From assembly GCF_031769215.1 (NCBI RefSeq), contig NW_026782105.1:1-64000 (forward strand): a DNA stretch of 64,000 bases, written 5' to 3'. This DNA comes from Ylistrum balloti. Taxonomy: Eukaryota. The position numbers and the translations under genes are program-made. A model generated the notes under the pieces. It was not told where the DNA came from and made no database searches. It saw nothing but the letters and a program-made list of their open reading frames with translations. This document shows, piece by piece, positions 1 to 64,000 of this stretch (within the stretch, counting starts at the first letter, position 1; each line of letters opens with the position of its first letter).

Positions 1-33
1 CTCTATCATATATATAGTATCATAGTTTCTACC

Positions 34-3000
34 ATGCAGAACGATTCATTATGCACACTGTCGGACCAGATACAGGCTGCGGTTGGAAAGTCACAAAACG
101 AAATACTCGGGCATTTGGATACATTAATTTCACAAAAGTTGAGCTCGTTTGAGAGAAAAATGTGTGAAAATTCTGAGGCATCTTTAAACAAGATACAAGA
201 AACAATTCAGTGTACGGATACCTACAAATTCAAAAAGAGAAGTTGCGAGGAACAGTACAAGTTCAATACCAAAGTGCGCGGGAAATTATTGGACGCCGCG
301 CAGGCCGTCAGTACGGACATGGACACCGCCAGGCTTAAGATACAGGAGGGTATGTCGCTTATAGACTATCGCAACAAGCTAATTAAGTTGGCGGACAGTT
401 CTGAAGCAGGCTGGAAAACCGTCGATGAGTATGTAGCAAATCCTATAGCGTCGGACTCCGACGATGAAAGGAAAATCGACAGGGCCAGCTCCAAGGCAGT
501 TAAAAAGGCAAAGGCGGAAAAGTTAAAGTCCAGCAGGGGAAGACAGCGTTTCAACCCTTATCAAAGAGAGACTTTTGTGTCCAGGAGCCAGACAAACGCC
601 GCTACTACGACCGACAGAACAGGTCCTTTCCCACGGGGCGGGACCAAGCCCGGTACATGCTTTGGGTGTGGAAAGGCCGGACATTGGCGACAAGAGTGTC
701 CGGAAATCAAAGGAGTCGCCTCGGCTGTATCCGGATATAAGATAAGTGGTTCTTTATTTGATATGCATGAAAAAGTATCGGCGAAGCAGGACGCAGGTAA
801 GGTAGGGGCGACACAGGACGCTCCACGTGTCACATGTGATACTTCGCCAGTGGGGCGCTTGAAGGGTAAGAGCCAGTATTGGGCAGACCAAGGTACCATT
901 GAAGTAGTACAATCTATCATCGAGAGAGGTTATAAAATTCCTTTTCACGAAATTCCACCAAGGGTGTCTTTGTCAAATAACAAAACCGCAAAAGATAACC
1001 CCGATTTTGTCGTGGGGGAGATAACTAAGCTTTTACGGTTAGGTTGTGTGTCGGAAGTTTCGTCAGAGCCCGCGGTCATAAATCCGCTCACTGTAGCTTT
1101 CAATCAATCAGGTAAGCCCCGCCTAGTTTTGGATTGCAGGCACATAAACCCTTTTTTGCATAAATTCAAGTTTAAATACGACGATGCAAGGGTAGCACGG
1201 GATGTTTTCCAGCCAGGAGATTTTTTGTTCACTTTTGATTTGAAGTCTGCTTACCACCATATCGAAATTTTTGAAGAGCACAGGCAATTTCTCGGTTTTG
1301 AGTTTGAAGTGGAAGGCAAAACACGCCAGTTTGTTTTCAATGTGTTACCGTTTGGTATCTCTACTGCTGGTTACGTGTTTACCAAGGTTCTAAGGGAGGT
1401 GGTCAAATCTATCCGTTTATTAGGTCACAAATTGGTCATGTATTTGGACGACGGTATTGGAGGTCACGAGACAGAGGGCGGGGCTAACGAGTCCAGTAGA
1501 TATGTCAGACAGGCATTGATCGATTACGGTTTTCTCATAGCCGAGGAGAAGTCCAATTGGGTAGCTTCCCAGCATGTCACGTGGTTAGGTTACACGTGGT
1601 CGATGGGAGAAGGCGTGGTCAGGGTCACGTCGGGTCGTGTCGAGCGGCTTTTGTATTGGCTGACCAATACGATGACACATGTCAAACAGAAAGACCTGCC
1701 TTTGCTCTCGGCCAGGTACATAGCGGGCATAGTAGGTCAGGTCATATCAATGCAAGGTGTTGTCGGTCACGTGGCTAGACTACGTACACGGGAGTTGTAC
1801 AGGTGTGTATTGGCTAGAGCCAGTTGGAATGCGCGTGTTTTGCTCACGTCGGGAGCTCTAGACGAGATCCAATTTTGGTTGTCTAACGTAAAGGCACTGA
1901 ACGATAAGGGTTCACAGTTAAAGCAACACCTAGTCTGTGACGCCATACTTTGTACTGATGCATCCGGTGAGGGATACGGGGGTTATGTTCAATATGTGGA
2001 CACATCAGGCAGGTGTGAGCATGTTGGAGTGACGCAAGGTGTCAACGGGTGCACATACATACACGATACAAACAGTATCGAGACAGGTGCAAGCAAATGT
2101 TACCAAGGTGTAATCCCCCAGGGGGACTTTGTAACGGTACATGGTACAGATGTTTTTCAACACCCCCAGGGGGCTTGTGAGGTCCGACCCCGGATATATT
2201 TAGGCCATGATCATGATGGAACAAAATGGGGTCAAACGTTCGAGTTTCTTGGTCAATGCAACAGCACCCAGGGTGTTAGGGGGTCTCCGAGACCCGGGTT
2301 TTGCTGCGGTAGCAGTATTAGTCCCACGGGAGGACTAGTAGGTGGCCCAGTGAGTGACGTGATTGGTCTGCAGGGCAGCGAGGTAAGCGTTTTGGATCGC
2401 TCTCTTCCTACAGTAAGGGATCTTTACCACATGGATAAACATGTCGCGTTGGGAACATGGGATGAACGGGAGAAAAGGTATAGCTCAACTTGGAGAGAGT
2501 TAGAAGCAGTCAAAAGGGTGTTGTTGGCTAAGGTCGATATGGTCAAAGGTAAGCAGGTAAAACTGTTAACAGATAACAGAAACGTTTGTTCCATAGTGAA
2601 AACTGGTAGCAGGAAGCCAGACCTACAGAGGGTCGCACGTGAGATTAACGAGGTGTTGGATTATAATAACACGGGCGTTAGTACACAGTGGCTACCAAGG
2701 ATTAGTAACAGTACCGCCGATTACTTGAGTAGATGTAAAGACTGTGACGATTGGTCGGTGCAGTCATGGGTTTTTGAGGAGTGTCAGTTATTATGGGGTC
2801 CACATCAAATCGACCGGTTCGCGACAGATTATAACAGCAAATGTGTGCGTTTTAATTCCAAGTGGTGGTGCCCGGGTACAGAGGCAGTCGATGCTTTCAC
2901 GGTAAGATGGCAGGGAGTCAACAACTGGTTAGTACCTCCCCCTAGACTCGTTTGCGGTGTGGTTAGCAAAATGAGGGACGAAGGAGCTTATGGGACCATA

Positions 3001-3198
3001 ATTGTCCCCCATTGGAGGAGCGCGGCATACTGGCACTTATTGTGTCCTAAGGATGGGGCTTTCGATTCTTTCATAGTAGATTATCGTATACTGCCCAGTA
3101 GAAAAGTCACACTGAGGGGGAGGGGGAACAATGGATGTTTCGGAGCCAGTATTTTGGGTTTCGACATGTTGGCCCTCCGGTTAGACTTTAGACATTGA
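34..3198 (+). CDS. Gag-Pol polyprotein of DIRS-type element (CCHC zinc knuckle, reverse transcriptase, RNase H, Dam-like N6-adenine methyltransferase domain)
   Basis: 1054-aa ORF with accATG start. CFGCGKAGHWRQEC knuckle at 658-699. RT motifs RLVLDCR, DLKSAYHH, LPFG and YLDDG (1441-1455). RNase H residues TDAS / RELEAV / TDNRNV / ADYLSR. C-terminal WGPHQIDRFA...NNWLVPP...IIVPHW is typical of the DIRS MT domain. Confidence 0.93.
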   Translation: MQNDSLCTLSDQIQAAVGKSQNEILGHLDTLISQKLSSFERKMCENSEASLNKIQETIQCTDTYKFKKRSCEEQYKFNTKVRGKLLDAAQAVSTDMDTARLKIQEGMSLIDYRNKLIKLADSSEAGWKTVDEYVANPIASDSDDERKIDRASSKAVKKAKAEKLKSSRGRQRFNPYQRETFVSRSQTNAATTTDRTGPFPRGGTKPGTCFGCGKAGHWRQECPEIKGVASAVSGYKISGSLFDMHEKVSAKQDAGKVGATQDAPRVTCDTSPVGRLKGKSQYWADQGTIEVVQSIIERGYKIPFHEIPPRVSLSNNKTAKDNPDFVVGEITKLLRLGCVSEVSSEPAVINPLTVAFNQSGKPRLVLDCRHINPFLHKFKFKYDDARVARDVFQPGDFLFTFDLKSAYHHIEIFEEHRQFLGFEFEVEGKTRQFVFNVLPFGISTAGYVFTKVLREVVKSIRLLGHKLVMYLDDGIGGHETEGGANESSRYVRQALIDYGFLIAEEKSNWVASQHVTWLGYTWSMGEGVVRVTSGRVERLLYWLTNTMTHVKQKDLPLLSARYIAGIVGQVISMQGVVGHVARLRTRELYRCVLARASWNARVLLTSGALDEIQFWLSNVKALNDKGSQLKQHLVCDAILCTDASGEGYGGYVQYVDTSGRCEHVGVTQGVNGCTYIHDTNSIETGASKCYQGVIPQGDFVTVHGTDVFQHPQGACEVRPRIYLGHDHDGTKWGQTFEFLGQCNSTQGVRGSPRPGFCCGSSISPTGGLVGGPVSDVIGLQGSEVSVLDRSLPTVRDLYHMDKHVALGTWDEREKRYSSTWRELEAVKRVLLAKVDMVKGKQVKLLTDNRNVCSIVKTGSRKPDLQRVAREINEVLDYNNTGVSTQWLPRISNSTADYLSRCKDCDDWSVQSWVFEECQLLWGPHQIDRFATDYNSKCVRFNSKWWCPGTEAVDAFTVRWQGVNNWLVPPPRLVCGVVSKMRDEGAYGTIIVPHWRSAAYWHLLCPKDGAFDSFIVDYRILPSRKVTLRGRGNNGCFGASILGFDMLALRLDFRH

Positions 3199-4268
3199 AA
3201 ACTTACACATGTTCATACCATACTGAGCATTGTTTTACTGTGTTTATTGTTACAGGCATAGGACTGAGGAAGTCGATCAGCGATGCCGTCAAAGCTTCTG
3301 GGGTAACGGAGGGTTCCGATCTGCACGCTCTGACCGAGGGTATGGCTGGCAGACTTTTACTAAGCAGGAGTGTCAACACAGGCACCAAGTACTATGGAGC
3401 TTTCGCGAAATGGGAACATTTCATTTCCGGACATGGTTTTTCGTCTATCCCGGCAAATCCCATACACGTGGCATTATATTTAAATTCTTTATTGGAAAAG
3501 GGAGGGACTTACGCAGTGGTGTCGTCTGCAGTATATGCTATCAAATGGGTGCACAATCTTAACGGACACATCGACCCTACAACAAACTCATTCGTACAGA
3601 ACTTAATTGAATTTTCCAAACGAGAGGCTAAAAATCCTGTTTGCAAAAAGGAACCGGTCACGACTGACATTTTGATCAATTTGTGTGGAATGTTTTTGAA
3701 TGAGAATGACTTGTTGGTAGTGAGAGATCTTGCCATGATTTTGTTAGGGTTTTCCGGTTTTTTACGTTTTAACGAGCTCAGTAGTTTGCGTTGCTCTGAT
3801 GTTCAGTTTTTCGAGGGGCATTTAACGCTCAATATCAGGAAAAGTAAAACAGACAAATATCGCTTTGGTAGTCAAGTGGTCATCAGTAAAGGTTCGACTG
3901 TAGCTTGTCCGTACACCATGTTATCAAGGTATGTTGAGTTATCAAAAATTGACTTAAGTTCGGATCATTTTTTGTTTAAGCAAGTTTATCGTTCCGGTCA
4001 GGGTTGTAAGCTTATTAACAAAAATAAGCCACTTAGTTACACAGGGGCTAGGCAAGCTGTCATGAAAAGGTTGAAACTAGTTTCCAATGATACAAATTTT
4101 GGTTTACACTCGCTCAGAGCAGGGGGCGCCACAGTGGCCGCCAACAACGGAGTGAACGATCGATGTTTCAGGAGGCATGGCCGCTGGAAAGGCGAATCTA
4201 GCAAGGATGGTTATGTCGCTGACTCTTTGGAGTCTCGTTTACTGGTAACACAGAAGTTAGGTTTGTAA
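3195..4268 (+). CDS. Tyrosine recombinase (phage-integrase family) of the DIRS-type element
   Basis: Catalytic set present: FLRFNEL (R), KSKTDK (K), HSLRAGGAT (HxxR), GRW, GYV (Y). The ORF track starts at TTG. The first ATG is at 3342 and a splice acceptor lies at 3254-3255, so the true start is uncertain. Confidence 0.92.
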   Translation: MKTYTCSYHTEHCFTVFIVTGIGLRKSISDAVKASGVTEGSDLHALTEGMAGRLLLSRSVNTGTKYYGAFAKWEHFISGHGFSSIPANPIHVALYLNSLLEKGGTYAVVSSAVYAIKWVHNLNGHIDPTTNSFVQNLIEFSKREAKNPVCKKEPVTTDILINLCGMFLNENDLLVVRDLAMILLGFSGFLRFNELSSLRCSDVQFFEGHLTLNIRKSKTDKYRFGSQVVISKGSTVACPYTMLSRYVELSKIDLSSDHFLFKQVYRSGQGCKLINKNKPLSYTGARQAVMKRLKLVSNDTNFGLHSLRAGGATVAANNGVNDRCFRRHGRWKGESSKDGYVADSLESRLLVTQKLGL

Positions 4269-4351
4269 TTAATATGGTTATTTGATCAATTATTCAAAGG
4301 CGGTTAGGTATTCCCCAACCACAACCCCCTTGCCCTTTCTTTGTTAATTCT

Positions 4352-4431
4352 CTAATTCGTGACGGGCTAGTACGGCAAATGAGTATTTGCGGGTTTGAGT
4401 TTTCTTTTCGGGCACGAAGTGGAGAGAAGAC
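4352..4431 (+). repeat. Split direct repeat B1 (80 bp)
   Basis: ctaattcgtgacggg...ggagagaagac, identical to 5036-5115. Confidence 0.95.
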
Positions 4432-5035
4432 TTAAATATTCCCGCGTTTCGGTAGTATAGCGGGAATAGTTCGTCTTCTCAGGCACGTAGAGCACGTGCG
4501 TATGCCCAGGTAAGGGTGGGTGCGCGGGTGAATAGTCATTCTCTAGCTCTCCGTCTAGCAGTGCAGTCCAGTTAATTTAGTTAGTTAGTGTGCCTATCAG
4601 TATTATTATATGTAGTTGGTTTGCTCCGTTTTCTAGTCTTGCTATTTTATGCTTGCATTCCTGGCGAGGAAATCTGGAAGTCTGGGTATGCTTAGTGGGA
4701 GTGTGATTGGCTGATATTGTGTTAGTGGCGCTCCGGTAGAACGATTGTTTTTATTATTTTTTTTTTTTCGACACCGGTCCTTGTGTCGGCCCGGAGAACG
4801 TATTGCAATTGGAGGTAATCGATTCCAGCCCCGTTGGACACAGGTTTCCGGGGATTATCTCCGGTTTTTCCTGGGCGCGCGATACATTCTGTGATGGGAG
4901 GTGAGTATGGAGTGTCTAGGACGCTCTCGTGGGTGAGGAGTGTGTGCGTTAGGGACGTTTGCGTCACGTCTGTCGGAGTGAGATTCGTACGTACAATGTA
5001 TTTTCTACACCATGTATTATTAAACGCCTACTGCA

Positions 5036-5115
5036 CTAATTCGTGACGGGCTAGTACGGCAAATGAGTATTTGCGGGTTTGAGTTTTCTTTTCGGGCACG
5101 AAGTGGAGAGAAGAC
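5036..5115 (+). repeat. Split direct repeat B2 (80 bp), probable right terminus of the element
   Basis: Identical to 4352-4431; the flanks diverge on both sides. Confidence 0.9.
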
Positions 5116-5491
5116 GCAATATTCGTCACAGTATTCGTCGCTGTAAAGTCTCAAATGCCCTGGGCTACGTACGTGAGTACACATCTACCCGCCGGGAAAC
5201 TATCGGTCGGAGAGGATTAGTGGTCTAGGCGGGATACTAATTATTTAATTGGGCTGTGATTTCACCTTGATAAGGCAGCAGGACGGACAATTTCACCTGT
5301 ATTACACGAGGAATGAACTCTCAGCTCACATTTTCATAAAACATATAAAAAAGAAGTGATTTTTTTTCGCAAAATATCACCAGACTTACTATTTTATCGC
5401 CAGTTTTCTGTTCATCCAAAAAGCAATATGTTATTTTGCTGAATGTTTTAATAATCGTTTACTTACTGGCAAATACTGTGTTACATAAATA

Positions 5492-6360
5492 TACGAGGGT
5501 TGATTAATAACTCATCTAACCTCATATTTAAGTGTTGGACGTTTGGCGGACATATTGCATACCATTTTTCAACATAATCCCATTCAGTATCTACCCTCTT
5601 TTGCCAGCGATGTTTAAGGGTCACAATGCTACATTTAAAGAAGTCCTTTTCCAGACCGTTCAGAAAGTTCTCCACTGCATGCATGACGTCATCATTCAAA
5701 CAAAAGTGGGTATTGGAAATACACATTTTTAAATTTGGAAATAGATGAAAGTCTGATGGAGCCAGTTCAAACGAATAAGGTGGATGCTCATAAATCCAAA
5801 GACACATGACATGACACCGATAGCAATGACAGACTTGTGAACAGGGACATTGTCCTGATGGAACAATACCATAGTTGTCCGCGGCGCTTGAGTCTAACAT
5901 TTTTCTAAACTGCCTAAGAAGTAATGTATATGTGTTATTGATCGTTTGTACTATTTGCAGATAAGCGACCATAAGTTTATTATCAGCATCACAGAAAACT
6001 GAGCCCATAACCTTTCCAACAGATTGATAAGTATTTGCTTTCTTTGGTGGGGATGAGCCAGGATGCTTCCATAGTTTACACCGTATTTTGGCCTCTAGGG
6101 TGACTAACGCTTCATCCATAGTCACAAACCTCGGCAGAAAGTTAGCGGGATCTACCTCTAAATGCTTCAGATTAGCACGCGATAAAATTCGCCTGGTGTG
6201 CTTCTGATTAGCTGTCAGAAGTGTTGGTACCCAACGGGCTGATAGCTTTCTCATTGCAAAACATCCGTAAGAATGGAATGTACTCTTTCCTGTGAAATCC
6301 CAACTGTACTGGCTATATATCTCTCTGTAACTCGCCTTTCAGCCATAACAATATCATGGA
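5492..6360 (-). mobile_element. Degenerate mariner (DD34D) transposon, 5'-truncated
   Basis: RKLSARWVP, VTMDE, HQDN (in a shifted frame) and HPPYSFELAPSDFHLFP motifs. TA+CGAGGG terminal sequence at 5492. Frameshifts near 6255 and internally. No matching TIR seen at the other end. Confidence 0.88.
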
Positions 6361-6774
6361 CCCTAATAATGAGATACGTAAATGTGTAATTGAAAAAAAA
6401 ACCTATTCTGTCAGAATTTTTAGATTAAATAATCATTTTATACTTGTATTCTGAAATACAAAAGGGTTAACATTAGGGCTTATAATAATGGTACAATGTC
6501 CACGCTTTAAGTCTGCTTAACCTGTATGAAAATATACAGGTAAATAACACGTCCTGAGACTAGGTGGTGACCCTGGACACACACCTTTGCCCAGGTTTGT
6601 CCAGGTGTTTATCCAGGTATCTTTCGGACATGAAATCAATTTCAGCTGGTGTCTTCTTATTAACATGTTGGCAGATATTGAAGAGTTCTTCTGATTCGTT
6701 ACTTATTGTTCGTCTCCGCTGTGTTCTGATTTTATGATTTCATTACATGAGATTTTGAAAATATATATGCGTAG

Positions 6775-9700
6775 ATTCCAAGATGAAGTAAAGAGGCAAC
6801 CTTCAAATGTCAACATGAGAAAGAAAATCCCTGAATGGGTCAAAGGTCGAGATTCCGTTGCAGAATTTATGAACGCTGATCCAGAAGACTTGGTACTTGT
6901 TCCTAATGTTACTACAGGTATAATTAATTCTTCTGTTCCGAATGTCATTTATTTTCAGTCGAACGCTCGAAATCGTTCTTTTTTACAATTGGTATATCTT
7001 GTTTGATATAAATATTTTCAAATGTATTTGAGGTACATCTTGACCTGTACAATAAAATGAGTTCAGAAAAGTGTTATTGCCGACACGTGTTAAATATAAC
7101 CGTGATGTCAACACAATAGATACGAAAATGATTGTATTAACAATATAGATGTTGATTTAGAATAGCATTTTGTTCCAAAGGTCTCGTGTATTTTTTATAG
7201 AAAATCCTCTTTTTATTATATTCTTTTTTATTTCGATTCGAAAACGCCTGATAAAATTCTATAAAGAGATACATGTTTGTAAAAGAATTAACAAACAATA
7301 CCAGCACGTCAACAAAATCATAATTCAAACACAAATTTAATGAAAGTAGGGCAACTACATATCACATAACTAAACATGCTATTCATATCAATGACGTATT
7401 CAGTAAAGCATACTCCAAATCATACAAAACCCATTACCTAAATTGTTGAAATCTTAATAATGATAAAGAAAAAACAAAACAAATCTATGATGCCGTTCTT
7501 CTAATGAATAGACTTCTGATTTCTGGCAGCGATCAGCACCGTTTTGATGTCAATTCCTATGAAGAGCGGGGATACCATCTTGATCACCGACCACACTTAC
7601 GTTTCCACAAACAACGCATGCGCACATATCTTAGAGCACCACAAAGGTGATCATATGAGAAACAAAATCTAAAAATCTAAGCGTGATTATGTAAAGAAAC
7701 TTTTATAAATAAATTCAAACTTTTCTTCATTTTTATTTAGCTATTAATTTTATATTAATGATGGAGATTATTGCTTTTAAGGGTAAGTGGAAAAGACTTC
7801 ATTTCAAATGTTATAAAATGTATTTTACTTAAACGCAAAATATTTCCAAACATGTCTTGATTACAAACGTAATTATTTGTATTTTTTATTACTTGAAAAG
7901 GCGTGAAGATTACAGTTGTCGAAATCACGGTGCCCATTAAGGATACAACACAAGTGGTCAGCTTATTTAGACAAGCACTGGACAATGACCCGAACGTGCG
8001 AGCTGTTGTTATTGGTACAGTATACTATAATATACACAGACCTGACATTTAGAAAGCATTACTTTCATGCAACACCAATTGTTGTTAAAAACCATTTTTT
8101 TTATTTTCAGATTTGGTTCCTTGCACGTGCACCATGAAGCTTCCGGTGACGGAAATTGTGCAGCTGTGTCAGAGGTACAACGCTATAACCGTCATTGACG
8201 GTGCGCATGCTCCAGGACAATTTCCGGTTTGTCTCAACGAAAACGAAACTGACTTTTACATTGGTATGCAGCTGCTTATCTCATATTCTTATAAAAATAA
8301 TGCAAATTATCTATCATCATGTATTTTATGACCTGTTAATGGAAAATTTGTCCCTCAAGATGTTACTTCCCATTCCCACGTCTCGCTTTCGTTTTCATTT
8401 ATTGTAACACTCCATTCAGGGAGATTCCGGAAAATGAAAATCCGGCTTCCACATGATTTTCTAAACTATAATACCCTTCTTTCGTTTCCATAATATACAA
8501 CTTTTATACAAGCATATTGAGTTTTTACTACCGTAGTTACGTAATGGGGGAGTTTTTGTGACCTAATTTCTTAATGAAAGTGTGAAACTTTATGAAATAC
8601 AGAATGTGTGAATTCATGGAGAACTCTGGTTCAAGATTGTAGAAAGGACTTGCTAGTGAATAACACTTTTTTGTACAAATTTAGAATTACAGTAGATTAA
8701 AACAATTGCTTCAACTGCATTCTACAGCTCTTCCGTTCTTATAGGACTTGTGGTGCCTAGGGCCAAATTTTTGAAGCCCAGGAGACGACTGAGGTAAACC
8801 TAGATTGACCGAAAGTAAAGTTCAAATGTAGATGGGGAGGTGTACTAGCCCAGTGATAATACGAATTTCGAATTTGTCGTGTATCTGATAATTCTAGGAA
8901 ACGTTCAAATTAAAGACAAGGTAATGGCAATCAAAAACTCATTGTGGTATGCGCTAATATATAACGGTTGATGATGACGTCACGTCAGGAGGGTGGTAAT
9001 GGTTGTTCCCAATATTTTTCAATACGCGTATTTTTGTTCCAGGAAATTTCCATAAATGGATGTTTGCACCATGGGGGTGTGCCTTTGTGTGGAAGAATAA
9101 AAAGGTTTCGTTTCGGTTGAGATCGCTTATGAGTTCATCACCAACAGACGATCTTGTGACGCAGTTTTGCTTGCAAGGCACAAAGGATGACAGTTGTTAC
9201 AACTCTTTACCTGCAGCCATTGAATACATTCAGAGCAAAGGCGGGCTTGTGAGTGATATTTCATGTGTATACTATAAAAGAAGAAAGTTTCGCGGTGTGG
9301 AAATATTGGCGTCAAGCAACTTTTCTTAAAGGAGAAATTCAATATTTACAACGATCAGTTTCTTTTGTTTATATTGATTAATTATTTTTTAAATTTTGCA
9401 GGGTCGAATATCAGAATACAACACCAGACTTATAGAAATGGCGTCAAACTATCTGATTTCGTTGTGGGGTACGAGTAGGCTAGCTATCCCATCCTCCATG
9501 GAACCACCATTCCTCAGGATGGTATGTCTGCCAAAGATCTCAGGCTTTGGCACTTCGGAGGTAAGGAAAAACATATACCGATGGTAACTTAAATGACCAT
9601 TTTTTCTTTGCTCTACAAATTTATTTGGTTACAATTATTACAAATCTTTATAAGACATTTGTGCATAACTTAGAGCACCATGAGACTGCTACATGGAACT

Positions 9701-22240: not shown

Positions 22241-23814
22241 TGTTGTTTAAATAGATTAAGCGTTAATGTGACGTTTGTCTGCGATTAGTTTTAATACATG
22301 TGTACTTCATTTTTCTTCACCAGATACAGCGTGTCTCAGTAATAAATCCCACAAACTGAGTTATTTTTACATCAAATGACGCATCTTATATATCTGGTTA
22401 ACATTTTGGTGTGAATTATTTCATATCAAAATAATTAAATGCGTTTTCCGGATTAATTAATAGTAATTTCTTCAGTAGAAACTCTGTCGGTATTTCGCAG
22501 GAAATTGTTCTTACAATACGTATAGTAGTCAGTAAGTCTATATCATGAAAATGATGAATTTACTGTTGGTTATTCATCACAAACTTTGTATCGATCATAT
22601 TTTCCCTGTGGATTAAAGATTGTGTTAAATGAGACCGCCAGTAGGAAATGGTTCCGATTACCACAAAATTGGTTTGTACAAGATATCAAAGTCACCATCA
22701 CATCGGGCGTCATTATTCCTAACAGAGTTTAGTCATCATGGGAACCTTTCTCTATTGTGTAAAGTATACCAACTACATGTGGTTATATGGGATTATCTAT
22801 TATTACGGGCACACATTAGATGAAGACAAAAAGTCCTGATGAATATATCAATTATCTTTAACATTTGATTGCCGGTCACAAACAACACGCAAGTCAACAA
22901 AAATGTCAGAAAAACTTTAAAAGTTAGAGTTGTGTAAAAAGGTAGTTTGTCAACTATCTTTATCTAAGAGACAATCTGGAATATACACGAACCACATCTG
23001 TTATTTCCCATACATCCTAATACACATATCTAAGTACAGGTATAGTTTTATACTATACAGCTTCAGGTTAATGGTTTAACCTCGTAACTCCCGTGACCTC
23101 TCTGTAGTGTGATACAAAAAAGCAATACATTTTTATATGTTAAGCTCGCTTAGTGTTTTGTTGGATGTTCGCAATTTGTGGATTCACTACTACTGTATTA
23201 TTAATAAGGGTATATAGATATATAGGTATCATACGAAAGATGTACTATTCAGTAAAGTAAGCTGTATGGTCACATTGAAGGATTGTACAAAAGACGCGAA
23301 GAGAATAACACCTTTTAGTACAGGTTTATGATAAGACACAGTGGACCAAAACATTTTTTAAAACTGCGCCATACAACTTTATATAAATCATTTTAGGACT
23401 CGTCAGAACTACGAATCATCTTTTTGTTTTCTTTTCAAACTGCCAATGACTATAATGATAGCCAAGGCAGTGTATCATTGATATATGGGGTCAGATGAAC
23501 TCAAGGTCTGCCCGTCCAATATACTTTAAATACAGGTAAAAGCTGAAAGTCTCGGTTCTGTTCAGCGTGGCAGTAAGCCGAGGTGAATTCCTCATATACT
23601 ATAACTACAATAGTACTGAGAAATTTATCACAAGGATTATCTCATTATATGTACATGTATGCTATCATTTTATGTCACACCTCTAAATGATATTATTACA
23701 CTATTCAGTAAACAATTTATTTCTACTTTTTTTTTTTTTTATTTCTTTTATTTTTGAAAAGTTTCATAATTTTCACAGATATTGACATCTACATGTGCAA
23801 CACACTTTCCCATA

Positions 23815-23903
23815 CATCATCATCCTCATCCTCATCATCATCAACCATCGTCATCATCTGTATCTCATTAAATAACAACATCCTCATCATAAACCATCAT
23901 CAA

Positions 23904-23934
<31 letters not shown>

Positions 23935-24035
23935 CCACAACATCCTCATTATCAACCAACATCATCATCATTATCATCAACCATCATCATCAAGATCCTC
24001 ATCATCAACCATCAACATTATCAACATCATCATCA
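23815..24035. repeat. (CAT)n-rich low-complexity tract
   Basis: Imperfect catcatcat/catcaac repeats. Confidence 0.9.
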
Positions 24036-24156
24036 GTAGAAGTCATTATCTTCACGGAATATTTAACTTTTTTGGAAGTAATACCGTTTATGAGTTTATC
24101 TTGTACGTATTTTGTTCTATTTTTTTATAATACATGTAATTTTGTTAGGATAATTT

Positions 24157-24425
24157 TTTGATGTTCGTTAGTTTGCCTGTTTGTTCTGTTGTTGTATAAA
24201 TCGTTCTCGTTTGAGAACATGACCTTACTTACTTGGATTTACCAAGATTTACATGGCGGATGTCGTCGATGAACAAGAAGACATTTACTCTTCCCCGGAA
24301 CACATGGTCTTGTTCTCATTGTACTTTTTCAGGAGTCACCGTGTATACTTTTCTTTTATAAATATTTAATCCTAGTTTGGAATTTGAGTTTGGATTATGA
24401 TTATGTCGTAACGTTGGTATTTTCT
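24157..24425 (+). mobile_element. 3' fragment of the same Penelope-like repeat family, copy 3
   Basis: tttgatgttcgttagtttg...ttacttacttggatttaccaag...gtcgtcgatgaacaagaagac...tttttcaggagtc...gaatttgagtttggat matches copies 1 and 2. Confidence 0.6.
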
Positions 24426-27400
24426 TGACTTGTTTTATGTATCTTAACAGACAACGAGGCGTATTATCTGCTTGATTCAAAAAGGAAAAAAGGAGGAAGA
24501 ATCATGGCAATAAAGACTAGCTATAAATACTTTACGCATTTCAGATCGCCGTAATGTTAAAAGATAGGAGGACTCAAAACCATAATTGTGGTGTACTGCC
24601 TTTTGTTAAGTAATAAGAACTCCCACATAAACAACGTCACTTCAACTCTGTTACAAAAGGATTACATAAGACAGAGACATGAAGTGTATAACCTTACACC
24701 ATTGTTTAAAGATCTCTATAGACATGTAATTGTATAATTTGGTAAATTAACTGCACACGTATATTTTCATTTATTCTTGTCACGTAAAATCCACATAGAT
24801 ATTGATTACGTGTGAGAAGTGAGGTTAAATCTACGGAAGAATGAGTTTAGTTTAACACAGTCATGGTGTTATGCAATGACATTGATTTTTTTCAACTCAT
24901 TGTAATAGTTTTTGTATTTCTCATTCTACAACAATGCAAATGGAAAATACCAGGGAGAACGTAAAACAGCGAACTGGCCTAGTAATAGGAAACTAAATAC
25001 CGTTGTTGTCATATAGATAACAGTACAGATTCTATTCAGTTTATTGCTTTTATGGGGATACATGACACAGTCCATGAAAGGGATTTTAAATTAACATTTA
25101 AATACGATCAGGACAGGCAAAGCAGTGTAGTAATTTTTCATGAGTGCATAATACTCAAAAATTTTACATCCACTTGACAGCGACTTTGTCTCAAACTTTT
25201 AAGATTGTTACTGGTAAAATATGTACTGTTTCTGGTAAACGGCTAGCTTTTGTAGGATATAAAATATATATAATATTTGGCGGTATTGAACAGTATTAAT
25301 TCTGCTTTAACAGATGAATTACATCATATACCCCGCTGTATGTCCGTTTCGCCCTTAGGTGACCACAAAGTCCATTGATTCCACACCAGGAAAGACATTG
25401 AAACGTCTGTCAAAATGTCCAGAGTAAAAGAAACTTATATTATTCTTATATATAGGATCTTAAAAGTGTTACAATTTTATACATTGTATGAGGTTTTAGG
25501 AAACGAGTCTTATGTAATGAAAACTAATTCCATCCGGAAAGTGGCACGGTACAGAATATACACATGTATGTGTTATAAAATTATCAAATAAATGGAAATA
25601 ACAAATTTTATTCAGTTAGAGGCTAGTTAACCTCCACGCCTAGGTATTATCCCACAGTTTCTGATTTACCTCAGTCTCCTCGTAGGTTTTAAAAGAAAAG
25701 CCTTAGAATCACTGACGAGTCCTAGAAGGACAGATCAGCTGTATGATGCAGTTTTATTCACTGTTTGGCTCAGCTGTATTTAACTCTATATTTGTATTTA
25801 AAGATGCTCTTCATTTGTATGTGTGTGCGTGTGTGTGTGTGTGTTTTTTTTTTTACAATATTGGTCCCTTTTTATCACGTAAGTCACGAAAGTAACATTC
25901 TGAAATCTTTTCAAGTAAAATTGTGAAGCAAATTTCTGGATAACAAGCTGATTATGTATTAACCTCTCATTTAATGACCATATACAGTGTTTTTTCACAT
26001 GTAAGTAGAAAGAAGTAAATTTTGTCAAGTATAGCAGACCATTTTAGGTGAAATAACACATGCACAGAACATTCCTTAGATCTTTTCTTGGAATAATAAA
26101 CTAAATTCGATAAAAGTATATGATTTAACACCAAATCTATATCTAAATCTCAATCATACGTAACCGGCATATAAGAAAATAGTGATTTGCTATGATAACG
26201 TAACATTAAGAAATAAGGAAGCAAGTGTTAAGCCCTTCTCTGTTATGTATCCTAATTTTTCTTATTGATATACACGTTTTGTACCCAAAAATAACACAAA
26301 AGTACTACTTGGTATACAACCATTGACAGTATTCTTTGCCCTATATGCGTTATTATTCATGCAATTCATGCTATGATTATACAGATAATTTTAATGGTCT
26401 ATATAATATAAATATCATTTTTTGGGGGGATGAATCTACATTTCTTATACCATAACATGGAAATTCATGGAATTCTAAAAAAGCTATGACAAAAACAGTT
26501 ATCTGAATACGTGCAACGAAGTTTAAGGTATCCGTATAACACGGTGATAAACAATGTTTCTTCTGACTGGTAAACGTAAACAACCTACACACGTGAACCA
26601 AGCACAACAAATCATACGTGGCAGTGTCTTATTGAGCAATAACCAAAATGAAAACTTTACAAATTGAAATGAAGACATAACATGAACTCCATAAAAATAC
26701 GAGGTAATTTCTGTTCTCTTAGAAATACTATTACTATATCGTTATGATGTTTTTATGTAAGACATATGTCTTATACATAATGTATAGTTATAGTGTATAT
26801 CATATGGATGTACGTACACCGCGTTGAATAACTTGTGTCCAATGCAATTGTTTTCCCTTCTAGCGATAAAATTTGTTTACATTGTAATGTAGCATTTAAG
26901 CTATATAGTAATACATAGATATACCCTACTTGTGTACTTGTGTACTGGAAGTACTCTAGTATGTAACAATGACACGATTATCTGTAATCGAGCGTATCAA
27001 ATAAGTGATATATATGTTAACTCTAAGTAGTTTATAAGCTTCTATATTAGGACCAAGGGTATGATATTTTATCCTTTCAGATTAAGTGCTTCCTCTGTAT
27101 TCATACATTCTTGATGAATCACTCTTCGTACAAATGAATTGATTTGCCGGGTAGTTATTGATTTGAATCTGTTTTGACAGTAACCACTGAGGTATGTAGG
27201 CTGATGATAACTGTGCAGCTGTCCTTGGTCGATAAATAAGCAGTATAATGCTGATGGAATGCTGAAACTGACATCATTTTTATTTTAATCTTTAATTAAA
27301 GTGTTTGGAAATTCTAATTTGCTGTTAAACGTTCTGAATGAATATTAAATGTTGTTTGTTATTTGTCGCACACGGCGTTAGATGATATAAACATACATGT

Positions 27401-30400
27401 ATTCATCCTTTAAACGGCAAACGAAAAACAGCAAGAGTTTATTATCTGACACACTGACGATAGCTAAACTAAGTTAGATAATCATATTTTGACTTATCAT
27501 ATTTAATATAGGTTTTCTATGTACATTGTTATTATTAAAAATTAATGAGCTGTAAACGGATAATTATTGTGGAATGTAGTTCGGTTGAAAAGTCGTTAAA
27601 AGACATACATTTACGAGTGAACTATGAAATAATTGGAAGGAACTTAAAATCATTCTGTAGTTGTAAATATCACATAATTTTTCCAACAATCATGAAATGA
27701 TGCAGTCATTTCAAATATTTTTGCAATATATTCCACTAGTAAGTGTACTACAGATTTGTTTGATTTTAAGGAGCGAATGTTTCACGGTTGTCCTGAGATC
27801 ATGGTTCATTTTAAAATATCAATTAAGGTTCTCGCTAAATAGCGAATACAAATCAGATTACCAGCTATACCTTTGACAACTATAATTATTTTTCAGAGAT
27901 GGTAAAGTTGATCCCATCCGGAATTATCTAAATTCGTCAAACCCTACCCTAGAATTTATTTGTTATGCTTTTGTAAACGTGCTAGTAAAGCGTGCATTTT
28001 ATTCGTCGTTCTTAGAAGCTGTGTTGACGAAAGTCTAGAATTCTAAGGGAATTTTGGAAATCTAACCCTACAAACAAAACAATCATAAACAATACAATCA
28101 TATATATACTGAAAATTGGCGGTTTTAACTTTTGATTAGTTCCAGTAATTTGAATGATTTTCATTTCTAACGTTATACATAAAAGATTTTTAATATTCAA
28201 TTTGTGTGTGTGTTTTTTTTTTTAAACTCTTATCTCAAAGCATAATTATGTAATCTTAATTATTTCATTCATAGAATTTATACAGCAGTGGTTTGGAGAT
28301 AAATAACCCGTGCCATGCATGGTTTTTAAAAGTCTAATTAACAATGTAGTGAAATGACTTGATATAGCTGAACTACTTAATATCCCATTCATTCACTATA
28401 AATGAATGATACCCACAACTAATGTCTAAAAATAGAATGTATCACTCACTCGTCCGTACATTGGGAACCCCAAATACGTCATTCTTACAAATACAATGCT
28501 TTATTCGCCAACCAAATCATTGTGTTGTGTCGTATATTTGTCTGGATCGTGAAGTAAAATAACCCGTGTCCAGACGTCACAAATTGACACCTCGTGATCA
28601 TTACTTTGTACCATCACCACAAAAACAGTAACATAACGATATATAAGTATATCCTAATTTATAAATAAAGTAAGATTTTGAAATTTTTCAAGTAGAGAAA
28701 ATATTCGCCGAGTCATGCCTGAATCATAGAGCATACTGGTTTGTGAAAGCATTACCAGACAAATCAAACTGTAATGATATAATACAGTTTATTTTACTCT
28801 TGTGTCTGAACAAGTGTGTGTGTATATGTATAACCAAATAATGGAAATCGTTGATCGTATGTTGATTATTTTAATATACCAAGCTAACTTCCCAAGCTGG
28901 GAAAATACAGTTAACATGAGATATATTATGTAACATTTCTATACTTCAGTGAGTGTTCCTATTAATGTTTATACTGAGTTCAATTAGATTTAATTTAAAC
29001 ATAAGAATAATTTGAACATTGATTACTATATCAACAACTTACAAAAACTGTAAATAACGCGATCAGATTTTAGCGCAATACTTTGAATGCGAAAAAAATC
29101 CTCGCCAAATTTGTACGTCTACTGTGATCAATAAAACTGACATGTGTAATCTTTACTTAAAACAAAACCTACGACATAGCTACTAGGTGTGACAAATTTG
29201 ATATATATCTTTTATTACCGTTCAATTGACGCTTCCATTGTTGGAATACAAATGCCACATTTATTTACAGTTTATACATATACATTTACAAAGTAATACA
29301 GTTGTTTTAATTTGTTGGAAATACTTTTTAATTTACTGAAGTACTACATTAGAATTTTTTTCGTGTAGTGAACAATTTTCATACACCACATGGAGAAATT
29401 AATTGTGCGTTCTTTATTTCGCTTAATTCAACATAACATCGACACAATATAAACACTTCGGACTGTTTGTCAACAACATTTAAAATTTTGAGGGTCCGAA
29501 TTTTCAGTCAATGTTGCAGGATAAACAAAACATATGATCAGTGGCTTAGAATTTTTTTTCGGTTCGTGAAATCGGAGGCTCTCCTTTTTTGCCTTTCTTA
29601 ACTGCTTTCTATATGCAGTTTTTATTTTCGACCATGCGCCAAGTGCTCTCAATTTATTCCACGACCTGGCATCTACACTTTGGTAGATCCCCTGTATGAT
29701 ACTGGGGTCCCTGGGTGACTCACTGTATCTAAGATTTACTGAAATACGTATATAGGCAGCTGTCGTATCAGTTTATCAGAGACTTTGCGCTCAAAGTCTG
29801 CGTAAGATATAAGTAAATATGAAAGGTGTATTTATATTGAAACGGATTGGAAAAAACAAACTTGTGAACATTTTCATCATAATCATGGGGTAAATCTAAA
29901 CGATAGAAAGATTTATATGCGTACGCGTACAAGGAGAATAAGACCAGGTGTTCCAGAAGAAAACGCGTTTTCTGCTTCATCTAAGATATTCCCCCATGTT
30001 AATCTTTATCAATTCAAGTAAGTAATGCCATGTTCTCATATGAGAACAATATATTAAAACTGGGATCAACAGGTAAACTAACGTGCGTCAAACAAGCCCA
30101 GGTTTATATAACACAAAGAAATAGAATATTTTCCTTTATAATCGTTTTCGGATTATTTTAAAACATGTTCCGTAATTTTATATTAACAATGGATCAATCA
30201 ACACTGACTACCAGAAAGGAGAAATTTTGTTCCTTATATTCATTGTTCTTTGATTTATATATATCCGTAGAATGATGTGTGACATTGTAGAATAAGTGAA
30301 AACAACACATAAATTGGAAGATATTTCGTCCTTGAAGTGTCCCTGGAGTTTCAATGCATTTACGTTAACACTGGAAGTTTCAAACACGTGCTGTGGTGTT

Positions 30401-32829
30401 CACATCATCTAGTGAACAGAAATAGAGATGATAACATAAAATGAAGCCAAGAATATTTATTTACGATACCCTGAAGTACAAATTATTTAGTTTTCACTTT
30501 TGAGGTCTTATGTAAGATAAATACTATGAAAAATTCACCAGTGCACCTTCCCATCTAGATGTTGACTTTTTCGATAATTTTGATTTTTTTCAGTCGCATC
30601 TAGGGTTAGGAATTTAGACCCATATCATCACTGAAACAGCTGTACGATGCAGCTAAATTAATTGTTTGGCTCTAATTTACCTTACTTTTTTTATCTGAAG
30701 GTGTTATTCACTTGTGTGTCCATTGCACCATCTTTAAATAATGTAAAGTTAACAAATCTATAAACCGCAGAGTACAGATAAGACTTATCCCTTTAGGGCG
30801 ATGAGTAACGTTTGATTACGTTTCTGCGTAGTTCATTGTCCACCTTCTTGAGTGTCAGTGAACCACTATAAAAACCTGTGGTATAAACAATAAAAGACGT
30901 GAGATTTTTTTTATACATTGTATATATATATTGATTTTGACAATATACATTGTAAACAGCTGAACCTTTTGAATGTTTAGAAGAAATCATATAAAAATGT
31001 ATTAATACATAAGTAGAACATCAAATGGAATTCAAATTTAAATATCACTCTTAAAATAGACATTACTTGACAGATAACGCAACAAAACTAGGTTACAATA
31101 TTTAAAGCATAGGAAATCACGTTTGTGATTCGTACAACAGCTTAAATAAACAATTAACAGAATGGAAATTATATTTCCAAAAAAAGACAAAACACGTCAT
31201 ACAGTCGACAGGTGTCCGTGCATGTTTTATCCTCAATCTGAGAAACTATCTAACCTTGGTGTCACTTCAAAATGACGTCATATCTGCCGATATGTTGATA
31301 AAACTATCACCGTCAAGGTGATAGCTCAACTGTAAATTGGCATGTACATAAATCAATACACTTTAACCGGGGAACACAATTTCTTAATGTCATAACACAG
31401 AAAAGGGACTATTTGGATTTAAAATAGAATGATCACAAGCCGACAAAGCGTCCAAACAGCGACACCTGTTCAAGTTCACAAAATAATGAATATTGACTTT
31501 TATCACAGCAAACTATCCAATAGGAATGATGATATACATTTATTAATAAAACACTGTGTTATCATAAATATACATGTTTTTTTTTTATTGCAAAAAATAT
31601 AAAAAAAATGGCTCAAAGAATATATAATTGTATCTCATTTTTAAAATGAGATTATTGCACACAGTCCGCCTAAAGTAATACCTACTTCTTCTTTTTTATC
31701 AATAAATGACAAAGCCTGGAAATACAGTGGTGTGATGTTTAACATATATTTCGTCCTTAGATCAAGATCTCCATTTATCGGTTAGAAATCTAGTTGCCGA
31801 TAGTTGTCGCTATAAAATAAGGTGGACATAAATATCCAGGCACTTACCCCAAGTACAATTGAGCAATGAAGTTAAGATTTGATTGTTTACATAAGTAGTA
31901 TATCTTGTTACACACTGGTAACTGCTTCAGTAAAATACGACTTAAAGCTTATGTATGTGTTTTTCATAAGCATGATGTGCGTGTAATTGATATATAGAAT
32001 GAATCATGTCTCATTCTAGTATTACCTTTGCCAGAGATCAAACATGGTATCACTTATCACATCAAAGATGTCAAAGAGATCAAATGTAAATGTGCTAGTC
32101 TCACCAACACAAAATAAATAAATTGCAAATAATAATTATAAGATGAAAACAGTTCAGCGAATAATTTAAGTGTTAAATGTAGCACGATGGAAAAATAGCG
32201 TGTGTATCGCTTACAAAAAAATGACAACCAATCTGATCTCAAGATTTCTTCAAATACAGCATACACCCAATTTCTAATTAATTCTCAGACGTGAATCATC
32301 TTTCCGGTTTAGCATAGGGCGCAACGTCGAATACAGTGATGGAAATACTTACAACTTTCTCTGGTTGTCCTGCGATGACAGTGTCATCTAGTTTTTACAG
32401 TCCTCACAAATTGAAACATTTTCCCCATTAGCAATTCAGAACACAGATAACAACAGAATATGCTTTCTGCTCATATGGGTGTAAACCGATGTTATCAGTC
32501 AAACAAGTCTGTCATAAATCTTAATGGAAACAAATTAAGATCGCGAACCTCTACCTCCGCCTCAGAAAGTTACACTCACAGAATTAGGGACAATGATCGA
32601 AGTGTCATTCCTATTTTTGGTAACTTCCAGGAAAGCCTTTCTGTTAAAACATTTCAATCCTTCCGAATATCCATCTGCTAAAACCTTTGGAAGATTTGCA
32701 ATTGGATAACTCAAATGAGGGGCCCTTGAATACTTTGACCGGCACAAGGTTTGGATTCACGTGCAGAAATGCAAGCTGCCCACGTACGTGTTGCATAGAT
32801 TTAGGTCCTCTATGTTTGCTTCTACGACA

Positions 32830-35800
32830 TCAATCCAGTTCTGAATCTGTCTCCTCCAAAACCGAGTCCTGTCACAATGTAAAGAGTTTGTTTTCAGAAC
32901 ATAACAAACGAAATAAACACATCATATATGCAGGTTTCTTTTCAAAACCTGACATAATTTATATTCATAATTTCTCTGAAAGTTCTTAATTTTTAAGCAA
33001 ATGTTTTATCAAACCATTACACTCAACCAAGAAATATGACTTCAATAAAACCTACCCATCCTCCCCTGTCTGTTATCCAGCCTGCAAACTTGTCAGAGAA
33101 GTACTGAAGAGCCATGTCCTTGAGCTTGAGCGCCACTGCTCCACCAGCGCCCGCCATATGTACAGCAGCCTTGGTGACATAGAAGTACATGGCAACATTG
33201 TGCCAGCCAACAGTACCACCAAGAGAGGATTCAACAACTTTAGTGAAGCGATTATACTGGTCAGTTTCTTGTACCAATTGCATAGCTATCGGCATGACAA
33301 TGGATGGTACATTAATCTGTGAAAAGTACATTTGATACAAGTTAATAAAGGTATTGTCCATATCAGTTAAGATTCAGCGATTCAATTTACTGGTTGAAGT
33401 TTCCCACATGAAGGTGATTTTGGTAAACAATACGATCATGGAATTACACATAAAAAGCATAGCAATGATCACATTTGTCCCAAAAGCTCAGTAATCAGCA
33501 CCTCTTGGTGGTGTCTTTTATTGCATGGCACATTTAACGTCAAACATATAGTAAAAGAAGGTTGATGCAAATGAAAGTTAAAATGGCTATTGGTATACAA
33601 TACTGAATATTTAGATTTCCGGTTATGACAAATGACTTTTTGGATAGGGTTACATTGTAGAAGTTTTTACACTTACTGTCTCTGATAAACGATCTCCTTC
33701 TTTCCGTAACTCCATGATTAGGTCTCTCTCGATTGAATTAAGCCTCTCTAATGGCAATAGAACAAAGATTTCATTTAACAACTATTCTTCTCAAAAACTG
33801 TTAGAAATGTTATGCATGTAACACAAAACCAAAACGGATCCAATGGTAAGAGAAAATACTGGTCGGTCAAATCACATTCCATAAAACCAAAACGATTCAA
33901 TGGTATTACAACGGTATGAGTATAATTATAGATAACAGACCACTCAGAAGATAAAATAAGATAAATATACCTTAATATATATCGTGTTTAATTAAGGAAG
34001 TAAATGGATTCTACAAAAGACATATGTGAATGGACTTTTTAACTTTACACACAATTTTTGTCTATGAATTTAAGATATAGTAACTGCAAGGAAATGAATA
34101 AACAATATTTTTAACCAGTCTGGTCTTATCATATCTAAACAACCCATGAGTATTATTTCCCTTTCTGAAATCGGAGTTAGCATGAAGGACGTGGAAATAC
34201 AACGTCTCAAAATTGATGTTCATGATTATGGGTTCCAACTTCTTCATTATCTACCAGAAAACTTTTCTCTAAACAGACCCATCTGGAATATAAATTGAAA
34301 TGTGTGGTACGGTGTAACTTACCTGGTGCTTGTCTCCCCGAATGAACACCGGTCGGGGACTGACACTCATTATCCGACTGGCTACTCTCTGCCCTTGTAA
34401 CGTAGTTATCAGCAATGGCTGCAAGACGGTTGGCCACACTTTCAATGCGTTTATTTTTTTGCTCCTGTGAGAGTTCATCAAATGGGATCGAATTCACATC
34501 ATTTCCTGATAACAGCCGTCTTCGGCCGCTCCCACGACCTGTTCCAAAACAGAAAACACTTTAATTTAAATGTGGACTGATACATATATGGAAATGTATG
34601 GAAAACAAGTATCATTCAGATAGTTGAAAATAAAGGATTGATCTATGCATTTGCAGTGAAATAAATTTCTAGAGTACCTGCTTACTTTCATTCTTTAAAA
34701 ATATGTTTTTTCTATTGATTAAGGCAATGCTATTACCTTGCAAAATTGCTTTATTCATACAGTCTTACAAGACAACGCAGTGTTCATATATAAATGTATG
34801 TAAATTGATTATGAATGCTTACCCCTCTTGGCGACTGGCTCGTGCCCATCAACTTTGTCAAAATCGTTCGGACAGTCAGGTTCCACATCGTCAACTTCCA
34901 TTGGACATATCCGTATGCTTTCGTGCGTATCCGTCACAACATCCATATAACCCTCTGGGCTCCTCACATATTTGATGTGGGTATCTGTTTCGACATCTAC
35001 TTCAAAATTTCCTGATCTGGGCAATGAATTAGAAAAGGTATGGCATGGGACCAGTCCCTGCAGTTGAAGTCTTGACCTGTCCCCATGGCCATCGATACCA
35101 GCCCTCGTGGTAGATCGGGTTCGACGCCTTTCGGAAACATTTTGCTCGGTGTCCTGGGAGATGATTGCCTCAAATACCTTGGTGACAGTGTTTGGCGGTT
35201 GCTGGAACTGGCCCATAGGACATGGACTGGAGGGAGAGGATAATGATGCGTGGCGACTTGGGCGTTTCCATTGATCGGAACTGGAGGTGGGAGCTTTCAT
35301 AAGACTAGGGCCCGGTTTGTTTTCTTCTCTTGGTGATTTAGGTGCTGTTTGAAAGGTAAATAAGAAGATTTATAAGTAATAAAAAAGAAGTGTTTGCTGT
35401 TGATCATACAAAGTTTCTGCAACAAGGTTCAAATCAAAATACGAATATCTATCTATTTGTAAACAAAACAAAATCCATTTTACGTAGGATATCAATATGT
35501 AGTTTTCTTTAACATAATTTGATGCAAACGGGAAATGGACAAGGTATGAATTACAAAGTCTATCAATAAATGAAACCCTTACGGTTCAATACACACTTTG
35601 TGGATATACAGTGTTATTGGTGGGCTTTTTATACGTCATATAGTGTAAAAGATCACTCAGATTAATTTCTTATTACAAAGTATCGCGTGCTGATCTTTAT
35701 CCTGTACTATGGTGTCAGTATTCTTGGAAAAGTAAATGAAAAAAATGTCTCGGTTGACTGCTTTTGTGTAATTAGTGCAGGGTATTTTTCGTATCGATTA

Positions 35801-37181
35801 TTAAGTGAACAAAACAATACCCCAGTCCTAGTGTATGTGTATTGGATTTTATTGACTGCCATAGTGCACTTGCTTGCTAAATCTCTACAAAAGTTAATTT
35901 ATTCATCTGATGAAAACATTAAAGTAACACACGGTGTTCCAAACATTCTATGCCTATAATACATAAGGGTAGACACAAAATTGGCATGAATACCGTGAAC
36001 AGGAAATATTTTTGTGTAGGAATAGTTAAAACGTTTTTGTTCTCTCTGTACTATATGCAGACAGCTAATTACCATTTTGACAGACTTGTCCTGTTGTGTC
36101 GTTTTGTTTCTTGAAAATAAAAAACGTACCATCGAAAAAAATGGGCACCAAAGGTCGGTGTTTCAACAACGATTAAATTTAAGGTGACAAAGAAGTACTT
36201 ACCATCTGAGAACTTCCGGCGCAAACTCCTCCTCAATGACTGAAATTTTGTGATGGCTGCCGGTTTAGACTTGGTAGAAAGGTCCCGCGTATCAGTGATG
36301 GTTGTGTGTGATTCCGAGTGGACACCTGGACTCGACGGAGTCACACAATCTTTCACCTCCATAGACTCCTCCCGACGGACCAGAATATCCCCATGACGTG
36401 TCTGGGTCACGTGTGACGTACAATGGCCATTTTCGTCCATGACCACAACACTATCTTCCTTTATATTTTGTTTATCCTTACGATACCTTTTGGTCTTCTT
36501 TTTTGGTGACTTTTGGGCTTTTGCTTTCTTACTCTTTTCTTCGTCACTTTTCTTTTGTTTAGTAAATGTCAGTAAAATTCTTTCCTTTGCTCGTTGAAAA
36601 GCACTCTTCTTTTTCCTATCAATAGTGTTGATACTGACATCATCCTCTCCATCAGAATCATTGGACGCTACACTCCCAGATCTCTGAATTTGATGTGTTG
36701 ATTTTTCATTGTAATTTTCAGTTTTGTTGTTATTATTGTTGTTCATCTGAGCTTCCGAAGCTTTTCTCTTCCTTAGACTTGCTCTCCTCAGTGTTGCTGA
36801 CTCCGGGGGCAGTGTCTTATACTTTCGTTTATCGTAATCCTCTTTCTTGAAAATTCTTTCCTGTGTAATTTGAAATGGCGAGGGTGCCATGTCATCAATA
36901 TTGTCATATACTGAAAGTCTGTGAGTTGCCTTACGGTAACTGTTGGTTCGTTTAAACTGTTGCTGGTCCTCAACCTGTAATGAATTTTTATCAGCGTCAG
37001 TAGTAGTGGTAGTCGTGGTGCTCTCCAGCACGTGCTGAACTCCCGTTGTGACGTCACGTTCCGACGGAAGAGTTTTGAGCTTTTGTTGATACATGAAGTA
37101 ATCAAAAAGTTGTTCTGTGTCGCTCTTCCTTAGAGGTATGGTCTGTCTCCTCCCATTTCTCTTTATCCCTGTGGCAGACAT
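32830..37181 (-). CDS. Bcl-2 family protein, Bcl-G/BCL2L14-like, about 695 aa, no C-terminal membrane anchor
   Basis: Phase-consistent exons 37181-36203, 35344-34823, 34538-34323, 33747-33677, 33316-33056, 32868-32830 (2088 nt including TGA). BH3-like RLAAIADNY and ELRKEGDRL, BH1-like VGWHNVAMYF, BH2 WITDRGGW, acidic end DSVLEETDSELD*. Confidence 0.85.
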
Positions 37182-38626
37182 GATGGCTGAAGTGTAATAA
37201 TCTATATCTGTAAACAAATAGATGTTGATTATTGTTTGGCAGTGTCTAGAGGATGATACATATCTAAGTAATACGGTGCAAAATCTGCATGTGTACTACA
37301 GAAATGTATATATACTTTGTGTCAAGTATTGTATATACACAGTACACAAAAAGGTCTTTGTTCTCATATAACAATGCATGTATCGTTAGATACAACAGAA
37401 ATAGTTTTCATCTTCAGATCCACGGGTACATACTTCATTAATTCGTATAATATAGCCTGAAATATAAACATACCACATTTTCTCCTGTGTAGAGAAGTAC
37501 TGATATATCGGTCATGTAAAGTGAAGGACGTGGTACCGCGTTGGACAGGAAATAACATGCTGGCATAGACACTTGTTTAATAGGACATAAATACTATACA
37601 CGGTTTCTGAATCATAACGATATAACTTTAATATGACGTTTAATTATAGATAATAAAGTATATAAATAGAACGTGTCTCTATACTGGATATACATCGTAT
37701 TATTCTATATCACAAGTATATCAAGTTCAGCTTTACTCATTAAAGTAGTCACGTCTTCCGTTCAACGCCTCTCCAATCGAAACATGAATAAAACCAAATA
37801 AATAATGAAAATAATCATTTAGTCATCAAACGGTGAGATTTTAACTGAAATAAAATACAATTCATAATAGCTACAAACAAAATGTAACTGAAAAGACATC
37901 GCTAGCCTAGGCAGTGTTGTCATGAAATGAAAAAAAAAACAAAAACAAAAACAAAAACAAAAACAAAAAATACAACAAAACAAAAACAACCCTCAAGAAT
38001 ATCTCCCACAAACAGCATCTCTTGTCTTCATCTGACTGATAATACCACAGCACAAAATGTGTTACTGTAATAATGCGTTATATTATAAAAATATTACTAA
38101 CTAGTAAAATTAAAATGTGAAAAATCACATTTAAATATACCGAGTGTGTCACGTTTCAGTAATCTACAACTTCCAAACATATTCTTTGTAGCTAATATCT
38201 TAAGTATACTGCTTCCGCTGAGTTAACCGTTCGGTTGTAATATGATTCTGTACAAGTATGTGTAAGATTTATCAACTCACATAATATATCCGATGTTACA
38301 ATGCTCTAGAATTCCAGTAAAGTTTAACACTTTAGTCTGTATGTTGCTATCAACTTGTCACCTTGACGGTCTTAATCCTTCTGTGCAGATCCTTTAGTAT
38401 CCGGGCAGTTTTATCAATATTTATCCACAAGTTACCCTGGGTATTCCATAGGGGTGGATCCAGAATAATCAACAATGATATTCAAGTTAGTGACGTACAC
38501 ACGGAATGAGTAATTCAGCTACTCTGTGTCAATTTATAGTAACCGCGGTTTTAGTAGTTGTGGTTAAGGCTGATACTACTACAGCTACCGCTACTACACT
38601 ACTACTGTATTAAAAACAACTCTTAC

Positions 38627-38903
38627 CTGGATAATGGAGTTCTGTTACATTATATAGCAATGTAATTCGGTGTGGAATTTCCCTTCGAGCTGGTCAGCTG
38701 ACTTGGGCTGTGTTTGTTATGTATATTTATAGTAAATACATTCACTTCGTCATATAGCACTTCCTGGTAGTTACCTGTGTGTCGTCATTTATAATCGAAC
38801 GCTCACCTGTGGAAAGGCGAACTGTGGTTAGTGTACAATACCTTGTACTTCATGTGACTGACGAAAATTCATACCTTATTGCATGGGTCCTATTATATAT
38901 AGG
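38627..38903 (-). promoter_or_regulatory. Candidate promoter and non-coding first exon of the Bcl-2-family gene
   Basis: Donor CAG|GTAAGA at 38627, consensus kB site GGGAAATTCC (38683-38674), TCAGTC Inr-like motif (38861-38856) and TATATATAA (about 38901-38893). The coding exon has an acceptor at 37207 upstream of the ATG. TATA-Inr spacing is longer than canonical. Confidence 0.4.
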
Positions 38904-39620
38904 ATAATTGATTAGTACATAAAAGTCTTGATGAATGTGATTTTATTAAACGTTTTGTGCATTTTTCCGATATTGAATTCAAATGTTTACATTGTCTCAT
39001 AACTCTAACAAGTTAAGACGTGTGCATGACCGATGTACCTTTATGTTTTTAAAATGTGTGACAATTTCGTTTATCTTATACATTATACATATATATTACA
39101 ATTACCACATTTTATAAGTCGGACCACATCATAAAAAAGCGTTCATGTACTTTAAATTTGCCCAGTAAATTCATTTAAAAAACGAAGACGGTACTTTTAA
39201 AAACTGGTCAATGATATATTACAAAATTTACTTTCAAATGAGTAGTCAACAGTAACGTTATGCTGTTTAATGGTTGTACATGGAAGAGATAGATACGTGA
39301 CAAAGAATATAATTACATTGATAAGTTGTTATGGACCCGCTTCTATCCTGATATAAAATAGTCCGCTCGTTATTTACGCGTATCATCGCGTGTTTCTTAC
39401 ACACATAATGCGCTAATGGATGTGAGAATTGTGCCAAGCCTACACCTTAGTTCCAGAATATCTAAATCCTGTGTCCGTTGACAATACTGTGTTATCAGGT
39501 AAACACATATGGGAAGGGAGGAATTTTGTTTCACTGTCTCACCTTTTAGCAGTATTTAACAACTCAACTCTAAGGTCTATTACATTTGATAATATTTTAC
39601 AACATTATACGAAGACCTTC

Positions 39621-39651
<31 letters not shown>

Positions 39652-40029
39652 AGATGAGCTAGTAGTCGGATATAAGATCAGATACATACATATCGGACAT
39701 CGGACATCAGTACTCCAAGTTTGAGATGTTTTTAGTATTTAGAACAAACTAGAAAAAGAAACGGAGAAAAGCACGGACATATAAAGTTTCAAGATCCGCG
39801 GGAAAAGTGATAAGTAAAAACAATTTAAACACCTAAAACTAGTTCTTTTCTTCTTAAAGCAACAACTGCATTTCTCTGAAATTTGAAATACTCTTGGACG
39901 TATTCTTGGTTTGGTGGATATGACCTTCCTCTGGAGCCCTTTGGAAAATTTGAATTCTTTAAATGACAGCAAGTTTCATAAACCAGGACTCAGTCTGTCC
40001 GACTTCAGGGCGCGATTTTATTTTCATAT

Positions 40030-43000
40030 ATGTGTGTTTTTTCATCAAACGTTAGGTATGTTGTTTGTATCAGGAGAGACCGCTCNNNNNNNNNNNNNNN
40101 NNNNNNNNNNNNNNNNNNNNNNNNNNNNNNNNNNNNNNNNNNNNNNNNNNNNNNNNNNNNNNNNNNNNNNNNNNNNNNNNNNNNNNNNNNNNNNNNNNNN
40201 NNNNNNNNNNNNNNNNNNNNNNNNNNNNNNNNNNNNNNNNNNNNNNNNNNNNNNNNNNNNGTATTTAAACATGTCGTCTTGTCTTGTTAATATGTATTTT
40301 GTAAAATTTTATAGGAAAGGGCTTTATATAAGTTAGAAAACTTGTGCCCAATCCTTCTTGTATACTTTGTACAAATAAAATATGTTTAAATCAAATATGT
40401 TTTTCAGTATCTATATGTACAAATGTGATCGTATGACATGATAACACTTAAATGATGTGAATGCCACAGAAAGTCTATGGACACGATATTGTGTACGTGT
40501 AAAAACAAGTACAGTGATATCATCTCCGATCGAATACGCCTATTTTACATGATTCTTTCCTCCAAGTCAGGAGAGTTCTAATAAAAAGTATGGCTGGAAG
40601 GGTACCGAGACTGTTGTAAGTTATCAGGTGTTATAACTGAGTCTTTTAAGTTTTTATTGTCTTTAAAACCCGAAATACTATTTAAACATTTCATTGTTTC
40701 TTGACGATATGAGTAACCATATGTTTGATACACGCATAGGTAATTACAACTTTAACAAATAAACGAAAAAGAAATGCCAGTGGACATGTCAAACCCCTTG
40801 TAAAAAGATTCTGTTTCCTTTAAATCGTGATAATTTCGACGTTAAACTAAATCACTTTTCATTCAGTAGATAAATAATTTTCATCGAGATCGCGAACAAT
40901 GCATTTTCGCTGTACTGATATTGCAGGCATCGGTTTAGGGACAATACATGGGAAGTAATTCGATTTAATCAGATGAAGGCCAAGTCTGAAAAGAGTGTTA
41001 CCTTAACATTGATTAAAAAGAGGAAACGGACCGAAATAATGAATAATACAGTATAATTTACCTAGGCATACATACAGTGTATTCACTTTCATATGGAAAT
41101 AAAAAAAAGTTCCGCATTGATATAAAAAGAAAGATTATAGATTGATTGATTTTTATGCTTTATTTTCGTCGGCATTTTTTGAAATGTTTATTTACTTTAT
41201 GGGTTTTACGTTCAATATTATAGTCTTCCTTTGCTTTCAGTGGACGAGTATTGTGGTGTCCTTAGAGTTCTTTTATAAAATTGTATACAAAACTGCTTAT
41301 CTGGTGCTTGAATATCTGCATAGTCAAAATATCTTATTCCAGATGAGTAAAAATATATTTTCTTGTTCACATGAATTGGATGTTTTATATATGAAATATC
41401 ATATATATATATAACTCCTGTGAAAGAAAAGGGAAAACACTAAACATGCTCCAGCTGATTGCCCTGAACAGGAATTTAACTGGGGTCTCCAGTGATCAGC
41501 TATACACATTCCAACTGAGTCAAAAAGGCATGCTCCATCATCTGAGTGACAGAGACAATAATTAACACTATATATATGTAAAAACCACACTGACCCACTC
41601 CCTTTAAATTAAATGTATCAAATGTCTACTACATATCAATGAATGAAGTCATAACTTGTCGTAACTAAAGGGTTTGTAGTAATTTCATATAAGGGAAAAT
41701 AACTTTAATCTTGATCATGAAGCTACTTTCTTTATAAATTTTTGTTTCAAGAGACTGGTAGACTACTTCTACTGGAGTACTGTTTACAGTTAAATGACCA
41801 TACAATTATCATTGGTTGTGCATATGAGAAAGGAGCTCGAGGCAACTCTGGATCATGTACCATTTTGTAGTCATTGGAAGAGTTACATAAGGGAGCCCGA
41901 GATCTGCACTTTTATTTTAGATAAATTATTCAATACCAACACATGGACAGCAATACTCATAGAAAAAATCATAGGAAAGATTTTGTAACTTAAAGTTTAA
42001 TGATCTTTCTTTTTTTCAGGCCTCTGTGGAAGCGAGCTATACCGAAGTATCCTCTTTATCTTGAAGGTCGACCACAAAATCGTGTGTTTCTATGTCAATT
42101 CTGGATGAAATTGATCCCGGATAGAACATTTGAGCTACCAAATGACAGAGTTCATTTTGAGATACATCCTCAGTGAGTTTTATCATTCATATACAACATT
42201 TCCTTTTATATATACATGATATGTTCCTCAATTTTTACTAACAGATTTAATTCAATTGTCATTTGATTCATTACTTCACATTGCATAGTTTTAATTTAGT
42301 TATAGTTCTAGCATCTTCAGTGATGTTTCCAATTTTGATGGATATGGCCTTGTGATTTCCAGAATCAGTTTTGTGTAGATATGTGCCAATCTTTTGTGAA
42401 TATAGAATCCATAAGTTGTTCAATATAAAATTTTACTTGGTAAAAGCACTATTCCATTCACTTTTATATCGTTTATAATATCAAATATAATTTATTACAT
42501 TTTTTATTTACTTGGAAGTGAAACCTTTCACTTGATGAATTTAAAGGCAATGTTACAGTAAGATGTGTGTTTTATGTCAAATAACTAATCTAACACTTTA
42601 GATCTGCAACTTAAATCACTGATCTTTTAAAACATGTTGATAACATATATTATGGTGTGATATTTGTTGAACTAACTGATGGTTATAAACAAGCAATTTT
42701 ATCTTGAGCAAATTTTTTATGCCATGTTTAAAAAATTACAACTATTAAATTGACATGGCCAACTGATGATAGATTTAGGCATAGGAGCAAATTGACTTTT
42801 TTAAACATTTGGAACTAGGTGTTACTACCAATAAATAATTCTAGCTTTCTGATAGATGAAAATATTCCAATGATTTATCAGTGACCCCTAGCAGCAGTAG
42901 TATGCTATAAACAATGCTACCATCTTTCAAAACAGTGTCATACATGCATACTGTCGCTATGAGACAATCAACTATTATACTGAAAACTTACAAAAATGGA

Positions 43001-46000
43001 CAGACTATCGCTAAATGTCATGAAAATTTTCAGATTGATATTTACGTGAATCATGAACTAACATTGTTATGGTTTGCAGAGGATTCTCTGATGTAGGTAG
43101 CAACATCATAGATATGATCACACTACACCTTTTTATTAGGTTTCATGTTGATATTTGTAGAATTGATTGAGTAATGGAACGTTAAATTTTCCCTGATCAC
43201 TGGCTGCACTATACATTGTTTATCATGCTCAATTGTACACGTATATTTAAAGAAGTGAAATAAGTGACAACAACAGATATGTACTTAATACAATTATGAA
43301 ACATTCATATACAATGTTTACCAGTTTCATATATGTAAAATGAGTTATGATGATTTTACTCTAGCGAGAACAACATCTTGGCACATATTATAGGCTTTAT
43401 ACAAATATCAGGTGTAATTGTGATTCATCTTCAGACGCTTTTGCTTAAAGTACTCAAAGAAGTTAGAGACATCAAACGATGTATTGTTAATATGATTACA
43501 ATACATCCTTGTACTGAGCTTCATATTGATATTTGTAAAATTTGTTGATATGCGGAGAGATAAATTTTCTTCAGACGCTGATGGTACACATGTACATGTA
43601 TTGACTTGTGAGCAGCATCAGAACAAAATTAATGACAAGAAAGAATTCATCCCATAATTGTTTTATGACTTTTATCAGAGAGATATTTAATAATCATATA
43701 TAACACATACACTTTTCTGGTTTTAATAGGATTTAATAAGAAATCAAGTCAATTACAAGTAAGAATTAAGCATCTCTCATTTTATATTCCTTGTCACAAA
43801 ATAGTATGCACAAACCAGGTAATTATGATCTCTGTGAGTTGTCATGCCAGCTGACAAAAACTTAGGCCCAACTCTACATTGCAAGCATTTGGTATGTGAA
43901 GCGCAGAATGTATTTTGTCAAAGAGCAATGGTCCTTCCCTACACGTTTTGGTAAGATAATTGCACAAAGACTCTCCTTATTATGATGAAAAAGTCTCAAT
44001 ATATGGTAACTCACAGATATGCTTTGTAAACACCAATGAGATAGATTTTAATAAATAACAAGTCTGAGGTAATAAGACTTACAATGTAATGCAGACTCCA
44101 CATCCTAATACAGCAACACTAACTTTTGGCGATACAAAAACATGGCTTCTCCATTGTGATATCTAATGTGAAAAATAGAGTGAATCCTGCCTTTTCTTAA
44201 CAGTTGAAAATATAAATGTTTCAAAAGGTAGTCATACATAATCTACATTTTGCTTTGATATATACATTAATAATTTTTATGTATTTTTGTTGTTCATAAA
44301 TTTATGCATACCAGCTTATCCTAAAAATCAGTTATGCAACCTAGAAAAATCTTTGAACTTTTTACCAAAAGAAAAAGAGAGAAAAATAATGTGCCTGCTC
44401 CCCACTTTGGACCTTTAATTTTTCAGGAAAAATTGACTACTTGATGCACTGGTTTTCATGGTAGCAAAATAAATTATTTATGATCTGTTGTATAGCTCTT
44501 GGGTCAATTAATACCAATGTAAGTGTCTATCTATTGATTTTAAGATGTAAATTGTTTTCATGAATTGTACATTTTGCACAAATTTCACTGATTGGATGAA
44601 CAATGTATTCCAAATTCCAAATATTGTTGTTGATTGTTATCTTCTTCGAAAGCGTATGATTGTTTTGAATGTAATCTCACATTAATATATATTATTAACA
44701 TGTTTAGCTTTTCAGTAACTTTGATTTGATAAATATATAGGAACCAGTGTAATTTATACATGCATGTATGTTTTCTTTTTCTGATATTTTTATGTTCGAT
44801 TAAATTTGTTTTAGCTTCATATATGGCAATATTACATTTGTATAGTTTCCACATCGCATATTGATTTGGACTTCCTGTACATATTTAGAAATCCAGATGC
44901 AATTTTCTGAATTAATACTTTTGTTTCATTTCCAGAATGAGTATATTGGATGTTAAACAATACCTGGAAAAGATTTATAATGTAGATGTATTGAAAGTGA
45001 GAACATATCGCAAATCAGGTGAGTTCGTAATCAATTTGTTAATTTTGTGTTTTTAGCCAACCATCATCAGGTGGTTGGCTATTCAAATGGCCTTATGTGC
45101 GTGGTCCCTCCATCTCTCTGTGAACAATATCTGTTATTGCTATTTCTTGAGAAGTGCTGCATAGATCTTTCTCAAACTTCATATATAGGTTTCCTGTAGT
45201 CCCTTGTTGTGGTTGTTTGATTTTGGGACTGATAAAAAAAACAAAGTGGTGGTCGGGTGGCGCAGTGGTAACATACTCGCCTTTCACCTAGCCGAACGGG
45301 GTTCGATTCCTGGAACGGACATGAAAAGGTAAGGGGTCACCTGTCCGACCACGGGTGTTTCCCCGGGTACTGCGGTTTCCTCTCACCAAAAGACCCCTTG
45401 AGCGCTTACATCCGGGCCAACAAGAGTGCTCAGTATAAGTTGACATACCTTGTTTTGCAATTGTTGTAAAATAAATAAAGTTTATATATATATAAAAACA
45501 AAGTGGCCGACAGACAGCCATCTTGGATTTTGACTAGTAAAGTTTGTTATTGCTATTTATTGAGAACTACTGCATATATCTTTCATACCTAAGCTTCCTC
45601 TGGCCCTTTCGATTTTGAGACTGATCTGTAAAAGAAAATGATTGACAGGAGGCCATCTTCGATTTCAATAATGAAAGTGTGTTATCTGCATAACTTATGC
45701 ATAGATCTCTTTCAAATTTCATATGTAAGTTCCCTTTGGTACCTAGTTGATTTAGGGGCTGATCAGAAAACAAAGTGGATGACAGACAGCCATTTAGATT
45801 TTGCCTCTGATAGTTTGTTTTCACTATTTCTTAAGAGTTCTGATAGATCTCTCTCAAATTTTATGTTTAGGTTTCCCTTTGTCTTTCGTTGTGCCTATTT
45901 GATTTTGGAACTGACCAGGAAAAACTAAATGATCAAAAGATGGCAATTTATGGTGGTTAGTCAGGGCAAACAATCAGTGGATATACCTTGACTATGAGAC

Positions 46001-47619
46001 GGAAATATACTATATACTACAATCCAGTATCTGGTTATCCAAACATTATGGGGAGACAACTCCAAATTGACTCCAGGTTAACAGATTAATACTGATACAA
46101 CACATAATGGTGACATGCTTGAAATGTGGCATTTTGATTTGAATTTTTTGGATTTAAAGGTGTATGTTTAGCTCATCATCACTTCTTTTGTTGCATTATC
46201 AGGATACGTCTTTAAAGAGGATTCAATAGAAATGGAACAACAACAGAAAGGCAGGATACCTCCAGTAAAAGTTGCTTGTGTTCAATTGGTAAGATTTACT
46301 GCTTACTCAATAACACTATATTTCCTTGAATTGCATCTATTAGAACCTATGTTTTGTTTTCTTTAAGCATTTTTTCAGCTCATAATCCTGGTGATAGGGG
46401 GAGATAGGATTAGCCTATAATGGACCTGGAGCGGAAAATAGGATCAGCTCATATTCCTGGTGGTAGGGAAAGTTAGGATCAGCCCGCAATCCTGGTGGTA
46501 GGGGGAGATAGGATAATTCCTTAATCATGGTGATAGGTCGAGATAGTTTCAGCCCATAATCCTTATGGTAGGGGAGATAGGATCAGCTTATATTCCCCTG
46601 CTGGTAGGGAAAAATAGGATCAGCTTATAATTCTGTCGGTAGGAAGGATAGGATCAGCCCATAATCCTGATGATAGGGGAGGTCAGATCAGGATATCATC
46701 CAGGTTGAGGGGGAAAATAGGATTAGTCCATAATCCTGGTGAAAGGGGAGTAAGGATTAGCCAAAAATCCTTGTTTTAAGGGAAGACAGGATCAGCCTAT
46801 AATTCCAGTGGTAGGGAGAAATAGGTTCAGATCATAATCATGGGGGTAGGAGGAAGTAGGATTATTCCATAATCATGGTGAATAGTTGAGATACATGTAG
46901 TTTCAGTTTGAAATCTCAGAGGTAGTAGGAGATAGGATCAACATGAATTCATATGGTAAGAGTAGGTTGCATCACACTATAATCCTGGTAGATGGAGTTA
47001 GGGACAGCTGTTAATCCTGGTGGTAGGGCGAGAGAGGATCAGGCTATAATTCATGTGGTAAGGGGAGATAGGTTCAGCTCATTATCCTAGTTGCAGGGAA
47101 AGATAGGTTCAGCCCTTAATGCTGGTGGTAGGGGGAGGTAGGATCAGTCTATTATCCTGGTGATGGTGGGATAGGATAAACCCATAAACCTGGTGGCAGG
47201 AGATAGGTTCAGCCCATAATTCTGGTGGTAGGAGGATCGGTGGGATCAAAAATCTTTAACAATAGACATTTTCAACTTCCTTAGATTTGAGATAAATGTT
47301 TTTAACTCTTTTCTTATTTATTTGAAAGCTGGATGGACATAATTGTATATTTTTCACAGATACACATGATGAAATCACTCAAAAACCTGTGATTATGATA
47401 ATATCAACATATGGTCATGTCTTCTCCTATAACAATTGTATCAAGTTTTGAGTCAGTGAATTTTCATTTTTCCAGGGAGGAGAACATAGGTTTACATTTC
47501 CAGACTTGTTTTCAAAAAAATCAATGGGAGAGCAAGATAACAATATGAAGGATCTTAACGAGAAACTGGATTTAGCAAAGAACTGGGAACGACCAAGTTT
47601 ACCGCCCTGGTTCTCTTAG
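40030..47619 (+). CDS. MRPL23: 39S mitochondrial ribosomal protein L23 (uL23m)
   Basis: Exons 42020-42172 (YPLYLEGRPQNRVFLCQFWMKL), 44936-45018 (MSILDVKQYLEKIYNVDV), 46203-46288 (KVACVQL), 47476-47619 (FTFPDLF...PPWFS*); AATAAA near 47697. The first exon 40030-40055 (MCVFSSNVR, donor AG|GTATGT, phase matches) is tentative because it borders the gap. Confidence 0.9.
40086..40260. other. Assembly gap (175 N)
   Basis: Run of n. Confidence 1.
45050..45960 (+). mobile_element. Helentron/Helitron2-type non-autonomous element with satellite-like internal repeats, in an MRPL23 intron
   Basis: Starts in a T-run with the palindrome TAGCCAACC...GGTTGGCTA (45054-45081), then about four degenerate copies of gttattgctatttcttgagaa...atctttctcaaatttcatat...cagccatcttggattttgac. 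Confidence 0.65.
45250..45493 (+). mobile_element. tRNA-derived SINE nested in the Helentron-like element
   Basis: A box TGGCGCAGTGG, B box GGTTCGATTCC, central ccgggtactgcggtttcctc motif (V-SINE-like), AT-rich tail, 13-bp target duplication AAAAACAAAGTGG (45237-45249 and 45494-45506). Confidence 0.85.
46378..47232. repeat. Minisatellite, 35-bp unit, about 24 degenerate copies, in the last MRPL23 intron
   Basis: Unit cataatcctggtggtagggggagataggatcagcc, starts at about 46381, 46416, 46450, 46485 and onward. Confidence 0.9.
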
Positions 47620-48334
47620 CTAGAAACGTGCTTACAATAATATGAATATTGAATTTATACATTTTGAATGACTTTGATAATTTTATTTGCATGGAGAATA
47701 AATATGTTTTCGAAGAATTTACCATTTCTTTCTTTTTCTTTTTCATTTTTCTTCCCTATGGTCCAGACATTATAATTGATTCTGGCATTATTACATATAC
47801 TACACTAGAGAGACCAGTCATAATATGATATGCGATATACTTTTTACCATCTTCACTTTTTACAAAGTTTCATTTGTAAAATTAATTGAGTAATGTAGTT
47901 AATTTTCCCTCGATCGGCAGCGGCACTGTACATTGTGTATCACATTCTACTAAGCGTTTTCAATTATATATCTTAAATTACTGAATAAATTTAGTGACAT
48001 ATATGATATGTGTTAAATATGATTATAATACATTTATGTAGGAAGTTGCAGTTACATTTATGAAAAATGACCAAGTTACTTTTGCCTGAAATACTCATTT
48101 TAACAATACATCAAATAAGATATTTACTGTGTCAAATGGACATTATTTAAACTAACATATAGAAAAGTTCTATGATCACATTCAACTTCTCTTTTAAATC
48201 AATTTCAAACTGTATAATATCAGGCGAATCTATTCTATCCTGTTCCATATGTCAACAACATGGAAAGAAAAGAAATTTTCTGAATATCAAGATGACAGTT
48301 TGTGTGAAATGCTCTCTTGATGCAGTGAAACAAT

Positions 48335-48720
48335 CTTAAACACATTTATTAGGTCTCCTTGCATGCTTCGGTGCCTCAAGTTTAGTAGATTTAATCTCTG
48401 CAGACACTTTTTATACGTCTTATTTTTAAGTCATGGTATGATCTTGGTAGTTCGCCTCTGTACGTTTTTGATTTCCTTGCTCATATACGGATTCCATGCA
48501 CTGGAGGCATACTCAAAGTTTGGTCTAATGAACATCTTAAGCATAAGTGTGAAAACATTATCATTCAGATTTGTGAATGTTCTCCTTGTTCCTCTTGAGT
48601 TTATTCTTCCTGAACTTCTAGATTTCCATATCTCCCAGTTCAGCTGATTTTGAATCTGTGTATGCTCTTTAAATAGTTCCTCGCTTTCCATATGTCTTTG
48701 CCATGTCCATTCTGACATTA
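48335..48720 (-). mobile_element. CR1-clade LINE 3' ORF2 relic
   Basis: FIRPNFEYASSAWNPYMSKEIKNVQRRTTKIIP and a downstream shifted-frame LQRLNLLNLRHRSMQGDL match the post-RT region of CR1 elements. Confidence 0.8.
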
Positions 48721-48944
48721 GTAATTATTTAATTGTAAAACTCAGATATGCTTCATAAACACCAATGAGATAGATTTTAAAAGATAATAATTCTGTAGTA
48801 ATAAGACCTACATTATGCAGACCTATGCGTGCTAATATGTCATCGCTAACTTCCCCCAATACACAAACAGACAAGTGCACATGACTTCTCTGTTGTGGTA
48901 TCCAACGTGAAAGTGCGTAAAATGGACCTTGCCATTTCCTAACA

Positions 48945-49310
48945 GTCAAACATTGCTATTTCTTGAGAAGTACTGGATGAATCTTTCTTAAATTTCATAT
49001 ATAGGTTTCCTTTGATCCCTAGTTGTGCTTGTTTGATTTTAGGTCTTCTCAGAAAGAGAAAATAGCTTACAGTCGACCATCTTTGATTTTGACTTCGAAA
49101 GTTTGTTATGCTATTTCTTGCAAATTACTGCAGATATCTTTCTAAAATTTTATGGAAAGGTTCCTCTTGGTCCCTAGTTGAGCTTTTTTTATCAGAAAAA
49201 CAAAATGGCCAACAGGCAGCCATCTTGGATTTGTGCCCGTTTGATTTTGGTACTGATCAGAAGAAAGAAATGGTTTCCAAGAGGTCATAATGGATTTGGC
49301 AGGTAAAGAT
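48945..49310 (+). mobile_element. Fragment of the same satellite-bearing Helentron-like family as 45050-45960
   Basis: Shared gctatttcttgagaagtactgg...aaatttcatatataggtttcc...caggcagccatcttggatt. Confidence 0.65.
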
Positions 49311-49419
49311 TATCATCTTTATTTCTGTAAAGTGATGTTCAAATTTCTTATCATTGAGAGCAAAAACAAAGAAGAGAAAAGATCCAACTTTCAAAGAGCT
49401 AATAAAGTCAAGAATTGTG

Positions 49420-50115
49420 GGCAACAAGATCCCTCTGGGATATCTTGTTTCTTACTTCAGTGCCTGTGATACTCCAATGTACATGATTTATAGGAAAACA
49501 AAATTTCAATGGTTTCAGAGATGGTTAGCTGTTGGCACCCGTACTGCTTGATAAAGGATGTGCATGGCCAAAATTCTGGCAAAAATTGACAAAACATAAT
49601 GGTGCTTATGGAAACACAAGAACTTGCAGATCCAATCATGGACTCATTCAAGATACCTGCTAATTCTGAGATAACTGGTTATTTCAGTTTGTTACTTTGC
49701 ACTTTGCATCCATGCTTATGACAAATACTTATCATTTTGGATATAATTAGCCAATATTGCACTCTAATACATCAGTGACCTTTGACCCTTTGACCTCCAA
49801 AGTTAATCAGAAGTGAAGCTTGGATCCATGCATTAAATATTCTCAAACATATACAAAATACTAACAATTTCCATGATAATTAGAACAAGGGCTGTTCCAC
49901 TTTGCAGCATCAAGGGTCATAACTTTGTTAAAACTTGATGGAACCTAACAAAGGAGACACAACTATGTGTCCTTTAGCATGTGTGCAAAGCATTGTTAAA
50001 ATCCATTCATAATCCTAGGATGGATATGTAGTACAAAATTGTGTCTACAGACAGGCAGACTGACAGACAAATGAACATGCCTATCTCCTCTATACCCTAC
50101 TCCGCTCTCCTATTA
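49420..50115. mobile_element. Degenerate non-autonomous Helentron-like/MITE element
   Basis: AACAAG start, tgacctttgaccc motifs and a (GACA)n tract near the end. Confidence 0.4.
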
Positions 50116-52660
50116 ACTTTGTTATATAAATATGGTGTAAATATCATGATACTAGATGATATGAACACAAACAAAAGGAAATACGTCAAATGCTTTATTA
50201 TTTCTGAAAACAATAATTCAGACTGATTTCATATAATAAATGGTATCAGGAAAAACAAATTGTTTTATTATACAGCAAACTGATCAAAAAAGATTTTAAA
50301 AAAATTAAGATATGCCTATGCACCACATTGACTAAATGAACATGTCTTTTCACTTCCATGATAAGGGGTAGGGGGTGTAGTCATAGCAAGATCTTGTTTT
50401 AATATTCAAAACATTTCAATATTTCAACAGTAAAATCCAGTATGTGAACATCGTTAATATTTAGGGGTTACTGTTAGACTCTGTACCCCTGGAATATTTC
50501 ATGGCAAAATTGAAGATTCCACGTGTGAAACCTAGTGTATCAGAAGAGAAGACTGGTTTAATCCTTTGATGTACATCAAACAATTCTAGAGGTGGAAAAT
50601 GGAATGCTGTACTGATTATTTGCAGACAATATCAAACAATGTATCTGATTGTATCTGTATGATTGACCTCCTGTTACACACTTATGGTGTGTCTGGAGTG
50701 ATTAATAAAACTTGAAAACTTGAAACTTGTACTGACTTTGGGGTTGGGTATTTTCCCTTTGCAGTCTTCAGAAGAGTGTGTCAGTCTGTGATTGGTCAGT
50801 TTTTTTCTCCTGATACCCATTCTAGACCAAACAAATTACTTTGCTTGTGCCTTCAATTTTGCCAGGAAATATTCTAGGGGTGCAGAGTGTGAACTTGATT
50901 GAAACCCCTGGAGTACCGAGGATGGTGTGTAAAAAGCAGAATCAAATACTACTTATCCAAAAATAAATAAAAGTCAGCTAAAGAACTGAGCTACAAATAT
51001 TACAGCAAGAAGATATTGGTTATGGAATTAAATGACGTGAAAGACACACGAGCTACAGAACATTATAAATGAAGGATGAAAATTATCAGCAGAAGGGTGC
51101 CTTAAAGCATAAACTACAGGAGAATTAAGTTTTACAAAATCAGATACAACTTCAGTATATATCTAGAAAAGCAAAATCCACTGAGTCAGTAAATACCTTC
51201 CAACCTTTCTGTTATTCACAGGAAGCCCAGATCATAGACCATACCTGTGCTCTCATGATTGTGTTCTTAGGCAGGACACTTTATCTGCTCTGGATAATAA
51301 AGCGCTTAATTTTCTCATTTTTTTTTTCAGTATCACATTAATGTATAGATATAACATGTTAAACTGAAATTAATTTTCACTCTTAATAAAATCCCTATCA
51401 TTTCACATGATATCAGCTTCCAGCATGTTAGATAGCATTGGTAAATATAGATAAAGTTTTCTGAAACAGGCTATAGTCTTTTTAACTTTAAAAATTTGGC
51501 AAATTGAGATACAGCTCATGTGACCCGGCTTCACTTTACCTGACACAAATCACATGTTACAGATAGTACTGTAATACATGTAATATGTGTTGTACTAATA
51601 TGGAGATTTATCATCATTAAACTGATACAACTTTCAATTGAGTAATAACATACATGAACTGGCAAATATTATTGTGAATGAAATTGTTTTATTGGAGTCA
51701 AGGACCTGTCAGGATGGTTATCACTAGTGATTAGATTAGGTTTACATCAAGCTCTTTTGTTTTTACCATGAAAGTTAACATATGATATGTAGAGAAGGTA
51801 GTATATGTACAGTCAATGCATGGTCCCCTTCAAGACAGATAATTTTGAGACAAATTTAAAAAAACTCTTAAAATCCCCCTCCCCCCAAAAATATTATAAA
51901 AAAATGTTAAGAAAAAGCAGTAATGTTAATGAAACATGTACATCTAAAGGTGGGGTTTCCAGCAATGCTAATTTCCCATTGAGGTCTGCCTGAAGATCTT
52001 TTTCACCCTTCAAGAACACTCACTGATACATTGCTTTGTGCCATCAAAGTTGATTCTCTTGGCTTTACATTAAATCAAAATTAATAAACACTTGCAAAAT
52101 GAACTAATAATGTAACTAAATTACTTAACTATGAACGGCGATTGTAATAAAACAAACAAAAAAAATATTATGTTAATGAAATAGGAAAGTTTGAACCATA
52201 AACTAAATCCAATATCAAGACAATAATTATGCAGCCGATATTCTTCATTTTTATGTGTTTAGTGGGGAAAATGTCAATTTTTTGTGAACAAATGACATTT
52301 TGTATATCTTCCATATTCAGTCCATTCAAAATTATTGAGCATATAGATAGCTTTATCTCTTACCCAAACCCTTCCAAAAGATAAAAAATTCAGCATTTGT
52401 GTAAAGTGTTGAAGCCCTAATGACTTGTTGAACAATAGTGTACATAGAAGACACCCTGTTACACTACAAACCTCAATGTACACATGTCAATTATAATTAG
52501 ATGTTAAATACAATATATTACATGATCGATAGTTACTCCACAAATCTACCAACAATATATTATATATACCCCAATATCATCAATTGTTCTTTTGACATTA
52601 CTTTCTACATTTTCTACCAAGACAGAGACTTGAAATACCTTATACAGTACCATTCTCAAA

Positions 52661-53726
52661 ATGACAGGTAGATGTGTAGGTGAAGGTTGTAAAGTTGTCT
52701 TCAGGAGAGACATTAAAACCAAGAAATCTGCTAGAAATATAAGACTTCCCCAGTACAACTGGTTGTTTGATGTTATAAAAGCAGATGGCGATATTTTAAG
52801 AATTATCAGAAAAGAAGGCCACAACCTGATAGTCAAAACATTGGTGTTGATAAAGATATGTGGCAAAACATCCCATTATTATCCACAGAGGATCTATTTT
52901 ATGGCCAGTCTCCCCATGCGAAATGAACACTATGTATGAAGAGTTTCAATCAAAAACTCGACTATATTGCCCAAGTGTGCAAAACACCAACTCATCTTTC
53001 ATCCCAAGCTGTTGTGTCCTAGGTCCTCATGTACTTGTTCATATCATCTCATAGAGAAAGACCTTAACCCTAACATTGAAGTCTGCACTGATGAAAGAGA
53101 AATACTGACTTCCCAGCTACCTACTAGAACAAAGGAAAGCATCAATGATCTTTTGGAGATATCACATAAGCTATCAAAGCAGGAGTCTTTTTCTCAGCGT
53201 TTCTCCCCTGTGGATGATGCAGATAGTAAAGTATAGACTGGCTGGACAAGAGCACAGTTTCTGAAAATTCTTTGTTATTGTCTATTCTCTATTAGCACTG
53301 GTATTTACACTCCCAACCACAAGGATACACTATTGTTGTTTTAAGTAAAACTGAAGATGGACATATCAAGGAAACAGTGTTCAACTCTTTTTACTTCGAG
53401 CACAACAATATGTTCTCGGAAGCATTTCTTGGCCAGTGGATAACTGTCACACTTGAAGGTACATATATCTTTATGCCTAAAATTTCTGATCGCAAGATGC
53501 AGAGAATATCCTACTGTGGCCATAATAAGCAGAGCTATTTGAAGTTCAAGGCATAGCCCTTCCTGATCATTACATTCTGGATACAGTAGGACCTTTTCCT
53601 GGAAGTGATAATGATGCGAAGATTATAAAAGCCATCATGGATTGTCTCTCCTGGTTTAAGAAAGATAAAAACGGTGGGGTGGTACTCATATGGTACTCAT
53701 ATTTGGGTTCAAAAATTCAAAAGTGA
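52661..53726 (+). pseudogene. PIF/Harbinger (ISL2EU-like) transposase relic
   Basis: Frameshifted VTLEGTYIFMPK...QRISYCGHNKQSY / VQGIALPDHYILDTVGPFPGSDNDAKII resembles the DDE_Tnp_4 core; frameshift near 53540 and several stops upstream. Confidence 0.65.
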
Positions 53727-54061
53727 TGTGCTAAATCAGCATTTACTGACTTCAAATCTGTTATTTGTGGTAATAATTCAAACAAAATAAGTGAAAAGCT
53801 TCCAGAGTAATGCAGAAGAGAAGTATCCTTTCAACAGAAAATGTCAATATTGCTGTTTAAATAAAATCATGATGACAACTATGCGGTAAAAAAATGTAGT
53901 CCAAAAAAAAATTCCACAAAATGTCTTTTGGTAAAAAGTACAACTATTGGTAATGAAATATGTGTATATCAAAAACGCAAAAGTCTAATATTATATTAGA
54001 ATTTATTTTACTATAAATTATGTCCTACTTTCAGTCAAACATGAGTTTCATACATCCTTAA

Positions 54062-54553
54062 TAACAAGAGTACCATGAGGCAGAACAATATAAGCCTGTC
54101 CCATGCCTAAGAAAATTTGATTTACAACACAACTTCAGGTCATGGCAATTAAGCCATACCTATTTCAAAATAAATCACTGAGTACTGAGACTAGAGATAT
54201 TTGAACAAGATAAACATTATGAAAACAATAAAAGGGCATTACTCTGAAAATACAGGGTTACATGTCAAACCCATAATATATGTTAGATCACTTAGATTCT
54301 TGTACCACAGTTAATTTAGTATTAGAGAGCTTGACTTTCCAAGTAATGCCTATAATTGCCAACAGAAGGGACATAACTGCTAAGAATAATTGCAAAATTC
54401 TTTTAGTGTGGAACATTTGTGGGAAATTTCATTAAAATCAGCCTATAAATAAAGGTAAGAGAGCACTAACAAAGCAAAGTTAAGAGACGGACAAACAGAT
54501 ACTGCAGCTTAGATTTAGATAATACGACCCATTCTTGACGGGTGTATCAAAAA
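54062..54553. mobile_element. Non-autonomous Helentron-like/MITE element
   Basis: AACAAGAG start, gacggacaaacaga tract and a terminal palindrome atacgaccc...gacgggtgtat followed by an A-run. Confidence 0.5.
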
Positions 54554-55460
54554 GTGCTCAAAAACATTTCAATATCTAAAAATGTTACCGTAGTTGCTAC
54601 AATTGGTTAAAGGAATATTCCACACCATTATGGATTTCATAGCATGCTTTTGACAAAAACTGTTAAAAATCATCTACTTAATGTTCTTACGGAAATTGTA
54701 CACCTCAAATTACCATTTAAACAAACATCTATAATTTAATTTGCAGAAATTCTTTATAGATCTAGCTAGATCTATTTACAAATGTTTGTACAGGCCTCAT
54801 TGTGTCATAACAGGTTTGCATTTTTATAAGCCAAACAGAATGAAATATTTGTTAAGGTTATAAAATCAACAGAAAATAATTCTAAAGAAGTAATAGAATT
54901 GCAAGCACAACAGAATTTTTAGTGAACAGTATACACACTGTGTATTTATCTAATACTTTGCATAAAACTTTTGACCTTTCAGTTCAGAATATCCTGACCT
55001 GCTATATTAAGAAGATATGGCTGAGAATATTCCCACCAATTTCGCCTTTCCAAACTGACAATAGGGGAGATATTTTGATGCTAACAATAGTTTTGAAAGT
55101 CATTAAAGTAAGTTTTTAAAAGGCAAAGAACAGTCAGAAATTTGCAACTTGGGTGGTAACTGATATCAAGATTTGACATACGGTTGCTTCATTTGTAACA
55201 ATCACTATCATATTGATATAATTTAGTTACAAAAAAATCAGGCAGAATAAGACAGAAGTCAATCAAACTTGTCAATTAACTTAAAAACTAAAATCAGTAG
55301 ATGTAGATGTAGTCAAAATAGCAATGGTCTACCAGACATATATAGATGAAATGTCGAAATTAATTCAGTGAGAAAATCATGATGGACTCTTAATTCAAAT
55401 GTCAAACTCTGTTGCCAAGCACATGTCTTAGAACAGGTACCATGTTTGTTGATTTCTTGA

Positions 55461-60785
<5,325 letters not shown>

Positions 60786-61871
60786 CTGAAAATGTAAGAA
60801 ATGGAAAATTTTACACTGCAATGACTTTTAAAGATATACCTAAGATGTGATGTTGTTCAGTAAGGTAGCCATCAACTACTGAAAAAAAAAATCTCCAACT
60901 TAAAATGACCCTGCCTGGTCATCAAGTGATTAACCCAGCAAATTAAAATGCCAATTTTTTGTTATCAACGTCCCAAATCAAGATCGGTGACATTAATGAT
61001 AAAATGCTGTTTGGCATATATATTATGAAATGAAAAACAAACCACCAGTAATTTTTGAGATTTAGGTATTTGACTTCTGTACTCATGCTTTTCCTGTGGG
61101 ACTCAGCAAAATTTTGGGAATCCACCATGTCTCTTAACAACAGGACTCCTCAAAATTTTGAAAACAGTATTCTGGATTCACTTAGAAAATTCGACTGAAA
61201 TTGCTGAACCTCAAAATTTTATGTTAATGGATAATATATTCAGTTGTAAGGTACAACCATAACTGTCTTGGTGGAAAAAGAGTTCCATTCAAAAAAGAAG
61301 TTATGAACATCCAAGGATTTGAGAGGATGCACTGGAATTAAGTCCATCGGTTAAAGCATCCTCTCGTTATAGAAGGATCAATTTTCTCCCCTGAACTCTA
61401 GACACATTAACGTACAAATTAGTCCTAAATGCTTTTCAAATTACAGATGAAATGGCATATTCCCAATAACTAACCTGACATGTACATGTATGTTATAGTT
61501 TATTGTTAAAAATACATTTGCAAATACCTTTTGCCAAAATTGCCAGCCAAAGTAAAATTATCACTGATCTCTATTCCTAGTATATAGTTTTCTGTGTTTT
61601 TCTGATAAAATATATTCCATTGTTATCAATGACAAGATTAAATAGTACAGGTACAGAATGTTATAGTACTTTGTACAAAAATTAGACAACAGACTTTCTA
61701 ATTACTTGTATGCACCGGAATTTGGACATTTGATAGGTGAAATATAGCATCTGGTTCGTGCGTTCCGAGTTCAGAAGAGAAAAAAATCTCTTAAAAGAGA
61801 GGATGCTCGAGTTTCAGTGCATCCTGATCCAATGACTTTCCCAACCAGAATGTCCAAAGGAGTTCCCAATC

Positions 61872-62050
61872 TAAATAGCTCAGTCAGTAAAAGCGTTGGC
61901 CTGTATAATGTCAAATGCAGATCCAGAAAGCATGGTTTGATGACCCCATACCATGGTGGTTTCTGTTTCTCAGAAAGCTGAGAAAAGGACTGTCTGTGCT
62001 GACGTGATTGTGTACTTCGGCAAGACACTTCATGCTCATTGCTTTGGAAT
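61872..62050 (+). mobile_element. Degenerate tRNA-derived SINE
   Basis: TAGCTCAGTCAGTAAAAGCGTTGG tRNA-like head, degenerate B box, and tgtgtacttcggcaagacactt...cattgct (CORE/Deu-like domain). Confidence 0.5.
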
Positions 62051-62240
62051 GACATGTGACTGGCCTCCCATTTGTTATTACTCAGGTAGCCACTAGCTTT
62101 TACATTTTAAGAGGATACTCTGCCTCAAAATGACCCTAACTGTTCATGAGAAAATAAACCTGGCAATCCAAATATTGTAAACACGGGCTACATTAAGTCA
62201 CTATATAACAGTCTGAAGTTCTGACAGAGTTGTGGTTATA

Positions 62241-63975
62241 TACTAAAACCCCACTTACTCGAACTTGCATTCCTCAAATACCCCCTATTTGTCAAACTGC
62301 CCGCTCCGTCCCTACCGTTTCCTTATATATTCTACGTTATAAAACCCCGGATTCCTCGAACTGCTATTCGTCGAATACCCCCTTTTTGTCTAACTCATAT
62401 TTATCCCCGTTCCCTAATATTACCATAGTATATTCCCATGTTTTCGTCGAACATGTAATCCACCTGTGTCACACTTGACTGCGTTAACGTGAGCTGATCG
62501 GCTCTGATCACTGCCATGTGTTTACACAGGTGTGCGACATGACAGCAGCCAATTAAGGGATTAACAACAGGTTTACCTACCTGTGCTGATACTTCACACC
62601 TTATGCAGTAATTTTATCATTACCTTTCTAGTACACACATGCTTTAGCGTGACTTAAAAAGTTGAATAATATTGTAACATTATACTGGAAGTTTTATTTC
62701 AGTAAAACCAAATTACGAAATGACACACTAATAACGGAACAATTTTCTACTGATGTATCGTTGTAACGGCTTTCCCCCCAAGGGGCATTTATACACTTTT
62801 AAACAATGAGTTTGTGTTCGCATTTTTCTATGGTTAGATTCACATATCTTTGTGTCCGTAATTAGGCCTATCTAAACAAACAGTACATATAGAAAAATAG
62901 TCACTGAAGCCGACACGCCGCTACTCTCTGTGATATTAGTGATAACAAGCATTAATTAAAAATCAGAGTGGGTATATGCGAAATCACAGACTTAACTTCA
63001 ATTAATATAATGCAAATGTTTTTAAATTGATAATTAGCATTTTAATAAGAGTAACTCTGGGTCATTATCTGAACAAGCGTAATTATGAGTACCACAGTGT
63101 CAAAATGTTGAGGAGATCGCTAGAGTATTACAGGATAACGCTACCATGACAAATCATTCACAACCTCTCTCACAATGATTTCTAACTTTAATGGCAGAGC
63201 TGAGCAATCCAGTGTTGAAGGGCCCAGTGATACTGGGAGGGCAGCTCGATCAGCTTCTCCAAAGTTAGGGGTGAAGAGGAAAGTAAGTGTCAAGCCAACG
63301 GCTGGCTGAACCGGTTTAAAGAGAGGCACAATATCTCTTTTTGACGCGTTTGCGGGGAGGCTAACTCAGTTGACTCGAACTCAGATGCCATGAGTAGCTG
63401 GGATACCCCACAAAAGTCCATCCTCAGCAACTACGCCACCCGGGATGTCTTCAATGCCGATAAGACTGGCCTATTCTTCCACCTTATGCCTGACAAAACA
63501 CTTGATTTCAAGGGATCTGCCTGCAAAGGAGGAAAGAAAAGCAAAGAACGCCTAACTGTGATGGATGGAATAGAGAAGATGTCCCTCCTTGTCATCGGGA
63601 AGTCCGTGAAGCCCCGATGCTTAAAGAACATCCACACTCTACCGACCGAATACACATCGAACAAGAAGGAGTGGATGACGTCAGACCTCTTCACAGAATG
63701 GATCCAGAAACTCTACAAGAAATTCCAGCATCAGAACCGTCAAGTCGCCATGATAATTGACAACTGCCCTGCCCATCTCCATATCAAGACTCTGAAGGCC
63801 ATCGACTTGTATTTCTTGCCACCTTACAATACCTCGATTACTACTTACTATGACCAGAGACGTACCATCTCGGTACAGACTATATCTCACACACGATCTA
63901 CATTTTGACCAACCTCTGATTACTCGAATACCCTGTATTCCTCGAACTATTGACACAGGCCTGAGGGTTTTACTG
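62241..63975 (+). mobile_element. Tigger/pogo DNA transposon relic with terminal inverted repeats
   Basis: GWLNRFKERHNI (CENP-B HTH), VFNADKTGLF, KSKERLTV, IIDNCPAH and FLPPYNT. Left end TA-TACTAAAACCCC, right end GAGGGTTTTACTG-TA. Stops, frameshifts and a C-terminal deletion. Confidence 0.88.
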
Positions 63976-64000
63976 TATATAATTACCCAATAACGCTGTT

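What the first reader, a model, noticed from the sequence alone, without database searches (positions are those of the whole stretch)
349..3256. Phase-matched splice sites could make a Gag-tyrosine recombinase fusion from the same transcript as Gag-Pol
Seen: the YR frame has no ATG until 3342, but a pyrimidine-rich acceptor (tgtttattgttacAG|GC) lies at 3254-3255, 57 nt past the pol stop. Two good donors in gag, AGG|GTATGT (exon end 349) and CAG|GTAAGG (exon end 796, after the zinc knuckle), are both phase 1, as is the acceptor. Splicing 796 to 3256 removes RT-RH-MT and gives an open 591-aa Gag(CCHC)-YR; splicing 349 to 3256 gives a 442-aa product. Inference: the element may set its Pol:recombinase ratio, and package YR through Gag, by alternative splicing instead of frameshifting or overlapping ORFs. 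Caveat: ATG 3342 alone could give a 308-aa YR.
Basis: partly seen in the sequence, partly recalled or inferred. Interest (0 to 1): 0.72.

Follow-up and report, generated by a model that had tools for sequence, protein, structure and literature searches.

The report
Spliced Gag-recombinase message in bivalve retrotransposon
A young, multi-copy tyrosine-recombinase retrotransposon carries a deeply conserved splice acceptor just before its recombinase gene, so the recombinase is most likely made from a spliced message that removes pol and joins it in frame to Gag, although no spliced RNA has been seen yet.

Summary
All are phase 1 and give open 442- and 591-aa products.

The acceptor is well supported. 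A T-rich tract plus CAG|G lies directly before the first conserved recombinase codon in 13 of 14 diverged relatives from bivalves and a sea urchin; a hemichordate copy has TAG|A in a weak tract. Protein conservation starts at that codon. The 29 codons before ATG 3342 are conserved. Five relatives have no Met for 100-160 residues. The recombinase frame relative to pol varies.

The donor is not settled. NCBI models in two bivalves use its homologue. Donor 796 scores highest and has positional analogues in two scallop elements. Donor 349 is weak, but a hemichordate NCBI model uses its homologue. Very strong phase-1 donors are enriched over synonymous shuffles (11 against 3.4).

There is no direct RNA evidence. 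Contigs from four public runs show only the unspliced form of a ~93% relative. This scan found the same thing earlier on another piece of this genome (s1-254211). No paper in the searched library describes it.

The parts
1..33 (+). End of the 5' leader. The contig starts inside the element; in the other copies a 145-nt A1 repeat plus 2 nt lie upstream.
34..3198 (+). Gag-Pol ORF (1054 aa): Gag with a CCHC knuckle, RT, RNase H and an adenine-methyltransferase-like domain; no protease
658..699 (+). CCHC zinc knuckle of Gag (aa 209-222)
347..355 (+). Candidate donor AGG|GTATGT, exon end 349, phase 1. It is weak (score rank 12) but homologous to the donor of a Saccoglossus NCBI model.
794..802 (+). 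Candidate donor CAG|GTAAGG, exon end 796, phase 1. It is the top-scoring GT in the ORF and lies in the unconserved linker between the zinc knuckle and Pol.
1109..1117 (+). Candidate donor CAG|GTAAGC, exon end 1111, phase 1, in the Gly codon of the RT motif NPLTVAFNQSGKPRLVLD. It is the donor best shared with relatives and is used in NCBI models of two other bivalves.
2546..2554 (+). Further strong phase-1 donor-like site AAG|GTAAGC, exon end 2548, in RNase H; shared with two scallop elements
3199..3255 (+). Non-coding gap after the pol stop: a T-rich tract ending in acAG (AG 3254-3255), proposed as the 3' end of the intron. It holds one out-of-frame ATG (3209); a second, at 3283, lies just inside the YR exon.
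3256..4268 (+). Recombinase exon: 336 codons (plus the junction Gly codon) and the stop. Protein conservation with relatives begins at its first codon (G-I-G-L).
3342..3344 (+). First in-frame ATG of the YR frame (Met 30 of the exon). This position is Met or Leu in relatives.
4345..4431 (+). B1 arm of the split direct repeats
4432..4576 (+). A2 arm, identical to the A1 found upstream of position 1 in other copies. It contains a strong donor-like site TATGCCCAG|GTAAGG.
4577..5028 (+). 452-nt spacer between A2 and B2
5029..5115 (+). B2 arm; 3' end of the element

Best explanation
This is a young, probably active PAT-like retrotransposon of the DIRS order: Gag-RT-RH-MT, then YR, bounded by split direct repeats.

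Unspliced RNA encodes Gag-Pol and serves as the template for copying. The recombinase has no initiation codon of its own. It is reached by splicing from a phase-1 5' splice site inside gag-pol to the 3' splice site at 3254-3255. Most or all of pol then acts as an intron, and a Gly codon is rebuilt at the junction (G|GC).

The product is a Gag-containing recombinase fusion: 696 aa from donor 1111, 591 aa from 796, or 442 aa from 349. More than one donor may be used.

Shown: the sites, their phases and the open frames; deep conservation of the acceptor and of coding that starts exactly at it; absence of a usable AUG in several relatives; enrichment of strong phase-1 donors.

Inferred: that splicing actually occurs in this host, which donor is used, and that the Gag moiety brings the recombinase into the particle and that splice efficiency sets the Pol:YR ratio.
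For: (1) Acceptor. In 13 of 14 diverged elements a pyrimidine-rich tract plus [ATG]CAG|G lies directly before the first conserved YR codon; M. californianus has CAG|A. These cover several families in this genome, Mizuhopecten, Pecten, Solemya, Mytilus, three Logan contigs and the sea urchin Diadema. The YR is 335-338 aa from that codon in the intact copies. The acceptor is the best of 250-340 AG sites in 7 elements and ranks 2nd in the window.

(2) Among 63 homologous proteins whose called ORF runs past that Gly, the preceding residue is S, T or A (an NCA codon) in 50. The residues upstream are rich in F, L, S, V and I, which is a translated T-tract.

(3) The 29 residues before Met 3342 are conserved: G[IL][GN]L..[VI]..A[LVI]..[SA]G[VI]. 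In L037, L040, L041, L042 and L048 the first Met lies 102-161 residues in, and there is no in-frame ATG upstream.

(4) The YR frame relative to pol is 0, 1 or 2 in different elements, and the gap from the pol stop to the acceptor is 18-57 nt in most intact elements (three are 413-482). This excludes a fixed frameshift.

(5) NCBI models join Gag plus the N-terminus of Pol to the YR at this acceptor. Mizuhopecten P0122 has donor AAG|GTAAGC and acceptor ctacAG|GC, and its 1851-nt intron is the rest of an intact 987-aa gag-pol ORF. M. californianus P0187 is annotated as a 608-aa isoform X1 at 12 or more loci, with shorter X2 and X3 isoforms. M. trossulus P0042 is a third case. The donors of P0122 and P0187 are homologous to window 1111, and that of P0042 lies four codons upstream.

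(6) GGT-AAG at that Gly-Lys occurs in 6 of 9 lineages that have the Gly (p about 0.001).

(7) Very strong phase-1 donors number 11 against 3.4 +/- 1.9 in synonymous shuffles (0 of 300 shuffles reach 11). Phase 0 shows no excess.

(8) Saccoglossus model P0316 uses the Gly codon homologous to window 349.
Against: No spliced RNA has been seen. In four runs (labelled RNA only by guess) the contigs of a ~93% relative run unspliced across 349, 796, 1111 and 3198-3342, and no joint ends at 3256. Contigs do drop rare forms.

No intron-less DNA copy exists among the copies in this genome.

No donor column is universal. Pecten, Solemya, Diadema and one family in this genome lack the 1111-type GT. L041, L044 and L038 have no strong donor on my score.

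Gene models elsewhere pick many different G|GT donors (P0126, P0191, P0193, P0194, P0094), so donor choice in models may be ab initio.

Met 3342 exists, and 308-aa proteins starting at that position are widely annotated.
Confidence: 0.68

Rival explanations
1. The recombinase is translated on its own from ATG 3342 (308 aa), either from the unspliced RNA by reinitiation or leaky scanning, or from an internally promoted 3' RNA. The GT/AG matches are then incidental.
For: ATG 3342 is present in all 13 copies. About half of the relatives have Met at this position, and 308-aa proteins are widely annotated. Only unspliced contigs were seen.
Against: The 29 codons upstream are conserved as protein. 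Conservation starts at the acceptor, not at the Met. Five relatives have Leu there and no Met for 102-161 residues. Two out-of-frame ATGs (3209, 3283) lie between the pol stop and 3342. This reading does not explain the invariant T-tract plus CAG|G.
Confidence: 0.15
2. A leader donor in the A1 repeat (TATGCCCAG|GTAAGG, 103 nt before the gag ATG) splices to 3256, as in a retroviral env message, and the recombinase starts at Met 3342 without any Gag part.
For: The A1/A2 site scores as high as donor 796. The layout recalls retroviral major splice donors (general knowledge).
Against: The ATG just before this site would put the joint in phase 2, out of the YR frame (and reading). No comparable leader donor is found in 6 of 9 relatives with sequence upstream. 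It does not explain the conserved codons 3256-3341 or the relatives without Met.
Confidence: 0.08
3. A short intron, frameshift or readthrough fuses the recombinase to the end of full-length Pol, giving one Gag-Pol-YR protein. Some gene models in Pinctada and Mytilus suggest this.
For: Models P0193, P0094, P0148 and P0178 join the methyltransferase end directly to the same acceptor.
Against: In the window no phase-1 GT of any quality lies in the last ~240 nt of pol; the nearest is 2956, score 1.1. The YR frame is closed by TAG 3189-3191, leaving two codons of overlap and no slippery site. The frame relation varies among relatives.
Confidence: 0.05

Closest known systems
PAT-like elements of the DIRS order (tyrosine-recombinase retrotransposons with split direct repeats)
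   Same: Gag, RT, RNase H, a methyltransferase-like domain and a tyrosine recombinase in that order. A1 ... B1-A2-B2 direct repeats. No inverted terminal repeats and no protease.
   Different: Published descriptions found here speak of separate or overlapping ORFs and say nothing on how the recombinase is expressed (PMC3266345, PMC9210276). This element has gag and pol in one ORF, a 452-nt spacer between A2 and B2, and a splice-acceptor signature before the recombinase.
Spliced subgenomic messages of retroviruses and gypsy-type errantiviruses (env), and the spliced gag message of copia (from general knowledge, not tested here)
   Same: One primary transcript serves as genome and as pol message. 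A spliced form expresses a downstream gene, and splice efficiency sets the ratio.
   Different: Here the downstream gene is the integration enzyme itself. The donor lies inside the coding region, so the product would carry Gag, and in one version the first part of RT, as an N-terminal fusion. The whole of pol, or most of it, is the intron.
NCBI predicted proteins 'integrase/recombinase xerD homolog' with a Gag N-terminus: Mizuhopecten P0122, Mytilus californianus XP_052061441.1 (P0187), M. trossulus XP_063395983.1 (P0042), Saccoglossus XP_077866782.1 (P0316)
   Same: The same acceptor position before the conserved recombinase N-terminus. Phase-1 G|GT donors homologous to window 1111 (the two bivalves P0122 and P0187; P0042's lies four codons upstream) or to window 349 (Saccoglossus).
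   Different: They are automatic gene models filed as host genes. Their RNA support could not be checked here. They are 30-60% identical to the window's proteins.

Membership tests
DIRS order, PAT-like group | Reverse transcriptase and RNase H together with a tyrosine recombinase instead of a DDE integrase | tested here: met
   Pfam RVT_1 (E 7e-16), RT_RNaseH (2e-5) and Phage_integrase (1.5e-9)
DIRS order, PAT-like group | Methyltransferase-like domain after RNase H | tested here: inconclusive
   The Dam hit has E 0.008 and 16 bits, below the cut-off of 28. Homologous Gag-Pol proteins carry a precomputed PF05869 hit.
DIRS order, PAT-like group | Split direct repeats (A1 ... B1 A2 B2) rather than inverted terminal repeats with an internal complementary region | tested here: met
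   B1 4345-4431 matches B2 5029-5115 at 97%. A2 4432-4576 recurs just upstream of position 1 in 12 other copies. No inverted repeats were found. One deviation: a 452-nt spacer lies between A2 and B2.
Retroelements that express a downstream gene from a spliced subgenomic RNA | Conserved, phase-compatible 5' and 3' splice sites flanking the skipped genes | tested here: met
   The acceptor is kept in all 14 diverged elements compared (CAG|G in 12, CAG|A and TAG|A in one each). Phase-1 donors are enriched, and the donor at 1111 is shared by several lineages.
Retroelements that express a downstream gene from a spliced subgenomic RNA | Spliced RNA observed | tested here: not met
   Contigs from four runs show only unspliced forms of a ~93% relative, and no joint ends at 3256. 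This is a weak test: the material is contigs only, of a relative, and the RNA status of the runs is guessed.
Retroelements that express a downstream gene from a spliced subgenomic RNA | The downstream ORF lacks its own usable start | tested here: met
   There is no in-frame ATG between the upstream stop and the conserved N-terminus in 12 of 13 elements. The first Met is 102-161 residues in for five relatives. The window has Met at residue 30 of a conserved N-terminus.

The most novel reading that the evidence does not exclude
Across metazoan PAT-like elements, from bivalves to sea urchin and hemichordate, pol is an alternatively spliced intron with several phase-1 donors. One transcript would then yield Gag-Pol plus a graded set of Gag-recombinase fusions (Gag N-terminus-YR, Gag-YR, Gag plus the start of RT-YR). 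The Gag part would deliver the recombinase into the replication complex, and donor choice would tune integration. This would be a previously undescribed expression strategy for a whole order of retrotransposons.
Probability: 0.35. Interest if true: 0.75.

Novelty: new variant of a known kind. Interest (0 to 1): 0.62.

Why it matters
How DIRS-order elements make their recombinase, and in what amount relative to Pol, is not explained in the papers I could search. A conserved acceptor with coding that starts exactly at it gives a concrete, testable answer: a spliced Gag-recombinase message, analogous to retroviral env messages but producing a capsid-tethered integration enzyme.

It also matters for annotation. 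Genome pipelines already file these fusions as host 'xerD homolog' genes at dozens of loci in mussels, scallops and an acorn worm. ORF-based transposon annotation, meanwhile, reports a truncated 308-aa recombinase.

The family here has about 13 copies that are 99.3-99.9% identical, so it is a good subject for RT-PCR or long-read RNA work.

Tried and rejected
(1) Public reads. One search and one lay were allowed. All 24 runs hold under 10% of the words. The four runs laid carry a ~93% relative as contigs, unspliced, with no joint at any candidate site. This is uninformative about rare spliced forms.

(2) Intron-less DNA copies in this genome. Neither the DNA search nor the search with the natural fusion protein P0122 gave a match running across the junction.

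(3) A sponge-type locus (L056, protein P0189). It has one continuous Gag-RT start-YR ORF between split direct repeats and at first looked like a retro-copied spliced RNA. I rejected it. The sequence after the joint (TSGAWPLL) matches the C-terminal methyltransferase motif W.SA.FWPLL of Pol, and the related Ephydatia locus L058 keeps a Pol C-terminus there. It is therefore an internal deletion derivative.

(4) Gene models as evidence for a particular donor. Models in Pecten, Solemya, Pinctada, Mytilus and Mizuhopecten use at least six different G|GT donors, so I treat them as support for the acceptor only.

(5) A universal donor column. None exists.

(6) A leader donor. It is present in this family only.

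(7) Three word-index protein searches and the one exhaustive protein search found no Logan (read-assembly) protein with a Gag-YR fusion.

(8) Literature. Four searches and six papers gave no report of splicing for recombinase expression in DIRS, PAT or Ngaro elements. The library lacks the older subscription papers by Goodwin and Poulter.

(9) The joined (spliced) products of this window were only checked for length and open frame in a script.
Full report
**What is there**

The window starts at the first base of contig C248, inside a retrotransposon. The Gag-Pol ORF runs from 34 to 3198 and encodes 1054 aa. It carries a CCHC knuckle, RVT_1, RT_RNaseH and a weak Dam-like hit.

A second frame is open from 3192 to 4268 and carries Phage_integrase. 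This frame is closed by TAG 3189-3191, and its first ATG is at 3342.

The 3' end has direct repeats:
- B1 is 4345-4431 and B2 is 5029-5115.
- A2 is 4432-4576. It recurs as A1 just upstream of position 1 in the other copies.

This is the split-direct-repeat layout of PAT-like members of the DIRS order, with an extra 452-nt spacer between A2 and B2.

The genome holds about 13 full-length copies. They are 99.3-99.9% identical and lie at different sites, so the family is young.

**The observation**

All three sites are as described:
- AGG|GTATGT with exon end 349.
- CAG|GTAAGG with exon end 796.
- ttattgttacAG|GC with exon start 3256, 57 nt after the pol stop.

All are phase 1, and the joined frames are open at 442 and 591 aa. 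I checked the joined frames only for length and openness in a script.

On a rough donor matrix the best three of 250 GT sites in the ORF are 796, 2548 and 1111. All three are phase 1. Site 349 ranks 12th. Phase agreement is weak evidence on its own, because GTAAG or GTGAG in phase 2 would create a stop codon inside the ORF.

**The acceptor is real by comparison**

I compared the window with 13 diverged relatives:
- Five other families in this genome (L038 is not one of them; these are L045, L048, L049, L050 and the family of L033-35 for the donor column).
- Mizuhopecten (L037), Pecten (L039), Mytilus californianus (L038) and Solemya (L043).
- Three Logan contigs (L040-L042).
- The sea urchin Diadema (L044) and the hemichordate Saccoglossus (L057).

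The recombinase N-terminus G-[IL]-[GN]-L... aligns in the bivalve and sea-urchin elements.

Directly before it every element has a T-rich tract ending in an AG. In 12 elements this reads [ATG]CAG|G. M. californianus has CAG|A and Saccoglossus has TAG|A.

From that codon the recombinase is 335-338 aa in the intact copies.

Twelve of 13 elements have no in-frame ATG between the upstream stop and that codon.

In L037, L040, L041, L042 and L048 the first Met lies 102-161 residues inside the conserved protein.

The recombinase frame relative to pol is 0, 1 or 2 in different elements. The gap from the pol stop to the acceptor is 18-57 nt in most intact elements and 413-482 nt in three.

On a simple 3' splice-site score, the acceptor is the best of 250-340 AG sites in 7 of 14 elements. 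It ranks 2nd of 325 in the window and within the top 8 in 13 elements; the Saccoglossus site ranks 82nd of 245.

Among 63 homologous proteins whose called ORF extends upstream of the Gly:
- The preceding residue is S, T or A in 50, which fits an NCA codon.
- The residues before that are dominated by F, L, S, V and I, which is a translated T-tract.
- Columns 1-17 after the Gly are conserved.

These features together are the signature of a 3' splice site at the start of a coding exon. That position is a conserved hydrophobic residue, Met or Leu, 30 residues into a conserved N-terminus.

**The donor**

Natural database proteins show the fusion.

*Mizuhopecten P0122 (718 aa).* This NCBI model is Gag plus the first part of Pol joined to the recombinase.
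- In its locus the donor is GGAAAG|GTAAGC, in phase 1.
- The acceptor is ttctacAG|GC.
- The 1851-nt intron is the remainder of an intact 987-aa gag-pol ORF, whose stop lies 34 nt before the acceptor.

*Mytilus californianus P0187 (608 aa).* It uses TCCG|GTAAGA at the same Gly of the RT motif NPL[ST]VA...SGK.RL. The 608-aa form is annotated as isoform X1 at 12 or more loci, beside shorter X2 and X3 isoforms.

*M. trossulus P0042.* It joins four codons earlier, to the same acceptor.

In the window the homologous site is CAG|GTAAGC at 1111|1112. It is phase 1 and gives a 696-aa product.

GGT at that Gly is found in 7 of 9 lineages that have the Gly, and GGT-AAG in 6 of 9. The codon shares in these ORFs are 0.40 and 0.42, which gives p about 0.025 and 0.001 if shared ancestry is ignored.

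The site is not universal. Pecten, Solemya, Diadema and one family in this genome lack it.

Two scallop elements have their own very strong phase-1 donors in the same linker: L037 CAG|GTAAGT and L039 AAG|GTGAGT.

*Enrichment test.* Over 12 families, donors scoring 6.5 or more number 11 in phase 1 against 3.4 +/- 1.9 in synonymous-codon shuffles, and 0 of 300 shuffles reach 11. Phase 0 shows 2 against 1.6.

*Caution on gene models.* Models elsewhere choose at least six different G|GT donors. I therefore do not treat model donors as proof of use.

**What speaks against it**

There is no RNA evidence. The single run search returned 24 small runs, labelled RNA only by guess, each holding under 10% of the sampled words. 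The four runs I laid contain contigs of a ~93% relative. These contigs run unbroken across 349, 796, 1111 and the pol-recombinase gap, and no joint ends at 3256. Contigs lose minor isoforms, so this is weak evidence.

No intron-less DNA copy was found in this genome.

A sponge-type locus that looked like such a copy turned out to be an internal deletion derivative.

**Mechanism proposed**

The unspliced RNA is both the template and the Gag-Pol message. A fraction of it is spliced from a phase-1 donor in gag-pol to 3256. Donor 1111 is the most likely, 796 is plausible, and 349 and 2548 are possible. Splicing rebuilds a Gly codon and yields a Gag-containing recombinase.

The element has no protease domain, so the fusion would probably stay intact. 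Two points are inference only: that Gag carries the recombinase into the replication complex, and that splice efficiency sets the Pol:recombinase ratio.

**Comparison and novelty**

The principle matches the spliced env messages of retroviruses and gypsy-like elements, and the spliced gag message of copia (general knowledge, not tested here). The difference is that here the integration enzyme is the spliced product, and it is fused to Gag.

The papers I could search describe DIRS and PAT ORFs as separate or overlapping and do not mention splicing. Older subscription papers were not searchable.

My analysis reproduces it independently.

**Verdict**

Noticed in passing
window 4501-4517 (A2), and the same site in A1, 103 nt upstream of the gag ATG in full copies (L002:1423-1439): The terminal repeat holds a very strong donor-like site, TATGCCCAG|GTAAGGGT, preceded by an ATG that would put it in phase 2. 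No comparable leader donor is seen in most relatives.
   Followed up: partly
window 4432-5115; L018-L021: A2 and B2 are separated by a 452-nt spacer, which the canonical A1...B1-A2-B2 layout lacks. Isolated A-spacer-B units of about 690 nt occur elsewhere in the genome at 76-99% identity. They resemble solo remnants left by recombination between the repeats.
   Followed up: partly
window 4834-4877: A ~40-nt piece of the spacer is matched by several short, very deep contigs (depth 95-355; bin totals 127-534) in all four runs. These contigs continue into unrelated sequence. This suggests a motif shared with other abundant repeats or transcripts.
   Followed up: no
window 2000-2445: This is the in-frame insertion in RNase H noted by another reader (s1-258951). 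One run's contig of the ~93% relative lacks 102 nt at 2165-2266, so the insertion varies in length between close relatives. The relative also has a 24-nt in-frame insertion near 841.
   Followed up: partly
window 3230-3562 (+): A 110-codon open frame overlaps the start of the recombinase exon in another frame. It has no Pfam match and is probably chance.
   Followed up: partly
window 5481-6254 (-): A 257-aa ORF just beyond the element's 3' end has a weak Transposase_1 (mariner-type DDE) hit (E 1e-5). It is probably a remnant of an unrelated DNA transposon next to the insertion.
   Followed up: partly
L056:4853-7962 (ENA assembly ERZ21784910) and L058 (Ephydatia muelleri): Sponge-type relatives with split direct repeats carry a single 764-aa Gag-RT start-methyltransferase end-recombinase ORF. 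This is an in-frame internal deletion derivative that keeps Gag and the recombinase.
   Followed up: partly
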